From: a virus
IMG/VR virus record: IMGVR_UViG_3300020599_000003
Span: 1 to 64,000 of that record
Length of the DNA: 64,000 nucleotides
Direction: 5' to 3' (one strand)
The position numbers and the translations under genes were made by a program. The notes beneath the pieces were generated by a model that saw only the letters and a list, made by a program, of their open reading frames with translations, had not been told where the DNA came from and ran no database searches. Of this stretch, positions 1 through 64,000 are shown piece by piece. How positions within the stretch are numbered: position 1 is the stretch's first letter; every line of letters starts with the position of its first letter.

Positions 1-2
1 CA

Positions 3-476
3 CAGAGCCCGGTTCTGAACTTCACCGAGCGGTACATCGACGAGACCGGTCAGGCCCAGGCCCGGATGCGCCCGATGTCGCTGCTCCGATTCCTGACCGA
101 GTGGATCAAGTATCGCATCGACCTGGAGAAGCGCGCGTGCGACTATTGGATCAAGGAGGCTGATAAGGCAATCCGTAAGCTCGAACTCCTGATGATGGCG
201 TGCGACAATCTGGAGTTCCTGTTCCAGCTCTTGAAATCCAAGCTCGATCGGGCTGGAATGAACGCCAAGATCGCCGCCAAGTTCAAGATCACGCCCGAGG
301 AAGCCAACGTCATCACGGAGATGAAGTACTTCCAGCTCTCGAAGCTGGAACGTGAAGCTCTTCAGAATCAGAAGAAGCAGGTGCAGGCGGACAAGGCCGA
401 GCTGAACAAACGGAAAACCAATCCTCGTCCGTATCTCGCAAAGCAATTGGAGAAATTGGCTGAGCTCGCCGCCTGA
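3..476 (+). CDS. Type II topoisomerase subunit A (GyrA/ParC-like), C-terminal part; 5' end lies outside the window
   Basis: Frame is open from the window edge (QSPVLNFTERYIDE...). KFKITPEEANVITEMKYFQLSKLEREAL resembles the conserved GyrA/ParC coiled-coil end (QAxAILxMxLxxLxxLE). No beta-pinwheel CTD follows. Confidence 0.7.
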   Translation, partial: QSPVLNFTERYIDETGQAQARMRPMSLLRFLTEWIKYRIDLEKRACDYWIKEADKAIRKLELLMMACDNLEFLFQLLKSKLDRAGMNAKIAAKFKITPEEANVITEMKYFQLSKLEREALQNQKKQVQADKAELNKRKTNPRPYLAKQLEKLAELAA

Positions 477-523
477 CCAATTTTAGGTGGCCTACACACA
501 ACCCACTCTGTAAGGAAGAAACC

Positions 524-715
524 ATGGCCCGCAAAGACCTGCCGCCCGAAGCCCAACGCATCCTCGACGAAGCCGAGGAGCGGCTGAAGGCCGAGTACGA
601 AGCCAAGAAATCGCAGCTGGAAGCTGCCGCCGCACGTCGCCCCTGGACCGTCATAGCGTGGTCCGCCGCCGCTGGCGCTGTCTTGGCGATCCTGGTGCTG
701 AAAGTCCTGTTCTAA
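524..715 (+). CDS. Small protein with C-terminal transmembrane helix
   Basis: RBS AAGGA; hydrophobic WTVIAWSAAAGAVLAILVLKVLF. Confidence 0.7.
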   Translation: MARKDLPPEAQRILDEAEERLKAEYEAKKSQLEAAAARRPWTVIAWSAAAGAVLAILVLKVLF

Positions 716-720
716 TCCAG

Positions 721-749
721 TTTTCATTGCCACAGAAATGTGGTAAAAT
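721..749 (+). promoter_or_regulatory. Sigma70-like promoter with extended -10
   Basis: TTTTCA-17 nt-TAAAAT with TG at -15/-14, upstream of the H1-like gene. Confidence 0.5.
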
Positions 750-828
750 AATGGTACGGGGGTCATCAATCCCCTGGCCTTCAACTCCACGGGCGGTAAG
801 CCCATCTCAATATTCGGAGAATCCCGCA

Positions 829-1245
829 ATGTCGATCCTGAATCAAGCTCAGCAACTGACCAAGGAAATCAAGGCCCTGACCAAGGCTCTGAACCAGAAG
901 ACCAAGGAAAACGCCAAGCTGACCGCCCGCATCGCCAAGCTGACCGGCGGCAAGGCCGCTCCGGCTGGCAAGGCCGGTCGCCCGGCGAAAGCCGCTGGCA
1001 CCGCCAAGAAGATCGCTCGCCCCGCCGACCAGAAGCCCGCTGGCAAACCTGGTCGTCCGGCCAACGCGGTCAAGAAAGCGGCTGGCAAGCCGGGCCGTCC
1101 TGCTCAGCAAGCCCAGAAGCCCGCTGGCAAGCCGGGACGTCCTGCTGGCAAGTCCGTCGGTCGTCCGGCCAACGCAGTCAAGAAGGCCGCGAAACCGGCC
1201 GGTCGTCCCGCCAAGCCTGCTGCGCAGGACGAGTTCAACTGGTAA
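829..1245 (+). CDS. Histone H1-like / AT-hook-like Lys-Ala-Pro-rich DNA-binding protein
   Basis: RBS GGAG before ATG 829. N-terminal coiled coil, six GRPA repeats (e.g. KPAGKPGRPA), C-terminal DEFNW. Confidence 0.75.
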   Translation: MSILNQAQQLTKEIKALTKALNQKTKENAKLTARIAKLTGGKAAPAGKAGRPAKAAGTAKKIARPADQKPAGKPGRPANAVKKAAGKPGRPAQQAQKPAGKPGRPAGKSVGRPANAVKKAAKPAGRPAKPAAQDEFNW

Positions 1246-1278
1246 TCAGACCTACCGTCTGAACTCCCCTGAACCCTA

Positions 1279-1308
1279 ACAACGAGCCTCCCTAGGGAGG
1301 CTCGTTGT
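1279..1308. terminator. 30-bp perfect palindrome, likely intrinsic terminator
   Basis: ACAACGAGCCTCCCTAGGGAGGCTCGTTGT, 34 nt after the H1-like stop. Confidence 0.7.
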
Positions 1309-1373
1309 GTATTTGTCCGTGCTGGCGCGGGCAGGCACTCCATTTTCTCACTCCTATCTTAATAGAGGATCCC

Positions 1374-2189
1374 ATGACTACGAAGCTTGAACAAGTCCAG
1401 GAGTTCCTGGCCCGCGCGTTGAACGTCGTCAACACTATCAACACTCGCAATCGCGAAGATCGCCTGAAGCTGGCGCAGAAGCTCGTCAGCGACGCGGCTG
1501 CGCTTCGTGTGCGTGGGACTGCTCCCGTGCTCAAGCGCGTCACCAACGAAATCAATTCGGCCCTATCGGCCGTACAGGCCGTTAAGCCCGGCACCTACAT
1601 CGGCTTGAAGTTCGATGAGCTGAAGAACGCCCAGAACGATCTGGCTCGACTCGCTGCCGCAGGCGGTGAAGGGTACGACGAGATCGTACACGAAGGCCAC
1701 CCGCCCAGCAAAACCAGAGACCCGCAGAACTATCTCACGGATTTCGAGGAACAGATCTTCAAGCAGCATGGGCGAGAGACTCCGAAGGTCACCATTGGCA
1801 ATCGCCCGTTCGCGGTGCATCGCGTGCCGCTGATTGCCATCACCAAGCCGATCATCAACACCGACACCCTGAACCGTGTAGGCGTGAAGTCTCAGACAGT
1901 CAACCAATACTCGGTCATCCACGGGCAGATCGTCATCGGCATTTCGCATAAGACTAGCTTCCGTGAGCAGGAGGGTCGTAGAGCCAAGACCACCCTCCAG
2001 AAGGCTGAGGAAGTGGCTGATATGATTTCCAAGACCACTCGCAAGGTCGTCAAGCCTGTCACCGATCGCGGTTACGCCTATGGCGGCGCAACGTGGTTCT
2101 GGTTCGCTGACGACCGCACCATGAACGCACTGTACAAGGCGGCAAAGGGTTCGCTCAAGGTAGAGCAATGGGGCTTCGCTTTCAATTGA
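1374..2189 (+). CDS. Hypothetical protein
   Basis: RBS GAGG; long ORF with typical codon usage. Confidence 0.75.
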   Translation: MTTKLEQVQEFLARALNVVNTINTRNREDRLKLAQKLVSDAAALRVRGTAPVLKRVTNEINSALSAVQAVKPGTYIGLKFDELKNAQNDLARLAAAGGEGYDEIVHEGHPPSKTRDPQNYLTDFEEQIFKQHGRETPKVTIGNRPFAVHRVPLIAITKPIINTDTLNRVGVKSQTVNQYSVIHGQIVIGISHKTSFREQEGRRAKTTLQKAEEVADMISKTTRKVVKPVTDRGYAYGGATWFWFADDRTMNALYKAAKGSLKVEQWGFAFN

Positions 2190-2212
2190 CCAACTCAACA
2201 GAAGGAACTCAC

Positions 2213-2677
2213 ATGAAACTCCACATGGTCTACGTGACCCTCAGCGAAGAATCCCAGGCGCGTCTGGGTCGTCTGTTTGCCGCCGCGCCTGTTGACATCC
2301 GCCCCGCCTCTCTGTACTCGCCTGTCATCATGACGTCGATGGAACCCAGACTTACCGAGGAGGATAAGCGCCGCACGTTCGAGGTTGACCCGAGCGGCTT
2401 CGCGTACCCATACTCGGCAGTGACCGGCCAGACGCTGCTGATCATCAAGCTGGTGAGCCCGCAGTTGGACGAATACTATCTGGAGCTCAAGGCCAAGTAT
2501 GGTGGCTTCCGCTCCTACTTCGGATCCGACGTGGACTACCCCTACCTGCTCGTTGGTACTGGTAACGACCTCAACAACACGCAACGCGGCTGGATCTCCA
2601 ACATGGGCACCACGCTCCAGCGCTCGTCGGAAAGCTTCATCCTGACCAACGCGACCGTCGGTGTGGGTGAGCTGTGA
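2213..2677 (+). CDS. Hypothetical protein, possibly a degenerate 2H-phosphoesterase (Acb1/gp57B-like) fold
   Basis: RBS AAGGA. Segment order resembles T4 gp57B, but the HxT motifs are replaced (YSP, PYLL). Confidence 0.4.
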   Translation: MKLHMVYVTLSEESQARLGRLFAAAPVDIRPASLYSPVIMTSMEPRLTEEDKRRTFEVDPSGFAYPYSAVTGQTLLIIKLVSPQLDEYYLELKAKYGGFRSYFGSDVDYPYLLVGTGNDLNNTQRGWISNMGTTLQRSSESFILTNATVGVGEL

Positions 2678-3126
2678 TCAATCTACCGGACACCTTAGCC
2701 ATGAAGCATCGCGATCTGTATATCGAGATCGCGCGTGCTTGTGCCAAGAAGTCACACGCCAAGCGTGGCGGAGTCGGTGCGGTGATTGTTTCGCCGAACG
2801 GCTCCATCATCAGCCACGGCTGGAATGGTATGCCGTCTGGAATGGACAATTGCTGCGAGGACGAGCCGGAACCTGGCGTGCTGGTCACCAAGCCGGAGGT
2901 CCTGCACGCCGAGCTCAACGCAATCGGCAAGGCTGCTGAGGAGGGGCGTTCCCTACGGGGCGCAACCATGTTCGTCACGCTCAGCCCGTGCCTCAGCGCC
3001 GGTTGCAGTAAATTGATTCACAGGTCGGGCATTTCGCACGTCCACTACCTCGAAGAATACCGGGACACCTCCGGTATTGATTTCCTCCGCGCTTGCGGAG
3101 TCTTGGTCACAAAGGAACCTGAATGA
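2674..3126 (+). CDS. dCMP deaminase
   Basis: VGAVIV..GWNG, HAELNAI, TLSPCLSAGC zinc-deaminase motifs. Confidence 0.92.
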   Translation: MINLPDTLAMKHRDLYIEIARACAKKSHAKRGGVGAVIVSPNGSIISHGWNGMPSGMDNCCEDEPEPGVLVTKPEVLHAELNAIGKAAEEGRSLRGATMFVTLSPCLSAGCSKLIHRSGISHVHYLEEYRDTSGIDFLRACGVLVTKEPE

Positions 3127-3533
3127 GCCACATCGTTTCTGCCTCCAATCTGTACGCCGATCCTAGTGTGCTGCGCATCGTCCGGCGCAAACTGTCCGAG
3201 GAATTCGGTGTAGATCCTCTGACCATCAGGACGGCCCATGCCAGCAACCTGACAGAGCTGGTCAAGTCCAAGGTGCATTGCGAGGGTGCGACCAACGCCG
3301 CCGTGCTGCGCAACTTCGCGGCAGGTGAATACTCGCTCCTGTCGGATGATCCGAAGAAACCCCAGCTCCCTCAATTCTCCGTGGCTGGGCCGCGCGACTT
3401 GACTATCAAGAAGGGCTCCTACCAGACAGACCGTGCCATCGTGAACAATCTGGATCGCATCAATGCGGCGCAGCCTCCGCTCCGGTCCATGGGCAAGCCT
3501 GCGCCCAGGGTATTCCTGTGGCGAGAAGCCTGA
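3123..3533 (+). CDS. Hypothetical protein
   Basis: ATGA overlap with the upstream gene. Confidence 0.65.
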   Translation: MSHIVSASNLYADPSVLRIVRRKLSEEFGVDPLTIRTAHASNLTELVKSKVHCEGATNAAVLRNFAAGEYSLLSDDPKKPQLPQFSVAGPRDLTIKKGSYQTDRAIVNNLDRINAAQPPLRSMGKPAPRVFLWREA

Positions 3534-3730
3534 TGGATTTGGTCAAACTGAACGTGGGCGACCGTGTGAAGGATTCATGGTGGCCCAACAACCCAGGGAG
3601 GGTCGTCAAGGTCAGGAAGACTCGCATCGTAGTCCGGTTCGATTACGAGCATGAAGCCCCTGCTGATTATTACGGCAACCCCCTTGTGTACGATCTCCCT
3701 CACGCCCACGCCTTCTTGCAGAAGGCATAA
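3533..3730 (+). CDS. Hypothetical protein
   Basis: TGATG stop/start coupling. Confidence 0.6.
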   Translation: MDLVKLNVGDRVKDSWWPNNPGRVVKVRKTRIVVRFDYEHEAPADYYGNPLVYDLPHAHAFLQKA

Positions 3731-3742
3731 CTGCTCGGTGGC

Positions 3743-4552
3743 ATGATGAAAGAAGAACAATCGCTGTACGATGTGCTGAAGGTCCCCCGCAACGCCAAAC
3801 CGCACGTCATCAAGGCGGCATATCGCGCCGAGGCCATGCGGCACCACCCTGATCGCTTGCCTCCCACTGCCACCGAAGAGGAGAAGGCTGCGGCCCTAGA
3901 ATCCTTCCAGAAGCTGCAAGACGCATACGATATCCTGATGGATCGTGAACGTCGCGAACAGTACGATCTGTCTGGTCAGGTGCCCAAGTCCAAACACCAG
4001 CTTGCCACGGAGGCTGCTGCGTTACTGCTCCAGGCGTTCACATCCGTCGTCGACCAGATGGCAACGCTGGTTGTAGAGAACCCTATCGCCGCCGAACACA
4101 TGCGGTCGCCGGTCGCTGTCATCCAGGACACCCTCAACGAACGCCTCGTCGACGTCCAGCAGCGTGTGCGTGCAGCCCGCGACAAACGCAAGGCTCTCAA
4201 GCGCGTTATCAAGGGGCTCCGCCGCAAGGACGGTGCGGATGTGTCGGCCACGCCCGTCATGCTCAGTCTCAACGAGCTGATCGTCGCGCAGGTCCGTAAC
4301 ATCGTCCTCGGTGAAACCGAGATGGAGGTGCTGCGCGTGGCCCTGAAGCTGAACGGTGAATGGGACTACACTAAGCCGCCCAAGTCTGAAGACGACTACG
4401 ACTCGATGTTGCAGCTCATGCGCCTCGCTTACGGCGATGCTGCGCCTCAGCCGACGGCTGCCGAAGCTGACGCCGAAGTCGAAGGTGACGACGGAGAGTG
4501 GCCTGACTGGGGAGAAAACAATGACGCTGAGCCTCAAGAACGCACCGCCTAA
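3743..4552 (+). CDS. J-domain (DnaJ-like) protein
   Basis: LYDVLKV...IKAAYR...HPDR...FQKLQDAYDIL...RREQYD; no Zn-finger or substrate-binding domain. Confidence 0.9.
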   Translation: MMKEEQSLYDVLKVPRNAKPHVIKAAYRAEAMRHHPDRLPPTATEEEKAAALESFQKLQDAYDILMDRERREQYDLSGQVPKSKHQLATEAAALLLQAFTSVVDQMATLVVENPIAAEHMRSPVAVIQDTLNERLVDVQQRVRAARDKRKALKRVIKGLRRKDGADVSATPVMLSLNELIVAQVRNIVLGETEMEVLRVALKLNGEWDYTKPPKSEDDYDSMLQLMRLAYGDAAPQPTAAEADAEVEGDDGEWPDWGENNDAEPQERTA

Positions 4553-4760
4553 CTTTCCCATCCAAGGGTCCGTGCCTGCCCTGCCTGAAGCTGGCACCGT
4601 GCAGCGTTGCCGCTTCACCGGCAACGGCGTCGAGTTCGCTGCTGTCATCTACGGCATCGCCCTGGACACCGTAACTCTGCGCCCTGTCCAACCCCTGCCG
4701 CCCGAGTGGCGTAGCATGGGATCAATCGAATTCCTCCCCGCCAACAAGGAGCAGTCATGA
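4521..4760 (+). CDS. Hypothetical protein
   Basis: RBS GGAG before ATG 4521. Confidence 0.6.
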   Translation: MTLSLKNAPPNFPIQGSVPALPEAGTVQRCRFTGNGVEFAAVIYGIALDTVTLRPVQPLPPEWRSMGSIEFLPANKEQS

Positions 4761-5299
4761 GCAACGTCCAACCGTTCACCCTCGACGATCTCAAGAAGCG
4801 CATCGCCGAGGACACGCAAGCAAAGTTCGGCGCCCTCATCCCGAAGGAAATGTTCGAGGGTCTGATCGAGGAATCCATCAAGGCGTTCTTCGAGAACACC
4901 CAGCGGTACGAGGTTAAGGAAATCACCCACCCTGACGACACACGCAAGCACCGCTACGAGCAGCGCAAGCTCAGCGTCTTGACGGAGGAGATGACTCCGT
5001 TCCGCCAGATGGTGTGGTTGCGCCTCAAGGTGCTGGTCGCTCCCATGATCGACGAATGGCTGGCTGCCAACGTCGAGCATTTGCGCACGCATGCCAACGA
5101 ACTGCTGAATGGCCCCGACCTCAGCAAGCCGTTCAACCAGGCAGTCGGTTCGCTGGCCGCAGTCGTGCAGCAACAGCAGATCTATACGGCCATGGACGCC
5201 GCCCTCAGCAACGTCGGCGCGCAAGTCACCATGGCGATGCAGACCCAGCTCATCCCCGACGGTATCGGCGTCGGTCTGGTCCCCGGAGTTCGCAGCTGA
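4757..5299 (+). CDS. Hypothetical protein
   Basis: ATGA overlap, RBS AAGGAG. Confidence 0.7.
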   Translation: MSNVQPFTLDDLKKRIAEDTQAKFGALIPKEMFEGLIEESIKAFFENTQRYEVKEITHPDDTRKHRYEQRKLSVLTEEMTPFRQMVWLRLKVLVAPMIDEWLAANVEHLRTHANELLNGPDLSKPFNQAVGSLAAVVQQQQIYTAMDAALSNVGAQVTMAMQTQLIPDGIGVGLVPGVRS

Positions 5300-5817
5300 T
5301 GCAATTGGACCGCAGGAGTTTCATCGGTCTGGCAATGGCCTCCTCAGTGGTGTCGGCGGAAGAGCTGTCGGCGTTCAATGCCCTCGCGGCGACGCCCCCT
5401 CTCGACCTCAACCCTACCACGATCGCTGTAACCGACCCTGGCCCTTTCTATCTCGATATCGAGGGATTCGGATTCATCGTCAATGGCGTGCTGCCCACCA
5501 TGCTGGCTGGTGCAGCGCAGACGGTCATCCACATACCGTCCGGGACAGTCGTCCGTGACAACACTGGCAACGTCCCGGAGAAGTGGGTGGACATCAACGT
5601 CCTCGGTGACACACTTGATCAGTGCTGCGCGTGGCCTTACCCGGCTCCGGCACCTGCCAAGCTTGGTGAGCCGCTGACGGCAGCTTACGAAGAAGCTCGC
5701 AAGTTCCTCTTGTTCATTGCCCGTGACGTCCAGACCGAAGCGGGTCGCATGCGCCTGAAGCAGAAGCACGCTTCGCTGCGCGGGAAGCAATCAACCTACA
5801 CGGATTGGTACAACTGA
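5299..5817 (+). CDS. Twin-arginine (Tat) signal-containing protein, paralog 1
   Basis: MQLDRRSFIGLAMASS; TGATG coupling. Confidence 0.65.
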   Translation: MQLDRRSFIGLAMASSVVSAEELSAFNALAATPPLDLNPTTIAVTDPGPFYLDIEGFGFIVNGVLPTMLAGAAQTVIHIPSGTVVRDNTGNVPEKWVDINVLGDTLDQCCAWPYPAPAPAKLGEPLTAAYEEARKFLLFIARDVQTEAGRMRLKQKHASLRGKQSTYTDWYN

Positions 5818-5818
5818 T

Positions 5819-6373
5819 ATGCAACGTCGCTCATTCTTCAAGACCCTCGCAGCCGTCGCTGGTTATCTCGGTGCTTCCAAGGTGGCCGGTGCGATGGCGT
5901 TGCCCTCTACAGCACCTGACCCGCTGGAAGTCATGCCCATCTCCGCACTTCCGACATCGACTGCGGAAGCTTCGCAGGAAGGCCCGTTCATCGTGACGCT
6001 GAACGGTCTCGGCTTCATCACCGAGCGCCTCTTCACCGTCGTGCAGCACAGCTCCGAATTCACGTGCGATGCAAGCACTGGCATCGTGCTGAAGAACAAG
6101 ATCGCCACGCAGGGTGGTCACTTCATCGAAGTTGGTGAATCCCTGGAGATTCCAATCCTCGACCACCTGATCGACACCGCCGCAATGTGGCCCGACCTTG
6201 ACCCGGACGACGAACTGAACGATGAGGTGGCAGGCCGTGCTCGCAAAGCTGGTATCTGGGCACATCTTGTGCACGCGGCTCTGCTCCGTGACAGGGATAC
6301 TGCCAAACGCATCCGCGCTTTCCACGCTGCATCCATCGGCAAGGCAACCCACTACAGCGACTGGCCTGTATAA
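5819..6373 (+). CDS. Twin-arginine (Tat) signal-containing protein, paralog 2
   Basis: MQRRSFFKTLAAVAGYLGASKVAGAMA; shares blocks with paralog 1. Confidence 0.7.
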   Translation: MQRRSFFKTLAAVAGYLGASKVAGAMALPSTAPDPLEVMPISALPTSTAEASQEGPFIVTLNGLGFITERLFTVVQHSSEFTCDASTGIVLKNKIATQGGHFIEVGESLEIPILDHLIDTAAMWPDLDPDDELNDEVAGRARKAGIWAHLVHAALLRDRDTAKRIRAFHAASIGKATHYSDWPV

Positions 6374-6383
6374 GGAGCTCTCC

Positions 6384-6632
6384 ATGAGCAATCAACTCCA
6401 CGACCTCGTCGTGCTGTCGTTCTCGTTTGCCGCGCATACGCTTCACGTTCGCAACACGATCGCCAGGGCGGCTGGTAGCAGCAGGCGCATGGGCGGTCCA
6501 GGCTACCAGTATGGTATGTCCGCTGACCGGGTGAATCAGTTCAAGCGGATGTGCTCGGTGCGCAGGCAGGTGGATCGGGCGGCGCAGCCCAATGGTTTCT
6601 GGTCCAGGGCTGGATCGCTACCATCCAGGTAG
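6384..6632 (+). CDS. Hypothetical protein
   Basis: RBS AAGGAG before ATG 6384. Confidence 0.55.
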   Translation: MSNQLHDLVVLSFSFAAHTLHVRNTIARAAGSSRRMGGPGYQYGMSADRVNQFKRMCSVRRQVDRAAQPNGFWSRAGSLPSR

Positions 6633-6639
6633 AACCATC

Positions 6640-7089
6640 ATGATTCCGCACCAAATCCTAGATCATTGCTGGGTCTGCGGGGTCCGGTTCAACACGTCGA
6701 ATCCACCTGGACCCGCAACCGAGGAGCGACATCACATCATACCTGTCGCGGCTGGTGGAAGAGATGGGCCGCAAGTTTCACTCTGCTCCGACCACCACAA
6801 TCTCCTCCACCGAGTATCGGAGCGGCTCCCGAACAAGCCGTACCACGATCTCGTTGGAGGAGAGAAGCACGCGCATCTGCCGAAGATCCTCTGGCTGGCT
6901 ACGCAAGCCTACAACGCTCTGGAGCAGGCTCGGGCCGATCCCAACAAGCACGTCATGCTGGCAGTACAACTGGACCCCGAACTTCGCCGCATGGTTGACG
7001 ATCTGAAGGGTGTGGTAGGCGTAGGCAGTCGCAGCAAGGTCGTCAGGTACGCCATACGGGCTCTGCATGCAAGACACTTCACCAAGTAG
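6640..7089 (+). CDS. HNH endonuclease with C-terminal ribbon-helix-helix-like domain
   Basis: CWVC...EERHHIIPVAAGG...LCSDHH, then VQLDPELRRMVDDL...SRSKVVRYAIRAL (CopG-like). Confidence 0.75.
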   Translation: MIPHQILDHCWVCGVRFNTSNPPGPATEERHHIIPVAAGGRDGPQVSLCSDHHNLLHRVSERLPNKPYHDLVGGEKHAHLPKILWLATQAYNALEQARADPNKHVMLAVQLDPELRRMVDDLKGVVGVGSRSKVVRYAIRALHARHFTK

Positions 7090-7171
7090 CATCCCCGCCA
7101 CGGACCGTAAAGCCCTGGCGGGTTTTGCCGTTTGGCCCGGCAATACGCGCCAAAACCCCGTAAAATGGGGG

Positions 7172-7200
7172 TTGCGGTCCGGCCAGAACCGAGTTATAAT
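7172..7200 (+). promoter_or_regulatory. Sigma70-like promoter
   Basis: TTGCGG-17 nt-TATAAT in intergenic DNA. Confidence 0.65.
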
Positions 7201-7401
7201 AAACTCAGGGGCATCCGCCCGCCAAAATTTTGGAGCCAATTATGCCAGAAGCGGGTGGCGGAGCTCCCTGGAAGGGTCGTGACCAATCATCAAGACCTGG
7301 ATCCGACGCATGAAGGACCTGGCGTGGGTCTGGACAACCTCCACTGCGACGCTCGCCTCGTCATCGGTAGATAAGCCCTCGGCCCTTCGGGCCAATCACA
7401 C

Positions 7402-7743
7402 ATGAGGAATTATGATGAATCTGATGAACCTGATGAACCTGATCGAAACCCTCCGCAATGTAAGACCGCAGCCATGAGCACTCCGTCTGGGCGCATCTCC
7501 CGGGAGCTCGCATACGACAAGCTGATTAGCTTGCGCCACGACCTCTCAAGGTTCGAGGCGCTGCTGTTCTCGACTGCCACTGACCTCCAGTGCGACAACC
7601 CTGGGACACTCCTATCCATCCAGGAGGCTCGTGAATCCGTGGCGCGTGGCCTTTGGTATCACTCCGCTGCCCATTGCAGCAACACTCCAATCCACGAAGA
7701 AGTTAAGACCTCCCTTCTAACCCTCTTCCCCGACTTGATCTGA
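7402..7743 (+). CDS. Hypothetical protein
   Basis: ORF downstream of the promoter. Confidence 0.55.
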   Translation: MRNYDESDEPDEPDRNPPQCKTAAMSTPSGRISRELAYDKLISLRHDLSRFEALLFSTATDLQCDNPGTLLSIQEARESVARGLWYHSAAHCSNTPIHEEVKTSLLTLFPDLI

Positions 7744-7750
7744 TTTCCAA

Positions 7751-8428
7751 ATGTCCAAGAACGCTATCCAATACCGCTGCGGCATGTGCCTCCACTTCAA
7801 TCAGAACGCCCACCCAGCCAAAGGGAATGGTCAGGTTTGCAGTAAGCTCGGCATCAAGGCGTACAACGTCGCACCGCGATGCTTCACTCCGGACGTCACC
7901 AAGCTGGTCGAAAACAACGAGGATCTGGCTGCTCTGGCTCTGGCATTCGGATCCCTCACTTCGCAGCAGAAGACCATCTTCGTGGCGCTCCTGCAGACCA
8001 ATCGGGGCAAGCGCCCGTTCCCGATCGGGCAGAAGCTGTACTTCCGAGCGGTCGGCGGGGACTACCTTCAGAACTACCTCACAGGATTCGTGATGGGCTA
8101 CACGTCCACGCGCCAGATCATCCTGTCCGGCAGCCCCGAGAACAAGACGCGGGGTCGCCTGTTCTTGGCGTACCTAGAAGAGGAATCGGTCATGTCCCCC
8201 ACACAGTGGAAGAAGAAGCGGTACGAACTCATCAAGGCCGACCGCCTCATCGACCCCAAGAAGCCGCTCACCAAGATCAAGAAGATCGACATCGACTACG
8301 AGCCGCCCACCATCGACCAAGCTCCGAAGGAGTGGAAGGACAGTCAGAAGGCCAGACGCCCGCGCATTCCCCGTGGCGATGAAACCGTGAAAGACCTGAC
8401 CATCGAAATCCACCGCCAGGATCGCTGA
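7751..8428 (+). CDS. Hypothetical protein with N-terminal Cys/His cluster
   Basis: CGMCLHF...C...C. Confidence 0.7.
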   Translation: MSKNAIQYRCGMCLHFNQNAHPAKGNGQVCSKLGIKAYNVAPRCFTPDVTKLVENNEDLAALALAFGSLTSQQKTIFVALLQTNRGKRPFPIGQKLYFRAVGGDYLQNYLTGFVMGYTSTRQIILSGSPENKTRGRLFLAYLEEESVMSPTQWKKKRYELIKADRLIDPKKPLTKIKKIDIDYEPPTIDQAPKEWKDSQKARRPRIPRGDETVKDLTIEIHRQDR

Positions 8429-8429
8429 C

Positions 8430-8627
8430 ATGTACATCCTCGTCCTCACTTTCATCCTTGTCAACCTCGGACACACCTCGACAGCCACGACCCACATCCA
8501 GTTCACTTCCGAGGAAACCTGCGAGGCAGCTCGTGCCTCGTGGGCGCGGTCCCAGGTAACCGTGAATCGAATGGAATCCCTCAAGAGCAGCAAGTACGTA
8601 GTCGTCGGAATCTGCCACAAGCAGTAA
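8430..8627 (+). CDS. Small secreted or membrane protein
   Basis: Hydrophobic N-terminus; F.SEETCEAA...C pattern. Confidence 0.6.
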   Translation: MYILVLTFILVNLGHTSTATTHIQFTSEETCEAARASWARSQVTVNRMESLKSSKYVVVGICHKQ

Positions 8628-8630
8628 GTC

Positions 8631-9560
8631 ATGAACGAATCCCTGAATACCGAGCTGCGCGGCGCACCGATGGCCGCCAAGAAACTCCTGTTCATGTATC
8701 TGTTCAATCAGATCAGTCAGGCCAAGTTCACTTCCAACTTCGAGGACAGAAAATACGCCAAGGAGCTTCTCGATCTGGCCCGCGCATCGGGCTATGTCTT
8801 GAAGAATTGCAAGCTGTTCGCGTACCACTACTACAAGAATGGTTGGGCACGCCCGGCCGACTTCGGGGTGGATATGCGCGATGCAGCCATGCTCAAGCGC
8901 TTGGACCTCAAGATCAAGAGCACGGTGCCCGCCCTTACGGTCGCAGGCTATGACCGTATGGTGGAGGGCATGCTCCTGTCCAAGCACATGGTGTCCCACG
9001 TGAACAAGCTCATCTACAAGAAGATGATTTTCCTCACGTCGCAGTCGTATGGCTACACCGTGGGCGAACTGCGCTCGGTGCTGCTGCACAAGGCCATCTA
9101 TGCCTTGATGAAGCAATATCCGCTGTTCAGCTCGCCGCTGCATTTCCAGAACGTGGCGAAGACGACGATCCACAACACGGCGATGACCTTCATCACGGCG
9201 CAGACACGTCAGAAGCGGCAGAGCATGATCCAGAACGCGGATGGGACGTGGTCCTCGCTGAAGGCCCCGCTCGAAAGCTGCATGGAGATGGCAGCACCGT
9301 CGGTGGACCAGCACACCAAGGACATGTTGGCAAGTCTGGTGAAGATCTCCAGCAAATTCTCCACTAATGTCCAGCGCTTCTTGCTGTGCATGGGTGGAGT
9401 GCACGATCCGCAGTTCTCCGAGTACCTCGGCATGGATAATTCCACCGCAGTCGATAGTATGCGGTACGATCAGTACCGTTCCAAGCTGGAAGCCCACCTC
9501 GGCGTCACATCCGCACAGACCGAGGCCCTGTTCTCTCACGTTCGTAACCAACTCTCATAG
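8631..9560 (+). CDS. Putative divergent RNA polymerase sigma factor
   Basis: ELRSVLLHKAIYALMKQYP...HFQNVAKTTIHNTAMTFITAQTRQKR resembles sigma region 2. Confidence 0.45.
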   Translation: MNESLNTELRGAPMAAKKLLFMYLFNQISQAKFTSNFEDRKYAKELLDLARASGYVLKNCKLFAYHYYKNGWARPADFGVDMRDAAMLKRLDLKIKSTVPALTVAGYDRMVEGMLLSKHMVSHVNKLIYKKMIFLTSQSYGYTVGELRSVLLHKAIYALMKQYPLFSSPLHFQNVAKTTIHNTAMTFITAQTRQKRQSMIQNADGTWSSLKAPLESCMEMAAPSVDQHTKDMLASLVKISSKFSTNVQRFLLCMGGVHDPQFSEYLGMDNSTAVDSMRYDQYRSKLEAHLGVTSAQTEALFSHVRNQLS

Positions 9561-9565
9561 GATTT

Positions 9566-10480
9566 ATGATGACCGAAATCGCCCTGAAGGCTCGCACCTC
9601 CGTCGCCACCAAGAAGGTCACGTCGACCGCCCCCAAGAAGACCCGCAAGAAGTTCAAGACTACGACGTGGCGCTTTGCGAACGGCGTCAAGGTGGTCCGG
9701 GAAAGCGTGCGCAACTTCCGCACGTACCAAGGCTCCACGAAAGGTGGGGTGATCGCCTTCTCCAAAGATGCGGCCGCGAATGTGTTCGCTGGCGAACTCG
9801 ACCATCGCACGGACACCAAGCTCTTCGGCAAGGCGTCGAGGCCCGTGTACTCCTGGGTCATCGACCATCGGTCGCGCATCGAAGATCCTGTGTTCCAGGA
9901 CAACCGCCTGCCGGTTCGCATCCACCTCGTCGGCAATGTCACGCTGGTGCGGCCTACGTTCATCAGCACTCATGACAGCGTCTGCCGCATCACGGTCGAA
10001 GCGGCCTCGAACAGACTGAAGCTGGTCGAGGCCGAGTTCAAGGGGGATTCCTCGCTGGTAAGCATGACGCACCGGACCCAGACCGGTATCCGATTGCACG
10101 ATGCCCGCTTGCGCCTTTCCCGCGACGTGGATGTCGACTACAGCCTGTTCGACGACGTGCTCTTCCATGTTCCGGAGGAGGGTCAGATGAATCACGCCAT
10201 CGTCCGTGATGGGATGAAGCCTATGTTCTTCGTTGGTGTGGGCGACGAAGGGGGTACGATGACTACCTGGGTCAACAGTCGCGGGGAAATCCGTGTGTCC
10301 CGCGGCTGCTTCTCGGGCACCCCGGAGCAGTTCCTTGCTGCTGTGAAGGAGAAGCGCAGTACCAACTTCTGGTACTCCAATTATCCGAAGCTGATGGCGG
10401 TCGCCAAGGCATTCTTCCGCACCCCGGCCAAGAACATCGCGGCTGCACTCAAGGAAGAGCAGAAGGCTTCTGACCTCTGA
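9566..10480 (+). CDS. Hypothetical phage protein
   Basis: C-terminal IRVSRGCFSGTPEQF, a pattern common in uncharacterised phage proteins. Confidence 0.7.
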   Translation: MMTEIALKARTSVATKKVTSTAPKKTRKKFKTTTWRFANGVKVVRESVRNFRTYQGSTKGGVIAFSKDAAANVFAGELDHRTDTKLFGKASRPVYSWVIDHRSRIEDPVFQDNRLPVRIHLVGNVTLVRPTFISTHDSVCRITVEAASNRLKLVEAEFKGDSSLVSMTHRTQTGIRLHDARLRLSRDVDVDYSLFDDVLFHVPEEGQMNHAIVRDGMKPMFFVGVGDEGGTMTTWVNSRGEIRVSRGCFSGTPEQFLAAVKEKRSTNFWYSNYPKLMAVAKAFFRTPAKNIAAALKEEQKASDL

Positions 10481-10725
10481 TGGCGTCTCGCAAACCGACC
10501 AGCATCGGCATCGACCCGGTGACTGGTCGGCCCCTGACCTGCGTCGATTACAACGGGCGCGTGCGTCTGTTCTACCAGGACGAGCCGCCCGGCCCTGCCC
10601 ACATTTCCCGCGTGCTGCTGTACCGCAGCCACGCAGACCTCGGTCGTCTCATGTTCGCCAACCGCATCACGGTGCAATCGATCATAGACGATCCACTTTT
10701 GAGAGAAGGTAATGACGATTCTTGA
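10480..10725 (+). CDS. Hypothetical protein
   Basis: TGATG coupling. Confidence 0.6.
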   Translation: MASRKPTSIGIDPVTGRPLTCVDYNGRVRLFYQDEPPGPAHISRVLLYRSHADLGRLMFANRITVQSIIDDPLLREGNDDS

Positions 10726-11386
10726 ACAACGCTACGAGGGTATGCACAAGAAGTTCGCCGCTGGCGACATTCCTGTAGGTGAGATGGTCCTTATCAAGGT
10801 GATGACCTTCACCGAAGCGCAGATGAAGAAAGACCCTTCGTTGCGCGACAGCGAGCCTCCGTTGTACGTCATGGGTGTCGTTGTCAAGCACTTGAAACGC
10901 TCTACGCGCATCCATTGCCCACAGCTCGACTTCGACGGCTTCGGCACACCCGACCACGTGGATCTGGCCAGCACCTCACAGGTAGTGTGGCTGGTTGAAT
11001 CGGCCATGCGCATCGCACGCGCCCCCGAGATCGAAGAGGACACTCCGTCCCTCCCGGCTGGGCATTGCGTACTGCGCGCTCGGGACAACCGCGCTGGGTA
11101 CGTCGTGGATCACGTCTTCCCGCGCCCCAGACATGGTGAGCAGGGCAGCTACCGTGCCATCACTTCGCTCAATAGCAGTTCCGATACGTTCGCGGCGCGC
11201 ACGGCCGATGGGGAGTGGGGCGATGTCGCGCTTTCGCTTGCCCGTGTGGAGGACATGCGCGGCTGGGACCCGGCCAACAAGATCGTCAACCACGCTGATA
11301 TCTGGAGCGCGTACCGGGCCGTGGGCTATGACTACAAGACGCGCAAGCTGGATGAAACCAAGGTTCTCAGTGGAGATCACGAATGA
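10712..11386 (+). CDS. Hypothetical protein
   Basis: RBS GAAGG; typical codon usage. Confidence 0.7.
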   Translation: MTILEQRYEGMHKKFAAGDIPVGEMVLIKVMTFTEAQMKKDPSLRDSEPPLYVMGVVVKHLKRSTRIHCPQLDFDGFGTPDHVDLASTSQVVWLVESAMRIARAPEIEEDTPSLPAGHCVLRARDNRAGYVVDHVFPRPRHGEQGSYRAITSLNSSSDTFAARTADGEWGDVALSLARVEDMRGWDPANKIVNHADIWSAYRAVGYDYKTRKLDETKVLSGDHE

Positions 11387-11832
11387 AGCCTCTTATCATC
11401 TTCGATATTGACGGCGTGCTTGCCAACATCGATCGCCGCGCCGCGTACATCGAGTGCGACAAGCCGGACTGGGAGAAGTTCTACAACAAGCACGAGATCG
11501 CCAAGGACCTCCCGGTCAAGCCGATGATCGCCATCTACAACCACTTCCTGCAGACGGCCGAGGTGGAAATCTGGACGGGTCGGCAGAAGTCCACGGAGCT
11601 CATCACTCGCCAGTGGTTGCAGAAGCACACGGCGGGTCTGCCCTCTGCGCTGCGAATGCGCCCCAACGACAACCGCATGACCAACCTGGACCTCAAGCGA
11701 GAGTTCATGACGCACTCCAAGCGTAAACCTGCGATGGCGTTCGACGCGCAGCCCAAGACGGCGGAGCTCTGGCACAAGCGTGGTGTTCAGGTGTGCTACT
11801 GCGTCCACCCCTACGTGAAGGAAGAAGCATGA
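11383..11832 (+). CDS. HAD-superfamily phosphatase (PNK 3'-phosphatase-like)
   Basis: IIFDIDGVLA, WTGR, LRMRPND.R, MAFDAQ. Confidence 0.85.
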   Translation: MKPLIIFDIDGVLANIDRRAAYIECDKPDWEKFYNKHEIAKDLPVKPMIAIYNHFLQTAEVEIWTGRQKSTELITRQWLQKHTAGLPSALRMRPNDNRMTNLDLKREFMTHSKRKPAMAFDAQPKTAELWHKRGVQVCYCVHPYVKEEA

Positions 11833-12005
11833 ACCCCTTCAACGTCGTGTAGTAAAGGATATGGCCTGGGGTAGGCTTTCAATAGCGTCTGGGCGCGTAT
11901 CAAATGACGGATGAACAGTCATCCGGTCGCCATAGACGTTGCAACACCAAGGATTCCGCGAAAGTCTGGAAGCTCCTGCGCGAGCAGGGCATCGACTTCG
12001 AGTAA
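11829..12005 (+). pseudogene. Possible decayed small gene
   Basis: ATGA-coupled start, in-frame TAG-TAA and TAG, then coding-like KDSAKVWKLLREQGIDFE*. Confidence 0.35.
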
Positions 12006-12355
12006 CCATCGCATTGGGGCGAGTCTGCTAACCTGAAGTTCGCAAGGCCCACGCACTGATTGACCTCGATCCCTAACGACCCTTCCGTGGCCCCGCCTCC
12101 AACGAAACGCGGAAGAACCGTATGGGCAAGCTGACACGAAGCAGCGGAAACCGGAGCAGGCTCCGAGTCGCATTAGCGGCGAAGTCATCAAGCCGGAAAT
12201 CGAGGTAACGGGCTCCTACCCGCGCCCGGCCCGTCGTCCTACGGGGTCGGGCTGCTGGGGAGGTCAATTAGTACCGTCGATACGTCGACGAGCATGTCGA
12301 GAATCTGGTAAGCGCGGGCGCGCCCGTGCTGACATCCTATCGAATGGGCCAACGT

Positions 12356-12718
12356 ATGATCAACATCAACCAGGAAGGCCGTGTCATCGAGATCCGCGCG
12401 GCAGACGTGTTCAGCATCGAATATTGCGTCGACACCTATTCATGCCTCGACGAGAAGTATGTCGAGCAGGGTGCGCCCGAGAGCGGTCATATTCGCGAGG
12501 TTGTCTTGAAGCTCAAGGATGGAACGGCGATCGTTATCTACGCCATGAGCACCGAGCACATCCCCCTCGTGTACCAATCAGACCTCGATGGTGAGGCGCT
12601 CGCAGGTGCGCTCAAGGGCAAGCCGCTGCCTACTGCACAGGAAGTGGCGGCTGGAATCGCAGCGCAGTTTGAACGCGATTCCCAAACCGAAGACGGCGAC
12701 GAGTCGACTTCGCACTAA
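12356..12718 (+). CDS. Hypothetical protein
   Basis: ORF with typical codon usage; start uncertain. Confidence 0.6.
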   Translation: MININQEGRVIEIRAADVFSIEYCVDTYSCLDEKYVEQGAPESGHIREVVLKLKDGTAIVIYAMSTEHIPLVYQSDLDGEALAGALKGKPLPTAQEVAAGIAAQFERDSQTEDGDESTSH

Positions 12719-12844
12719 GTAGCATCGGCCCCTGATCGGGGACAAGCTGTATTCCAGGGTAGGGACTTCGTCAGTAACTATCTGGCGGCCTACATCCAGC
12801 CACCCGGCCCCTACGGGGTTTTGGTGGGCCGGGGCGGCTTGGGG

Positions 12845-12894
12845 CCAAATTGGCCCAAATTGACCAAAATTGGCCCAAAATTGACCCAAAATGC
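12845..12894. repeat. Five tandem 10-11 bp repeats, consensus CCAAA(A)TTG(G/A)C
   Basis: CCAAATTGGC CCAAATTGAC CAAAATTGGC CCAAAATTGAC CCAAAATGC. Confidence 0.9.
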
Positions 12895-12923
12895 TCCGAA
12901 ATTTGTTGTTTTCGGAGCATTTT
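12888..12923. repeat. 14-bp inverted repeat with 8-nt spacer
   Basis: AAAATGCTCCGAAA ... TTTCGGAGCATTTT. Confidence 0.85.
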
Positions 12924-13023
12924 TGCCATAAAACTCCTGGTTTTGGCCCATTTTGTGTTAAAATATGTCCATGGGGGCGTGTTTTCTGCCCCGCCTACGC
13001 AACCCTACCACGTAAGGCAAACC

Positions 13024-13212
13024 ATGGTTACAGTACTTCACCTGCGTTACCCGCTGCATCTGCGCATATTCGTCGAGGCGCTTTTCTGGCTGCTGCTGCC
13101 AGTATCGCTACCCGCCATATGCGTTTGGTCGTATCGTCGATCCGCAATCGAAGTTCGTGAAAGCGCAGCCGCTACCGCATCCGACGATTCCCAGCCGGTT
13201 ATTTCCGTTTGA
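13024..13212 (+). CDS. Small membrane protein
   Basis: RBS AAGG before ATG 13024; hydrophobic segment; extended -10 TGtTAAAAT at 12956-12964. Confidence 0.5.
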   Translation: MVTVLHLRYPLHLRIFVEALFWLLLPVSLPAICVWSYRRSAIEVRESAAATASDDSQPVISV

Positions 13213-13243
13213 CCCATCCACACATCCTGACCAGGAGAAACGT

Positions 13244-13612
13244 ATGACCCCGCAATTCGAAGCAGCTTGCATTGCCGCAGCAACCATCATGGCCGCTCAT
13301 TTGGAATTCCCTTCCCCCTCATCCCAAGCGGCTGCTACATGGAAGCGATTCAAGGCATCGGGTATGCCCATTGGGGAGGGCCTGGAAGGCGATGAGTGCG
13401 TAGGCGTGAACGACGCCGAGCAATTCGCTGACTTCTGGGAAACTTTGACAGAACAGCAACGCGAATGCGTCTGCTCTGGTGTATGTACTGGTTCGGAAGG
13501 CTCGAAGCTCGGCGTCGATGACACGACTTATGTCTTGCGCGATGTGCGCGTGACGGTGCCCCTTGAATGTGACATGATTCTGCACAGTCTGCGAAGCCAT
13601 ATTGATCTCTAA
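13244..13612 (+). CDS. Hypothetical protein, tandem paralog A
   Basis: RBS AGGAG; starts MTPQFEAACIAAATIMAA. Confidence 0.75.
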   Translation: MTPQFEAACIAAATIMAAHLEFPSPSSQAAATWKRFKASGMPIGEGLEGDECVGVNDAEQFADFWETLTEQQRECVCSGVCTGSEGSKLGVDDTTYVLRDVRVTVPLECDMILHSLRSHIDL

Positions 13613-13659
13613 ACGTGATCGTCACCATCATCCCACCTATTCCTGTTTAGGAGAATTGC

Positions 13660-14022
13660 ATGACCCCCCAATTCGAAGCTGCCTGCGTCGCCGCCGCAAC
13701 CATCATGGCCGCTGACCAAGGCTGGTCTGATCCGGCTGCCGCTGCAATCGCCGCGTTTCATTCCTTCCGCCAATCTGGTTGCGTGCTGGTCGAGGGTATG
13801 GATGGCGACTTGGTCGCCAGCGCCGAGGATGCCCAGAACTTCGCGGATTGGTGGGAATCCACGCTCTGCGAAGAACAGCGGGAAGCCGTCTGCACTGGTG
13901 AGGACGTCACCAAGCTTGGTGACGAGGACGACACCATGCTCAACTATCGTACTGGCGAACTCGTCACGGTGTCCAACGGCAACCACGCCATCCTGAACGC
14001 GCTGTTCGCTAACCTGGAGTAG
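13660..14022 (+). CDS. Hypothetical protein, tandem paralog B
   Basis: RBS AGGAG; starts MTPQFEAACVAAATIMAA. Confidence 0.75.
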   Translation: MTPQFEAACVAAATIMAADQGWSDPAAAAIAAFHSFRQSGCVLVEGMDGDLVASAEDAQNFADWWESTLCEEQREAVCTGEDVTKLGDEDDTMLNYRTGELVTVSNGNHAILNALFANLE

Positions 14023-14025
14023 CAA

Positions 14026-14262
14026 ATGAAAACGGTCACTCTAGTGTTCGTGCTCGGCCTTGCAATGTTCACGGCGTCCAGCGGCAACCCTGCCGTAGAC
14101 GCCGGTCGCGTCATGTACGGTGCATCCTCAGTGGCGCGTATGTTTGTGTCCGAGGACAAGGCGCAAGCTGTAGGGGACTTCGCCGCCATCATCGCCCTCC
14201 CCTTCGCGATCCAATCCGCTGCACTCAAGTCATGGGTGCGCAACCAGTACAATCCTGATTAG
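14026..14262 (+). CDS. Small secreted or membrane protein
   Basis: Signal-like N-terminus MKTVTLVFVLGLAMF. Confidence 0.6.
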   Translation: MKTVTLVFVLGLAMFTASSGNPAVDAGRVMYGASSVARMFVSEDKAQAVGDFAAIIALPFAIQSAALKSWVRNQYNPD

Positions 14263-14272
14263 GAGAATTGCG

Positions 14273-14629
14273 ATGTCCACCATCCAACGCCAACCTCGTG
14301 TGAAATTCGCTGCCCCGCGTTTCGAGCAGCAAGCCCAGCGCCTGATGGAGCTCGAACGCAAGCGTGCCAAGCTGCAAGAGCAGCTCCGTGCTGTGGAAGT
14401 CGAGCAATCTCAGGTGCTGGAGGTGCTGGGTGACAAGTACCCCAACGGCTTCCACTTCGCAGACAAACGTGGCTACGAGCGGTCGTTCGAGTTCTGCGGT
14501 TATGACCGCCGCATCCTTGATCAGGCCGCTGCCCGTCGCATGCTGGAACGAATGGGAAAGAAAGTTCCTACGGTCGTTTCGCATGTCAGTCAGTTCCGGA
14601 TCAATCCGGTGTACGAGGATCAGGAATGA
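14273..14629 (+). CDS. Hypothetical protein
   Basis: RBS AGGAG. Confidence 0.7.
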   Translation: MSTIQRQPRVKFAAPRFEQQAQRLMELERKRAKLQEQLRAVEVEQSQVLEVLGDKYPNGFHFADKRGYERSFEFCGYDRRILDQAAARRMLERMGKKVPTVVSHVSQFRINPVYEDQE

Positions 14630-15054
14630 GCAGGAAAGCACGGAAGCAACTCTTGCGCGAACGTGATCGTCAGCGCAAGCAACGTGAAGAGCAGATCGTA
14701 GAGGAGAAGGTCGCGAAGCTCAAGCAGGAAGTCGGTGGCTTCTCCCGCACGCCACTCACAGACGAGGTTCGGGCCAAGATCAGACGGGTCAACTCGCTGG
14801 GAACCCTCAGCAGGCTCGTAGCCAATCGCGTAGTGGCTGAGGTCAGCAGGCCGAAGCCGATTGGTACAATCAAGTACCGCAGCAAGCCCACGTACACTGG
14901 CGACATGCTCGAACGCGAGCGGCGTGCGCTGGAGCGCTACGAGGTCATGAAATCGCACACAATGCCCATCGGAAACAAGATGGGTCCGCAGTACGTTCCG
15001 CCGGATTCGCTCGATGCAGCGGATGTGCGCGCAGGCAACACTAAGAGGAGGTGA
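14626..15054 (+). CDS. Hypothetical basic protein
   Basis: ATGA overlap. Confidence 0.7.
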   Translation: MSRKARKQLLRERDRQRKQREEQIVEEKVAKLKQEVGGFSRTPLTDEVRAKIRRVNSLGTLSRLVANRVVAEVSRPKPIGTIKYRSKPTYTGDMLERERRALERYEVMKSHTMPIGNKMGPQYVPPDSLDAADVRAGNTKRR

Positions 15055-15160
15055 CCGTGGGAACTGGCGTCGCCATCGGCCCCATCATCTTCTAGGGCAC
15101 ACCCGTGCCGGTCTACCTTTCACGCCTTCGGGCAAAGGCCCATTAACTCTGGAGGATCTC

Positions 15161-15310
15161 ATGCCCTGCATCACTGACGATCCTGAAGATCGTACCAACG
15201 AGCGCGCCGCGCCGGTCCATCTGGTCGAGAAGCCGTACCCGCCAAGCACTCAGCCCCTCGTTCGACCGTCGCAATCGAGGCATGCCGGGCAACGAGGTTT
15301 GACCCGGTAA
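15161..15310 (+). CDS. Small hypothetical protein
   Basis: Strong RBS GGAGG before MPCITDDP. Confidence 0.5.
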   Translation: MPCITDDPEDRTNERAAPVHLVEKPYPPSTQPLVRPSQSRHAGQRGLTR

Positions 15311-15338
15311 ATACTCAACATCACCCCTGGTGAACCCG

Positions 15339-17228
15339 ATGAAGAAACTCACTCTTTCCCAACAGAAGCAACTCTACCTGAAGGCTCGTCAAGCATACTA
15401 CGACGATCCCAACGGCAACACCATCATGTCCGATTCCGAGTTCGACGCGCTGGAGAAGTCCATTGCGCGCCAGCACCCGGATTGGCATGTCCTCAAGACC
15501 ACCGGTCACACTAAGAAGACGGATGTAGAGCTCCCGAACTTCATGCCGTCGCTCAGCAAGATCTACAAGTGGACCGGTCGGCAATCCGGCAACGGCTACG
15601 TCTGGACTCCCAAGCTCGACGGCACCTCGTTGCAACTCGTCTACAATAACGGCAAGCCTAGCGCGCTGTACACTCGTGGCAATGGCATCACAGGCGGGGA
15701 CGTTAGCTTCCTCCTGCCGTTCCTGGACATTCCCAAGACTATCCCCTACACGGGTGAACTGTTCCTCCGTTGCGAGGGCGTACTCACCCGCGACAAGTTC
15801 AACCGCAAATGGCGGCGTAAGGAGGGCGACGAGAAGAACCCTCGCAAGTTCGCCTCCGCCCGCGCTGCGGTCAACGGCCAGTTCAACCGCACGGTGGCCG
15901 ACTGCATCCCGGAATTGTTGCACGACATCGACCTCGTGGTCGTCGGCGTGTACAATCGTCGTTGTGGTGAAATGCTGAAGTTCGCCAAAAGCCAGGGTTT
16001 CAAGACTGCCCCTGAGCTCAAGTTCGAGTCGGTGTCGCACGAATCTCTCGAAGCCATGCTGCAATGGGCGCGCAAGGCAATCCCGTGCGACATCGACGGC
16101 CTGGTCTGCGCGGTACGCACGGCGGTCTTCCAGTACGCGGACAGCGAGTTCCCTGCGTGGGCGCATGCGTTCAAGGTCAACTCCGATGGGGTGGAAACAA
16201 CAGTCACGGGCGTGCGCTGGCAAATCTCACGCTATGGCCGATGGACTCCGGTGATCTCGGTCGAGCCTGTCGACTTCGATGGCGTCACGGTCACCAACCC
16301 CACGGCGCACAATGCCAAGTGGATGGTTGATCGCGGCCTTGGTGTCGGCGCTCGCGTCAAGCTCATCCGGGCAGGCGAGGTCATCCCCTACATCGACGAG
16401 GTCGTTAAGAAATCGAAGAACTTCATCTACCCGCCCGGTAAGTACAAGTGGGATGGCGTCCACCTCGTGACGGTTGGCAAATCCGAAGCCTCCGACAAGG
16501 CCAAGGTCTTGCAGATGACCAGCTTCCTGCGTGGCATTGGTCTGGAGGGTATCCAGGCGAAGGGTGTGCAGGCTCTGGTGGACCAGGGCTACGTGTCGGT
16601 CCCACACATCATGGCGGACCTCATGAGTGGCGTCCAGTCCAAGGTGTTCCCGCAGCGTATCAAGGCTGCTCTGGGCAATGCCAATGGCTTGAAGTTCGGC
16701 AAGTCCCTGTTTGACATCTGCAAGAAGGGCATCCCGCTGGCGCGTATTGCAGCCCACTCTGGAGCGATGGGTGCTGGTTTGGGGCGCACCAATCTCGACA
16801 AGATCGCAAAGGCGATGCCTCTGTCGCTGATCTTGTACGGGAAGCCAGATAACTTGGCCGACCGCATCAAGGCCGTCCACGGCCTCGGCCCGGCAGTCGC
16901 CAACATTGTAATCGAAGGCCAGGATAAGCTTCGCAAGATCGTGGCCCTCGTCGAGAAGGCTGGCGTCAAGGTCCTGATCCCCACTTCCGTGGCGAAGGGT
17001 CCGGTTGCCAAGGAAGGTCCGTTCAAGGGAATGATCGGCGCGTGGACTGGCTATCGTGACAAGGAGCAGGAAGCCGCGTTCATCGCTGGTGGCGGCCTGG
17101 TCGACAAGCTGAATAGCAAGACGACGATCCTGTTTTACAACCCGGACGGCAAGTTCCTGGATAAGGTTGAGAAGTTCAAGGCCAAGGGCGGCAAGGCCGT
17201 CGTCTGGTCCAAGTGGTACAAGGCTTAA
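15339..17228 (+). CDS. ligA: NAD-dependent DNA ligase lacking the C4 zinc finger
   Basis: AYY..P....SDSEFDAL (domain Ia), KLDG, DIDGLV, AFK, ISRYGRWTPV..VEPV (OB fold), HhH repeats, BRCT-like end. Confidence 0.95.
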   Translation: MKKLTLSQQKQLYLKARQAYYDDPNGNTIMSDSEFDALEKSIARQHPDWHVLKTTGHTKKTDVELPNFMPSLSKIYKWTGRQSGNGYVWTPKLDGTSLQLVYNNGKPSALYTRGNGITGGDVSFLLPFLDIPKTIPYTGELFLRCEGVLTRDKFNRKWRRKEGDEKNPRKFASARAAVNGQFNRTVADCIPELLHDIDLVVVGVYNRRCGEMLKFAKSQGFKTAPELKFESVSHESLEAMLQWARKAIPCDIDGLVCAVRTAVFQYADSEFPAWAHAFKVNSDGVETTVTGVRWQISRYGRWTPVISVEPVDFDGVTVTNPTAHNAKWMVDRGLGVGARVKLIRAGEVIPYIDEVVKKSKNFIYPPGKYKWDGVHLVTVGKSEASDKAKVLQMTSFLRGIGLEGIQAKGVQALVDQGYVSVPHIMADLMSGVQSKVFPQRIKAALGNANGLKFGKSLFDICKKGIPLARIAAHSGAMGAGLGRTNLDKIAKAMPLSLILYGKPDNLADRIKAVHGLGPAVANIVIEGQDKLRKIVALVEKAGVKVLIPTSVAKGPVAKEGPFKGMIGAWTGYRDKEQEAAFIAGGGLVDKLNSKTTILFYNPDGKFLDKVEKFKAKGGKAVVWSKWYKA

Positions 17229-17267
17229 CTCACAACACGGTCGACTTACCAGCAAGGTAACATAGAA

Positions 17268-17612
17268 ATGGCACAAGAACGCTACATCCAACTGTCCCTC
17301 CAACGCAAGCTGAACAATGGCACATTCTCTGTCATCACCACGCGCAGCTACGTTCACCCGCACACCGCAGCCATGAAGGCGGTCGAGCTCATCATGTTCG
17401 GAGGTCAACCCGGTGATGTTGTGGAGGTGGCACACAAGGAGACCGGCAACCAATTCGGCACTGTGAAGATGACCGCGACTGGTCACCTTAACATCGACAT
17501 TCAGCACGACCATCCGATGCTGATCGCCCATAGCATCGAGCTTCGCGCTGCGCTCCGGCAGCGGCAGGAACAAGCCTCTGCCAAGGCGGAGAAATCGGGC
17601 AAGTCGAAGTGA
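17268..17612 (+). CDS. Hypothetical protein
   Basis: ORF with RBS. Confidence 0.65.
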   Translation: MAQERYIQLSLQRKLNNGTFSVITTRSYVHPHTAAMKAVELIMFGGQPGDVVEVAHKETGNQFGTVKMTATGHLNIDIQHDHPMLIAHSIELRAALRQRQEQASAKAEKSGKSK

Positions 17613-17703
17613 TCACGGAGGCCCCAGCCCGGTAGTGCCAACCCGGCCGCGACCGCTCAAGCGCATGGTCGCACCCGTCGTCTCAACCAACTTTAGGTGA
17701 TTT

Positions 17704-18660
17704 ATGAATCAACGCCCCGTCAAGAAGTCGAGCAAGAAATCTGTCAAGCGTCCGGGCCTGGGCCAGTCGGCCAAAATGTTCCGGCGTGAATCCCGTAAGC
17801 CCAACCCCAAGATCATGGTCCAGCGCTCGCCTCTGCACGGTCTCGGAGTGTGGGCACAATACCCAATCAAGGCAGGCGAGTTTCTGGCCGAGTACGTCGG
17901 TCAGCTGATCACGCCGGAAGAAAACGAGCGGCTCCAGTCGCACACGGATGACCCCAACCATACCTTCTCGTTTGGTCTGGAGTGCGGGATGATTATCGAC
18001 GGTGGTGTCGAAGGCAACATCTCGCGGTACATCAACCACTCGTGCTCACCCAACGCGGAATTCCGCGAAGTGCCCTATGCGGAGGGTTGCCCTCTGGAGA
18101 TGAACAGCCGCCTGTTCATCTACGCCACGCAGGACATCGGCGCGGGCGAAGAGATCTTCTTCGACTATAGCCTACAGTACGATGGGCCCATCACTCCTGC
18201 AGTGAAGGAAGCATACAAGTGCATGTGCGGCTCTGAGAACTGCCGTGGCACCATGCTGGACCTCTCGTACAAGCCGCCTCGTACTCCGAAGGAGCGGGTC
18301 GAGGACCTGGAGGCGCAAGTCGAATCGCTGAACAGCATCGTCGAATCCCAGAGCGACCTGCTCAAGACGCAGGGCGACCTGCTCACCAAGCTGTCCCAGC
18401 AGGTGCTGACCCTCACCCGGCAGGTCATGGGCGAAATCGCGGAGAACTTGCCGACCGATCCGCCTGCACCCACCATGGAAGAGGTCGAGCGCGTGCTGGC
18501 GGAATCCGTGGACACCCCCGCGCCTCACGTCGGCGACGCTGTGCAAACTCCGGATGGTACGCCCGTCGGTCAGGAGGTCGTCGTTGTCAACACACCCACC
18601 GCTCCGACCGGCACCTTCACGCCGCGCAGACGCATCTTTCGCGGCCTTGGTAACGTCTGA
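17704..18660 (+). CDS. SET-domain lysine methyltransferase with post-SET motif
   Basis: HGLGVWA, EYVGQLI, RYINHSCSPN, EEIFFDY, CMCGSENCRG. Confidence 0.93.
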   Translation: MNQRPVKKSSKKSVKRPGLGQSAKMFRRESRKPNPKIMVQRSPLHGLGVWAQYPIKAGEFLAEYVGQLITPEENERLQSHTDDPNHTFSFGLECGMIIDGGVEGNISRYINHSCSPNAEFREVPYAEGCPLEMNSRLFIYATQDIGAGEEIFFDYSLQYDGPITPAVKEAYKCMCGSENCRGTMLDLSYKPPRTPKERVEDLEAQVESLNSIVESQSDLLKTQGDLLTKLSQQVLTLTRQVMGEIAENLPTDPPAPTMEEVERVLAESVDTPAPHVGDAVQTPDGTPVGQEVVVVNTPTAPTGTFTPRRRIFRGLGNV

Positions 18661-18702
18661 GGGGAAGCTCTTCGATTCGAAGAAGCACAAGGCACACGCC
18701 TT

Positions 18703-18954
18703 GTGGCTCGCATAGCTTTCATCGCTGGTGGAGGCTACGACGCAGACTGCGAATTGCGGAACGTGCTCGTCCGCTACACCGAACGGGTCGTTGTGTACGA
18801 CGGTGAGGGTGAGCGTCGGGAGTTCCACCGTCAACTGGTCGCCGCCATGCGCGCCTTCGTCGCCAGCAAGTTCGTCGTCACCGTGTCTAACGAGCTGCCG
18901 TTATGGTCCCAACAAACTCGGCCGAGCCGCGCTCATCAACAAGGAAAGGTATGA
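18703..18954 (+). CDS. Hypothetical protein
   Basis: GTG start, typical codon usage. Confidence 0.5.
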   Translation: MARIAFIAGGGYDADCELRNVLVRYTERVVVYDGEGERREFHRQLVAAMRAFVASKFVVTVSNELPLWSQQTRPSRAHQQGKV

Positions 18955-19006
18955 AGCTCAAAGACGTTGTCTTCGCCGCCCAGATCCCGCAGCAGGGAGA
19001 GGCGTG

Positions 19007-19216
19007 ATGGCCTGCAATGACAATTGCCACTACGGCCCAGCGCCGCACGTCTGCTTTTACAAGATTCCCGGCGCTAACATGGGGCAGAGCAGGACGCTGC
19101 CCGAATCCGAATGGCCGGATAACTACGAGCCGGACCCGGACGTGCCGGGTCTGGGCATGCACCACGCATGCGGCTGGAGCCGCGCCGCTCAGCCCACCAC
19201 CAAGGAAAGGACATGA
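19007..19216 (+). CDS. Small Cys/His-rich hypothetical protein
   Basis: TGATG coupling; C..C...HVC pattern. Confidence 0.55.
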   Translation: MACNDNCHYGPAPHVCFYKIPGANMGQSRTLPESEWPDNYEPDPDVPGLGMHHACGWSRAAQPTTKERT

Positions 19217-19701
19217 CCAACCAGAACAACGCCGCGCAGGCGGCAGAGCGAGCAATTAAGGCCGCCATCCGCAAGGCATACGACGACGGCTACAACGACG
19301 CCAAGATGGCCCCTGACAATTGCAGCACCTATTGTGGCCAGCGCGCCGAGCGTGAAGGCGCTGCCGCCCTGCTGTCCAAGCTGCGCGCCCCTGTAGCCGA
19401 TGCCCAGCCGGACTACCCCGGCGCAACGGTGGCAGACCGGCTGGACGCAATGGCCGACGACTGCGCGCCCGGTTCGCAGAGGGCCGCTGATCTGCGCGCT
19501 GCTGCCGCCGTGTGGCGTAAGCATTTGGCTGGACCTGCCGCCCAGCCCAAGCGCAGCCCGTATAACGCAAGCGGTTCTCTGTCCGAGTACGGCATTTTCC
19601 CCGAATGCGATGCTACCCCTGCCGCCCAGGCCAGCGGGCACCCTGCCGATGATTTCGACGATTCGGATATTCCATTCATCCGCAACGATGGGAGGTCCTG
19701 A
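19213..19701 (+). CDS. Prophage-type hypothetical protein with SSB-tail-like DDFDDSDIPF
   Basis: RBS AAGGA; MTNQNNAAQAAE...LLSKLRAPVAD; acidic DIPF near the C-terminus. Confidence 0.65.
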   Translation: MTNQNNAAQAAERAIKAAIRKAYDDGYNDAKMAPDNCSTYCGQRAEREGAAALLSKLRAPVADAQPDYPGATVADRLDAMADDCAPGSQRAADLRAAAAVWRKHLAGPAAQPKRSPYNASGSLSEYGIFPECDATPAAQASGHPADDFDDSDIPFIRNDGRS

Positions 19702-19900
19702 TGGGCAATTCTGGGTTGTTTGGAATCCGAACGCCGGAGCGCCTACGGTTCGGCACCCTACGCGCGATCTGGCAGAGCGCGAAGCCGAAAGGCTCGCCGC
19801 GCAACATTCGCGCGATCACTTCATCGTTCTGGAAGCGCTGTCCGTCAGTCGCACAAAGACCGTGGTCACCGAGCCTCTTTACGAAGAGTTGCCATTCTAG
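19688..19900 (+). CDS. Conserved small phage protein
   Basis: FWVVWNP...P.VRH...AEREAERLA...F.VL pattern. Confidence 0.65.
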   Translation: MGGPDGQFWVVWNPNAGAPTVRHPTRDLAEREAERLAAQHSRDHFIVLEALSVSRTKTVVTEPLYEELPF

Positions 19901-19909
19901 GAGCCACCC

Positions 19910-20548
19910 ATGACCGCCGAGGTTGAACTGCTGCTGATCCGTGGACTCCCGGGTAGCGGGAAAACCACGATGGCAAAGAAATACGCAGAGGCCGGTTATG
20001 TCCATTGTGAGGCCGACCAGTATTTTGAAGCCGGTGGTGAATACTGCTTCGATGGTAGCAAGCTGCGCGCGGCGCACGACGATTGTCTGCGGCGCGCCAT
20101 TGCCGCGATGGATGCAGGACGCCCTGTAGTCGTGGCGAACACATTTACCCGCCGCTGGGAGATGGAGCCGTATCTGAAAGCGGCAAAGAAGCGCGGGATC
20201 AATGCTCGCATCGTAGAGGCGACCGGAAATTGGGCGAACGTGCATGGAGTGCCAGCGGACGCTATCGAAAGGATGCGGGCGCGCTGGGAGCCTGTTGACC
20301 GCGCCCTGCTGGCCCGCGCCGACCTTCTGGCCGAGATGCAGCCGGTGGCGTGGGTCGCCGCCGACACGCTCACCTCCCCGCACCCGAGGTGCATTTCGTC
20401 GCTCGCCTATATGTCGTGGATGGACCGGGTGCGGGGCCGCGAATACGTGCCGCTCGCCATCATCGACCGCTACGCCGCGCCCCAGGCCAGTGAGTGTGAG
20501 TGCACCAGAAAGCCAAAGGCAGTTGCCGATAGCGAGACAGAACTATGA
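19910..20548 (+). CDS. P-loop kinase (AAA_33 / polynucleotide kinase-like)
   Basis: LIRGLPGSGKTT, EADQYF, VVVANTF. Confidence 0.85.
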   Translation: MTAEVELLLIRGLPGSGKTTMAKKYAEAGYVHCEADQYFEAGGEYCFDGSKLRAAHDDCLRRAIAAMDAGRPVVVANTFTRRWEMEPYLKAAKKRGINARIVEATGNWANVHGVPADAIERMRARWEPVDRALLARADLLAEMQPVAWVAADTLTSPHPRCISSLAYMSWMDRVRGREYVPLAIIDRYAAPQASECECTRKPKAVADSETEL

Positions 20549-20754
20549 ACGAGCGACAACGAAATTGAAATGCTCGCCGCGGGGTTGCCACTCAGCACGA
20601 ATACGGACCCGGGTCCGAGCCGGTCGAGAACCGCACCCATAAGGTCGGCGCGTTCAAGATCATCAAGCGCAACGCGCTCCTGCTCAGCACGAGCTAGCAT
20701 CGCATCTGCACGAAGTGCGGCAACCGTCAGACGAACACCGTCGCGGCCAAGTAG
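20545..20754 (+). pseudogene. Small Zn-ribbon-like gene with two premature stops
   Basis: ATGA-coupled start; TGA 20566 and TAG 20695 interrupt ...HEYGP...ICTKCG...*. Confidence 0.5.
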
Positions 20755-20809
20755 CAAACGGAGGGAGCCTAGGCTCTCCCATACGTTCTGCACCCCAATG
20801 GAGACTTCC

Positions 20810-21391
20810 ATGCACCAAAACCTCGCAGCCCGTCTGGCAGGCCTCCTGTCCGGCGCACTGATTACGTGTGGCATCGCGCTCTTCATGTATGGACCGTCCA
20901 AGCTGGGCCAAGGCACGGAAGGCTTGCCCACGTCCTCTACATTCGAGGTCTACGAGCCGAAACCTGTGCTGGTAGCCGATCTGGTGCCGCCCTTGCGGAT
21001 CACGGCAGACGAGTTCGAGTGCCTCGCCAAGAACATCTTCCACGAGGCAGGCGTCGAGGGCTGGGAGGGTAAGATCGGAGTGGGGCAAGTCACGATCAAT
21101 CGTCTCAGACGCAAGCGATGGAAAAACACCATTTGTGAGGTCGTGTACGAACGCAAGCAATTCAGTTGGACAAACAACCTCAAGCTCCGTACCCAGAAGC
21201 CTCGAGGCCCTCTCTGGGAAGCCAGCCGCAAAGCCGCGCGTGACATCGTCGCCGGGGTGCGCCTGCCTGAGCTGAAGACTGCTCTGTTCTATCACACGGA
21301 TTACATCGAAAGTCCGAAGTGGGCCTCCCCGAAGTTCGTGCTAGCTCAAGTGGGTCGGCATGTGTTCTACAACAATGATGTCAAGAGATAA
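20810..21391 (+). CDS. Cell-wall hydrolase, SleB/Hydrolase_2 family, with N-terminal TM helix
   Basis: CLAKNIFHEAGVE...GVGQVTINR...ICEVVY...QFSW...LFYH..Y...P.W...GRHVFY. Confidence 0.9.
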   Translation: MHQNLAARLAGLLSGALITCGIALFMYGPSKLGQGTEGLPTSSTFEVYEPKPVLVADLVPPLRITADEFECLAKNIFHEAGVEGWEGKIGVGQVTINRLRRKRWKNTICEVVYERKQFSWTNNLKLRTQKPRGPLWEASRKAARDIVAGVRLPELKTALFYHTDYIESPKWASPKFVLAQVGRHVFYNNDVKR

Positions 21392-21412
21392 TATCCCGTA
21401 GAGGAATCCATT

Positions 21413-21688
21413 ATGAACCTCACACTGAATGCTGTGCAGTCAGTATATCCGGTGCGCCGAGTGGGCGATCGCCCCGCTGATCGCGCGCTCCACATCATGG
21501 AGCTTGGTAAGGCAATCGCCAAGCGAGCGCGGGATTGTAAGGCACACGCCGAATCCTGCGGGTTGAAGTCGGTCGCCCTGGACGTCGGTAACGACTCAGC
21601 CATCGCGGTTAGCTGCGCCATCAACATCCTGATAGCCGAAGGCTTGGATGTCGTCCTCAACAGAACTCAAATGGTCATCTCATGGTAA
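21413..21688 (+). CDS. Hypothetical protein
   Basis: RBS GAGGA. Confidence 0.6.
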   Translation: MNLTLNAVQSVYPVRRVGDRPADRALHIMELGKAIAKRARDCKAHAESCGLKSVALDVGNDSAIAVSCAINILIAEGLDVVLNRTQMVISW

Positions 21689-21879
21689 CGAAGACTCTGT
21701 TCCCGATCGATCAGGCTGCCGAAAAGACCAATCCACCCACCACACCGCCGTACTCGCCGCACGGCTACATCGGCAAGCCTTCCAACTGTCATCGCGATGT
21801 TGGTGGCCTGCCAGTCAAACGCTTTGCCCGCAACGTCGGCGAGGAAGGCGAAACCATGTACATCACGGAGAACCAATGA
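21682..21879 (+). CDS. Hypothetical protein
   Basis: Overlapping operon gene. Confidence 0.55.
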   Translation: MVTKTLFPIDQAAEKTNPPTTPPYSPHGYIGKPSNCHRDVGGLPVKRFARNVGEEGETMYITENQ

Positions 21880-22346
21880 AGTTCCTCATTGCCCTAGACC
21901 AGTGGGTAGTTGACCAAGTGTTCCAACGCATCGTCAATCTGACGCAACGTAAAGTCGGCTGGCACTGCGAACAGTGCGCGCTCTTCGCCACGCTCACCGC
22001 TATATACAGGCCGTTCGAGGACCATGACCAGGGCTGGATGATATGGATCTCGGTGTTCTTCAACCTGGCTCTCGGCTTCATATTGTGGGTACAGGCTCGG
22101 TTCGCCCCGTACCGCCTTGGTGATGAGTGGCCCGGCTGGCGTCGATTCTGGCTGTTCATCGTGGTCTTCGATTGCTTCACTAAGATCGACAGCCCTGCGC
22201 GAATCTTCATGGAGGTGGCGGTCACGGCGTACTTCTACTTCAGTGCATGCGACGATCCTCCTCCGCGCAAGCGTAAGGAAGAGAAGAAGGCTGTTACCCA
22301 GCCGCCCCTGTTCGGCACCATGTCACCAACCCCCAATCAAGGATAA
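21876..22346 (+). CDS. Multi-pass membrane protein
   Basis: ATGA overlap; several hydrophobic segments. Confidence 0.65.
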   Translation: MKFLIALDQWVVDQVFQRIVNLTQRKVGWHCEQCALFATLTAIYRPFEDHDQGWMIWISVFFNLALGFILWVQARFAPYRLGDEWPGWRRFWLFIVVFDCFTKIDSPARIFMEVAVTAYFYFSACDDPPPRKRKEEKKAVTQPPLFGTMSPTPNQG

Positions 22347-22429
22347 GCCATGACGAAGAAGTTCATTCGTGTCGGCGAGAACAAGGGCTTCATCATCGAA
22401 GCGCGATCCGTAGTCGCGCGCCTACCGCA

Positions 22430-22771
22430 ATGCTGAAGTGGGAGCGGGGCCGACAGGACGGTGGCTATGACAAGCTGCTGATCCTGTCGTCCGCCATCAT
22501 TCCGTTCGACATCTGGCTGCTGCGCTTTCCGAAAGGGGCGCGCATTGCCGAGCACGTCGATCCGGTGGATGCGGAATTCAACCACTACCGCATGAACGTC
22601 ATCGTGAAGCCTGCCAAGCGCGGCGGCGAGTTCCGTGTCACGAAGGCCATCATCAACTGGCGCTTCCTCAAGCTGTTCCGGCCGGACGTGTCTCCACACT
22701 CAGTCACGCAGGTCGATGAGGGTACGCGCTACGTCCTCAGCATCGGCTGGCTCACACGGAGAGCTCCGTAA
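22430..22771 (+). CDS. 2OG-Fe(II) oxygenase
   Basis: HVD...HYRMNV...H.V...G.RYVLSIGW (HxD...H...R). Confidence 0.8.
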   Translation: MLKWERGRQDGGYDKLLILSSAIIPFDIWLLRFPKGARIAEHVDPVDAEFNHYRMNVIVKPAKRGGEFRVTKAIINWRFLKLFRPDVSPHSVTQVDEGTRYVLSIGWLTRRAP

Positions 22772-22773
22772 AC

Positions 22774-22783
22774 CAATTTTATG
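22774..22783 (+). promoter_or_regulatory. Recurrent motif CAATTTTATG, candidate phage promoter
   Basis: Exact copies at 41323-41332 (+) and 30038-30047 (-). Confidence 0.45.
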
Positions 22784-22811
22784 GGCATCACCAACGCTGC
22801 ACGGTACACCC

Positions 22812-24485
22812 ATGAAAGACCCCATCACTTCCCTCCTGAAGTTGTTATACGTATTCGTGGTCGACTATGTGACCAACGGCGCGAATGGTCGCTCGCACGA
22901 GGTCTTCGACCATCTGCGTGAAGCCTACCGCACTGCCGACCCCGCTTACAAGAAGCGCCTCCAGCCTGAGCTCGACGACGCCATGCGCGCAGCCGGGAAG
23001 AATCCCCACGCCAAGACACTGGCCTACGCGGCGCTCGGTGTCACGCTGAAGAGCGTGATTCCCGAGATCGCGCACGACCGTGGCATCACCAATCAGCAGC
23101 TGGACCTGTTCAAGGCGCTGGGTCTGTATCTGCGCACGGATTCCCCTCCGGCGCTGGCAAAGCTGTCCAAGCTGGCGCTGTCGGCCACTCACGATAGCTG
23201 GATCGCCCAGAAGCTGGCAAAGGACGAGGTCCCGAAGCAGGATGACAGCAAGCTCCGCTATCTGGTGCGCAAGTTGACTGGTCGGGATGACACCAAGCTC
23301 ACGATGGACGAGGCGGTGCGCACCAAGGGCCGCTTCCCAAAGATGTACAAGGAATACCTGGCACTGCGTCGCCAGCACACGCAATCGTGGAAGGACGCAC
23401 TCCAGACCTACGTCAGCCAGTCAGGGGCGCGTCTGGTGCCCATGAAGCAATGGGAACAGTTCGCCAAAGCAAACGGAATTGAGACCACCCTCCCTACTGG
23501 TTTCGATGGCCTCATCGATGACCTCGGTCGCTTCTACACGCGAGACCATCGCCTGATCGACGGTGTACCCAACACCACGACCTTCCCGTCGGTCATCATG
23601 AACAAGAACTACGGGAAGGTCAACGGCGGTGACTGGTACTTCATGGCAGTGCGTGCCGACGGCAACGCGGGTCCGTACTTCTACACGGTAGACTACAAGA
23701 AGTCTCAGCGTGAGAAGAAGTTTGAGAAGGTGAAGGACTTCAGCAAGGTCCTGGAGACCATGCACAAGAAGTGGTTTGCGAAGGTGAAGAACTTCGACCC
23801 CACTGACCCGAAGTCTGTTGCGGCTACGATCCTGGAGATCTTGTACCTCTATTCGGCCCGTATCGGTGGACGCGGCAACGCAGCGAACGGGGAACCTACC
23901 TTCGGCATCAGCACGTTGCTGGTGAAGCACATCTATCCGCAGTCCAATGGCGATATCTTCATCCGCTACCCCGGCAAGGATGGTGTAGCCACTAAGCACA
24001 TCCTCCGGATCAACGACCCGATCCAGAAGTTCATCATCAACAACCTGATGCACCTCATCCAGGACAAGAAGCCTCGTGACCCTGTCTTCACGGTCGAGAA
24101 GGGCAACCGCCAGGTGCCTATCAACTCCGCTCAGGTCAACGGGTACTTCTCGTCGCTGGGCGCGCCCGATGGTGTGACTGTACACAAGCTACGTACACGG
24201 CGCGGCACTCAGATCGCTCGTGAATGGGTTGACCGCCAGATGGAGAAGGGTCCTCGTTCGCAGCCTAAGAACCCGAAGGCTGCCCTGGAATTGCTCAAGC
24301 AGATGGCGACGAAAGTCGGCAAGGAACTCAACCACGTCCGACGCAACGCCGCTGGCGTGCAGAGCATCACACCCTCCACTGCTCTGCAGAATTACATCGA
24401 CCCCACTCTATGTAAAGAGATCTATGATTTCTGGGGCATCCGCTATCCGCCCTTCCTTGAGAAGTTACTCGGTACGGCTGGTTAG
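22812..24485 (+). CDS. DNA topoisomerase IB with long N-terminal extension
   Basis: SARIG...GISTL...YPGKDG...HKLRT...LNH...NYIDP catalytic pentad. Confidence 0.85.
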   Translation: MKDPITSLLKLLYVFVVDYVTNGANGRSHEVFDHLREAYRTADPAYKKRLQPELDDAMRAAGKNPHAKTLAYAALGVTLKSVIPEIAHDRGITNQQLDLFKALGLYLRTDSPPALAKLSKLALSATHDSWIAQKLAKDEVPKQDDSKLRYLVRKLTGRDDTKLTMDEAVRTKGRFPKMYKEYLALRRQHTQSWKDALQTYVSQSGARLVPMKQWEQFAKANGIETTLPTGFDGLIDDLGRFYTRDHRLIDGVPNTTTFPSVIMNKNYGKVNGGDWYFMAVRADGNAGPYFYTVDYKKSQREKKFEKVKDFSKVLETMHKKWFAKVKNFDPTDPKSVAATILEILYLYSARIGGRGNAANGEPTFGISTLLVKHIYPQSNGDIFIRYPGKDGVATKHILRINDPIQKFIINNLMHLIQDKKPRDPVFTVEKGNRQVPINSAQVNGYFSSLGAPDGVTVHKLRTRRGTQIAREWVDRQMEKGPRSQPKNPKAALELLKQMATKVGKELNHVRRNAAGVQSITPSTALQNYIDPTLCKEIYDFWGIRYPPFLEKLLGTAG

Positions 24486-24824
24486 CGCCCAAGCGTTCAA
24501 TACATACTTGTTGAGGCGGTCCTTGGTTGGAACCCGTCTAGGGTTGACTGTAAGATAGCAGAAGCGCGAATTGGGGCGGACTACGATCAAGACGAAGTCC
24601 GCCCCACATTCCTTTGCACGCGCAGTACCAGCAAAGAGCTTGTTGGGGTTGTGTTCGAGAGCATGCTTGTATGTATACTCGGACTTCACCTCTACTATGA
24701 GGCGCTTAGATCCACTCTTGGCGAGTATACCCGGATAGTAGACTCGACCTTTGCCCGCACTGTCTTGATCGCGGATGTCCTTCACGAGTCGAGATGGTAA
24801 ATTGGCAAAATGCTTACCCACCAT
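24465..24824 (-). pseudogene. Degenerate PD-(D/E)xK endonuclease
   Basis: RVYYPGI...IVEVKSEYTY (PD replaced by PG); antisense to neighbours, more A/T-rich. Confidence 0.5.
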
Positions 24825-24846
24825 TCCTCGCGAAACTTCTCGGCGT

Positions 24847-25077
24847 ATGAACGACACCAACGAACCCGTCCTCGATGCCCCTGCCGCAGTCGGAGCCGTC
24901 CGCTTCGGCAAGGGCGTCAAGTGGTCTATCGTGATTGCTGCGGCCCAGCGCCACTACGAATATATCACCTCCACGGAACAGGAGAAGGAACGCCTCCGCA
25001 AAGCCGGGGAGCTCATGCACCAAATCCGCGCCGGTGGCGCACCCGAACACCGACAGCCTGGGGACATCCATGACTAG
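24847..25077 (+). CDS. Hypothetical protein
   Basis: ORF MNDTNEP. Confidence 0.55.
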   Translation: MNDTNEPVLDAPAAVGAVRFGKGVKWSIVIAAAQRHYEYITSTEQEKERLRKAGELMHQIRAGGAPEHRQPGDIHD

Positions 25078-25639
25078 CCAGCTCAACGCCTCTTCCGACT
25101 GGTTCGAGCATCTAAGCAAGAAGCAGCAAGAGGACTACATCAAGGAGCACCCCAATAGCAAGTACGCAAAGGGGAATTTCAAGTCCAACGAAGATAATCA
25201 CGCCCGCAAGCAAGAGGCGATCGATGCTCTGGACCGTGAACGTACCGCTCTGAAGTATCAGCACGGTGATGCCTTCGCCCGCCTACATCACGCCAAGCGC
25301 GCCAGAGACTATCTGGCCAGTAGGCCCGGCGTGAAGACGCAGGACATGCTGGATGAGATTGCTCGTCACGACGACGCCATCAAGCGTTACAGCCAGCATC
25401 CGGCAGTGAAGCGGGTCGAGCAGATCGATGCAGAACGTCATGCTCGCCAGCAAGCCATCGACTTGGCCGAAGCTCTCCACGGTAAGCTCAACAAGAGGAT
25501 CAAGAAGCTGATCGACCAGCGCTTCAAAGCTGAGCTCAAGTGGACTACCGCTGAAACTTCTGGAGCCCGCAACCAGGGTCGTGATGAATTCCGCCGACTC
25601 AATCGCGAGATTGCAAACGAGATCGATAAAGTACGCTAA
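25070..25639 (+). CDS. Hypothetical charged helical protein
   Basis: WFEHLSKKQQEDYIKEHPNSKYAK N-terminal motif. Confidence 0.7.
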   Translation: MTSQLNASSDWFEHLSKKQQEDYIKEHPNSKYAKGNFKSNEDNHARKQEAIDALDRERTALKYQHGDAFARLHHAKRARDYLASRPGVKTQDMLDEIARHDDAIKRYSQHPAVKRVEQIDAERHARQQAIDLAEALHGKLNKRIKKLIDQRFKAELKWTTAETSGARNQGRDEFRRLNREIANEIDKVR

Positions 25640-25645
25640 TCGACA

Positions 25646-25975
25646 ATGCCCATCTTCCACCCCACCCGTGACGACTACGCCCGTGTCTCCAGCATCAACC
25701 TCAACAAGACCCGCCCCGCTTTGATCCAGGAAGCGTTGCTCGGTGTGGAGGCCCCGTCCGGCTGGCAAACCGAACGGTTCCCCAACTCGGTACGCTTTCA
25801 CAAGCACCGCGCCACTCTGCCCAGCGTATCAGTGCGCACCATCAATCCCACGCAGCTCCGAGTGGAACTCGATCGCAAGGTCAACGGGAAGATCACAACG
25901 GAGTCCTCTGTACACACCAGCGCAGCCGAAGCGCGGGAAGCTCTGCTGGGCGCGCTCCAGTTAGCCATCGCCTGA
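25646..25975 (+). CDS. Hypothetical protein
   Basis: Operon position. Confidence 0.65.
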   Translation: MPIFHPTRDDYARVSSINLNKTRPALIQEALLGVEAPSGWQTERFPNSVRFHKHRATLPSVSVRTINPTQLRVELDRKVNGKITTESSVHTSAAEAREALLGALQLAIA

Positions 25976-25995
25976 TTTGCTCGGGCCACAAAAGC

Positions 25996-26033
25996 AAAAG
26001 CCCCTCCAGGATGCGAGTCCTGGAGGGGCTTTT
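25996..26033. terminator. Bidirectional intrinsic terminator
   Basis: AAAAGCCCCTCCAGGA-tgcgag-TCCTGGAGGGGCTTTT between convergent genes. Confidence 0.88.
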
Positions 26034-26049
26034 GGTTGATGCTCACTTT

Positions 26050-26304
26050 TCAGTTCGCGTCAGATGGAGGATGCGGAGGAGGTCCAGGCGGCTGCGTCAG
26101 CTTGATGGCTGCTCCGGTGCCAGCCAGCAGCGCACCGATACCTATGCCGTAGTCCTGGACGCTCCAGGCGGCATTCTGCCAGACGACGCTGTATACGCTC
26201 AGGCCGATACCTGCTATGGCTGCCAGCACGGCAATCCATCTATGTGCGTCCTGGGCTCCGTCATCGTCAGTGAGAAGCTCGTGTAGAATGTGTCCTAGAA
26301 GCAC
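26050..26304 (-). CDS. Holin-like two-TM membrane protein
   Basis: RBS GGAG; two hydrophobic helices, YGIGIGALLAG. Confidence 0.55.
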   Translation of the reverse strand: MLLGHILHELLTDDDGAQDAHRWIAVLAAIAGIGLSVYSVVWQNAAWSVQDYGIGIGALLAGTGAAIKLTQPPGPPPHPPSDAN

Positions 26305-26325
26305 TATAGATCTCCTTGTCGAGTA

Positions 26326-26961
26326 TTAGCGAGCGGACGTTGTCGGCATTGGTATCTTACACGCTTTGAAGAATGCCTTCGCCTCATCCACACTCACGGC
26401 GCTCGGAAGCCCACGGCCGGGCTTTAGAGTATTCCGGCCATCTAGTACATAGTGGATCGCATTCCATGTAGGCGCACTTCCTCGAACCAGAGGGCCGTAC
26501 CGCAGGGTAATGAGCTTGACGTTGGACTTAATGCCACGATTCTGTTCTGCTACTGACGGTACTTTGGGTATCACGCCTTGGAACGGAACCTTGCGCCCAT
26601 TGAACTCTACCACAAAGTAGAATGGCTTGCCGATGGCAACACCTTTGGCCGTAGAGACGGCATCCCGTATAGCGTCTTCTGCCGTAGCAGCCGTAACCAC
26701 CCTACTCTGAAGTGCTGCACGTGTAAACGCAGCAGAGAGGGCTCTTGCGAAGGAAGCTTCCACCTTCGCCAGGATGAATCGGTCCGTTGCCACTGAAGCC
26801 TTCACCCCGGCCATTCGCTTGAAGATACAAGTGATGTACGCATAGTCATTACCACGACCTTCTTCCTTGGCGCGCTCCTTGGCCTTGTCCCATTTCTTTT
26901 CGAGGGCACTGACAGAACCGTGCCCCTCCTTTGCGAGCTTCTTGATGAATGCGGTCGGCAT
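26326..26961 (-). CDS. Hypothetical protein with basic N-terminal helical (ChaB-like?) domain
   Basis: MPTAFIKKLAKEG...LEKKWDKAK...DYAYITCIFKRM. Confidence 0.5.
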   Translation of the reverse strand: MPTAFIKKLAKEGHGSVSALEKKWDKAKERAKEEGRGNDYAYITCIFKRMAGVKASVATDRFILAKVEASFARALSAAFTRAALQSRVVTAATAEDAIRDAVSTAKGVAIGKPFYFVVEFNGRKVPFQGVIPKVPSVAEQNRGIKSNVKLITLRYGPLVRGSAPTWNAIHYVLDGRNTLKPGRGLPSAVSVDEAKAFFKACKIPMPTTSAR

Positions 26962-26964
26962 GGC

Positions 26965-27705
26965 TTACTCTCCGTGTAGGGTGACCGTGAACGATGTCGG
27001 GTTGTCGGTCCATTCAGACAGTGGACGATGTACCCAATGAGCTTCACCTGACGCATCCAAGACCATGTCAGGGAATGTGGCATAGTCTCGGTCCCATGCG
27101 ACGCTGACCGTGCGCCCGGTAGCGCCAACGATGGCGACTGTGAGGTCGCAGAAGCCTGCGTAGATATCATCACCTGTCTCTGAGTCGGTGCCTACTACTT
27201 CCGTGTATCCGTGGAAAGTCAGAGTCATGGTCCAGGAGTCGTTACTCACAGAGTACGGGCCGTAGTCCTGCACCTGATCCTCTCCCGATGGGCTTCCGCC
27301 CATGGACGGGACCATATGTTCCGATGGAGTAGTGAATACGATCTGTGCAGGAACGCAGCTACCACCGACCGTGACCCACGGAGTGCACTCCCAGACGCCG
27401 GTCGTGTAGTTGAACGTACACGTCCGAGCCTGATCGTAGCCGGGGCCAGTAAACCCCGGACCGCAATCCAGGTGCTGCGTCTCGGCGGGCTTGGCGGGCA
27501 CCAATTGGCATTGACCTCCGACAGTTACCCACGGAGTCATGTCCCACGCGAACGTCACGTAGTTGAATGTCCCCGTGCGAGTCTGATCGAGGCCCGGACC
27601 CCATTCACTCGGATACGGGCAGTCCACATGCTGCGTGGTCGGCGGCATGTCAGGCTTCACACGGGGCTGGATTGCCGCAATAGAACGCACAGCAAAGGAG
27701 CTCAT
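26965..27705 (-). CDS. Putative tail-fibre-associated protein with two Cys-bounded repeats
   Basis: CP..W.GPG.DQ.R..TFNY.T..W..TPWVTVGG.C twice; coupled to the fibre gene. Confidence 0.6.
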   Translation of the reverse strand: MSSFAVRSIAAIQPRVKPDMPPTTQHVDCPYPSEWGPGLDQTRTGTFNYVTFAWDMTPWVTVGGQCQLVPAKPAETQHLDCGPGFTGPGYDQARTCTFNYTTGVWECTPWVTVGGSCVPAQIVFTTPSEHMVPSMGGSPSGEDQVQDYGPYSVSNDSWTMTLTFHGYTEVVGTDSETGDDIYAGFCDLTVAIVGATGRTVSVAWDRDYATFPDMVLDASGEAHWVHRPLSEWTDNPTSFTVTLHGE

Positions 27706-29975
27706 GGTGCAGTGTCTCCGAAGAGGATGAAGCTATTCAGCGACGGGACCCATTTCAGGCTGGCGACCGTGTTCGGCGACATATTCAGACCGCCGGACGC
27801 CGTGGCACGCACTGCACCTGCGAAGGTCAGCACAGTGCCCGCCGTGAAGTTGAAGATCGAGCACTCCTGGAAGATGGCTCCGTGCGCCGTCGTCAGGGTG
27901 ATGGTCTGCGAAGCGCCGGTGATGTTGTACACCACACCGTTCACGGCGGTAGCCGGATCGAACGTGGCGACGTCGACCACTGGAGCCGTCTGATCCGTCG
28001 GATAAACCGCATACGTGTTGTCGCTGAGCAGACGGAAGTGAACCACCATGCCAGGAGCAATCGGGGGCGGCGCACCCTTGACGGCACCCGTAAGTGTGAT
28101 GGTCGAACCCTGGCTGCTGTACACCGAGAACTGGTGCGCTACCTTGGCTTGATCCGGGTCCGGCGGCACGGGAACATTCCAGGTAGTGCTGGCTCCGGTG
28201 TATTCGTAGAAGGCTCCGCCTACGAGGTAGGTCGTGTTGTTGTCCGGCAGCACGGCCGTGACGATACCACCGTCTTCCGGCAGCGCGTCCACATCGTCGT
28301 AGTCCAGCGTGACGTCGGGGCCGGGCTGGTTGTTCACCGTCAGAACCACACCGGGGATGGTGATGATGCCGTCCGTGTCGATGTTGACGCCGTTGCCACC
28401 CTTCACCACACCCAACGATGCGTTGGTGGCCGTCGGCACCGTGATGAGACCGTTACCATCAACGTTGATGTTGTCACCGATTTGCACCAGACCCAGAGCG
28501 TTCTTGGTGGCTGGTGCGACCGAGCCGGTGACAATCCAGCTGGAGAAGGTGCCACCTGCGTTGGAGCGGTAGGCCAGACCCTCTGCCTGCGTCCAGCGCT
28601 GAGTGACCGTGCCGGGCGCAGTACCAGCACCGACAGGCACGACTTCCAGCGTGGCGGGGCCAGCCGGCAGAGGAGGTGCGCTGACCAGTCCGGCACTGTT
28701 GTTCGTGTAGAACAGTCCGGTCGTCCGATACACTGCGCTGCTCAGATCAGCACCACCAGGGATCAGCGTGGGGTTCACCAGACCGGTGACCGTGGGGATA
28801 AGCCCGGATGTGTTGATCTGGAGGGTCTCGTTGGCGTCCAGATACAGCGGCGTGTTGACCGAGTCGATCTTCATGCCGCCGCGCTGCGTGTCCGATGCCA
28901 GGAACGGCATGAACGCGGGCGGGATATTCAGCAGGTGACCGTACTGACCCGTATGACCGACCTGGGAAATCTCGACGGTGAACGAACCTCCGTCCCCGGC
29001 CTGGACTGCAGGCTCACCATTGAACATGAGCTTGGTCCAGTCCACGCCGATATGGCCTGCGCTGTCCAGTGTCAGGGATTCCAGCGGCATGACTGCACCG
29101 ACTGCAGTCCGGGTGGCGATGGGCAGGTTGCCGCTCTCCAGCGTCAGCGGATTGCGCTTCTGGATGAAGATGGTGTCGCCCACGTCCGGCGTCATTGTCA
29201 GCGGCGTGTTGAAGCTCAGCCGCCACGTCGTACCCGACTGGTTGGTCGTCTTGATATAGCGGCAGATCCCATACAGGCGACCCGTGTTGAACTGGAGGAT
29301 CAGCTGGCCGAAGTAGGCCGGGATCATGTTCTCGTTGTAGTCCGTCGCGTCGATGGTGACACTGTTCGAGTCGAAGCCCACGATGGTGGCACGCAGCGTG
29401 TCTGCCAGATCGTATCCACCGAAGGCCCACAAGCCCTGACGATCCGTGACCGCCAGGATGCTCTGTTGATTGTCGTCGGCACCCGGCATGATATAGATGT
29501 TCGGGTACGCGTCCCTCGGTTGCGGTAGTTGATCCGGAGAGTTCACCCGAGCAACCTGGAGCTGATTGTTCGTCGACGCGAGGTCCAACCAGATAACGTA
29601 GTTATCACCCACCATGCTGACGAAGATCAGGAGATTCACCTTGTTACCGAGGTTTGCTCCCCCGACGTTGATCTTCTCGATCAGCTTGTCAGCGGCGAAC
29701 AGGGCGAACAGGTCACCGTTCGGGAGGAACAGGCCAACCTCACCGAACTCGAAGGGACCTACGTTCATGTCCATGAACACCGACCAGCGAACGATGTTCG
29801 GGGACGTAGCCATCGGCTCCGAGGGTTGCGTGCGCCAGACCTCGTTCCCGTGGATGTCTGTGTCCGTCGGTGCAGGGATGTAGTTGTAGCCATCGCCGAT
29901 CTTGGCGAGAGGAATATTGACGAGCTGACTGCCCTGGAGTGCAGCAACCCCGGCGGCGGTTAGTTGGCCGATCAT
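27702..29975 (-). CDS. Tail fibre / baseplate-anchored fibre protein
   Basis: N-terminal LTAAGVAAL...KIGDG...EVGLF baseplate-attachment pattern; repeated PAT..LG.V..G.N..VDG.G.I units. Confidence 0.8.
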   Translation of the reverse strand: MIGQLTAAGVAALQGSQLVNIPLAKIGDGYNYIPAPTDTDIHGNEVWRTQPSEPMATSPNIVRWSVFMDMNVGPFEFGEVGLFLPNGDLFALFAADKLIEKINVGGANLGNKVNLLIFVSMVGDNYVIWLDLASTNNQLQVARVNSPDQLPQPRDAYPNIYIMPGADDNQQSILAVTDRQGLWAFGGYDLADTLRATIVGFDSNSVTIDATDYNENMIPAYFGQLILQFNTGRLYGICRYIKTTNQSGTTWRLSFNTPLTMTPDVGDTIFIQKRNPLTLESGNLPIATRTAVGAVMPLESLTLDSAGHIGVDWTKLMFNGEPAVQAGDGGSFTVEISQVGHTGQYGHLLNIPPAFMPFLASDTQRGGMKIDSVNTPLYLDANETLQINTSGLIPTVTGLVNPTLIPGGADLSSAVYRTTGLFYTNNSAGLVSAPPLPAGPATLEVVPVGAGTAPGTVTQRWTQAEGLAYRSNAGGTFSSWIVTGSVAPATKNALGLVQIGDNINVDGNGLITVPTATNASLGVVKGGNGVNIDTDGIITIPGVVLTVNNQPGPDVTLDYDDVDALPEDGGIVTAVLPDNNTTYLVGGAFYEYTGASTTWNVPVPPDPDQAKVAHQFSVYSSQGSTITLTGAVKGAPPPIAPGMVVHFRLLSDNTYAVYPTDQTAPVVDVATFDPATAVNGVVYNITGASQTITLTTAHGAIFQECSIFNFTAGTVLTFAGAVRATASGGLNMSPNTVASLKWVPSLNSFILFGDTAP

Positions 29976-30037
29976 GTAGATGTCCTCAGTTGGAGATGCC
30001 CTCAGCCCTCACAAAGTGGGGTAAATGAGGTGTAGGA

Positions 30038-30047
30038 CATAAAATTG
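30038..30047 (-). promoter_or_regulatory. CAATTTTATG motif upstream of the fibre operon
   Basis: CATAAAATTG on + strand, 62 nt before the fibre ATG. Confidence 0.45.
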
Positions 30048-30072
30048 CACAGTACCTATCAAGGAGAATCAC

Positions 30073-30165
30073 ATGAGCCATACTGTCCGTCACGTCCCGC
30101 TTGGGTGGGAAGTGTGCCCTGATGTCAAGGACGCCCATTTCATGAAGGTGTACGAATGTCATTGA
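30073..30165 (+). CDS. 30-aa small ORF
   Basis: Strong RBS AAGGAG; overlaps the next start; absent from the ORF track. Confidence 0.45.
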   Translation: MSHTVRHVPLGWEVCPDVKDAHFMKVYECH

Positions 30166-31091
30166 CGCTCCGACCTACGGCGGCGTTGTCCATCAAAGCT
30201 GATCTTCTCAAGATGCACAATTCGGCGCTCACGGCGGTCGCGGAGTACGGAACGAAGGACCTGTCTCGCCTCCAGACCATCCGAGCGTCGCAGTTGCCGT
30301 TCTGCCCTCTGAGCTACATCCTGAGCGTAGCTCGTGGTGGACCTCACACAGTCATGAACTATCACATGGCGTACTTCACGTCGGTGGGTACTACCGTCCA
30401 CGAGGTCATGCAGCGATACCACGGCAAGACGGGTCAATTCCTGGCGGATTGGCACTGCCCGGTCTGCAAGAAGTGGAAGCGTATGTCGCACGAACCGATG
30501 TGCTGCGGCAAGCTCAGCGAGTACCACGAGCTCCTCATCCGCCTCCCCACGGTCGTCGGCCACATCGACGGCGTGTACAAAGCGTCCGACGGCTCCTACT
30601 GGATTGTGGACTACAAGACAACTTCTACTGCTGCCGTCAATGGCGGCAAGGTCAACAATCCTGGGCGTGCCTACACGGAGCAGGTCGAGGCGTATGCCTG
30701 GGCCATGGGGGAGCAATACAATGTTCGCATCAAGGGTGTGTGCCTGATGTTCATCATTCGGGACAACCCCACAACCCCTCACATCTGGGCCAAGGAGCTG
30801 ACTGATGCCGACTTCAAGAAGATCGGTCGCCGTCTGGAGCGCTACACTGAGCAGCACAAGAAGGCGTACCTCGTCGGCACCAAGGACCAGCTCAAGTGGG
30901 CCTGGAAGAACCGCCTCTGCCTCCCAACTGAGATAGAAGACACTGCCCCTATGTGCCCGTTCAGGCGAGGTTGTGAGGACTCTGATCCGACCGAAGCCAT
31001 CGCGTGGTTCGAGCAGGGCGTCCGCAAGGGCTATCTACCCATCAAACGTATGGTCGAGCGGGAGCTCGCCGCCAAATCGAAGGAGAAGTAA
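30156..31091 (+). CDS. Cas4-like PD-(D/E)xK exonuclease with probable Fe-S cluster
   Basis: FCP...GHIDG...IVDYKT...Q..AYA...C..CPF...C. Confidence 0.85.
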   Translation: MSLTLRPTAALSIKADLLKMHNSALTAVAEYGTKDLSRLQTIRASQLPFCPLSYILSVARGGPHTVMNYHMAYFTSVGTTVHEVMQRYHGKTGQFLADWHCPVCKKWKRMSHEPMCCGKLSEYHELLIRLPTVVGHIDGVYKASDGSYWIVDYKTTSTAAVNGGKVNNPGRAYTEQVEAYAWAMGEQYNVRIKGVCLMFIIRDNPTTPHIWAKELTDADFKKIGRRLERYTEQHKKAYLVGTKDQLKWAWKNRLCLPTEIEDTAPMCPFRRGCEDSDPTEAIAWFEQGVRKGYLPIKRMVERELAAKSKEK

Positions 31092-31092
31092 C

Positions 31093-31536
31093 GTGTCGAC
31101 AGCCAATCGTTTCGTAGTCATCCTCATCAGCCTGTGGTCGCGCTGGAAGATGCTAGTTCCAGCAGCACTCGTCATCTTGGCCTCCCTCTCCAGTCTGTAC
31201 CAATTCATCTCGGCCTTGTGCGTGGTGATGGGATTCTCCTTCGCCTATGTGAGGTTCTGGTGCGACCGCAAGAGGATCCTCCTCACCGAGGCGCAGGCTG
31301 AATTCCTGGTCGCACACAGCAGCGAATCCTTCCTCCGGCGCCTGGCTCTGCGCCCTCCCGAAACCCTCCACGATCTGTGGGAGGCTCTGAAGGCGGAGGA
31401 GCAGGCTGGGCAGGAAGCGCTGGCAGCACAGCGCCGGAACAGCCTTGTCAAGATCTTCCAACTCAATCGCCAGGAGTCCGATTACGACGAGGCGAAGGAG
31501 CAGCGTCAGGCAGAGGAGCAGCAAGAGTGTCTGTGA
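31093..31536 (+). CDS. Membrane protein
   Basis: GTG start with AGGAG upstream; N-terminal TM helices. Confidence 0.55.
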   Translation: MSTANRFVVILISLWSRWKMLVPAALVILASLSSLYQFISALCVVMGFSFAYVRFWCDRKRILLTEAQAEFLVAHSSESFLRRLALRPPETLHDLWEALKAEEQAGQEALAAQRRNSLVKIFQLNRQESDYDEAKEQRQAEEQQECL

Positions 31537-31745
31537 ACACCGCAACACTCTTGCTCGTCGTGGTCGCATTCTGCGGGGCGCTTCTACGCCCTGAAACGTG
31601 GTTGGCGTCCCTTATCATGATCGCGTGCTGCGGTCTTCGATTACTCCTAGTCCCTACGAAGCGCCTCATGCGCGAAGCCTCGACCTGGGATGTCGCTGTA
31701 GTCATTGTGTGCGCCTTCTTCACCTTATTATCAAACCTCAGGTGA
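31533..31745 (+). CDS. Small membrane protein
   Basis: GTGA overlap; hydrophobic. Confidence 0.5.
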   Translation: MNTATLLLVVVAFCGALLRPETWLASLIMIACCGLRLLLVPTKRLMREASTWDVAVVIVCAFFTLLSNLR

Positions 31746-31748
31746 TTC

Positions 31749-32333
31749 ATGTCAAGCAACTTCCCCATCCATGGGCCGGACCTCCAATTCTACCTCAATG
31801 CCGAGAAGGTGCATCTCGACTTTCGGGGCATGACCGGCCAGGAGTTCTGCAACAAGTTCGGCTTCCTCAGCTTGAAGGAAACACTCGGCAAGCCGGTCGG
31901 CAACAATCCGACGTACATGCTGCGCGTGACGAAGTGCCTGTTTGAGCAGCACTGGTACGAATCTGTTGTGGCGACCGTCGTGTGGTCCATCGCGCATCGT
32001 CTGGACTTGCGCAACGTCAACTACTCGTGGGTCATGGGTCGCGAGGACCACAACTATGACTGGGCTCCCAAGTTCTCGCTGACCGGTGACTTCGTTCTGC
32101 AGGATAGCGAGGAGCCGGACGATCCGCCCTATGAGACGGAGCGCGTCAGTCTGGCCCGTGTCATCCCCTCACCTGTCATGTCTGACGTTCACCGCAGCCT
32201 GAACGTGTGGCGGGACTTCGTGGTCGCCGAATTCTTTCAGGAGCGCGCCCACCGCGCCTTGGAAGCAGCTATCAAGGTCGCGACCGACGCCCGTACCGCC
32301 TGGGACGAGCATCGCAAACTTCATCCTAACTAG
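31749..32333 (+). CDS. Hypothetical protein
   Basis: RBS AGGTG. Confidence 0.7.
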   Translation: MSSNFPIHGPDLQFYLNAEKVHLDFRGMTGQEFCNKFGFLSLKETLGKPVGNNPTYMLRVTKCLFEQHWYESVVATVVWSIAHRLDLRNVNYSWVMGREDHNYDWAPKFSLTGDFVLQDSEEPDDPPYETERVSLARVIPSPVMSDVHRSLNVWRDFVVAEFFQERAHRALEAAIKVATDARTAWDEHRKLHPN

Positions 32334-32342
32334 GAGCATAAC

Positions 32343-32699
32343 ATGCCCGAAGCAAATCTCATCACTGAAGACGACAAGGTCATCCTGGCCCTCATCGGTT
32401 GGGACGCCATGCTGAACAGCAGCGAAGAAAACGAAATGGCCCTCAAGTGGCTCGCCCTGGCCCGTGCCGCTGATGGTAACGCCGTGGACTGCATCAAGGC
32501 GGCGTTCGCTCGTGGCCCTCTGTACGATGGTGACGTCCCGAGCAAGGCCGGGCGGGACTGGTGCCTGGAGCAAGGTCTGATCGCCAAGGTCATCGTGCGC
32601 GGCGAATGGGGCTACAACGCGCTGACGTACAAGGGCGCGTGGGTCTACAAGGTTCTCATCGCAATGGGCGCTGAAGCCCCGAAGAAGGAGCTCTCGTGA
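32343..32699 (+). CDS. Hypothetical protein
   Basis: RBS AGGAG. Confidence 0.7.
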   Translation: MPEANLITEDDKVILALIGWDAMLNSSEENEMALKWLALARAADGNAVDCIKAAFARGPLYDGDVPSKAGRDWCLEQGLIAKVIVRGEWGYNALTYKGAWVYKVLIAMGAEAPKKELS

Positions 32700-32848
32700 A
32701 ATACGTCGTAGTGCAAGTCGTGCGCAAGGTGCGCAACCCTGATGGTACGACCGGCGAAGAAACGCTGGAACTGCCGGTGATATTCCCGAAGGAACTGGTC
32801 CACGCGACCTTCCCCGACACCTCCCGCGGTGTCTACACCACCCTCTAA
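32696..32848 (+). CDS. 50-aa hypothetical protein
   Basis: RBS AAGGAG, GTGA overlap; MKYVVVQV...ELPVIFPKELVH; absent from the ORF track. Confidence 0.55.
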   Translation: MKYVVVQVVRKVRNPDGTTGEETLELPVIFPKELVHATFPDTSRGVYTTL

Positions 32849-32865
32849 TTCTCCTGGAAACTTTG

Positions 32866-33198
32866 ATGAACCGTTCTGTGAAATCGACCCTGGTGGCCCT
32901 CGTACTTGGCGTGGTGTGCATGAGCGTGGCAACCGATTCGGAAGCCCGTCGCCGCTGGGGCAGTCGTTCGTATAGCATCCCCAAACCTTCCGCGCCCAAG
33001 CCCTCGGCACCGGCCCCTACGGTCATCCACCAGAACAGCGGCGGCTCCGGCTTCATGCCTTCGCTGATCGGCGGTGCCATCGGCGCCAGCATGATGTCTG
33101 GTGGGCACCCTCGTGAAGAGGAGCCGCGCCAAGCCAACCAACTGCCGCAGCAACGCCCTAACACGGGCGACCACATCACCCCCGTCCGCGTACCCTGA
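32866..33198 (+). CDS. Secreted Pro/Gly-rich protein
   Basis: Signal-peptide-like N-terminus; GFMPSLIGGAIG. Confidence 0.6.
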   Translation: MNRSVKSTLVALVLGVVCMSVATDSEARRRWGSRSYSIPKPSAPKPSAPAPTVIHQNSGGSGFMPSLIGGAIGASMMSGGHPREEEPRQANQLPQQRPNTGDHITPVRVP

Positions 33199-33206
33199 GG
33201 TCAGCA

Positions 33207-33548
33207 ATGCAACAGAACTATGTCCGCCGTCTGCTCAAGCGCCCGCACCCGCAGATGCTCACTCACGATGCTCAGCGCCGCAGCTATCCCGACCTGATCC
33301 AAGACTATCGGCAAGACGCGCGCCGCGCAGGTCGTTGTGGCAAGACCCCGTTGCTGGTGCAGGAACTGGAACGTCGCATACTCAAGAAGGGCCTGTTCGC
33401 CGCCCGCTACGGGGCGTCCCCGATTGTAATGGGCTCCACGCAGTCGGGCCGTCAGACCACGTTCGCTGACATCGAGCGCCTCTGGCAATCCACCAACTCG
33501 GCGTGGGTCACCAAGGAACTGCGCGACAACACTTTCGGTGGAGGCTGA
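33207..33548 (+). CDS. Hypothetical protein
   Basis: RBS GAGG. Confidence 0.6.
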   Translation: MQQNYVRRLLKRPHPQMLTHDAQRRSYPDLIQDYRQDARRAGRCGKTPLLVQELERRILKKGLFAARYGASPIVMGSTQSGRQTTFADIERLWQSTNSAWVTKELRDNTFGGG

Positions 33549-33741
33549 TGGCGTTGGCTGCTCGGTAAGCGATCCGCATCTTAGAGGACGACAAGCCCAT
33601 AATTGCGCTGTACGGCTACACCACGATAGATTTGCACGAACAAACGCAAAGCTCTCGCCAGCCTCCGGGAAGTAAATAGCACCGTAACCATCGTGCTCCC
33701 CGAGGATGCCGGTAAGAGCACTCAACTCACGCAGGAATAGA

Positions 33742-34818
33742 ATGGCTCTCGACACGAAGTACCGACCCAAGACCCTCAACCAGTGCATCGGCCACGAAGC
33801 CGCCGTCACAATGATGCGCGGCTTTGTGAATGGACGACCTCCGAAACTCCTGGTCATCTCCGGACCAACCTCGTCAGGTAAGACGACCCTCGGGCGCATT
33901 CTGGCAGGTGAGTTGAATGGCTATGATCCTCAGGGCAACCCATACGACTACATGGAAGTCGATGGTGGTCAGTACCGCACCAAGGAGGAACTACTCAGCC
34001 TGACCCGCACGGCGGCGTTCATGCCGCAGCGTGGCAAGTATCGCGTGATCCTGATCGACGAGTTTCAGCATGTCCTGGGGAATGCCCAGGCTGTCCCTGT
34101 TCTGCTGAAGGCTACTGAAGAGCCGCCCCCGCGCACGATCTGGATCTTCTGCACGATGGACCCTACCAAACTCCAGACAGACAAGAATGGGAAGGCCATC
34201 CTCAACCGATCTGTACAGATCACCCTGAAGCAGCACACCAACGAGGACTTGTTCAAGCAGGGTGTCCGCATCGTCAAGAACGAGAAGATGGGGTTCATCA
34301 GCCCTGACTTACTCAAGCAGATCGTCCTCGAATCCAACAACGAGATGCGTACTCTGGCTCACAACATCGAGTCGGTGGCAGCATTCTACTCCGGGTTGGC
34401 GAAGAAGCGTCCGCTCACCCCTGCGGACATCCAGATCGGCCTGAAGTCGGTCAACGCGGACAACGAAAACGTCGTCAAGAGGTACCTGACTGCCCTGTAT
34501 GGAGGCTCCTTCGTCGAAGCAGCCAAAGCCATCATGGATATCGAGGACGACGTGAGCTTCGTCAATCAGGCTCTGTGGGCGGCGAAGTTCGTGCTGTACG
34601 TCAAGGGGCTGGGCGTCACCAAGCACAAGAAGGTTCTCTGGTACGGCAACAACAGGGAGATTCTGGAAGCCGTCAACAAACTCCAGAAGAAGCCTACGGT
34701 CGGGGACTTGGCGGCGGTTGTCACCATGTTGATCAAGGTGCGTTCGATGCTCACGACGGGCAACCTCGAGGACCACCTGACTGCTGCAACTTTCCACTAC
34801 CTCAACGGTGATGACTGA
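33742..34818 (+). CDS. Clamp loader AAA+ subunit (DnaX gamma/tau-like)
   Basis: LDTKYRPKTL...IGHE, GPTSSGKTT, IDEFQ, LLKATEEPP. Confidence 0.88.
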   Translation: MALDTKYRPKTLNQCIGHEAAVTMMRGFVNGRPPKLLVISGPTSSGKTTLGRILAGELNGYDPQGNPYDYMEVDGGQYRTKEELLSLTRTAAFMPQRGKYRVILIDEFQHVLGNAQAVPVLLKATEEPPPRTIWIFCTMDPTKLQTDKNGKAILNRSVQITLKQHTNEDLFKQGVRIVKNEKMGFISPDLLKQIVLESNNEMRTLAHNIESVAAFYSGLAKKRPLTPADIQIGLKSVNADNENVVKRYLTALYGGSFVEAAKAIMDIEDDVSFVNQALWAAKFVLYVKGLGVTKHKKVLWYGNNREILEAVNKLQKKPTVGDLAAVVTMLIKVRSMLTTGNLEDHLTAATFHYLNGDD

Positions 34819-35042
34819 TGGTCCAAGGGACCACCCTTCCCGCAGGCACACGTATCGAGCGAGAGCTGAACGTGTACGAGGTCGTCGATCCAGGCGACCG
34901 TCTCGTCCTGCTACGCTGCGTCTACTTCGTGTGTGAGGAAGACATGGGCGACCGCATCTTCTGCACCCACCTCAACCAAGAACTCTGGATGGCGAAGTTC
35001 CACCTCCCGTCCTACAACATCAGTAACTACGTCCCCGAGTAG
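34818..35042 (+). CDS. Hypothetical protein
   Basis: TGATG coupling; ends in TAG in frame with the BCS1-like gene. Confidence 0.55.
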   Translation: MVQGTTLPAGTRIERELNVYEVVDPGDRLVLLRCVYFVCEEDMGDRIFCTHLNQELWMAKFHLPSYNISNYVPE

Positions 35043-35162
35043 AGCCTCGTAGGAGTCGTAAGGGACCTGACCGAAGCCGAGCGCCAAGCACGCCAAGATG
35101 AAGCCGACAAGAAGCGCGATGAAGAGCATGCTCTCCCACCTCAACCCGTCTCAGGAACAAGA

Positions 35163-36509
35163 ATGATTGACCTCAGTAGCCTGTCTAGCCTCTCCTCCTA
35201 CGCGCCTCTCGTCGCTCTGGGTGGCGTCGCCGCAGCCGCAGCGGCCGGATGGCGGCATGTACAGGGCTTCCTCTCTTCAGTGAAGCGCCTCATCATCGTG
35301 GAAGCAGAGATCGACCCATGTACGGCAGAGGCTGTCCAGCACTACCTCATCGCCAAGTGGAAGCGTGCCCCGTCGGGCAAGATGACGACGGCCGGTGGCC
35401 GATTCGACGTCAAGACCGCCGACCACCGCTACGTGGTTCCGTTCCACATCGAGAACGAGAACTTCATCGCGTACCGTGGTCGTCAGTTCGTGTGGGCCAA
35501 GCGCGGCTCCAGCGGACGTCACGTCTACCGCATCAGCGCCGTGCGCGGCATCGTCAACGTGCGCAAGTTCCTCTCCGAAGCTACGCGGTACTACAACGAG
35601 GAGTTCCTGCCGTCCATCAAGAGTAAGACTCGCTCCAGCCGCTTCGCTGTGTACGACCTGATCGGAACGGACAAGAGCAACGCATTCGGCGAGGTGGCTA
35701 GTGCCATGCGCAAGCGCAGCAGCCCGAGTGGTGGCAGTCTGGAGGCTGATTCTATCGCGGACTCCAACCTCACCCCGATACTGGCTCTGGAGAAGTCGTT
35801 CGTCTACGACGCGGACGTGTACACACCTTCGACCGAGGATAGCCCTCTGACTGGTCTGTACTACCCCGAGTACATCCTGGACCAGTTTCGGCAGGCCCGC
35901 CAGTGGATGGAAATGGGTGACTGGTACTTGCAGCGATCGATCCCTCACCGCCGGGGTTGGCTGTTCTACGGACCAGGCGGCACGGGCAAGTCCAGTTTGG
36001 CAAAGGCCATCGCCAAGGACCTCGGGATCCCCATCTACCGCTTCTTCCTGAACACCATGTCGGATCAGGAGTTCATGAGCGAATGGCGTGGCATGACTAC
36101 TCCGTGCGTGGCTCTGTTCGAGGACTTCGACAACACGTTCCACGGACGCGAGCCTGCCACTGAGCATCGCAGCCTGTCGTTCGACACGGTGCTGAACATG
36201 ATCTCGGGCGTCAACACGACGAGCGGCGTGCTGCTGATCGTGACCACCAACCACATCGAGCATATCGACCCGGCTCTGGGTACGCTCGGTCCGGATGGTA
36301 AGTCCACGCGCCCTGGCCGCATCGACCGGATCGTGCACATCGCCCATATGAAAGCACCCGAGCGTGAGCGCATGGCCCGCGACATCCTGCGTGACTGGCC
36401 CGACCTGATCCAGCGCGCCATCGACCCGGAACGCTACCCCGTCGATCCCACGCCCACGCAGTTCCAAGAGGACTGCCTCCAGCTTGCCTACGAGAAGATG
36501 AAGGACTGA
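35163..36509 (+). CDS. BCS1-like membrane-anchored AAA+ ATPase
   Basis: N-terminal TM; IPHRRGWLFYGPGGTGKSS, FEDFD, TTNH...DPAL...RPGRID. Confidence 0.85.
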   Translation: MIDLSSLSSLSSYAPLVALGGVAAAAAAGWRHVQGFLSSVKRLIIVEAEIDPCTAEAVQHYLIAKWKRAPSGKMTTAGGRFDVKTADHRYVVPFHIENENFIAYRGRQFVWAKRGSSGRHVYRISAVRGIVNVRKFLSEATRYYNEEFLPSIKSKTRSSRFAVYDLIGTDKSNAFGEVASAMRKRSSPSGGSLEADSIADSNLTPILALEKSFVYDADVYTPSTEDSPLTGLYYPEYILDQFRQARQWMEMGDWYLQRSIPHRRGWLFYGPGGTGKSSLAKAIAKDLGIPIYRFFLNTMSDQEFMSEWRGMTTPCVALFEDFDNTFHGREPATEHRSLSFDTVLNMISGVNTTSGVLLIVTTNHIEHIDPALGTLGPDGKSTRPGRIDRIVHIAHMKAPERERMARDILRDWPDLIQRAIDPERYPVDPTPTQFQEDCLQLAYEKMKD

Positions 36510-36510
36510 T

Positions 36511-36966
36511 ATGAGCGCCGTCGAACTCTACCTCCCTCTCGGTCCGGCCTTCTCGTTGAAGATGGGGAAGATCTGGCCGGAGCCCTACGCCACTCCTGCA
36601 GCCGACGCATTCCTGGAAGACTGGAACTCGGGCCAGATCTATCTGATCTTCGCTGGGGACAACATCGTGGGCGTCACTGGCTACTTCTTGGACACCCATT
36701 CCACCTCCGTGTACTTGCGCTGGACCGGCATCTTGCCGGAGTATCGTCGCAAGGGCTACGCCTCGAAGGCACTGACGGTACTGCGCAACGCGCTGTCGCA
36801 CGACTACTCCGGGTGCAAGCTGGTGGAGCTCGTGCCTGACAACGAGTACGGGGTCGCGGTCAAGCAGTTCTTCCTCTCGCAAGGCTTCCAGGAAGACCCC
36901 GACGTGTACACGCCGCCGAACGAATGCTCGGACTGGCCCACCATCGCAATGTCCATCACCATTTGA
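36511..36966 (+). CDS. GNAT-family acetyltransferase
   Basis: IVGVTG...WTGILPEYRRKGYAS acetyl-CoA motif A. Confidence 0.8.
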   Translation: MSAVELYLPLGPAFSLKMGKIWPEPYATPAADAFLEDWNSGQIYLIFAGDNIVGVTGYFLDTHSTSVYLRWTGILPEYRRKGYASKALTVLRNALSHDYSGCKLVELVPDNEYGVAVKQFFLSQGFQEDPDVYTPPNECSDWPTIAMSITI

Positions 36967-36973
36967 GGAACCA

Positions 36974-37255
36974 ATGGAAATGATCGTACACGACTCCGAG
37001 GCCAGCCTGAGCAAGCACGACCATTCGGCCAAGAGCTTCCAGTATCGCAACGCACAATTCGTCTACGACGAGTGGATGCTCAACAAGCTGAACTCCATGT
37101 TCGGGGGCAATGCCGTCGCGTGTTACACTACCAAGCCTACTCGCTTCCGGACTGAGGTCATCAGCCACCTCTCGCTCTTCCTGTTCTTCGATGACCGTCC
37201 CCCGACGTTCATACAGATCAGCGAGTGGATGACCCTGGACCGCGTCAACACTTGA
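36974..37255 (+). CDS. Hypothetical protein
   Basis: RBS GAGGA. Confidence 0.6.
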   Translation: MEMIVHDSEASLSKHDHSAKSFQYRNAQFVYDEWMLNKLNSMFGGNAVACYTTKPTRFRTEVISHLSLFLFFDDRPPTFIQISEWMTLDRVNT

Positions 37256-37518
37256 TCGGCTGTGAATTTTAGCTCCAAGCCAACTCAAGCACTGGAGCAG
37301 CCAGCATGGACTCCCACCTGTTCTTAGCGACCTGCGTGAACAACGTGGCCCATCGGGAAATACACGACCGGCTCCGGGGTTGAAGCTCATGCCTGAACCC
37401 TCGAAGAAACCCTGCGTCAAGAGCGCGAACGCGCCCGCTGGGTGCTCCGCCCGGACCCTACTCTGTAGGCCCAAAGTAGTAAATGTTCTGCATTAGGTAG
37501 CCACTATAACAACCCGCC

Positions 37519-39768
37519 ATGCAGAACACAGTAGCCAACGTCTGGCGGTCGATCCTTCTACGGAAGGTCGGCCCATTCGACGACGTCTCTTTCGACATCC
37601 CGCTCGGCATCTCCACGATCTACGGGTTCAACACTAGCGCGCACGACCCGAACGCGGCCGGCAAGTCCATGCTGTTCTCGTCGATCTTCGACACGCTGTA
37701 CGAGAATCCGATCGCTGCTGAGAAGTCCGATCGCATCCGTGTCGGCGAGCGTGGTGTACGCATCGACCTACAAGGCAAGCCCCTGCTCCTCAAACGGGTC
37801 GGCTCCAAATCCCAACTGAAATTCGACGGTGCGCTCGTTCACGGGGCCACCAATGTTCGGCGCAAGCTGGACGACATCCTGCCGTGGACCTGGGAAGATG
37901 TAGTCACCTACATCCATCTGGACTCCCAGACCCCTCATCCCCTGGTCAAGGGTAGCAATGCTGATCGCAAGGCATTCCTGACCAAGTTCTTTGGCCTAGA
38001 CAAGATCGACGCCGAGAAGAAGATTATCAAGGCTGCTTATGAGAAGGTCTCCGGGGCGATTGATCGCTATGAAGCTCTAGAAGCCGATCGAGCCGAGCTC
38101 CAACCCAGGCTACCTCCCAAGGGCATGATCGAGAAGCTCACCGATCGAGCGAAGCGTATGCAGGCCCACTTGGATCAACTCCAGGAGGGTGCGGCAGAGG
38201 CTGACCAGGCACGTCGTGCAGCCCTATTCCGTGAGCAGGCCGCTGCTGAGCTCGATCACTACGCGAAGGCGTGCGACGAGGTTGGAAAGGAGGATTTACG
38301 CAGCCTGATCGCCGACTTCGAGAAGCAACTCTCGCGCAACATGGACCTCCTCGAGCAGGCTGGCGAATTCGAGGACTGGCAGGAGCGCAAGCAACGGTTC
38401 GACGAGTGGGCGCAGAACCTCAGCCCTGAGACCAAGGCATTTCTACGATCGGGGGCGGTAGACAAGAACCCTCAGGCCATTGCAGCCAAGCTCGACAAGG
38501 CACAGTATCGCTACGACGATTTGATTGCCGAGCAAGCTCGCCTCCGCCCCATTTGCGGGGCTAGGATCACGACGGTTGAAAAGCCGAAGCGTCCTCTGGG
38601 AGAAGCTCGTGCTAAGATGGAGTCGGCACAACATCAGCTCCAGCATGCGAAGAAATTCGGCGGCGGTTCCTGCCCTACATGCGGCCAGCACGTCAAGACT
38701 GCCAACACGGCGGAACTCACTAAGATCATCAACTTCGCCACTGCCTGCATCAAGCAGCACGAGGCTTATGAGGAGTATCAGTCCAAGGTCACCAAGCAGC
38801 AGGAAGCTCGCAAGCGCTTCAGCGAGTTGAAGGCCGAGTCCGATAAGATCCTCGCGTACATGCGAGCGCACGAGAAGTACCGCATCATCGCCGAGGAGCT
38901 GAGCAATGCCCCTAAGAATCCGGGTGAGTTCACTGGCAAGCGCATCATCGCCAAGGTAGTGCGCGGCGTCATCGACGAGCTGAACACTCGCCTACGAGCC
39001 CTCAAGTTTCTGGAATCCAACCACGACGTCTTCCAGCAGGCTCTGGAACTAGGTGAGAGTGCTGACTTCGCCAAGTCCAACGTCGAGCAAGTTGCCGCGC
39101 TGACCCGGGAGCTCACGCAGATCGAGGCCAAGCTGGCACGCGCGCGGGCTCTTACCGAGCAGTACGATGGCATCTTGGAGAAGATGGAGTCGCTCAAGAA
39201 GCACATCAACCGCGCCAAGGATCTGGAAGCTCTGCTGGCTGGCTACGACGACAAGGCCATGAAGAAGCTGGTCGTACAGGCCCTCAGCTCGCGCCTGGGC
39301 CAGCAGATCGCCAAGTATGCATCCATTGTGTTCCCGGAGTTCAAGTTCGAGCTCAAGTGGGATGCCCATCAGGTCGAGTTCTTGGTGCATCGTCACTTCC
39401 CGGACCGCGTTGATACCACTGATGTGCGACGCCTGTCCGGTGCTGAGACCAAGCTGTTCACTATCGTGCTGGTGATGGCACTGATGGCCTTCGTTCCCAG
39501 CGAGAAGCGTTCCTCAATGATCGTCCTGGACGAGCCTGCTGCAAACATGGGACCTGCCAACATTCAGCGCTTCCAAGAGCTCCTGCCGATGCTCAACAAG
39601 ATGATCCCGTCGGTAATCATCATCACGCCGAAGGCTGAGGAGCGCTATGGGGGACGAGAGTTCACTATTTGCAAGATGCGAGGCATCACCACTGTCGTGG
39701 AAGGCCACCCCTCAACAATCAAGCTGAAGCCGGTCAAGCGCATGGCTACCAAGAAGAGGAAAGCATGA
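37519..39768 (+). CDS. sbcC: SbcC/Rad50/gp46-like recombination ATPase
   Basis: NAAGKS Walker A, CPTCG Zn hook, LSGAE signature, VLDEP Walker B, long coiled coils. Confidence 0.9.
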   Translation: MQNTVANVWRSILLRKVGPFDDVSFDIPLGISTIYGFNTSAHDPNAAGKSMLFSSIFDTLYENPIAAEKSDRIRVGERGVRIDLQGKPLLLKRVGSKSQLKFDGALVHGATNVRRKLDDILPWTWEDVVTYIHLDSQTPHPLVKGSNADRKAFLTKFFGLDKIDAEKKIIKAAYEKVSGAIDRYEALEADRAELQPRLPPKGMIEKLTDRAKRMQAHLDQLQEGAAEADQARRAALFREQAAAELDHYAKACDEVGKEDLRSLIADFEKQLSRNMDLLEQAGEFEDWQERKQRFDEWAQNLSPETKAFLRSGAVDKNPQAIAAKLDKAQYRYDDLIAEQARLRPICGARITTVEKPKRPLGEARAKMESAQHQLQHAKKFGGGSCPTCGQHVKTANTAELTKIINFATACIKQHEAYEEYQSKVTKQQEARKRFSELKAESDKILAYMRAHEKYRIIAEELSNAPKNPGEFTGKRIIAKVVRGVIDELNTRLRALKFLESNHDVFQQALELGESADFAKSNVEQVAALTRELTQIEAKLARARALTEQYDGILEKMESLKKHINRAKDLEALLAGYDDKAMKKLVVQALSSRLGQQIAKYASIVFPEFKFELKWDAHQVEFLVHRHFPDRVDTTDVRRLSGAETKLFTIVLVMALMAFVPSEKRSSMIVLDEPAANMGPANIQRFQELLPMLNKMIPSVIIITPKAEERYGGREFTICKMRGITTVVEGHPSTIKLKPVKRMATKKRKA

Positions 39769-40535
39769 ACTCGTATCACCATCTCAACGCCACTATGATT
39801 GCCAAACTGGCCGACCAACTCGAAACCGAGTATGGGGTCAAGGTGCTGTTCTCGCGCATCGTGGGCAGCCATATGTGGGGCTATGCCGATGACGTCAGCG
39901 ACTACGATGTGCAGTTCGTGTACGTCCGGCCATTGAACGACTATCTGAGTTTCCTGCCTCGCAAGCAGATCCGTTACGAGACGGCCTTCGTGACTCCCGG
40001 CCTAGCTGGTCATGCCGACGTGTTCGCCTACGACTTGCAGGACTTCGTTCGCCTGATGTCCAAGAGCGACATGAACGTGTCTCAATTCATGTTCGCCCAG
40101 CGCATAGGTGAGGAGGCTTTGTGCTGGCACGGCTTGAATGAGTTGTTCGGGCGACACTTCCAGCCAAACCTCCTGACCCGCAAATATCTGGGCCACTCAA
40201 GGTCGTCGCTGGCTGCTCTCAACATCAAGCCGGATGACCGTTCGAATCAGTGGAACGTGGTGCGCGCTATGGTCTGCGCCCATCAGCTGCATGCCACAGG
40301 TAAGCTGGCGATCCCCGACATCCTTCAAGCTTCCCATAAGTTCACGCCTGACCTCAAGCTGACCATCGACCCTGAACGGCGTCCGGGTTTCGACAAGGCT
40401 GCGTTCCGAGAACTGCTGGCCGCGACCGATGCGTGGGATCTCTCCTACCCTGAACGTACCGACGAGCAGGTTGAGGAATTCAACACCATGGCGAAGGCCA
40501 TCATCCGCCGTTTTGCCAACCCTGACTGGAGCTGA
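39765..40535 (+). CDS. Pol-beta-superfamily nucleotidyltransferase (RlaP-like)
   Basis: GSHMWGYA...SDYDVQFVY...D..AYDL..F. Confidence 0.75.
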   Translation: MNSYHHLNATMIAKLADQLETEYGVKVLFSRIVGSHMWGYADDVSDYDVQFVYVRPLNDYLSFLPRKQIRYETAFVTPGLAGHADVFAYDLQDFVRLMSKSDMNVSQFMFAQRIGEEALCWHGLNELFGRHFQPNLLTRKYLGHSRSSLAALNIKPDDRSNQWNVVRAMVCAHQLHATGKLAIPDILQASHKFTPDLKLTIDPERRPGFDKAAFRELLAATDAWDLSYPERTDEQVEEFNTMAKAIIRRFANPDWS

Positions 40536-41272
40536 TGCCTATGTCCGCTTACATGCGTGTCTTCAATCTGCTGAACAGTTCGCCGGCTGCTATCAGTGCA
40601 ATCCTCAAGAACCTAGGAGTGTGGCACGGTCTGGTTCAGAAGTCCACTGGCTTGAAAATCCACAAGATCAAGGGCACTATCGACCAGAAGCTGCAACCCC
40701 TGAACGTAGTAGTCCTCTCCTCACTGGACTCCCTCAATCGGCTGGAACCCGTTGTGCCGACTCTGGTACTGAGCTCCTTCCCCAAGAGCCTCGTTGAGTG
40801 TGTGGAGGGCTGCATCGAGAACCTCGACACGGATCCCTCAAACCTCGAGGAGCGCATCCGCTATGCTCTATGGGAGGCATTAAAGCCTGGGGAGGTTCGG
40901 GTCCGCTTCAAGAAGAAGCTCCCGCACGAGCACATTGAATCCGTCAGTCCTCCGTCCTTCTTGGACAAGTACCAGACGATCCAATGCAAGATCAACCCGT
41001 ATTCGCTACGCCAGCAAGCCCACAAGATGGCGGTCGGCTACATTGCAGGCTCGGTAGCGAAGCGGGAGGCTGAGCGACTGTTCAATTCGTCTCTCAAGTT
41101 CAACCCCATGAAGGAACTCGTCATGGGTCCCGAGGGGGCAAAGCTCCGGGATGCTATCGCCCAAGTGTCCAGCGGGATGCCCATCGAGGACGTCACGGAG
41201 TCTACTGGAATCGACCAGTTCGAAATCACTTACATGATGAAGTCCTACAAGAAGTTGTACGGCATCAGGTGA
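40535..41272 (+). CDS. Hypothetical protein
   Basis: TGATG coupling. Confidence 0.7.
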   Translation: MPMSAYMRVFNLLNSSPAAISAILKNLGVWHGLVQKSTGLKIHKIKGTIDQKLQPLNVVVLSSLDSLNRLEPVVPTLVLSSFPKSLVECVEGCIENLDTDPSNLEERIRYALWEALKPGEVRVRFKKKLPHEHIESVSPPSFLDKYQTIQCKINPYSLRQQAHKMAVGYIAGSVAKREAERLFNSSLKFNPMKELVMGPEGAKLRDAIAQVSSGMPIEDVTESTGIDQFEITYMMKSYKKLYGIR

Positions 41273-41304
41273 GGTCGCTGCACGGCATCAAGTGAGGTCG
41301 CTGC
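41259..41304. repeat. 23-bp tandem duplication with one mismatch
   Basis: ACGGCATCAGGTGAGGTCGCTGC / ACGGCATCAAGTGAGGTCGCTGC, spanning a stop codon. Confidence 0.85.
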
Positions 41305-41322
41305 TGAACAGGGGTCCAGGCG

Positions 41323-41332
41323 CAATTTTATG
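41323..41332 (+). promoter_or_regulatory. CAATTTTATG motif
   Basis: Upstream of 41338 and the structural-type gene 41672. Confidence 0.45.
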
Positions 41333-41337
41333 GCACC

Positions 41338-41667
41338 ATGGCTACCTCAATCGAACTGCTCATTGCCCTCCCGAACGGGACCACGGCAACGGTGTACTTG
41401 GACCCGGCCTCTGTGTATCTGGTAGAGGTTCATACGGACGGGACTCTGGCGTATGTTCCGGCGGATGAGGTCGCCAACCTCGTCCTCTATGAGACTCCTG
41501 AAAAGGATCAATGGCCTCTCCTGAACTACGTCGTTGCCAACGTGATCCGCGCTCTCCCCAGCGATCACGAACCCGACTCCGGTGGCCTCTACTTCGATTC
41601 CCACCCCAATCCGTGCGCCTGCGTAACGACAACGGATGCCTCCCAATTCTTGCGATTCACGGAATAG
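41338..41667 (+). CDS. Hypothetical protein
   Basis: ORF directly after the motif. Confidence 0.6.
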   Translation: MATSIELLIALPNGTTATVYLDPASVYLVEVHTDGTLAYVPADEVANLVLYETPEKDQWPLLNYVVANVIRALPSDHEPDSGGLYFDSHPNPCACVTTTDASQFLRFTE

Positions 41668-41671
41668 AACC

Positions 41672-42727
41672 ATGCTCCAGCAACTGATCTCCCCGACCCC
41701 TTCCTACTTCGGCCGTCCCCTGGACAAGCCCTCCAAGCAGACCATCCTCGTTGCGATGGGTCGGCCGTCGGGCAAGATCTACGGGTACTTTTCCATCGCC
41801 GAGACCACCTTCGATGGCACGGAAACCGAGTTCACCATGCCTGACGGTAAGGTGCCGGTCCAGTCCATCACGCATCCGTCCTATCAGCACCCCACGGCCA
41901 ACACGCGGAACGCTGGCCTGCCTGATGGTCAGAACTACATGACGGGTGGTCGCCTGAACATCGCTCGCACGAACTCCCCGGTCGTGGGCCAATACATGGC
42001 TGCGGTGTGGGACGATGCTGAACTCACGAAAGCGCAGAAGGTCCACCGCTTCGGCACCAACTCCAGCAATCCGTCTGGGTTGCGCGGCGCTCCGGTCGGC
42101 AGTTTCGGCAGCGCCGTCACGAACTACCGAATGCAGAAGGGTCAGGAAGATATCGGACAGGCGGTTCCGGGATCGCTGACCGTCCCCTGGAGTGGCTTCT
42201 CGAATTTCGTGGACGTTTCGCACACTGGCTACGCCCATCTGTGGGTGAGTGCTCTGAACCTCACGCAAGACCGACTGACCCTTGGCGCTCTCATCCAGTC
42301 CCTGACGTTGGGCATGGGCTCTGTCGCCGCCAACTTCGATCCGGAGCCGCCGGTGCCTCCTGTCGTTGACAATCCCGATGCTACGATGCGCTGGTTCGCC
42401 AATATCTCGGAGTCGGCCCTGGTCGGAGAATGCCCGTACTTCGACTTTAATTGGGTGACCCTCTTCCAGGCGAAGAACCGGCAGTACGTCAATTCGCGCC
42501 TCGTCATCCCGCAGACCATCAAGCCCACTACCGTCCCCGAAGCCTTCAAGGTCTTCCTGGTAGGCTCGCCTACGGTGGTTACTGGCACCAACGTCACCTA
42601 TGACACTCTGCGGGTGCTTCTGGTGGATCCGTCGAAAGCTCCAGCTGGGGATTACGAGTTCGAGTTCGACGTGTCTACGGATCAGGGCACGACGCAAGTC
42701 AAACTCACCCTCACCGTGGCCGCGTAA
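41672..42727 (+). CDS. Probable virion structural protein with Ig-like C-terminus
   Basis: T/V/G-rich beta composition; GDYEFEFDVST...QVKLTLTV. Confidence 0.55.
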   Translation: MLQQLISPTPSYFGRPLDKPSKQTILVAMGRPSGKIYGYFSIAETTFDGTETEFTMPDGKVPVQSITHPSYQHPTANTRNAGLPDGQNYMTGGRLNIARTNSPVVGQYMAAVWDDAELTKAQKVHRFGTNSSNPSGLRGAPVGSFGSAVTNYRMQKGQEDIGQAVPGSLTVPWSGFSNFVDVSHTGYAHLWVSALNLTQDRLTLGALIQSLTLGMGSVAANFDPEPPVPPVVDNPDATMRWFANISESALVGECPYFDFNWVTLFQAKNRQYVNSRLVIPQTIKPTTVPEAFKVFLVGSPTVVTGTNVTYDTLRVLLVDPSKAPAGDYEFEFDVSTDQGTTQVKLTLTVAA

Positions 42728-42741
42728 CCTCCAACCCAAGC

Positions 42742-42773
42742 AAGGGCTCCTGATCGAAAGGTCGGGAGCCCTT
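42742..42773 (+). terminator. Intrinsic terminator
   Basis: AAGGGCTCCTGATC-GAAA-GGTCGGGAGCCCTT followed by CTT. Confidence 0.75.
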
Positions 42774-42841
42774 CTTGCGTTCTGGGACAGAAAAGCAGTA
42801 AATGATGTGCGTAGCACACCCCATTATAGGACAGGGCAGAC

Positions 42842-43924
42842 ATGCTGAAAGTAGCAATATCCGGCGATTCGTTGCAAGATGCGATGAAGATCGCCACCAC
42901 CATCGCACCTCCGATGACCGGCAACATAATCTTCGACGGGTCGCAACCGGGCAAGCTGGCAATAACCTCGATTGGCGAATCCACTCGCTGCCACCTGATA
43001 CTGCCGTGCCACTCGGAAGGCGACGATATCTTCTCCCTTCCCATACAGACCGCCATCTCCTCGACCAAAGGCCGCGCCGAGGTGCAACTCCTGTTCGACA
43101 AGTCTGTGCTGACTGTCAAATCGGGCAAGTACAAGACAGTGGCCGCAACGGTGGACGTCGTACGAGAGCCGCCGCTCCCCATGAAGGGGTTGGAGGGTAC
43201 GCGCATCGAACCTGAACAATCCGCGTGGTTGCTCCAGTCGTGCAAGGATGTCCTCATCAACCCCGACAAGGTTCTGGGTCAGAAGATCAGCCACGTTAGC
43301 TTCCAACTTACTGACGAGGGGGCCTTCATTGCCTCATACGACGGGGAGCGCATGGCCTATGCAATGACCAGCGAGGTCACCGGCAACATGGAGTTCACAC
43401 TCCCGCTGCAGACTTTGAAGTCTGTCCTCGAGACGTTCGGACAGTCCGTGTTCAAGATGTCCGTGCGGGACGGCGTCCTGTATGTGTGGAATGCCATTGG
43501 CTTCGCAACCCTCGCGCTGATCGCCCCTCAATTCACCATCCCCATGGAAGCAGTCATGGGCCGAGTCGAAGAGAGTCGGGCAAAACCCAAGGCCAAATTC
43601 CGATTGGATCTCAGCGAGGCCAAAGCATTCTTCGAGAATGCCAAGGCTGTAGCACGGGAGGGCGTCAAGAACAGCATCCACGTGAAGGTCGGGAAGTCCA
43701 CTACCAAGCTCGAACTGAAGTCTTCGTTCGGTAGCTCGGAGATCGAGCTTGAGTCCAAGGCCACTGGCGCATCCGAGTTCGATATCGACATGTCCTATCT
43801 GCAGGAGTTCATGGGGAAGAAGTTCCCGGACGTGCACGTCTTCGACACTTACATTTCCGGATATGATGCTGACACGGGCATGATCATTGCCCTCAACCAG
43901 CCGGAGTCGCCGAGTGCTGATTGA
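42842..43924 (+). CDS. Sliding clamp (DNA Pol III beta-like)
   Basis: 360 aa three-domain size; SYDGERMAY resembles beta ATDGHRLA; lies in the replication cluster. Confidence 0.7.
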   Translation: MLKVAISGDSLQDAMKIATTIAPPMTGNIIFDGSQPGKLAITSIGESTRCHLILPCHSEGDDIFSLPIQTAISSTKGRAEVQLLFDKSVLTVKSGKYKTVAATVDVVREPPLPMKGLEGTRIEPEQSAWLLQSCKDVLINPDKVLGQKISHVSFQLTDEGAFIASYDGERMAYAMTSEVTGNMEFTLPLQTLKSVLETFGQSVFKMSVRDGVLYVWNAIGFATLALIAPQFTIPMEAVMGRVEESRAKPKAKFRLDLSEAKAFFENAKAVAREGVKNSIHVKVGKSTTKLELKSSFGSSEIELESKATGASEFDIDMSYLQEFMGKKFPDVHVFDTYISGYDADTGMIIALNQPESPSAD

Positions 43925-44237
43925 CAGGCTTTCCCCGAGGATCTTCGCGCTGCGCATGGAGCCCGGTAGCCTGGAACCCATCGGCAAGCCGTTGGTGGAT
44001 TCCCTACTCCGCGTGTATCGCTGTCAGTCTGGTTTTCTCGTCGAGCATGTGTGGGGTGAGCTCATGTTCGGTGGCTACTACCTGTTCGCCCACCGCCCCG
44101 GCTTGCGCAAATTGACTGAGACAGACTCCGTGCTGCGCAACAAGGAGATCGTCGTGTTCAACACACCTAACAAGGCCACGCTCATCACATCTCCGATCGC
44201 CTCGGAGCTGATTCAGACTATTCTGGACGAGCAATGA
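43914..44237 (+). CDS. Hypothetical protein
   Basis: ORF between the clamp and NADAR genes; start uncertain. Confidence 0.5.
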   Translation: MLIDRLSPRIFALRMEPGSLEPIGKPLVDSLLRVYRCQSGFLVEHVWGELMFGGYYLFAHRPGLRKLTETDSVLRNKEIVVFNTPNKATLITSPIASELIQTILDEQ

Positions 44238-44647
44238 ACGAGATCACCTCCTTCGACGGGGAGTTCCGCTTCCTGTCCAACTTCCACTATGTGCCGCATC
44301 TTGGCACCACGGCCGAGCATCTGTACCAAGCTGCCAAGGCGGCCGACCCCATCGACATGATCCGCATCCTGGCGGCAGAAACACCGGGCCAAGCGAAGCG
44401 GCTGGGCGCACGCTGCAAGATGCGTGAGAACTGGGATCACATCAAGATCGGTGTCATGCGCGAGGTGATTGCGCAGAAATTCGAGGACCCGGACCTGCGT
44501 GACTTCCTCCTGTCCACCGGTGAGGCCCGCCTGATTGAAGGCAACACCTGGGGCGATAAGTTCTGGGGCGTGTGCGGTGGCGTCGGCCTCAACAACCTCG
44601 GCCTGCTTCTGATGGAGCGCCGCCAGCAACTGCGAGACGCCCTATGA
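44234..44647 (+). CDS. NADAR (YbiA-like) protein
   Basis: FLSNF...EHLYQAAK...AKRLG...WD..K..VM...KF...L..T....LIE...D.FWG...N.LG.LLME.R. Confidence 0.92.
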   Translation: MNEITSFDGEFRFLSNFHYVPHLGTTAEHLYQAAKAADPIDMIRILAAETPGQAKRLGARCKMRENWDHIKIGVMREVIAQKFEDPDLRDFLLSTGEARLIEGNTWGDKFWGVCGGVGLNNLGLLLMERRQQLRDAL

Positions 44648-44751
44648 GCTGGCGGACCGACGTTCCTAGTTCTATGCTCATCGGCGAACTGGTGGCTTGG
44701 GTTCTCGTCGTGGTCGGTATCAGCATCTACAACCTACTGGAGTTACTATGA
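44644..44751 (+). CDS. 35-aa single-TM peptide
   Basis: ATGA overlaps at both ends; LVAWVLVVVGISIY. Confidence 0.45.
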   Translation: MSWRTDVPSSMLIGELVAWVLVVVGISIYNLLELL

Positions 44752-45005
44752 GCAATCACGGCTATCATATCGAAGTGATCCCCAAGGGTGAGCTCGGTGA
44801 GCTTTCCAAAATCCAAGAAGAACTCTCCGAACTCCGCGACGCCATGGTGCAAGGCAGCCGGGTCATGGCACTGGTCGAACTCTCAGACACGGTCGGTGCC
44901 ATTCAGGCATTCCTCGACAAGCATTTCCCTGGCTTCACCATCGACGACCTGAAGACCTTCTCCAACATCACCAAGCGAGCCTTCGAGAATGGCCACCGCA
45001 AATAA
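44748..45005 (+). CDS. MazG-like all-alpha NTP pyrophosphatase
   Basis: KIQEELSEL...LVELSD (EExxE...ExxD). Confidence 0.6.
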   Translation: MSNHGYHIEVIPKGELGELSKIQEELSELRDAMVQGSRVMALVELSDTVGAIQAFLDKHFPGFTIDDLKTFSNITKRAFENGHRK

Positions 45006-45606
45006 CCTCGACACCGACAGCTTGGCCCTCATGCACGGCGCACTGAACCTCCTGTCCAGCGTAGGGTTCACGTTCGTCGATCTGCCGTGGGCGGTCTACA
45101 GCATGTATTCGGACGCCACCCGCCCGAAAGATGCGCGCGACTTCGAGACGCCGCTCGGGTCGCTGGTGGCATCTGGTGAGCAGAGCTTCCTGCAGATGTG
45201 GAATCGCAGAGAACTGCCACCACTGCTGAGCTCGCTTGGCTATGTTGGCTGGACTCCGTGCTTTCGTGATGAGCCAGTGCATGACGAGCTCCACCAAGGT
45301 GCGTTCTTGAAGGTGGAATGGTTTGTGCCGTTCCCGAAGGATCCTGGCAACGAGCTCCAGGCGCTCCTCGAAATCCAGAAGGTGGTGTTCATCTCGATGG
45401 CTCAGATGGTTGGCGTCGATCACGACACCGCCAAAGCAGGCATCGAGGTTGAGCAGACCGACACGCACGCCTACGACATCAATGTCGGCGGCATTGAAAT
45501 CGGCTCGTATGGGCTGCGCTACTTCATGGGTGGCATCTACCTGTATGGTACGGGGCTTGCGCTCCCCAGATTCAATGTCGCGTTCGCTAAATTGAGGAAC
45601 AAATGA
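44989..45606 (+). CDS. Stand-alone class II aminoacyl-tRNA-synthetase-like catalytic domain
   Basis: LVASGEQ, motif 2 CFRDE...H...F.K.E, DI...IEIGSYG, motif 3 GTGLALPR; only 205 aa. Confidence 0.65.
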   Translation: MATANNLDTDSLALMHGALNLLSSVGFTFVDLPWAVYSMYSDATRPKDARDFETPLGSLVASGEQSFLQMWNRRELPPLLSSLGYVGWTPCFRDEPVHDELHQGAFLKVEWFVPFPKDPGNELQALLEIQKVVFISMAQMVGVDHDTAKAGIEVEQTDTHAYDINVGGIEIGSYGLRYFMGGIYLYGTGLALPRFNVAFAKLRNK

Positions 45607-46163
45607 CCTCCATCCGTATTGGCGGCAAGCCCCAAGCGCGGAAGCCGCAACCGAGCCGTCTGACTCCGGAAGACCCCGAATACAAGACACTCATGCGCAT
45701 CCTGGCTGGGATGCAAAGCCGCATCAACATCGAGAAAGAGCGCAACGAAATCCTGACCCTGCATGAGTCGCGGAAGTCCTTGGGCCTGATGTCCAGCGCC
45801 AAGCGATATGACCCGCAGTATGTCTACGACTGCGTGTTGACAGATATGGCGTATCGGGGGCGCTTGGTCACGATGATCAAGCGCGTAAATAACACGGTGA
45901 CCCTCCTCGAACGTGCTGAGAAGGCATTCCGTGCCTACGCGCTCACGTCCTTCCGGGCGCAACTCGGCAGTACGCAGGGTGAGCGCACCAATGCCCTGGA
46001 CCGCATCTGTCGCCCGGTGCTGGATTTCAAGTCCGAATGCCAGGACCACGTTGCAGGCATCGAGGTAGTCATCAAGGACATTGATCAAGCATCCTTCGCT
46101 TACGCGAGGCTGGTCACGTTGCTCCAGCTCATGTCCGACTCAAAGGGCCCACGTAATATTTAG
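45603..46163 (+). CDS. Hypothetical helical protein
   Basis: ATGA overlap. Confidence 0.7.
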   Translation: MTSIRIGGKPQARKPQPSRLTPEDPEYKTLMRILAGMQSRINIEKERNEILTLHESRKSLGLMSSAKRYDPQYVYDCVLTDMAYRGRLVTMIKRVNNTVTLLERAEKAFRAYALTSFRAQLGSTQGERTNALDRICRPVLDFKSECQDHVAGIEVVIKDIDQASFAYARLVTLLQLMSDSKGPRNI

Positions 46164-46630
46164 GACCCAGACAGTATGCGCTCACCCTCTATTCTAGCCG
46201 AGCTGTATTCGAGCGGGAGCTTGACACTACCTAGAGCCCGGCCTTCTGTATCATAGAAGTGCATACTTCTGCTGATGATCTTATAAGTGAACGGGACCTC
46301 AGGTAATTTCAGCTTCAATTGCTTGATCCCGCCATTACCTGAGGTACCGTAGACTCGAGACCCTTCTTTAACACGGAACACTGCTTCAGCACACTTCTTA
46401 TGATCTCTCGGAAGCTGGCCAAGTATTAATCTCCTATTCTTAATCAGGATTTCACCTCGGCAATACCTACACCCGACACGTGACCAGAGTGGGATGACAT
46501 GGGCTTCAAGTAGAGTGAACAGGGGGGTTCTGGGCCGTTATCTTGGACTCCAGCACTTCAACGTCCATTCTGTGCGCTTCTGACTGATATTCTCTGTATC
46601 CATCTCGAGCCCACACCATCTTCCGCTGCT
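46160..46630 (-). other. A/T-richer segment with broken antisense ORF fragments, possibly a decayed mobile endonuclease
   Basis: RKMVWARDGYR and, in another frame, LEAHVIPLWS..CRYC. Confidence 0.25.
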
Positions 46631-46658
46631 TACTTTGGTTGGCAACGTCTTCACGCAT

Positions 46659-48209
46659 ATGACACAGCAGAAAGAACGCATCATACGAATATACAAGGCA
46701 GAGGCGCTCTACCTCAGAAGCTCCGATGTACCTGAGCCAATCAAGGAAACGTTGTACAATCGGTACACCGTGAGGTTCTATGCGGAGAAGGTGTGTGCCA
46801 AGTGCGAGCATGGCCCCTATCGTCACACGGAAGAGTTCTGCCAACCGTGCGGAGCATTCACGGGCGAAGTCCGCCTGTCCGGTGAGTACAAGGTCGGCAA
46901 GGAGAAGTATGTCAAGGTCCCGCTCGGCGACCGCCTCCAAGTCACGTCCTACCTCAATAGTAAGGGCTTCAATCTCAAGCTGTTCGACAAGACGCCGCAG
47001 GCCCGTAAGTATCCCATGCGGTTCATCGGCACCCTGAAGGACTACCAAAAGGACGTACCGGCCAAGCTCAAGAGAGCCAAGCGCGGCGTGCTGAAAGCGC
47101 CTCCGCGTACCGGCAAGACGGTGATGGCGTGCGCCACTATCTGCCATATTGGTGGTAAGGCGCTCATCCTGGCCGCACAGCGTGAATGGCTCGACGGCTT
47201 CTACGACACCTTCATGGGGTCGGCCACGACCCAGAAGATGTCGAATCTACCGAAGCACATGATCGGGTACTGTAAGAAGCCGAGCGACTTCGAGAAGTAC
47301 GCAGTGTGCCTCGCCACGTACCAGACGTTCATCAGCGAGAATGGCCACAAGGTTCTGGAGAAGGTCCGCAACCTCTTCTCCACCGTCATAGTCGATGAGG
47401 CACATGGTCTTGCGGCCCAACATTTCCTGCGCACCATATCCCGCTTCAACGCCGAGTACGTATTCGGCCTGACCGCGACCCCTGGACGTAAGGACGGCAT
47501 GTACAAACTGGTGGACATGGTGCTAGGTCGCGTCGTCCACGAGATCAAGCGCGAGATGCTACGCCCCAAGTGGATTCCGGTTCGGACGCAATTCAGGGAC
47601 AACCGCAGTAGCGGACTGTGGGCCAATCTCGTCAAGCGCCTGGAGAAGGACCCGAAGCGACTCAAGCTGATCGCGGAATACGCGGTGAAGGATATCCGGT
47701 CCGGGCACGTCGTGTTGATCCCGTTCTCGCAGGTGGCCCCGGTGCGTGCGCTGGTGCAAGCCATCAACAAGATCGCTGGCGAGAAGGTAGCCTACGAGTT
47801 CAGTGGTAGTCTGCGCAAGGATGTCCGCAAGAAGCTGATTGCCGACGCGCAGCAGGGTCTCATCCCATGCCTCGTTGGCACCATCAAGTTGCTCTCGGTC
47901 GGCACCAACATCCCACCTGCCAGTGCGCTGTACGAGGTAGCTCTGTCGGCCAACGTCTATTCCGCCGAACAGCGCATCGCCCGTATATTGACGCCGCACG
48001 ACGGTAAACCCGACCCTATCGTCCGATTCTTCATGGACGAGTACAAGGTGCGCAAGTCCTGCGCCCGTGTGGAGTGGTTCGGCGTGATACGTAAAAAGTT
48101 CAACCCTCTGATTTCCCCCAAGGATGAAGAAATCTTCGTGGGTTGGATGTCTGGCAAGAACGACGCTATGGACTACGGTTCGCGCAAACGACCTCTTTTA
48201 GGATGGTGA
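46659..48209 (+). CDS. uvsW: Superfamily 2 helicase, UvsW-like
   Basis: APPRTGKT, IVDEAH, GLTATP.RKDG, EQRIARILT. Confidence 0.85.
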   Translation: MTQQKERIIRIYKAEALYLRSSDVPEPIKETLYNRYTVRFYAEKVCAKCEHGPYRHTEEFCQPCGAFTGEVRLSGEYKVGKEKYVKVPLGDRLQVTSYLNSKGFNLKLFDKTPQARKYPMRFIGTLKDYQKDVPAKLKRAKRGVLKAPPRTGKTVMACATICHIGGKALILAAQREWLDGFYDTFMGSATTQKMSNLPKHMIGYCKKPSDFEKYAVCLATYQTFISENGHKVLEKVRNLFSTVIVDEAHGLAAQHFLRTISRFNAEYVFGLTATPGRKDGMYKLVDMVLGRVVHEIKREMLRPKWIPVRTQFRDNRSSGLWANLVKRLEKDPKRLKLIAEYAVKDIRSGHVVLIPFSQVAPVRALVQAINKIAGEKVAYEFSGSLRKDVRKKLIADAQQGLIPCLVGTIKLLSVGTNIPPASALYEVALSANVYSAEQRIARILTPHDGKPDPIVRFFMDEYKVRKSCARVEWFGVIRKKFNPLISPKDEEIFVGWMSGKNDAMDYGSRKRPLLGW

Positions 48210-48210
48210 C

Positions 48211-48555
48211 ATGAATCTCCAAGAAGCAAAGCTCTACATTGGTAGTCGCATCAGGGCCGTCCTGCGCGATGTCGATACCGGCAAGGTCGCCGTGGTGGAC
48301 GCCTCTATCCTGGCGGTGAGCGACAATGGCACGGCCAACATCGCGTGCAACGGGCAGAGCCTGTGGATGCGGCTGGAACATATCACCAAGGTCCCTTCCG
48401 ACGTGAAGGAATCACCCGGCGACTGGCCGGAGGACTACGCCCACGAGGATGGTTGCTATCAGTGCAAATGCTTCCAGTGCGGCAATCTCTTTCACGGGCA
48501 CAGACGTCGCGCTCTGTGCAAGACGTGCTACGCGAATCCCGGGGAAGTCGAATGA
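48211..48555 (+). CDS. Hypothetical protein with C-terminal Zn ribbon
   Basis: WPED..HE...YQ..CFQC...F.GH.RR..CKTC. Confidence 0.7.
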   Translation: MNLQEAKLYIGSRIRAVLRDVDTGKVAVVDASILAVSDNGTANIACNGQSLWMRLEHITKVPSDVKESPGDWPEDYAHEDGCYQCKCFQCGNLFHGHRRRALCKTCYANPGEVE

Positions 48556-49037
48556 ACCTGGAGCAACTATACCAGAACAATCTGGGCCTTCTGCACCACC
48601 CAGGTCTGCGCGGCGCAATCTACTTCATTCAGGAGTACGCGCTTCGCTACCAGGAGGTCGTGACCGGGGACCAGTACCCAATCCTCAAGCTACTAGGTGT
48701 CAAGGGTAAGCATTCGTTCTTCGAGGCGCGTTGGGCCAACGACGAGCGACTGCACAACCTCGTATGGTACGACGTGTTCGCTCAGGAAGAATCCACCTGC
48801 GACTGGACGGCGTTCCAGCTCTGCCTGGGATACGAGAACAAGCTCTTCGACCTGGACGGCAAGGAAGTAAATAAGTACGGTCGCTGGGTGCGGTTCGCTG
48901 CAAATCGCCCCGGCGACGATGCCTTTCTCGTGGAAAGGATCATCAACACATACGAACTCTCGATAGCCAAGCCGGTTGTCGCAGAGCTCCCAATCGAGGA
49001 ACCTCATGAAAGCAATCTGGAAGTTCGGTCTAGCTGA
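48552..49037 (+). CDS. Hypothetical protein
   Basis: ATGA overlap. Confidence 0.6.
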   Translation: MNLEQLYQNNLGLLHHPGLRGAIYFIQEYALRYQEVVTGDQYPILKLLGVKGKHSFFEARWANDERLHNLVWYDVFAQEESTCDWTAFQLCLGYENKLFDLDGKEVNKYGRWVRFAANRPGDDAFLVERIINTYELSIAKPVVAELPIEEPHESNLEVRSS

Positions 49038-49329
49038 AAGCTGCACCGTCGAAATGCCCAAGGGCGCACGCATCCTGACTGTGCGTGAGCAGGGCAACGA
49101 CGTGGCTCTGTGGGTGGAAGTGGACCCCAAGGCACCGCGTGAGAAGCGCGAGTTCCGCCTCTTCGGCACGGGCTTCGAGCTCCCTGGCAACAAGCTGATG
49201 AACTACCTGGGCACCGCGATGCTCATGGGTGGCAGTCTGGTGCTGCACGCCTACGAAGTACTCCCTCACGACCCCGCCAAGACCCTCGTGGCAGGAATCA
49301 CTTATCGCAACGGCCCCACCGGAGGTTGA
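49006..49329 (+). CDS. Conserved small phage protein
   Basis: MKAIWKF.L...MPKGA.IL.V..Q...LW..VD...F...GTG...YLGT pattern. Confidence 0.75.
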   Translation: MKAIWKFGLAESCTVEMPKGARILTVREQGNDVALWVEVDPKAPREKREFRLFGTGFELPGNKLMNYLGTAMLMGGSLVLHAYEVLPHDPAKTLVAGITYRNGPTGG

Positions 49330-49330
49330 C

Positions 49331-49924
49331 GTGGTCAAGAAGCAACTCAAGCCAGGAGTGTACGCGATCGATGTCCCCAAGACGAGCCGAGCGCGTACCA
49401 TCGTGCCGGGCCACGTCTTTCGCCAGACGGCCTTCAATTGGGAACCGCAGGCGTTCGCGGTCGAGCATGAGAAGTTCGACGGTAAGCTCGTCAGTGAGGC
49501 GCCCCAGAAGCAGTCGCTGGAAACCTTCATCGCCAACCCTGGATACAAGGGCATCTTCGGGGTAGCAGGCAACCCGGACGACCAGATGGCGAAGTACTTC
49601 GCGGCGTACCTCGTCCACCACCACATGCAGACATTCCCCTCGGGGGCAGTTCATTGGGAAGTGCTGTATGGTGGCTTCGAGAACAAGCTGCTGGTGCAAC
49701 CCAAGGACCACATCAGCATGCTGGTCCTGTCGAATCTGACGGCCGACAGCACTCAATCCAAGTTGGAGAAGGCTCGCGACCTCCTGGAGTACTATTCCAA
49801 CGTCCCTAGGGTAGTCGTGTGCGCTGGTACTGATCCTATGTCGTTCCTCTGTGGCAAGCTGTATTGCCCCGTGAACGCAATGGTCTATATCCAGGGCAAA
49901 GCCCTCAACTCGATGGTGTTGTGA
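49331..49924 (+). CDS. Possible degenerate DnaC/IstB-like helicase loader
   Basis: RBS GGAGG; MLVLSNL...ARDLLEYYSNVPRVVV resembles the AAA+ Walker B-to-sensor region. Confidence 0.4.
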   Translation: MVKKQLKPGVYAIDVPKTSRARTIVPGHVFRQTAFNWEPQAFAVEHEKFDGKLVSEAPQKQSLETFIANPGYKGIFGVAGNPDDQMAKYFAAYLVHHHMQTFPSGAVHWEVLYGGFENKLLVQPKDHISMLVLSNLTADSTQSKLEKARDLLEYYSNVPRVVVCAGTDPMSFLCGKLYCPVNAMVYIQGKALNSMVL

Positions 49925-50106
49925 TGTCTATCTGCAAAATCCTGACTGGTAAGACGGTCGACCAACTCGGCGGTGCCGAGGCCTCCGCACCAGAGACTCT
50001 GACCATTGGCAAGAGCACGCTCGAAGACGAGATTGAGCCCCTGAATGACGAAATCAATGGCATAGGTGGCTTCGAGAACTACACCATCGTGGAGGAACAG
50101 GCATGA
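49924..50106 (+). CDS. Small acidic protein
   Basis: TGATG coupling. Confidence 0.5.
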   Translation: MSICKILTGKTVDQLGGAEASAPETLTIGKSTLEDEIEPLNDEINGIGGFENYTIVEEQA

Positions 50107-50279
50107 TCTTCGCAATCGGAATCATACTCGCCTACATCGGCTGGGTACTGAAGGCTCGCGGCCTGGAAGCCATCACTGCATCTTCGTGGCGACTCATCCT
50201 TTCTGGCAGCCTTATCGTCTGCGGCTTGTTCATGGTGGTACTGTCCATCGCCATCATGGCCTGGGGCAGCTTGCCATGA
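50103..50279 (+). CDS. 58-aa two-TM membrane protein
   Basis: ATGA overlaps at both ends; absent from the ORF track. Confidence 0.55.
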   Translation: MIFAIGIILAYIGWVLKARGLEAITASSWRLILSGSLIVCGLFMVVLSIAIMAWGSLP

Positions 50280-50527
50280 CCGAGAAGTTCAACCTCTGGG
50301 GTAGACCGTTCACACCAGACAGTGCGTTGACGAGGGCGTTCAACGCGCGTGTCGCCGACACCATCAAGCGTTCTCTGGAAAGCTTCTTGCAGAGCCTGAA
50401 GTTTGCTACAGAGTTCGGGTCGCCTCTGGGCAAAGCACGTACCGATTCGCGTCGAAGTGGACGCGAGGTAAATAGGTCAACCGCAGGCAAGGTAATCCAA
50501 CAAGATGGCGAAACTATCAAGCCCTAG
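50276..50527 (+). CDS. Hypothetical protein
   Basis: ATGA coupling. Confidence 0.45.
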   Translation: MTEKFNLWGRPFTPDSALTRAFNARVADTIKRSLESFLQSLKFATEFGSPLGKARTDSRRSGREVNRSTAGKVIQQDGETIKP

Positions 50528-51821
50528 GACAGAGCTCGCTGTATTGCGCGCAGCCTGTCACCGTGACGAACTGATCAGCGGCACGGTGCTTACCAAGATC
50601 GACGAGTCTTACTTCTATTCGGAGGAGGCTCAGGAAATTTTCGCACTAGCCAAACAGGTCCGTAATCAGACCGGCAAGGCTGTGTCATACAGGATGCTGC
50701 TGGAGCATCCGCAGATCAGCAAGGATGCGGCGAACTTCTTCCGTAATTCCCAGCCGGTCATCAATGATAAGGCCGAGGCCCTGCGTGCCTTGGCGGCACT
50801 CGGTGAATTCCGTCGTCGCAGGTCGCTGGCTGAGATCGCCAACGTCATCGGCGATGCGCTGAACAAGCCCACTGTCAACTCCAAGGAGTTGATGGAGCAG
50901 GCCCAGACTCGCTTGAATCGGGGGCGGGCCAGCAAGGATGACACGGTCCTGGTGCGCTTCGGGCACAAGGACAACGCGGGTGATGTGATCAAGCGACTCC
51001 TCTACGAGGATCGCAGGGACGACATCATCCCCACTGGCTTCAAGACCTTTGACGATGTCAACGGCGGCCTGTTCCGCGGATCCCTGGTCGGCATTGCTGG
51101 GACCACAGGAGGGGGTAAGTCGACTCTGGCCAATCAGCTCGCTGTCAACATCGCCAGCATGGGCTACCCGGTCGACATCCTGCCGCTGGAAATGACCGAG
51201 CTCGAAATGTCGGCGCGTATCACCGCAACGGTGACTCGCTTCGACGCGATGAAGATCCTACTTCAACGCATGACTCGCTCAGAGAAGGCGCTGGTGGAGC
51301 AGCGTATGCTCAAGTGGCGCAAGATGCTCCACCGCAAGCAGTCGTACTACGCGATCCACAAGCCGAAGGAAGATGTCACTATGGAGGAAGCGCTCTCCAT
51401 CATGACGGCTCCGGTCAAGATCATCGACTACATGGGGCTGCTCGCCAACACCGACGGCGAAGACCAATGGAGGAAGCTGGGAGCGGCCACTCGCTACGCC
51501 AAGATCCACGCCGAAGCCACCAACAGTCTGATCATCGTGCTGGCACAGCTTGACCAGCAGGGCGTGATCCGCTACTCGCGCGCTATGGCGGAACACATGA
51601 ACAATCTCTGGGCGTTCGTTGCGAACAAGGACACCCGCGAGGCTGGCATCATCAACATCGAGCAGCAGAAGGCGCGTAACCAGCGCATGTTCTCCTTCTC
51701 GCTGAAGATCGACAGCGACATGATGCGCGTGTACGATCTCCCGAACAACGGTGCCGATTACCAGATGCCGAAGGCCGGTCAGCAGGACGATAATCTGCCC
51801 AATCTTGCTGACACGGTGTGA
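50505..51821 (+). CDS. dnaB: Replicative DNA helicase, DnaB family
   Basis: GFKTFD..NGG, GTTGGGKST, LEMTE, IIDYMGL, LAQL, KAR. Confidence 0.92.
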   Translation: MAKLSSPRTELAVLRAACHRDELISGTVLTKIDESYFYSEEAQEIFALAKQVRNQTGKAVSYRMLLEHPQISKDAANFFRNSQPVINDKAEALRALAALGEFRRRRSLAEIANVIGDALNKPTVNSKELMEQAQTRLNRGRASKDDTVLVRFGHKDNAGDVIKRLLYEDRRDDIIPTGFKTFDDVNGGLFRGSLVGIAGTTGGGKSTLANQLAVNIASMGYPVDILPLEMTELEMSARITATVTRFDAMKILLQRMTRSEKALVEQRMLKWRKMLHRKQSYYAIHKPKEDVTMEEALSIMTAPVKIIDYMGLLANTDGEDQWRKLGAATRYAKIHAEATNSLIIVLAQLDQQGVIRYSRAMAEHMNNLWAFVANKDTREAGIINIEQQKARNQRMFSFSLKIDSDMMRVYDLPNNGADYQMPKAGQQDDNLPNLADTV

Positions 51822-52051
51822 CCATAGAACTCGACCACGAATCTCCTACGTACCGCCGCGCCACCAACGCCGGATGGACGTTTAGTGACGCCACAGTTAG
51901 TCCGGAACCTCGTACTGGCCCGGAGAAAAACATCGCCCTCGGCCCTGTACGTATCGAAGGCGAGCTCCAGTGGGTGTGGTCGCCGACGAAGCCCGCAGCA
52001 GTCACGTCTATTACGGCAAACATGCCGGTTCAATCATTCATCCACAACTAG
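51818..52051 (+). CDS. Hypothetical protein
   Basis: GTGA overlap. Confidence 0.55.
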   Translation: MTIELDHESPTYRRATNAGWTFSDATVSPEPRTGPEKNIALGPVRIEGELQWVWSPTKPAAVTSITANMPVQSFIHN

Positions 52052-52060
52052 GAGCATATA

Positions 52061-52618
52061 ATGCCCAGCCCCGCCGCAGAAGCTCACGCGCAAGCCATGG
52101 AAGAGAAATTCGGCCCGGTCAACGCGGCCATCCTCAAGGATGCACCGCCTAGCATTCTGTACACGCATCACGTGATGGCCGTGTACAAACACTATGACCA
52201 ACTCGGCCGCATCGACGCAGTCTCCTACAACCATCACAACTCCAACCCCGTGCTCGCCAAGCTGGTGGACCACGCTTTGTTTGCCATGCGTGCATGTGTG
52301 CAACAGGAAGCCATCGATGCTCCGTACCGCAATGTTCCGGTGGGCGAGCTCCAGGACCACCATCGCATCGCGCTGGAACTGAACGACGTGAACACGGCCA
52401 TTGCCAGTGGTGACTACAACGCCGCAGTCACGGCGGTCGAGACATTCCTGTTCAGCGCGCTCCAGTTGGCCCGCGAGAACATCGAGAAGATCGTGCATGC
52501 CACGCATGGCGCAGCGGGTCGCACCGAGCAGGCCATCATCGAAGATCTGGTCAGCCGGGTCGCTGCCACCAAGACAGGCGGTGGCGTGGCCATCACCGGC
52601 GACCTGAAGGCCGATTGA
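52061..52618 (+). CDS. Hypothetical protein
   Basis: RBS AGGAG. Confidence 0.7.
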   Translation: MPSPAAEAHAQAMEEKFGPVNAAILKDAPPSILYTHHVMAVYKHYDQLGRIDAVSYNHHNSNPVLAKLVDHALFAMRACVQQEAIDAPYRNVPVGELQDHHRIALELNDVNTAIASGDYNAAVTAVETFLFSALQLARENIEKIVHATHGAAGRTEQAIIEDLVSRVAATKTGGGVAITGDLKAD

Positions 52619-53109
52619 TGGCCTACACCGTCGGGTTCACGGGCCACCGCCCTAACAGGCTCGGTAACGTGCCCATGATGAACGGTAAGCTCCGCGCACT
52701 CGCCACGGAGTACCTCCAGAAGAATCCGGTGGAAGCCGTCATTGTGGGCATGGCCCCTGGCTGGGACTTGGCGGCTGGCGAAGCCGCAGTGGATCGTGGC
52801 CTCCACGTCACCGCTGCAGTCCCATTCAAGGGCTACGAAGTCTGCCTGCCGGAACACGAACGGGAACGCTATTTCCACTTGCTCGACCAATGCGACGTGG
52901 TCAAGTATGTGTGCGATCCCGGGCGTGACCCCGAGAAGCTGTTCCGGCGCAACCGCTGGATCGTCGTCCACTCCGACCGCATCTGCGCGCTGCACAGCGG
53001 CGCGATGAGCGGCACAAGCAACTGCGTCAACTACGCGAAGCGAGTTGGCAAACCGATCGACAACCTCTGGGACCAATGGCGATCCCTTCATATGGAAGAA
53101 CCTTCATGA
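52618..53109 (+). CDS. SLOG-superfamily protein (YspA-like)
   Basis: FTGHRP...GMAPGWD..AA...AVPF...RN.WIV..SD...G..GT.NC. Confidence 0.82.
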   Translation: MAYTVGFTGHRPNRLGNVPMMNGKLRALATEYLQKNPVEAVIVGMAPGWDLAAGEAAVDRGLHVTAAVPFKGYEVCLPEHERERYFHLLDQCDVVKYVCDPGRDPEKLFRRNRWIVVHSDRICALHSGAMSGTSNCVNYAKRVGKPIDNLWDQWRSLHMEEPS

Positions 53110-53807
53110 GCAACGCAAGCAACTGGCTGACCCTCTTCACGCTGCAAGCTGCGGCGAACGACACGCTGGCTGGCCCGAACTGGCGCAACGACCCCAAGAC
53201 CTTCGACTACAAGGCCGCTCTGTCGGACGAAGTCGTGGAAGCTCGTCTGGCTGCTGGCTATGCACCGTTCTGGTCTGGTGGCGAGAAGCCCACCTTCGAC
53301 GCCAACAACCTCAAGCTGGAAATCGTCGACATCCTACACTTCCTGATGTCCGACGTCATGCAAGCCACGTCGCGCACGGCTGATCCCCTACCCCTCCTGG
53401 TGGACAACGCGGTCAACGGTTTCCGATTCGCCAAGGTCGAATCCGGATGGGATGCACACATCGCCCACGACTTCCTGGGCTCGGTCATGACCGGCAACAT
53501 CCAGGCCGCGTTCGAAGACTTCGCCCGTCTGTGCGGCGCCGCTGGCATGTCCTTCCCGGAACTCTACGGCAAGTACATCGCCAAGAACGCGCTGAACGTG
53601 TTCCGCAAGTCCATCGGCTACAAGCAGGACAAGTCGGTGAAATACTGGCTCGTCTCGGGCGACGATAAGACCGAGGACAACGCCTTCGTGATGGCGAAGG
53701 TCGACGAGATGGTTGCCAACGGCGACAACCTCCTGGACATCACCTACGATCAGATGGTCGAGATCATCCGCCAGGAGTACACCCGCGTGACGGGCAAGGC
53801 TGCCTAA
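53106..53807 (+). CDS. Dimeric all-alpha dUTPase/dCTPase
   Basis: DEVVE, F(W)S, LEIVDILHF, YIAKNALN.FR...GYK. Confidence 0.85.
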   Translation: MSNASNWLTLFTLQAAANDTLAGPNWRNDPKTFDYKAALSDEVVEARLAAGYAPFWSGGEKPTFDANNLKLEIVDILHFLMSDVMQATSRTADPLPLLVDNAVNGFRFAKVESGWDAHIAHDFLGSVMTGNIQAAFEDFARLCGAAGMSFPELYGKYIAKNALNVFRKSIGYKQDKSVKYWLVSGDDKTEDNAFVMAKVDEMVANGDNLLDITYDQMVEIIRQEYTRVTGKAA

Positions 53808-53908
53808 AGGGCCAGCCGCAAGGCGTCTGTAGGACCTCCATTTGGATGGTTTTTACAATGCCAATCGGAGCTAAAACGGCTCCCCTGGGCGGTACTAGGC
53901 CCAAACGC

Positions 53909-53944
53909 AAAAGCCCCTCCCAGGACGTCCTGGGAGGGGCTTTT
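53909..53944. terminator. 36-bp perfect palindrome, bidirectional terminator
   Basis: AAAAGCCCCTCCCAGGACGTCCTGGGAGGGGCTTTT between convergent blocks. Confidence 0.9.
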
Positions 53945-53976
53945 CTCATGATGCTATCCGGAGGTCCAAACGGACC

Positions 53977-54516
53977 TTACGGAGCAGTGGTGACCGTGAC
54001 GGTCACGCCCGGCGAGGTCACACCATCCTGCGCAGCAGTGATGGTAGCCGAGCCAGCAGCAACCCCTGTCACCAGACCGGCCGCACTGACGGTAGTGTTC
54101 GCCGGAGTGGCGGAGATCCACGTCGCTGTGGACGTGACGTTCTGTGTGTTGCCGTCGGACAGGGTGGCGATGGCCTTGTAGTAGGTCTCGACGCCGACCT
54201 GTGCGATGGGCGATCCCGCGATGGCGACCGAGCTGACGGTCGCCGGAACTTCGGGGATGACCGGAGTGGGTGCCGGGCCGTGGAAGTCCGGGTCGATGTC
54301 CTTCATGATTGGCTGGAGCTCGTCCTGGAACACGGTGCCGCCCAGCACGAACTGCGAAGCGAGATCCGGCCGGTGCCACCCCATGTAATCCAGGAATGCG
54401 GCGATGTCCGTGCCCGTCCATTCGTCACCCGACGACAGGTTCTGATAGTTGTCCTTGGCCACGGAGGCCTTGATGTCGGCGTAGGTGAACAGATCGATTG
54501 TGAAGAGAACTTACAT
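53977..54516 (-). pseudogene. Ig-like (Big_2) virion protein whose coupled ATG is followed at once by TAA; may restart at GTG 54462
   Basis: RBS AAGGAG, TAATG coupling, ATG TAA GTT CTC...; Big_2 motifs (ATLSDG..QNVT..ATW.S...ATVSA.GLVTG...G.ATITA). Confidence 0.7.
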
Positions 54517-54821
54517 TATGACTCCTTGGTTTGTTGCATGGCGAAGCCAGTGACGCGCACCACGGGGACCGTGCCATCGACGTCACTGATGGTGATGGAA
54601 GCGAAGGGATCGTCCAGGACGAACAGGGAGTTGACCAGAACCGAGTACGGGGTAGCACCCAGCACGTTCGGGACGATGAGCAGGCTGATCTGCGACTTCG
54701 TGGTGACGCAGACCGCATCAGCCGTAGGAACGGTGATAGCTGCGCCTACCTGAAGTTGGACAAACCGTTCGTAGCAGACCTCGAGGCCCTCGAAGGCGAA
54801 GTGTTTCCTGATGCAGTCCAT
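54516..54821 (-). CDS. Probable virion-associated protein
   Basis: Lies in the structural operon; beta-rich. Confidence 0.6.
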   Translation of the reverse strand: MDCIRKHFAFEGLEVCYERFVQLQVGAAITVPTADAVCVTTKSQISLLIVPNVLGATPYSVLVNSLFVLDDPFASITISDVDGTVPVVRVTGFAMQQTKES

Positions 54822-54827
54822 GTAGGC

Positions 54828-55060
54828 TCACTCTTTAACGAAATGCAGGTTGATGCTCACGTTGATATGGCTTGACCCTGAGCCTGTCGCCTGCTCGATG
54901 CCGATGCGGTCACCGGCCTTAAGGGTCACGTCTTCCAGGATGACGGCTGGAACGTACCCTCCGCGCCGTGGATGGAGCTCAGAACCATGAATTGCCTACC
55001 GTCGCTCACGCGAGCGGTGTGGAAGACCACATCGGCCTTCGCACCCAAGGCCGATGCCAT
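54828..55060 (-). pseudogene. Frameshifted small structural-type gene
   Basis: RBS AGGAG + MASALGAK...SIHGA continues in the -1 frame as GYVPAVILEDVTLKAGDRIGIE...LHFVKE*; span 233 nt. Confidence 0.6.
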
Positions 55061-55092
55061 GCAGAGCTCCTAATCAGTGAGTGATGTTATCG

Positions 55093-55440
55093 CTATGAGG
55101 TTGCTTCTCCCTCCTCACCCTCGGAAGAGGGGGCCTCTTCTGCGGGGGGCTCCTCGGATTCGGGTTCCGTGGCGGGCTCTTCAGGTTCCGATTCCGGCTC
55201 GTCCACCTCCGGAACCCAACCTTCGGGTGGCACAATGCGCTGCACCTTGATGGTTTCGGTGGATACCGCTTCCGGGCTCCACTGCACCACGCGGGTGTCG
55301 TAGTGCGGGGACTGGAGGTGCCAGCCATGCAGCAGCTCCATGTCCTCGATGGTGAGAAACGCCTGCACCACTTCGATGGGTTCGTCCGCAGTGCGTGCGA
55401 CCTCCGCCAGCTCGTAGACGCTCGATCCTTCGTACTTCAT
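55093..55440 (-). CDS. Acidic hypothetical protein
   Basis: RBS GAGG; Glu/Pro-rich tail. Confidence 0.65.
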   Translation of the reverse strand: MKYEGSSVYELAEVARTADEPIEVVQAFLTIEDMELLHGWHLQSPHYDTRVVQWSPEAVSTETIKVQRIVPPEGWVPEVDEPESEPEEPATEPESEEPPAEEAPSSEGEEGEATS

Positions 55441-55448
55441 AGGGACCT

Positions 55449-56048
55449 CTATCGTAGATTGAAGAACCAGATGATCTGTTGTTGCGTAAGGTCGACAGGA
55501 TCGGTGGAATCACCGAGAACCTCGACCGCGTACCGATGCACGGAATTCGGAGAGGTGTCGTCGCCAAGGACTTCGACCACCGTGCGATTGATTTCCTGCT
55601 CCAGACCCACTACAGCAAGAGCTTCGACCTGGAAGCTGTGTACGAGTGGCGTCTGGATTTCCTCGTAGACGATGTCCTGTTCCAGGGCAACGCCACGAGC
55701 AGCAGGGATCGGATCGAGCTCAACCTCCGCCAGCACCTCGACGGTCACCTTGTTGAACTTGCGCACCAGAGGCGGCAAGGCCAGCACGGAACGGCCTACG
55801 ACAGCAGAGCGGAGTTCCGGCGGCGGCACGAAGGATGTGTCGTCCGCCAGTACCTCCACCTCGACCTGCCGCACCGGCGGATTCTGGGAGGCCATAACGA
55901 GCACGGCCCTCCCAACTACCTTCGCCGAAAGCTCAGGGTACGGGATGAAGTCCGTACCTCCGAGAACTTCGACGCGCACCCCATTGGCTACACCTGACTC
56001 GACGACAACCAGATCCTGGTTGAGCGCCAGGGCTTTTACGTCTGCCAT
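55449..56048 (-). CDS. Val/Glu-rich repeat protein
   Basis: RBS AAGGAG; six xVE(V/A)L repeats. Confidence 0.65.
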   Translation of the reverse strand: MADVKALALNQDLVVVESGVANGVRVEVLGGTDFIPYPELSAKVVGRAVLVMASQNPPVRQVEVEVLADDTSFVPPPELRSAVVGRSVLALPPLVRKFNKVTVEVLAEVELDPIPAARGVALEQDIVYEEIQTPLVHSFQVEALAVVGLEQEINRTVVEVLGDDTSPNSVHRYAVEVLGDSTDPVDLTQQQIIWFFNLR

Positions 56049-56060
56049 ACTGGTGCTCCT

Positions 56061-58127
56061 TTATGTGGTACGTCCGATACGGATCTTCGCCTGTCCGACT
56101 GAGGTGCGGGTCCATTCGGCACCCGTCTTAGGGTCTTTGTCGAGGTCCTGACGGAGGTACGTCCACGACCCCACGGGCGACACAACATCCTGCGGAGTCA
56201 GCTCTTGCACCACGCCCCCGGACGACACGCCGACCGTGACCTTCATGGCGCTTGCCATCTGCCGGCTGAAGAAGGCTTCCGTCGTCACACCCAGCACACG
56301 ATAGCCCTCGGGTACGACGGTGCCGTTCGTGCTGTACTGATCGCGCTTCGGTGCGCCCTGTTCGGACACGGAGGTTGTGCTGTTCGTAATCGACGGCTGG
56401 GCAACCATCTCGGCGTGAGCAGCACCTTCTACGCTAGGATTCCACTCCAACGGAGTATCGTCCGTGGCCGGAACATCGTAGTAGACGCGGAGGTCCGGAC
56501 CCAGCATGCCAGGATCCTGCGCAATGGGGAACTCCAGATAGACCATATCCGCCGTGTACTGGTTCCACGCCCCTCGCGAGATGCCGAACCAGTTGACTGC
56601 CGTACCCGATGACCAGCTCAGCGTGGTTGTGCGGACCACAACGGAGTCGATGACATAAGTGATCTCCCAGTTGTTGGTGGCCGCAGCGGGCCGCGCAATG
56701 AGTTGGAATTCGTGCCACTGGTTGACTCCGTTGGGAACCGTGGTGGCTACGACTGTCGTGTTCATGGCAACCGTCTGTATGAACGTCGCTGCCGTGTAGG
56801 CCGCATTAGGCGTAAAGCCGATCGGATAGTAGCCAGCGGGTGATCCACCGGTAGTGCTGGGCGGCTGCGAATAGAACAGACCGTTGCAGTTGGTGTTGTT
56901 GCCCGTGTTGGAGCTGGCTCGCGCGGGAGTCGACATCAGCAACTCCCACTTGATTCCGTCCTTGGAGCGGGCCAGCAGGTAGTCGTTCTGCGTGTTGGCG
57001 GGGGAGCAGAGCCAGAACTCACCATTGATGAACTTTAGGCCATCCATGCAGAAGCCCGAGGTGTACGTTGTGAGAGTCGGGAACGGGGTCGCCACCGTCG
57101 TCCAGGTAACCCCATCATCCTTGCTCACGAAGACCTCAGCGTGGCTGTAGGACGCCGCCACGAAGGTGCCATTGCCGTAGGCCACGCCACCCATGTCGCG
57201 ACCGGTCAGTGGGAACGTGCCTGGCGTGAACGTCAGCCCCTGGTCCACTGAGCGCGAATAGGAGCTGGAACGACCGATCGCGATGACCGTCTTGGTGACG
57301 TCCGATGCAGCGATGCCGATAACATCGGTCGAGACGTTCGGGGTCACCGCAGCAATCGACTGCAGATCATCCGGCGACCGCGCGCAGCGCAGGGCCGCGC
57401 CAGCAACGAGCCACACAGCAGTGCCTGGGATGTTGCAGATGGTGTAGATGGGGCCAGCCAACGCAGTCAGGTCCGTGAACGGGCCGTTGATGTTGGTGCC
57501 GTGGTAGATGTGCCCGTTGTCGAAGCCGAACGCAATGCGTCCGTTTCCAACTGCCGAGGACCGCTGCGACGACGAGCCGGTGAAGATCGTCGTTGCCGAA
57601 TACCCGACAGATGGGGTTCCGTGGACAGCCACCATAGCACCGCCGCGCGAGTCAACCCAGACAGCTTCGCCGTTGAAGCCGATGCCGTAGCCTAGCGTGC
57701 CGGACGTGGAGCCGGAGCCGGGCGACAGGACGAAGTTCCAGGCGTCACCGTCGGGGCTCACGCCGATGTAGTTGCCGACAGAGCCCACTGTGGGCATGAT
57801 GTACTGGGAACCATCCCAGATGATGTTGTTGCCAACGGACCCCCAGATCCACGACATCTGCTTCCACGACATGGCAAAGCCGATCTTGTCGGCCCACATG
57901 GAGTCAAGCGGGGTGCGCGACATGGGAATCGCGAGGTAGTCACTAGCCGTACCGCCCGTTCCAGTCGCAGCGGCGGTGCCTGCTGACAGTAGACCCACGG
58001 AACGACCCCCAACGTAGGGGGCCATGCCCGACGAGAAGAAGTCGGAGGAGGCCCCCGACCAAATCCCCATCGTCGAGAAATCGTTCTTGACGCGAGCGCC
58101 GCCGAGGCTCACGAAGTTGTATGCCAT
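56061..58127 (-). CDS. Virion fibre or receptor-binding protein with BNR/Asp-box propeller
   Basis: SVDQGLTF, SKDDGVTW, SKDGIKW; C-terminal module shared with the next two genes. Confidence 0.75.
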   Translation of the reverse strand: MAYNFVSLGGARVKNDFSTMGIWSGASSDFFSSGMAPYVGGRSVGLLSAGTAAATGTGGTASDYLAIPMSRTPLDSMWADKIGFAMSWKQMSWIWGSVGNNIIWDGSQYIMPTVGSVGNYIGVSPDGDAWNFVLSPGSGSTSGTLGYGIGFNGEAVWVDSRGGAMVAVHGTPSVGYSATTIFTGSSSQRSSAVGNGRIAFGFDNGHIYHGTNINGPFTDLTALAGPIYTICNIPGTAVWLVAGAALRCARSPDDLQSIAAVTPNVSTDVIGIAASDVTKTVIAIGRSSSYSRSVDQGLTFTPGTFPLTGRDMGGVAYGNGTFVAASYSHAEVFVSKDDGVTWTTVATPFPTLTTYTSGFCMDGLKFINGEFWLCSPANTQNDYLLARSKDGIKWELLMSTPARASSNTGNNTNCNGLFYSQPPSTTGGSPAGYYPIGFTPNAAYTAATFIQTVAMNTTVVATTVPNGVNQWHEFQLIARPAAATNNWEITYVIDSVVVRTTTLSWSSGTAVNWFGISRGAWNQYTADMVYLEFPIAQDPGMLGPDLRVYYDVPATDDTPLEWNPSVEGAAHAEMVAQPSITNSTTSVSEQGAPKRDQYSTNGTVVPEGYRVLGVTTEAFFSRQMASAMKVTVGVSSGGVVQELTPQDVVSPVGSWTYLRQDLDKDPKTGAEWTRTSVGQAKIRIGRTT

Positions 58128-58136
58128 GATGTTCCT

Positions 58137-60272
58137 TTATGCGGTGCGGTTGATGCTCACTTGCATCGCCTTGAGGGACTCTTCCGTCCAGAGGTTGCCA
58201 TTACCGTCCTTCTCAGCCACAATGTTCAGGCCGATGAAGTCCGTGGTGGAACCATCCAACACCAGCGACCGGCTGCCGAGGTTCACCGCGTTGTGGGACA
58301 CATCGAGCTTGATCGTGGGTGTCGGAATGCCGAGACGATTGAAGACCATCGTCGTGTTGACAGCAGCCAACCGATACCCAGCAATGGGTGGCGCGTTACC
58401 GGAGTTCTGATAGGTGTCTTCGTTTCCGACGGCAGACGACTGTACGAAGTTCGTAGCCGCAAGCACGCGCCCATCACCGGAAGCCGCAGCGGCATTCGAG
58501 GCAGCACCAGTCGGGACTCGCTCCCACTGAGGCGTACCCACATCGGTGTCGAATCCAGTGGGCCGGGGGCGCACTTGGATATCCCCACGGGGAATGTCGT
58601 TCATAGACGTACCAGACATGTCCGTCATGATGACATCGCCCCACATGCTGAACCCATAGGACGACGTGCAGAACCAGAGGCGCTGCGTGGAGGAAGCTGC
58701 TGCAACGTTGGTTGCGGTCGTGCCGACCTTGACGTCATCGACCCAGAACTCCACATCGAATGTCGGCACCGATTGCCCGGATACGGAGCGGCCCACAATC
58801 TGACACTTGTGCCAGAGCGCATCAGTCGAGTTGCTCACTGTATCGCGTTGCGTGCCGGTAGCAGCCCCCAGATACGTGCAGATCCCGGAGTTGGTGGCGT
58901 TGATGCCCATCATCTGGTTACCACCAGTGAGGAATCCGCTACCCGAATACGCATCTGCGAAGAACAGCCCCGTAGGCGTTACCGAAGCGTTCGGGGCAGT
59001 TCGGGCGCTGGTAGTTCCTTGGATGAGTTCCCAAGTACCTTGACCAGCGTACTTCATTACCGCAGAGATCACGCTGTTGAGGGCGAACATGTACAGACCA
59101 TCGTTCATCTTCAGGTCGCGCCACACCAGATCACGCCCGTTCAGGTTGAGGTCGTTCGTGACGACCGTCCACATGGTGGCATCGGTGCTGGTGAGAGTGT
59201 TCGACTGGTTAGTGAGCGCTATGAACTCACCGTTGTAGAACGTGACCCAGTTGATGTGTTCGGTCGTACCGGACGTGCGGAGGGCCCAGGTGACTCCACC
59301 ATCAGTGGAGCTCCAGATGCGACCCGAGTCTCCGACCACAGCAATCTTGGTTCCATCCGTGCTGCAAGCGGTCGCCCGTGGGGTTGCAGCCGTCGTGCCT
59401 CCGGAGAACACTGCGGTCCACGAAGTCCCGTTGAGTGACCGCCCGATGAGGATCGCCTTGGAATTGTAGTCCGTACCGACGTAGATGAAGCAGCCTGCCT
59501 GAGCGAACCAGTCGATGGTAGTGGGGATGCCACCCAGGGACTGCCCGTTCTTGGTATCCCACACTGCTGTAGGCGTACCACCGAACACGTTGGTGCTGTA
59601 GATCGTTGCTCCGGAATTGTTAGCCCTGTTGAACCACGTATAGTAGTAGTACCCGTCATGGTACGTCGCGTCGCGGTAGCCTACATTGGTCGCGGCCTGC
59701 GCAACGGAAACCGTGGGGTTGGTGGCGCTGTTCCACTTACCCATATAGGCGTTCGTGGTCATCAGCACTTCACCGTTCTCGGTTAGCTTAAGGTGGGAGG
59801 TGCTATCCTCGTCCCACCCGTAGCCTGTCCCGCCGGGTACGGAAGTTGCAGTAGTCCAGTTGTAGAAGTCCGTAGAATCCTGGTATAGAGTCCAGTTGGG
59901 CACGCCTCGAATGGTCACTCCGTCCGTCGTGTAGAGGTACTGGAGCTTCGGGGTGGAATCGTAGCGGCCTTGAAACGTCAGGCAGAACCCACCGGCGCTG
60001 TAATATTCCTGAGCGCTCCCGACGTCAAGAATCATTTCGTTCGTGCTACTATTGCCGGAATGGCCCGGGAAGGTAGTCGCAGTGGCGTAGCTGAAGCGCT
60101 GAAGAGTATTCCCGCTCTTGGTGTTCCAACGAGCACCCTTCGCTACACCCATGAAGCGCAGTGCAGTGCCGTCCGAGTTTGTCTGGATATTCTTGGTCTT
60201 GCCACCCAGCATGGCAGTGAGGTCAGGCCACGTCTTGGCATGGTTGAACGAGATTACTTTCTTGAGTGCCAT
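58137..60272 (-). CDS. Virion fibre or receptor-binding protein with BNR/Asp-box propeller
   Basis: SLNGTSW, STDGGVTW, STDATMW; shared C-terminal module. Confidence 0.75.
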   Translation of the reverse strand: MALKKVISFNHAKTWPDLTAMLGGKTKNIQTNSDGTALRFMGVAKGARWNTKSGNTLQRFSYATATTFPGHSGNSSTNEMILDVGSAQEYYSAGGFCLTFQGRYDSTPKLQYLYTTDGVTIRGVPNWTLYQDSTDFYNWTTATSVPGGTGYGWDEDSTSHLKLTENGEVLMTTNAYMGKWNSATNPTVSVAQAATNVGYRDATYHDGYYYYTWFNRANNSGATIYSTNVFGGTPTAVWDTKNGQSLGGIPTTIDWFAQAGCFIYVGTDYNSKAILIGRSLNGTSWTAVFSGGTTAATPRATACSTDGTKIAVVGDSGRIWSSTDGGVTWALRTSGTTEHINWVTFYNGEFIALTNQSNTLTSTDATMWTVVTNDLNLNGRDLVWRDLKMNDGLYMFALNSVISAVMKYAGQGTWELIQGTTSARTAPNASVTPTGLFFADAYSGSGFLTGGNQMMGINATNSGICTYLGAATGTQRDTVSNSTDALWHKCQIVGRSVSGQSVPTFDVEFWVDDVKVGTTATNVAAASSTQRLWFCTSSYGFSMWGDVIMTDMSGTSMNDIPRGDIQVRPRPTGFDTDVGTPQWERVPTGAASNAAAASGDGRVLAATNFVQSSAVGNEDTYQNSGNAPPIAGYRLAAVNTTMVFNRLGIPTPTIKLDVSHNAVNLGSRSLVLDGSTTDFIGLNIVAEKDGNGNLWTEESLKAMQVSINRTA

Positions 60273-60324
60273 CTCTTATCCTTCTTTGGCCCGACGAGAC
60301 CGCTCCCACCGGGCCACACGAGAG

Positions 60325-61524
60325 TTACAGGCTGACGTTGCCCACTTCCAGCAGTGCCAGATTGGTCAGGTTGAACGGCGTGCTGCTGGCCGATTGTTCC
60401 TGTACCGCGATGATACGCTGAGCGTTCTTGCCGACCACGTCGAAGTTCACCGTGGTGGCGTCCGCTGCCTGATACTTCAGCTGCGGGTTGACCGACAGGA
60501 ACTTCTCCGAGGTTTCGGTGATCTGGACAGCCTTGATGTTCTGGATGTCCGGGAACAGCGATGTGTCAAACTTGTACAGGTCGATCTGACCGCTGTCGGT
60601 GGCCTGCACGAAGTCCGTGTCGGACGCCGCGCATTCCCAGTTCTGCTTGCCGCTGTCCGACGGAGTCCACTGGCTCACCGAACCGTTGGCGTTCAGCGGC
60701 ATCGGGAACGAGCGTACAGGCGGCATGAGCGGCATGTCGTTCGAGCCTTGAGCCGGCAGGTTGGCTTCACCGTCCGTGAAGCCAGCAGGCCAGAGCAGCG
60801 TACCATTGCGATCCACCGAGGTACCATCCACTTGCTGCATGGTGCAGTCGTCCAGCGTGAACGTGAACGCCGTGCTGTGGATTTCACCCCAGCGGTTGAT
60901 GACCGACGTGTTGAATGTGGTGGCGGACAGCGTGGTGGCGAGGTTGTCGCGGATAGTAGCGCCGGACACCGTGACCGAGGTCTGCAGCGTGTTGGCAGCC
61001 GTTGCACCCGTGACGCGGACAACCACGAAGTAGTACAGGCCCGTCTGAACAGCCACCAGCACAGGCGACGTCGCGAAGGAGCTGTAGTTCGTGGGGAACA
61101 CGAGGTTCAGGCCGTTGGTCGTGTTGTTCAGGATGCCGAACAGGGGAATGATGTTGGCCGTGGCCGTCGGAGCCAGCGAGCTCGACGTCAGGAACACCAT
61201 CGGCGTGGCTGCAACCGTGGCTGCAACCGTGTCGATGCGGACCCATCCGGACCATGCGAACAGGGTCTTCTGGGCGTTCTGGCCTGCGGTCACGGCATTT
61301 GTGATGACGCCAGTGGATTGGAACTCGCGCAGGAAGCCGATGCCAGCCGTGGCGCTCGGGGCGCGGGCGCAGGCGAGACCACGTCCGCCGAACTTGCCGG
61401 TGCCTGCCGTGATCTCCGGCGTGTACGTGGGGTTGGGGGTGTAGTTCGGGTAGTTCTGGGCGAGAACACCAGTGGGGTCCGCTTCCATCCCGAAGGTGTC
61501 TTTGATGAAGTTGACGATGGACAT
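60325..61524 (-). CDS. Virion protein, lectin/ConA-like core plus shared C-terminal module
   Basis: RBS GAGGA before MSIVNF; SQWTPSDSG...DTDFV...DLY. Confidence 0.7.
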   Translation of the reverse strand: MSIVNFIKDTFGMEADPTGVLAQNYPNYTPNPTYTPEITAGTGKFGGRGLACARAPSATAGIGFLREFQSTGVITNAVTAGQNAQKTLFAWSGWVRIDTVAATVAATPMVFLTSSSLAPTATANIIPLFGILNNTTNGLNLVFPTNYSSFATSPVLVAVQTGLYYFVVVRVTGATAANTLQTSVTVSGATIRDNLATTLSATTFNTSVINRWGEIHSTAFTFTLDDCTMQQVDGTSVDRNGTLLWPAGFTDGEANLPAQGSNDMPLMPPVRSFPMPLNANGSVSQWTPSDSGKQNWECAASDTDFVQATDSGQIDLYKFDTSLFPDIQNIKAVQITETSEKFLSVNPQLKYQAADATTVNFDVVGKNAQRIIAVQEQSASSTPFNLTNLALLEVGNVSL

Positions 61525-61541
61525 GTAGATTCCTCTGTGGA

Positions 61542-62771
61542 TTAGGGCGCGCGACGGCCGACCATGTTGCAACTGAACTGAGCAATGTTGGAGGGCCAGA
61601 CCCATTCGAGCAAGTCACCGATCTCGAAGGTCGGCTCCGTTTCGGTGCTGGTCCAGGTGACGGCATCGGTGGCCAGGGTGTACTGGATCGAGCCGATGTT
61701 GGTGGACACGCCAGCACGGATGCGGTTCAGCTGCACAATGGCGGTGCTGCCAGTGTAGAGCTTGAAATATGCATACGAGCTAGCGAAGTTTTGCGCGAAC
61801 TTGACCTGGAACGGGAACGGATAGCGCACGTTGCCGAGCAGCACCGGAGCGCCGTTGGCGTTGAAGCCTACCAGCGACACCGCCGGATCAGGCGGCAGAT
61901 TGTCCAGGTCGTTGTAGTCGTTGGTTGTAGCAACCAGAGCAGCATTGGTGACGTCCGCGATGGTGTGCGTGTGCGGCTTCGGGGTGAAGGTCAGCGGGAT
62001 GCCGCTCAGATCGCTGTACTGGTTGGTCTTGCCGACCAGAGCCAGATCGGGCAGGTTGCCTGCATTGATGATGACGTCGCCGGTCTGGCCGTTCACCGAC
62101 GTGACGGTTGCCACGACGGCGGCAACCTTCTGCCACTTCGTACCATCCGAGACCAGCCAGTCCGCCACGTTCCAGGACGTGGTACCGTCAATGGGGGTGG
62201 TGCCAGCCACTGACACGACGTACAGCCAGCCCAAGTTGCCAGCATCGGCAGCCGGGATGGTCGGCGTGTTGGTAGACGCGTCCCAGGTGCCCTTATACAC
62301 CATCGCGCCGGTGATCGAGTCCGGTAGATACTGCGGCAGGATACGATCGTTGGCATCGAGGATGTCCAGGCCCAGGTCCTGGCGGGTGATGACCACCGTG
62401 CCAGTCTGAGCAGTGCCGTCCTGGCCGCGCACGGACAGCACGTCCGCAGCGATCAGGCCGTCGATCTGGACACTGAGTCCTTGGCCGACCATGACACCAC
62501 CCAACACCGTTTCCGATGCGGGCATCAGCACGTACTGCGGCGGGATGGTAGGCTTGTTGTTGAGGTCGTTGTAGTTGCCCGTGGTAGCGACCGTTGCGAG
62601 GTCGGTGGGCGACACACCGAACTTCACAACGACGCCAGCCGCGTTCTTGGAGTACAGGACCTTGTCGGTCATGTTCATCGCAAGCTGGCGCTCGATGAGA
62701 ACAGAGGGGTCCGGAACCTTACCTGCCTCCTCCGTTCCCAGGTGCTGGATGGGGATATTGACGATGGACAT
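61542..62771 (-). CDS. Tail fibre protein
   Basis: YKGTWDASTNTP...YVVSVAG...W.V.DWLVSDG.KWQK; TSVNGQTGDV; LATVATTGNYNDL.NKP repeats. Confidence 0.78.
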   Translation of the reverse strand: MSIVNIPIQHLGTEEAGKVPDPSVLIERQLAMNMTDKVLYSKNAAGVVVKFGVSPTDLATVATTGNYNDLNNKPTIPPQYVLMPASETVLGGVMVGQGLSVQIDGLIAADVLSVRGQDGTAQTGTVVITRQDLGLDILDANDRILPQYLPDSITGAMVYKGTWDASTNTPTIPAADAGNLGWLYVVSVAGTTPIDGTTSWNVADWLVSDGTKWQKVAAVVATVTSVNGQTGDVIINAGNLPDLALVGKTNQYSDLSGIPLTFTPKPHTHTIADVTNAALVATTNDYNDLDNLPPDPAVSLVGFNANGAPVLLGNVRYPFPFQVKFAQNFASSYAYFKLYTGSTAIVQLNRIRAGVSTNIGSIQYTLATDAVTWTSTETEPTFEIGDLLEWVWPSNIAQFSCNMVGRRAP

Positions 62772-64000
62772 TTAGAACGTTCCTTGGTCGATGATGAGGT
62801 TCGTCATCCAGTTCAGCGTTACCGGCTGCTGTGGTTGGGTGGGATCGGCCATACCATCGATGGTGTAGCCAGCGGCGTTCTGCCCGCCCGTGAACGGTAC
62901 GGAACCATCCGCCTTGAGAGCTCCCAGGTCCTCGGCAGTCAGAGGCACGTTACCCGAACTGTCAGGGCTGATGCCAGCGACCGACGACACCGTACCGGAA
63001 CCGCCACCTCCGGCGACCAAGATCTGGACGCCAGTAGCCGTCTCGACGAAGTCCACTCCCGGCGAGGGAAGCAGCTTCTTCATCGTGACGTTGCCGTCCG
63101 GATCGGTGCCAGCCACCAGCCCCGCCGCGCCTGCGGTGGCATCGATAGCGTCGGATACCGTCTGGACGCCGGTATTGGTGTTGGTGACCGTGATGGTGCC
63201 AGCCGAATTCGTCGTGACTTCGATACCGTCGCCGCCCACCACATTGACAGGGCCGGTGAGACCGTTCAGATTGGTGACCGAGACAGATGCGCCCCCATCG
63301 TACGTGATGAGCAGAGTGTCAGTACCTTGCGCGGTAACGCTGATACCGGCGTCGCCCACGATGTTCAAAGCGCCGTTCAGGGTGTTCAGCGAAAGAACCG
63401 GGTTGGCAAGGCCCACCGCTGCAATGGTGATGTCCTGACCGGACGGGGTCACCTGAATGCCAGACCCGCCGACAATGTTAAGATCACCGAGCAGGGCGTT
63501 CAGCGAAGTGACACCCCCGCCGGTGCCACCAGACGAGACGAAGGTGATGGTACCATCCGGATCCGACGTGATCGTCATGCCCGAACCGGCTGCGAAGTTC
63601 AGGTCGCCAGTGAGCTGGTTGGCTCCGGCCGTGATGGCCGTAACGCCAGTGTTGGTGATCGTGATGTTCTGGCCGGTAATGGACAGGTCGATGCCATCAC
63701 CTTCCTGCAGCAGGGCCTCGCCCTTCACACCGTTCAACGACTCGATGCCGGTGTAGGCCACCGTGATCTTCTGGCCGTTGACAGTCGCCGTGATGGGGTC
63801 CGTACCTTCGATCTCGACTACGCCCTTCAGACCATTCAGCTCGTCCACACCTGCCGCAGCTTGCTCCGATGTCAGAGTCAGGATGCCACCGGCTTCGGTG
63901 ATGGTCAGACCGCCGCCGCCCTGCAGACGCTTCATAACGCCTTCAGAATTGAACACCAGCGGGAAGGTTCCAGCGCCACCATCCACCGAGGTCAGTTCGA
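62772..64000 (-). CDS. Repeat-rich tail fibre protein; 5' end lies outside the window
   Basis: About seven to eight ~36-aa repeats V.SLNG..G.V.I.GG.GI.VT..G..ITI; frame is open to the window edge. Confidence 0.78.
   Translation of the reverse strand, partial: ELTSVDGGAGTFPLVFNSEGVMKRLQGGGGLTITEAGGILTLTSEQAAAGVDELNGLKGVVEIEGTDPITATVNGQKITVAYTGIESLNGVKGEALLQEGDGIDLSITGQNITITNTGVTAITAGANQLTGDLNFAAGSGMTITSDPDGTITFVSSGGTGGGVTSLNALLGDLNIVGGSGIQVTPSGQDITIAAVGLANPVLSLNTLNGALNIVGDAGISVTAQGTDTLLITYDGGASVSVTNLNGLTGPVNVVGGDGIEVTTNSAGTITVTNTNTGVQTVSDAIDATAGAAGLVAGTDPDGNVTMKKLLPSPGVDFVETATGVQILVAGGGGSGTVSSVAGISPDSSGNVPLTAEDLGALKADGSVPFTGGQNAAGYTIDGMADPTQPQQPVTLNWMTNLIIDQGTF

Follow-up and report, generated by a model that had tools for sequence, protein, structure and literature searches.

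An apparently active SET lysine methyltransferase of probable host origin in a phage related to Ralstonia phage phiRSL1 stands outside any demonstrable chromatin module

SET enzymes have many non-histone substrates. To our knowledge, the lysine methylation of bacterial nucleoid proteins is almost unstudied, and we know of no substrate for any SET enzyme encoded by a phage. A prokaryotic SET enzyme working on its organism's own H1-like proteins has been described in chlamydiae, where cpnSET binds and methylates Hc1 and Hc2 (Murata 2007, reviewed in PMC3980110); NUE is reported not to methylate Hc1 (PMC3980110). For BtSET, LegAS4 and a Bordetella homologue the described role is that of effectors directed at the histones of a eukaryotic host (PMC3980110), and the SET enzyme BurB methylates methionine, a small molecule (PMC12542666). 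In Stenotrophomonas phage vB_SmaM_Ps15, ORF62 is annotated as a SET protein (PMC9025141), and a further SET protein is encoded by a 735-kb uncultured phage (LR756501). These two cases show that SET domains occur in tailed phages, and SET domains go unmentioned in a review that compares 224 jumbo phages. A SET lysine methyltransferase is uncommon in phages, yet not without precedent.

We analysed a stretch of 64 kb, hereafter the window, which is the first part of an IMG/VR virus record that is 177,803 bp long and has direct terminal repeats. The 178-kb phage is related to Ralstonia phage phiRSL1, and its topoisomerase IB (Topo IB) shares 42-46% identity with the Topo IB of phiRSL1, Burkholderia phage BCSR5 and Achromobacter phage Motura. 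An Alcaligenaceae host is in keeping with a stretch of 41 nt (19364-19404) that is identical in Achromobacter and Bordetella phages. Over the first 26 kb of the window the genes mostly point rightward, and the window contains no RNA family known to Rfam. In a preliminary description of this locus an intact SET/post-SET enzyme, a lysine-rich H1-like protein and a Topo IB had been grouped into a phage chromatin module, for which chlamydial SET proteins were cited, correctly, as reported to act on their own H1-like proteins. The coordinates of the features discussed here are collected in Table 1.

The enzyme itself is well supported. Its match to the Pfam SET profile PF00856 (E 1.2e-22; 80.7 bits, cut-off 22.4) spans profile positions 1-104 of 105, which is nearly the full profile. 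The top relatives among solved structures are ASH1L, NSD2, MLL and SETD2 (PDB 4ypa, 7e8d and others), with E-values from 5e-20 (ASH1L/NSD2) to 1e-16 and about 30-35% identity over SET and post-SET, and the NHSC motif, the FDY tyrosine and the post-SET CxCx4C pattern line up with ASH1L/NSD2. All SAM-binding and catalytic motifs of the SET domain were found (GxG near the N-terminus, NHS/C, and ELxF/YDY, which holds the catalytic tyrosine); the corresponding residues G46/G48, N111-H112-S113-C114, E150 and D154-Y155 are invariant in 14 phage and bacterial homologues. The post-SET zinc cluster is likewise complete, with C114 joining the three invariant cysteines listed in Table 1 and the post-SET segment aligning to ASH1L/NSD2. 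Unlike ASH1L, NSD2, SETD2 and MLL, the phage protein is devoid of AWS, pre-SET and other chromatin-reader domains, and substrate specificity is not transferable from these enzymes. An AlphaFold2 (AF2) model built on a 14-sequence alignment was poor (mean pLDDT of the domain 53) and confident only at the helix of residues 195-241. Judged from its sequence, the gene encodes an apparently active SET lysine methyltransferase.

Table 1. Features of the window discussed in the text, in order of position.
Feature	Position	Strand	Evidence or conservation
Copy of a genome-wide promoter-like element, after the stop codon of the topo II A subunit	476..489	+	kept in L012 and L011
Sigma70-like extended -10 promoter of the lysine-rich gene	721..749	+	promoter scan: 1 site vs 0.1 expected
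Lysine-rich basic protein, 138 aa	829..1245	+	composition, codon usage, positional orthologues
Intrinsic terminator after the lysine-rich gene, 13-bp stem	1279..1308	+	
Intergenic remnant before SET, 91 nt, with ACCAACTTTAGGTG string (17686-17699) and RBS AGGTG	17613..17703	+	
Putative SET/post-SET protein-lysine methyltransferase gene, 318 aa	17704..18660	+	Pfam SET, PDB matches, 8 phage homologues, dN/dS
N-terminal basic extension, residues 1-35, RPVKKSxKK... RFRRESRKPNPK	17704..17808	+	alignment; kept in phage clade
SET catalytic domain (NHSC, EEIFFDY)	17839..18171	+	PF00856 on genome, 83.5 bits
Post-SET zinc-cluster motif (Y-K-C-x-C-G-x4-C-R-G-T-M)	18214..18255	+	C173, C175, C180 invariant (n=14)
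C-terminal long helix/coiled coil, residues 195-241, phage-clade-specific	18286..18426	+	AF2 helix, pLDDT 81-89
Basic C-terminal motif TFxPRxR	18613..18633	+	conserved in 8/8 phage homologues
Perfect CAATTTTATGG copy upstream of Topo IB	22772..22784	+	kept in L002 and L005
Topoisomerase IB, core gene of the phiRSL1-like group	22812..24485	+	Pfam E 4.5e-19
GNAT	36511..36966		E 3e-10

Eight close homologues of 267-315 aa (59-77% identity) were found on metagenome contigs that are syntenic with the window and share the gene order ligase ... SET ... cell-wall hydrolase ... Thg1 ... Topo IB. Within this phage clade dN/dS is 0.11-0.16 for the SET domain, 0.14-0.28 for the basic N-terminus and 0.43-0.49 for the C-terminal half; because of these low ratios we conclude that the SET domain is under purifying selection and that the enzyme is retained. 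The parts surrounding the domain are peculiar to the phages. The N-terminal extension resembles the PVKKAVKK tags of other proteins of the same phage, including a RecA-like protein, and may serve in DNA targeting. Three clade members, the window protein included, have a 9-residue insertion within the SET domain. Between the C-terminal helix and the TFxPRxR end lies a variable proline-rich linker, and a search of the C-terminal half against 1.84 billion representatives retrieved one clade member and two repetitive coiled-coil proteins, with no relatives beyond the phage SET clade. The gene is located in a long co-directional array, with neither a sigma70-like promoter close upstream nor a terminator-like site on the same strand.

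Outside the phage clade the best matches are to chromosomal SET proteins of Alcaligenaceae (Pusillimonas, Achromobacter), and homologues are likewise found in Burkholderia, Paraburkholderia and Variovorax. Identity to these Burkholderiales proteins is about 50% and confined to the half that holds SET and post-SET, in which all catalytic and zinc-binding residues are shared. The bacterial proteins are about 160-260 aa long and mostly end in a lysine-rich tail after post-SET (APKR up to 83 residues), whereas the phage proteins reach 267-318 aa, have a longer basic N-terminus, and carry the 47-residue coiled coil in the place of the lysine-rich tail, followed by the proline-rich linker and TFxPRxR end. 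BtSET of B. thailandensis and the Bordetella bronchiseptica homologue are probably to be counted as candidate members of this family. By comparison, Ps15 ORF62 and the LR756501 protein show only about 30% identity to the window SET (E 0.1 and E 2e-4, respectively); they differ in architecture and genomic slot and are unrelated acquisitions. The specific sequence relationship to chlamydial cpnSET and NUE is limited to the SET domain.

In a tree of 80 named bacterial and 8 phage SET sequences, calculated with a quick method, the bacterial sequences mostly track taxonomy. The phage sequences form a single clade (support 100; stem 1.66 changes per site) that is nested in an Alcaligenaceae set (support 95), beside an Alcaligenaceae MAG and Achromobacter sp. 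(support 90). Its exact sister group is uncertain, given the very long stem and the quick method. The topology indicates that one phage subclade acquired SET once, from a bacterial host lineage.

The bacterial SET family was present in 77 of 301 sampled Burkholderiales genomes, a tally that takes in one unpublished genome (G206) on which none of the other claims depends; genome G027 was left aside. Among the 80 named bacterial loci topA adjoins SET in 34, in 32 cases divergently and in 2 in tandem; in Pusillimonas and the Alcaligenaceae MAG, SET follows topA in tandem after 6-8 nt. The TopA proteins beside SET bear AAKK-type tails, that is, H1-like lysine/alanine tails. The one such protein that was checked with Pfam, from Variovorax, has a SWIB domain (E 4e-26), and many other SET-adjacent TopA tails are followed by a stretch sharing the sequence motif of this Variovorax SWIB region. 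Within the literature searched, SWIB, topoisomerase I and SET are treated together only for Chlamydiae. The context of the family suggests DNA-associated work. Because the bacterial relatives have lysine-rich tails and many adjoin topA, a DNA-associated basic substrate, host or phage protein, is plausible for the phage SET too. The topA neighbourhood does not, on this sequence evidence, single out TopA as the substrate. Burkholderiales genomes that lack SET commonly encode lysine-rich TopA tails too; the median lysine count in the best 30-residue window of the tail was 7.5 in 34 genomes with SET vs 6 in 46 genomes without, a weak difference (p 0.011, with no correction for phylogeny) that we do not take as evidence for tails tracking SET presence.

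The lysine-rich protein of the proposed module is composed of 17% K, 24% A, 11% P and 10% G and has a pI of 11.7. It has a coiled coil at the N-terminus and an acidic-aromatic tip at the C-terminus, contains seven AT-hook-like GRPA cores as well as AVKK motifs, and shows the lysine/alanine-rich, highly basic, low-complexity tail of H1-like proteins. The plus frame is favoured over an antisense ORF because of codon usage, which agrees with that of the genome (AAG, GCC, CCG, GGC); reading the antisense ORF would require rare TTG and CCA codons. The lysine-rich ORF is thus real, but its likeness to H1 proved to be one of composition: with E-value limits of 0.01-0.1 the Pfam, NCBIfam and PHROG families gave nothing but one weak match to a coiled coil, tblastn against phages and a word-seeded search of 5.8 billion proteins returned nothing, and all matches in the ESM Atlas were below usable scores. 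We accordingly use "H1-like" for this protein as a compositional label only. Its low complexity defeats sequence searches, and orthologues were located by synteny. Walking upstream on two SET contigs, we met type II topoisomerase genes, then a positional orthologue of the lysine-rich gene, then a conserved protein of about 270 aa; in the window this neighbour is the 271-aa protein at 1374-2189, for which the Atlas search gave nothing usable.

As the preliminary description had cautioned, the lysine-rich gene has a sigma70-like promoter of its own. A conserved leader hairpin, GGGGTCATCA-TCCCC, follows the promoter, and both the hairpin and TGGTAAA are kept in L012 and L011. Flanked by promoter and terminator, the gene forms an insulated monocistronic unit. 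Similar lysine-rich tags are borne by at least four other proteins of the phage, among them the RecA-like protein, which starts with five AVKK repeats, and a 217-aa protein that combines RPVKKAVKK repeats with an acidic tail; the lysine-rich N-terminus of the RecA-like protein occurs in SET-less relatives as well. Because of these other tagged proteins, the product of 829-1245 would be one candidate substrate among several and not a privileged one.

A sequence motif had been proposed to connect the three genes. The three strings are found where the preliminary description placed them (476, 17686 and 22772, vs 0.29 expected), but they are not of one kind. Two belong to a genome-wide element: CAATTTTATGG-like sequences occur in at least 10 copies in the genome, are intergenic and oriented with the downstream gene, and with at most one mismatch are matched 3 times in the window vs 0.28 expected. 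These elements look like a phage promoter family. The copy before SET has 3 mismatches to CAATTTTATGG, a class counted 65 times in the window vs 70 expected, and is not conserved at the loci of the seven closest relatives examined. It overlaps the SET ribosome-binding site AGGTG (17695-17699), again as cautioned beforehand. The intergenic stretch around it aligns to the last ~90 nt, stop codon and RBS of a 198-210 aa gene that directly precedes SET in relatives, where six genes lie between the ligase-downstream gene and SET that have no homologue anywhere in this genome; the string is a remnant of the 3' end of a lost upstream gene plus the RBS. Among 93 gene-upstream 50-mers, 14-mers identical at 13/14 positions formed five pairs vs 0.8 in shuffles, and the other four pairs join unrelated genes through stop-codon and RBS context. 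A dedicated promoter shared by SET and the lysine-rich gene was therefore rejected, the string being non-conserved and its match at chance level.

How, then, should the locus be explained? The preliminary description saw a co-regulated module of SET, lysine-rich protein and Topo IB, in which SET methylates the lysine-rich phage protein for condensation or uncoating. This reading draws on the chlamydial precedent of cpnSET with Hc1, on coiled coils in both SET and the lysine-rich protein, and on the presence of the lysine-rich gene in all three assessable SET-bearing genomes (the window, L012 with L002, and L011 with L009). The co-occurrence of the two genes, which had been suggested as a check, runs one way only. 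In IMG/VR two single-protein scans gave no relatives and an alignment-based scan yielded five loci; six SET-less records searched, one of them a 41%-complete fragment (G302), contained no PF00856 match at E up to 1. Motura, BCSR5, phiRSL1 (ORF342) and two UViGs have, in the same order, the topo II subunits, a coiled-coil/lysine-rich protein with a DDF-type tip and a homologue of the 270-aa protein, so that the lysine-rich protein is kept in 5/5 SET-less relatives; Topo IB is present in all three SET-less phages checked (phiRSL1, BCSR5, Motura). Because both occur without SET, their co-occurrence with it is uninformative on a functional tie. Lysine-rich protein and Topo IB are old core genes of the group, and SET is a late addition to one subclade. 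The tails do contrast, with GRPA/AVKK repeats in the SET clade and K/A/E repeats in SET-less relatives, but this amounts to one clade and one event. In addition, 16.5 kb separate SET from the lysine-rich gene and 4.1 kb separate it from Topo IB, and the genes in these intervals are unrelated (dCMP deaminase, DnaJ, PNKP-like, ligase, kinase-like, cell-wall hydrolase); promoter contexts differ, the string ahead of SET lacks conservation, and other phage proteins carry equally lysine-rich tags. Of two further genes named alongside the three, the GNAT holds, while the 2OG oxygenase at 22430 is a weak call that scores 19.4 bits where Pfam sets its cut-off at 27. At the level of the sequence no chromatin module of SET, lysine-rich protein and Topo IB can be demonstrated, and we regard such a module as unlikely.

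Two other readings leave the DNA altogether. SET might methylate a host protein such as a translation factor, ribosomal protein, surface appendage or defence protein, in the service of takeover or anti-defence. The breadth of SET substrates would allow for this, an accessory gene acquired by one subclade is typical of host-interaction genes, and the C-terminal coiled coil, without relatives outside the clade, has no known partner; yet the topA neighbourhood, the lysine-rich tails and the basic N-terminal tag all indicate DNA-associated targets, and the gene sits among genes of DNA metabolism, which makes a non-DNA target quite improbable in our estimation. Hardly credible is a small-molecule methylase or a decaying passenger gene: BurB, as a SET enzyme with a small-molecule substrate, provides a precedent (PMC12542666), but the phage protein has the full post-SET zinc cluster and protein lysine methyltransferases as its closest solved relatives, and decay is at odds with purifying selection and with conservation across eight diverged phages.

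The explanation towards which we lean, with some reserve, is that of a working, host-derived SET enzyme that methylates a lysine-rich DNA-bound protein outside any module. The phiRSL1-like subclade would have taken SET once from an Alcaligenaceae-type host chromosome; in Burkholderiales the family is common, usually lysine-tailed and often paired with a topA whose product bears an H1-like lysine/alanine tail. The phage enzyme has kept the catalytic core, carries a basic N-terminal tag in the style of other DNA-associated proteins of the phage, and has the coiled coil and the short basic C-terminal motif in place of the lysine tail. SET is one member of a long array of DNA-metabolism genes that runs rightward from the ligase past SET and the cell-wall hydrolase to Topo IB. 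During infection, we infer, it methylates lysines of its substrate, which could be a lysine-tagged protein of the phage itself or else the ancestral host substrate, be it a TopA tail or a nucleoid protein, and methylation would alter how the substrate holds DNA. A lysine-rich DNA-bound protein, whether of host or phage, would thus be the most likely class of substrate. Several points count against this explanation: the topA link is seen in under half of the bacterial loci, lysine-rich TopA tails are frequent without SET too, the long stem leaves the sister group uncertain, and published relatives (BtSET, LegAS4) are described as effectors on eukaryotic histones, which hints at a quite different biology for part of the family. 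A more far-reaching version, possible but held by us with more doubt than belief, makes the phage SET a virus-encoded chromatin writer that is anchored to DNA through its basic tag, methylates H1-like tails and retunes DNA compaction or topology during infection; its targets may lie in the host (nucleoid proteins or the tail of TopA), among the AVKK/GRPA-tagged phage proteins, including that of 829-1245, or in both.

With a traceable host origin, clear selection and few candidate lysine-rich substrates, the phage SET is well suited to study. The bacterial side observation, SET beside a TopA with an H1-like tail, may matter as much as the phage enzyme. If the phage SET is indeed a chromatin writer, the same logic would apply to the SET-topA(SWIB) pairing of Burkholderiales, and such SETs would have an endogenous nucleoid role. 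The proximity of SET and topA(SWIB) across Burkholderiales in itself suggests an endogenous role for proteins that are usually viewed as effectors against eukaryotic histones.

In the 80 named bacterial loci that carry the Burkholderiales SET family (L047-L126; also L021 and L088), topA adjoins the SET gene in 34, mostly in divergent orientation. The TopA proteins encoded beside these SET genes bear H1-like AAKK tails, and lysine-rich tails are likewise found on most of the SET proteins themselves. A SWIB domain was identified by Pfam in one SET-adjacent TopA, that of Variovorax; the sequence motif of this region is common to many other SET-adjacent TopA proteins, with Pfam confirmation for Variovorax alone. 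In the literature searched, SWIB, topoisomerase I and SET are treated jointly for Chlamydiae only.

Upstream of the phage SET gene, six small genes that the closest relatives carry between the ligase-downstream gene and SET are missing, and about 90 nt of the 3' end of the last of them persist as a remnant at 17613-17703. Inside the ORF at 19168-19701, a 41-nt stretch (19364-19404) matches Achromobacter phage Mano and Bordetella phage PHB04 at 100% identity; in those phages its annotation is transcriptional regulator.

The sequence (C/G)CAATTTTATGG, in many cases with ...ACTAAC... after it, is a promoter-like element that recurs genome-wide upstream of genes and in the orientation of the gene. 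At 41323, the ATG comes 4 nt after the end of the element, a spacing that may point to a leaderless transcript. PVKKAVKK-type basic tags are present on several phage proteins encoded outside the window, one of them RecA-like (Pfam RecA, E 2e-17); another, of 217 aa, is basic at its N-terminus, contains a hydrophobic segment and has a long acidic tail of DEGY repeats.

Coordinates of lysine-rich family genes, promoter-like elements and tagged proteins
Feature	Source	Position
Lysine-rich family	this phage, window	829-1245
Lysine-rich family	SET-bearing relative L012	5126-5593
Lysine-rich family	SET-bearing relative L011	5881-6360
Lysine-rich family	Motura (L015), SET-less	2943-3404
Lysine-rich family	BCSR5 (L016), SET-less	3099-3584
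Lysine-rich family, ORF342	phiRSL1 (L218), SET-less	4203-4736
Promoter-like element	window	476, 22772, 30047(-), 41323
Promoter-like element	whole genome	79561(-), 99631(-), 109246(-), 121626(-), 124727(-), 155115(-)
PVKKAVKK-type tag	whole genome (G000)	130602-132083(-), 172513-173166(+), 119772-120641(-), 121933-122346(-)

The lysine-rich gene belongs to a family conserved in the phiRSL1 group, whose proteins consist of a coiled coil, a lysine-rich tail and an acidic-aromatic C-terminal tip (DDFLI, DDFSWS or DEFNW), the latter reminiscent of the docking tips on SSB-type tails. A hairpin (GGGGGTCATCAATCCCC) within the leader of the gene (745-830) is kept in two relatives and matches no Rfam family. 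The interval that separates the topo II gene from the lysine-rich gene holds a 63-aa ORF (524-715) whose product has a C-terminal transmembrane segment; L011 has this ORF, and L012 lacks it. The genomic slot of the family is constant, with the topo II subunits followed by the family gene and then by a conserved protein of ~270-400 aa, and the family may serve the phage topoisomerase as a DNA-binding accessory.

Follow-up and report, generated by a model that had tools for sequence, protein, structure and literature searches.

A predicted mini SerRS-like catalytic core and a HisE/MazG-like partner form a conserved gene pair in large phages and in CPR and DPANN cells

A 64,000-nucleotide stretch of phage DNA (the window; positions 1 to 64,000 of IMG/VR record IMGVR_UViG_3300020599_000003) contains two adjacent genes that recur, linked or fused, in hundreds of phages and in microbes with tiny genomes, and this MazG-like/aaRS-like pair, and nothing larger around it, is the conserved unit. 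From its modelled fold and its motifs, one product is confidently predicted to be a class II aminoacyl-tRNA synthetase (aaRS) catalytic core, specifically a SerRS-like one, while the other is probably of HisE/MazG type. We propose, with a probability of about one half, that the pair combines a tRNA-independent aminoacyl-adenylate enzyme with a nucleotide pyrophosphatase, and that it has a housekeeping role outside translation rather than one in dedicated counter-defence. The features of the region are as follows.

39669-40535, plus strand: RlaP-family nucleotidyltransferase (PF10127, E 2.1e-20), 4.2 kb upstream; context only
42842-43924: sliding-clamp gene (phrog_947)
43914-44237, plus strand: 107-aa ORF with a GTG start, bridging the sliding-clamp gene and the NADAR gene
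44234-44647, plus strand: NADAR-domain protein, 137 aa (PF08719)
44644-44751, plus strand: hydrophobic TM ORF, 35 aa, with ATGA overlaps at both ends; uncertain gene
44748-45005, plus strand: putative HisE/MazG-type NTP pyrophosphohydrolase-like protein, all-alpha, 85 aa (phrog_6408); core component
44989-45606, plus strand: predicted mini SerRS-like class II aaRS catalytic core, 205 aa (phrog_4806); core component
45603-46163, plus strand: p186, 186 aa, no assigned function (phrog_17451); lineage-specific downstream neighbour

The initial annotation had described five ORFs, from the NADAR gene to p186, as chained by ATGA or other short overlaps. Direct reading of the junctions agrees with this description: ATGA overlaps lie at 44234, 44644, 44748 and 45603, and the 85-aa and aaRS-like genes share 17 nt (44989-45005). 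The chain continues upstream, where the 107-aa ORF overlaps the sliding-clamp gene by 11 nt and the NADAR gene by 4 nt, indicating that overlaps are usual in this genome and not specific to the five genes. A 107-aa gene holds the equivalent position in four related contigs (L084, L085, L118 and L121). A scan of 41200-46800 found no promoter-like or terminator-like sites, which, together with the reach of the chain to the clamp gene, suggests that the five genes lie within a longer polycistronic run. Rfam and repeat scans of the region returned nothing relevant, and the only megablast match between the region and phage records was a chance one of 32 nt. Clamp and helicase genes are present in the window, and NADAR, the TM peptide and p186 may simply be neighbours inside a long early/replication operon. 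There are no tRNA genes in the window or in the whole 177.8-kb phage genome, and a pair serving phage-encoded tRNAs was therefore rejected for this phage.

Several comparisons place the 205-aa protein on the aaRS-II fold without an anticodon-binding domain, as had been read from its letters. Its AF2 model (pLDDT 95.9, pTM 0.92) brought SerRS, PylRS and HisRS cores to the top of a Foldseek search (E 3e-9, TMq 0.60-0.67), with 500 or more class II aaRS chains reaching E <= 0.001 and a SerRS as the best match (E 3.1e-9, TMq 0.66). A profile of its family matched SerRS chains in the PDB (E 4.6e-7); a profile was required, as phmmer with the single sequence found no PDB match. When the family was aligned to five canonical SerRS with hhalign, the probability was 96.8% (E 2.9e-10), over an alignment that spans SerRS columns 177-343 of 411 and ends at GSYG. 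The protein matches phrog_4806 (E 9e-31). Its search against NCBIfam gave nothing at E <= 0.1, with TIGR00414 not matched, and that against Pfam gave only a weak hit to tRNA-synt_2 (E 0.16).

Class II motifs 2 and 3, noted earlier in this protein, are both present: motif 2 reads CFRDEPVHDELHQGAFLKVE and motif 3 reads YGTGLALPR, the latter containing residues G187-T188-G-L-A191-L-P193-R194. In the family alignment P33 of motif 1 is nearly invariant, and R93, F106, K108 and E110 of motif 2 are invariant. Across 55 diverse members the invariant residues comprise S62xE64, R93, F106xK108xE110, E170xxS173 and T188x5R194, reproducing the SerRS spacings TxE, RxE (here R93(xE95)), FxKxE, ExxS and Tx5R; we take the residues of these patterns to bind ATP, Mg and serine in T. 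thermophilus SerRS. S62xE64 and the motif-2 residues were aligned by hhalign to the five canonical SerRS and also to PDB SerRS, while ExxS and Tx5R lie outside the hhalign alignment and were matched to the SerRS consensus by spacing. The protein thus resembles bacterial-type (class IIa) SerRS in fold, in motifs 1-3, in these active-site patterns and in its best sequence and profile matches. However, it has 205 aa against about 420 aa in SerRS, and only some 10 residues precede its motif-1 helix, so that the N-terminal coiled-coil tRNA arm (Seryl_tRNA_N) is absent. Its motif-2 loop is 6 residues shorter in the hhalign alignment and has lost its basic residues, and the segment from ExxS to motif 3 is about half as long. 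Unlike SerRS, it also lacks a TIGR00414 match, coexists with a full serS in cells and is nearly always paired with a MazG-like gene. All 55 members have an acidic pI (4.6-6.5); E. coli SerRS is likewise acidic, and an acidic pI is compatible with tRNA binding. R177 is the sole conserved basic residue of the family besides those that bind ATP. The search for longer fused forms revealed one 443-aa version of the core, with an unassignable C-terminal half, and in CbK-like Caulobacter phages the core bears an N-terminal helix-hairpin-helix like that of the RNA-polymerase alpha CTD (PF03118, E 8e-6). Apart from this CbK-like N-terminus, the longer ORFs of the MazG-like and aaRS-like families gave Pfam matches only to PRA-PH, tRNA-synt_2 and tRNA-synt_2d, all of them weak.

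The 85-aa protein matches phrog_6408 (E 7e-38), and its family comprises 1,067 clusters at 50% identity. It had been called MazG-like for its EExxE/ExxD pattern, which is seen in the letters EELSE...ELSD. The call stands: K21, E24 E25 xx E28 and E44 xx D47 are invariant in 38 sequences of the family, and hhalign against genuine HisE/MazG domains aligned the K, EExxE and ExxD positions, with all acidic motif residues matched (probability 73.6%, E 2.9e-5). From these motifs and this probability we regard the protein as probably of HisE/MazG type. It differs from HisE (phosphoribosyl-ATP pyrophosphohydrolase) and MazG in scoring under the Pfam PRA-PH cut-off (PF01503, E 0.011, 16.5 bits versus 21.3) and in having conserved motifs of its own at the N terminus (GYH..I.KG.LGE) and C terminus (T.RAF.NG.R); the match to the PDB HisE 2a7w is weak (E 0.13). 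The AF2 model (pLDDT 91.5) is a helical hairpin, as in HisE/MazG proteins. Foldseek and VIA-align found no match to it above generic helical hairpins, and the VIA match to 1yvw (Z 5.8, rmsd 2.2 over 63 residues) stands amid many unrelated hairpins. Tandem duplications, found in 15 of 150 representatives, are expected for a dimeric all-alpha NTP-PPase and fit the dimeric unit of HisE/MazG. The idea of a carrier protein was rejected because Ser46 is not invariant, being A or C in some members, whereas the acidic MazG motifs are.

The initial annotation would have been refuted if the MazG-like and aaRS-like genes did not travel as a unit, but they do. They are linked in 78-79 of 82 viral loci, in either gene order and with three fusions, and in 25 of 29 cellular (CPR/DPANN) loci with five fusions (eight in all); both fusion orders also occur among the representatives. 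Paired genes are always on the same strand and mostly no more than 60 nt apart, the two families occur in 266 and 270 phage records, respectively, with an identical host spectrum, and no other neighbour family exceeds 14 of the 82 viral loci. The range extends over phages of E. coli, Acinetobacter, Caulobacter and Campylobacter, jumbo phages, and the reduced genomes of CPR and DPANN cells. Across phages the MazG-like partner is about 60% identical, versus about 33% for the aaRS-like protein. In CPR bacteria and DPANN archaea the two genes lie on the chromosome, next to rpoC, rpsG and rpsL. A full serS above the TIGR00414 cut-off was also present in all five CPR/DPANN genomes tested, by which we rejected the idea that the core is the SerRS of reduced genomes. 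Neighbours in cellular loci include NUDIX (8 of 29), AAA_28 kinase and NrdR genes, and RNR and dNMP kinase genes lie near the pair in one phage lineage.

The linkage has exceptions. In the complete genome of Acinetobacter phage Acj61 the aaRS-like gene is intact and a MazG-like gene is not detectable; in sister-strain contigs of the phage studied here the MazG-like gene is disrupted next to an intact aaRS-like gene; and the MazG-like fusion at locus L137 lacks an aaRS-like gene within 8 kb. The two enzymes are therefore not strictly interdependent. A thiol-dioxygenase-like cupin whose domain belongs to phrog_4784, found in 9 of 111 loci, is a third, optional component of the system; a profile of the cupin-MazG fusions had no match in the PDB. 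No publication on the pair turned up in literature searches. A survey of jumbo phages (PMC7824862) mentions MazG-like and NADAR proteins just in general terms, and NARP3 (PMC13464706) is unrelated.

From the two folds, the set of active-site residues and the gene linkage, we infer that the 205-aa core would bind ATP along with a small amino acid, for which serine or a close analogue is the best candidate, and would form the aminoacyl-adenylate. Because the parts that hold tRNA-Ser have all been lost, the activated amino acid or the AMP would be handed to a non-tRNA acceptor, presumably a small molecule. The 85-aa protein would be a Mg-dependent nucleotide pyrophosphohydrolase, probably a dimer, that acts in the same pathway, probably touching the core, and makes or clears a nucleotide substrate or product. 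The pair may be part of a nucleotide-centred housekeeping common to large phages and to CPR and DPANN cells. It is quite unlikely, in our estimate, that this amounts to a tRNA-independent pathway for joining an amino acid to a free nucleotide or a nucleotide-derived cofactor, or for building a modified nucleotide in some other way, which the cupin and a NADAR N-glycosidase extend in some lineages; if true, such a pathway would add to nucleotide metabolism a branch not known before, common to large phages, CPR bacteria and DPANN archaea.

Known systems resemble parts of this arrangement. The SerRS-like amino acid:carrier-protein ligases are truncated homologues of methanogen-type SerRS, and like the 205-aa protein they have a SerRS-derived core without a tRNA-binding domain, which in their case activates small amino acids for transfer to acceptors other than tRNA. 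However, the phage core resembles bacterial-type SerRS, and there is no carrier-protein gene near the pair, the 85-aa protein being its only constant neighbour. In the PurZ-MazZ system of phages with diaminopurine Z-genomes, a MazG-like pyrophosphohydrolase supplies the NMP to an amino-acid-using nucleotide ligase. The likeness is one of operon logic only, as PurZ is an adenylosuccinate-synthetase homologue rather than an aaRS, and no Z-genome genes were seen here. EpmA/PoxA, AsnA, HisZ, GluQRS/YadB and MshC are aaRS paralogues with non-tRNA or non-canonical acceptors, and share with the 205-aa protein the reuse of a stripped catalytic core for another acceptor. To our knowledge none of them is SerRS-derived, this small, or provided with an obligate MazG-type partner, and the 205-aa protein had no sequence match to any of them in the Pfam, PDB profile and NCBIfam searches.

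A different interpretation, put forward in the initial annotation, is that the five chained genes make up a single counter-defence system, DarT-type ADP-ribosylation being one possible target. The NADAR identity on which it draws is secure (PF08719, E 5.6e-22, 79.2 bits versus a gathering cut-off of 35.1; phrog_1017, E 6e-37), with a TIGR02464 score of 68.2 bits that is under the 73.7 cut-off; NADAR proteins include DarG1-type enzymes, which take ADP-ribose off guanine, and YbiA-type enzymes, which cleave riboflavin intermediates. The head-to-tail overlap of the five genes is in its favour, as is the gene order, which is held, TM ORF excepted, in the relatives L084, L085 and L121 (53-63% aaRS identity), where NADAR also keeps its position. 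Beyond these close relatives NADAR adjoins the system only in L060 and L137, and given this recurrence in three unrelated lineages there may be a loose link between NADAR and the pair. However, those two loci apart, none of NADAR, the TM ORF and p186 lies near the pair in the other viral loci, and as a module the five genes part company outside the close relatives. The TM ORF, which gene calling also picked up in the near-identical contigs L118 and L120, is missing from the three relatives, in which NADAR abuts the MazG-like gene; it is an uncertain gene, confined to the species of this phage, and exactly fills the gap between its neighbours. p186 matches phrog_17451 (E 2.4e-28) and has no match in Pfam or NCBIfam; a gene of 169-182 aa lies downstream of the aaRS-like gene in the three relatives, and tblastn found no match to p186 near the pair among the 82 viral loci. 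The overlap chain, moreover, goes on to the clamp gene, and the chromosomal position of the pair in CPR and DPANN cells makes a housekeeping or nucleotide-centred role likelier than dedicated counter-defence. We consider the counter-defence interpretation extremely improbable.

It is also conceivable that the core aminoacylates, or otherwise acts on, the 3' ends of host tRNAs or other RNAs, belonging with RlaP and NADAR to a set of enzymes for RNA repair or protection in which the MazG-like protein strips a blocking pyrophosphate or nucleotide. The RlaP gene upstream, whose family is also found close to the pair in L014 and the rV5-like phage UPEC06, the three NADAR lineages and the alpha CTD-like N-terminus in CbK-like phages are consistent with this, and class II cores are able to charge acceptor-stem minihelices. 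Against these stand the limitation of RlaP to just three lineages in about 110 loci, the lack of tRNA genes in this phage, the missing tRNA arm, the shortened and de-basified motif-2 loop, and a uniformly acidic family with only R177 conserved beyond the ATP-binding residues; E. coli SerRS deprived of its arm loses tRNA charging. This explanation is unlikely. Full conservation of the SerRS adenylate site would also suit an Ap4A/Ap4N synthase, which would pass through seryl-adenylate only on the way to adenylylating a second NTP, with the MazG-like protein binding the NTP or trimming the product. T. thermophilus SerRS makes Ap4A from seryl-adenylate and ATP, and the context is nucleotide-centred, including the NUDIX neighbours in cells. 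We find such a synthase very unlikely, as there would be no point in fusing it to an enzyme that hydrolyses what it makes, and the normal aaRSs of every cell already yield Ap4A as a side reaction. The last alternative is a regulatory pseudo-synthetase, in which a non-catalytic aaRS-like protein senses either ATP or an amino acid and thereby governs the MazG-like enzyme, in the manner of HisZ-HisG. HisZ is indeed an aaRS paralogue that acts as a regulatory subunit, the partner is the better conserved of the two proteins, and fusions occur. However, the catalytic residues of the adenylation site are all invariant in the 55 diverse members, and the aaRS-like gene stays intact where the MazG-like gene is lost, making this explanation highly improbable.

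If the pair is, as we favour, a tRNA-independent adenylate-forming core with a nucleotide pyrophosphatase, it would add to the aaRS paralogues outside translation (AsnA, EpmA, HisZ, GluQRS and the carrier-protein ligases), each of which disclosed unexpected chemistry. We know of no smaller SerRS-derived core, and its active site is still complete. Its coupling, at times by fusion, to a putative nucleotide pyrophosphatase extends across more than a thousand sequence clusters. Because E. coli phages that can be cultured (Vequintavirinae) carry homologues, the function is directly testable, and once found it would bear on how large phages and ultra-small symbionts use the nucleotides and amino acids of their hosts. 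New here are the occurrence of the pair in a phage without tRNA genes, the sister contigs with a broken MazG-like gene, the optional cupin and the recurrence of NADAR in three lineages. Public phage annotations of these genes read 'histidyl tRNA synthetase', 'seryl-tRNA synthetase', 'RNA polymerase alpha CTD protein' or hypothetical, and at least the first two of these names are misleading.

The MazG-like (85-aa) and synthetase-like (205-aa) proteins had been expected to form a conserved unit, and the neighborhood survey confirmed this for both viral and cellular loci. In tblastn searches, 266 phage records contained the 205-aa protein (the core) and 270 contained the 85-aa protein; the two share the same host spectrum (205-aa/85-aa: Escherichia 112/113, Acinetobacter 60/59, Caulobacter 13/13, etc.). 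The viral survey covered 82 loci, 80 of them on IMG/VR contigs and 2 in named phages. In 78–79, the MazG-like gene shared the strand of the core gene and lay within about 2 kb of it; it preceded the core in 62 and followed it in 16, was at most 60 nt away in 42, and was fused with the core in a single ORF in 3. None of NADAR, the 35-aa hydrophobic ORF (TM ORF), the 186-aa ORF (p186), the clamp and the helicase was found near the pair in these 82 loci, and every other neighbor family occurred in 14 or fewer. The 29 cellular loci, taken from genome assemblies and including many from Saccharibacteria, other CPR bacteria and DPANN archaea, contained the pair in 25 cases and a fusion in 5. In four Saccharibacteria-type loci the pair adjoins rpoC, rpsG and rpsL, indicating that it is chromosomal in those cells; four further loci share a Mur ligase neighbor. 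Each of the five CPR/DPANN genomes tested also carries a full-length serS that scores over the curated cut-off. A literature search found no study of the pair.

In the window, which comprises the first 64 kb of an IMG/VR phage record of 177,803 bp with direct terminal repeats and a G+C content of about 58%, the pair lies in a run of genes on one strand:

42842-43924, + strand, sliding-clamp-like gene (phrog_947)
43914-44237, + strand, 107-aa ORF with a GTG start
44234-44647, + strand, NADAR
44644-44751, + strand, 35-aa hydrophobic ORF (TM ORF)
44748-45005, + strand, 85-aa MazG-like protein
44989-45606, + strand, 205-aa aaRS-like protein
45603-46163, + strand, 186-aa protein (p186)
46635-48209, + strand, ResIII/DEAD helicase, separated from p186 by a 470-nt gap

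Direct reading of the junctions upheld the overlap chain described in the initial annotation, with four ATGA overlaps and one 17-nt overlap, but not the claim that the five overlapping genes constitute one module. Upstream, the chain continues via the 107-aa ORF to the clamp gene, and a scan of 41200–46800 revealed no promoter-like or terminator-like sites; the overlaps therefore reflect the general build of the operon. Three relatives (L084, L085 and L121, with cores 53–63% identical) retain the gene order, running from the clamp through the 107-aa gene, NADAR, MazG-like and core to a 169–182-aa gene, and in L084 and L085 this order reaches on to the helicase, with RlaP some kb upstream. The TM ORF is not present in these three loci; its roughly 100 nt are an insertion confined to the species of the window phage. 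There it exactly bridges NADAR and the MazG-like gene, with an ATGA overlap at each end.

The 205-aa protein is a member of phrog_4806, annotated as 'histidyl tRNA synthetase', and structure prediction bore out the proposed class II aaRS fold. Its AlphaFold2 model (pLDDT 95.9, pTM 0.92) matched only class II synthetase cores in Foldseek, led by SerRS (E 3e-9) and followed by PylRS and HisRS (TMq 0.60–0.67). A profile of 55 family sequences retrieved SerRS chains first from the PDB (E 4.6e-7), with PylRS and AspRS much weaker, and matched five canonical SerRS from CPR/DPANN genomes with a probability of 96.8% (E 2.9e-10). The alignment has 21 invariant positions, which match the SerRS pattern with exact spacing: S62-x-E64 (TxE in SerRS), R93-x-E95 (RxE), F106-x-K108-x-E110 (FxKxE), E170-x-x-S173 (ExxS) and T188-x5-R194 (Tx5R). 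The counterparts in T. thermophilus SerRS (T225/E227, R256/E258, F275/E279, E345/S348 and T380/R386) bind ATP, Mg and serine. Because of this match, we infer that the 205-aa protein would activate an amino acid as its adenylate, the most probable substrate being serine or one of its close analogues.

Compared with SerRS, the core has no N-terminal coiled-coil arm for holding tRNA-Ser, its motif-2 loop is six residues shorter and has lost its basic residues, and the segment from ExxS to motif 3 is cut by about half. R177 is the only conserved basic residue outside the ATP site, and all 55 family members are acidic (pI 4.6–6.5). In CbK-like phages (Caulobacter phage CcrPW, L002:3734-4588, and CcrColossus), the core carries an N-terminal domain resembling the RNA-polymerase alpha CTD, a helix-hairpin-helix (PF03118, E 8e-6), which may be the source of the annotation 'RNA polymerase alpha subunit CTD' and suggests possible nucleic-acid binding in these phages.

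The 85-aa protein (phrog_6408, function not annotated) likely belongs to the all-alpha NTP-pyrophosphohydrolase superfamily. Its top Pfam match, PRA-PH, scored 16.5 bits, below the cut-off of 21.3, and a PDB profile search aligned the motifs with HisE 2a7w at E 0.13. Alignment with genuine HisE/MazG domains from five genomes using hhalign gave a probability of 73.6% (E 2.9e-5), with K, EE, E, E and D in register; K21, E24, E25, E28, E44 and D47 are invariant in 38 diverse family sequences. The AlphaFold2 model (pLDDT 91.5) consists of a helical hairpin and two short helices, for which Foldseek and VIA-align returned 1yvw (Z 5.8, rmsd 2.2, 63 residues), 2a7w, 1vmg, 2yxh and 3cra, along with many unrelated hairpins. 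The motifs GYH..I.KG.LGE at the N-terminus and T.RAF.NG.R at the C-terminus are specific to the family. A carrier-protein role was ruled out, since Ser46 is not conserved. A search of 1.84 billion representatives yielded 1,067 clusters at E <= 0.001, of which the best 150 comprised 103 stand-alone proteins, 15 tandem duplications, 3 core fusions in which both orders occur, and 29 other extensions. The tandem duplications within one chain (P0191-P0195, P0197, P0206 and others) would fit a dimeric functional unit.

A possible third component of the system is a recurrent domain, phrog_4784, which spans about 170 aa and shows a 3-His pattern of the cupin type (HFWHP, HDHRY.F.S.VL.G, FHR). In 9 of 111 viral and cellular loci (L014, L017, L056, L060, L077, L091, L097, L106 and L107) it is either joined to the MazG-like protein in one chain, with both orders occurring, or encoded alongside, and it occurs in 10 of the best 150 MazG-like representatives. 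Proteins that carry it include P0222 and P0308. Weak but converging leads suggest a relationship to thiol dioxygenases: phrog_4786 'cysteine dioxygenase' (E 4.9e-6), Cupin_2 (E 0.075), Atlas features CDO_I and PCO_ADO (0.77–0.78), and Atlas structure matches to cupin proteins (TM 0.57–0.69 by row). The domain is absent from the window phage genome.

No tRNA genes were detected in the window or the whole genome, indicating that the pair is not bound to tRNA-rich phages. Other samples contain three contigs that are near-identical to the window phage (core 99% identical) and in which the MazG-like gene is broken (L118:2200-2525, L119:2200-2525 and L120:50-375, versus window 44630-45010) by a 1-nt deletion within the EE codons plus the loss of 57 nt that takes out the ExxD helix. 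Their core gene is undamaged, with a single substitution, as are the flanks. These contigs are a natural knock-out of the MazG-like partner. In the complete genome of Acj61, too, the core is intact and a MazG-like gene could not be detected. These cases show that a core can be retained in the absence of the partner.

The best-supported reading is that the pair is a two-enzyme unit, in which the SerRS-derived core would form an aminoacyl-adenylate independently of tRNA, and a HisE/MazG-type nucleotide pyrophosphohydrolase would act in the same nucleotide-centered pathway. Physical contact between the two proteins is probable, given that the loci include eight fusions and that the representatives show fusions in both orders. 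A role at RNA ends together with RlaP and NADAR has some support. NADAR lies at most one gene from the system in three unrelated lineages: the window phage, L060 (NADAR, core, cupin, MazG-like) and L137, where a cupin-MazG fusion and a 59-aa gene precede NADAR and no core was found within 8 kb. RlaP occurs near the pair in the window, the rV5-like E. coli phage UPEC06 and the jumbo contig L014. Some support likewise exists for an Ap4N synthase and for a HisZ-like regulatory pseudo-enzyme. The weakest of the rivals is the five-gene counter-defense module of the initial annotation, comprising NADAR, TM peptide, MazG-like, aaRS-like and 186-aa proteins.

Genes of nucleotide metabolism also recur near the pair: RNR subunits and a dNMP kinase in one phage lineage, and NUDIX (8 of 29), AAA_28 kinase (4) and NrdR (4) genes in the cellular loci. 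The recurrence of NADAR, RlaP and nucleotide genes is new here, as are the tRNA-less phage, the core without a partner and the cupin component.

The window's RlaP-family (PF10127) nucleotidyltransferase (39669-40535) follows an SbcC/Rad50-like 749-aa gene (37519-39768). Downstream of the helicase is a DUF7352 protein (48976-49329; PF24043, E 7.8e-22), in the same position in L084 and L085. The 470 nt between p186 and the helicase (46164-46634) lack a + strand gene, had no match in Rfam, and contain an imperfect 33-nt inverted repeat at 46286-46355; in relatives, this gap holds one or two additional genes. The sequence CAATTTTATG has three exact copies (41323-41332, 22774-22783, and 30038-30047 on the - strand), one of which directly precedes the gene run containing the pair; at one mismatch or fewer there were 4 matches versus 1.0 expected, a weak signal reached in 4 of 100 shuffles.
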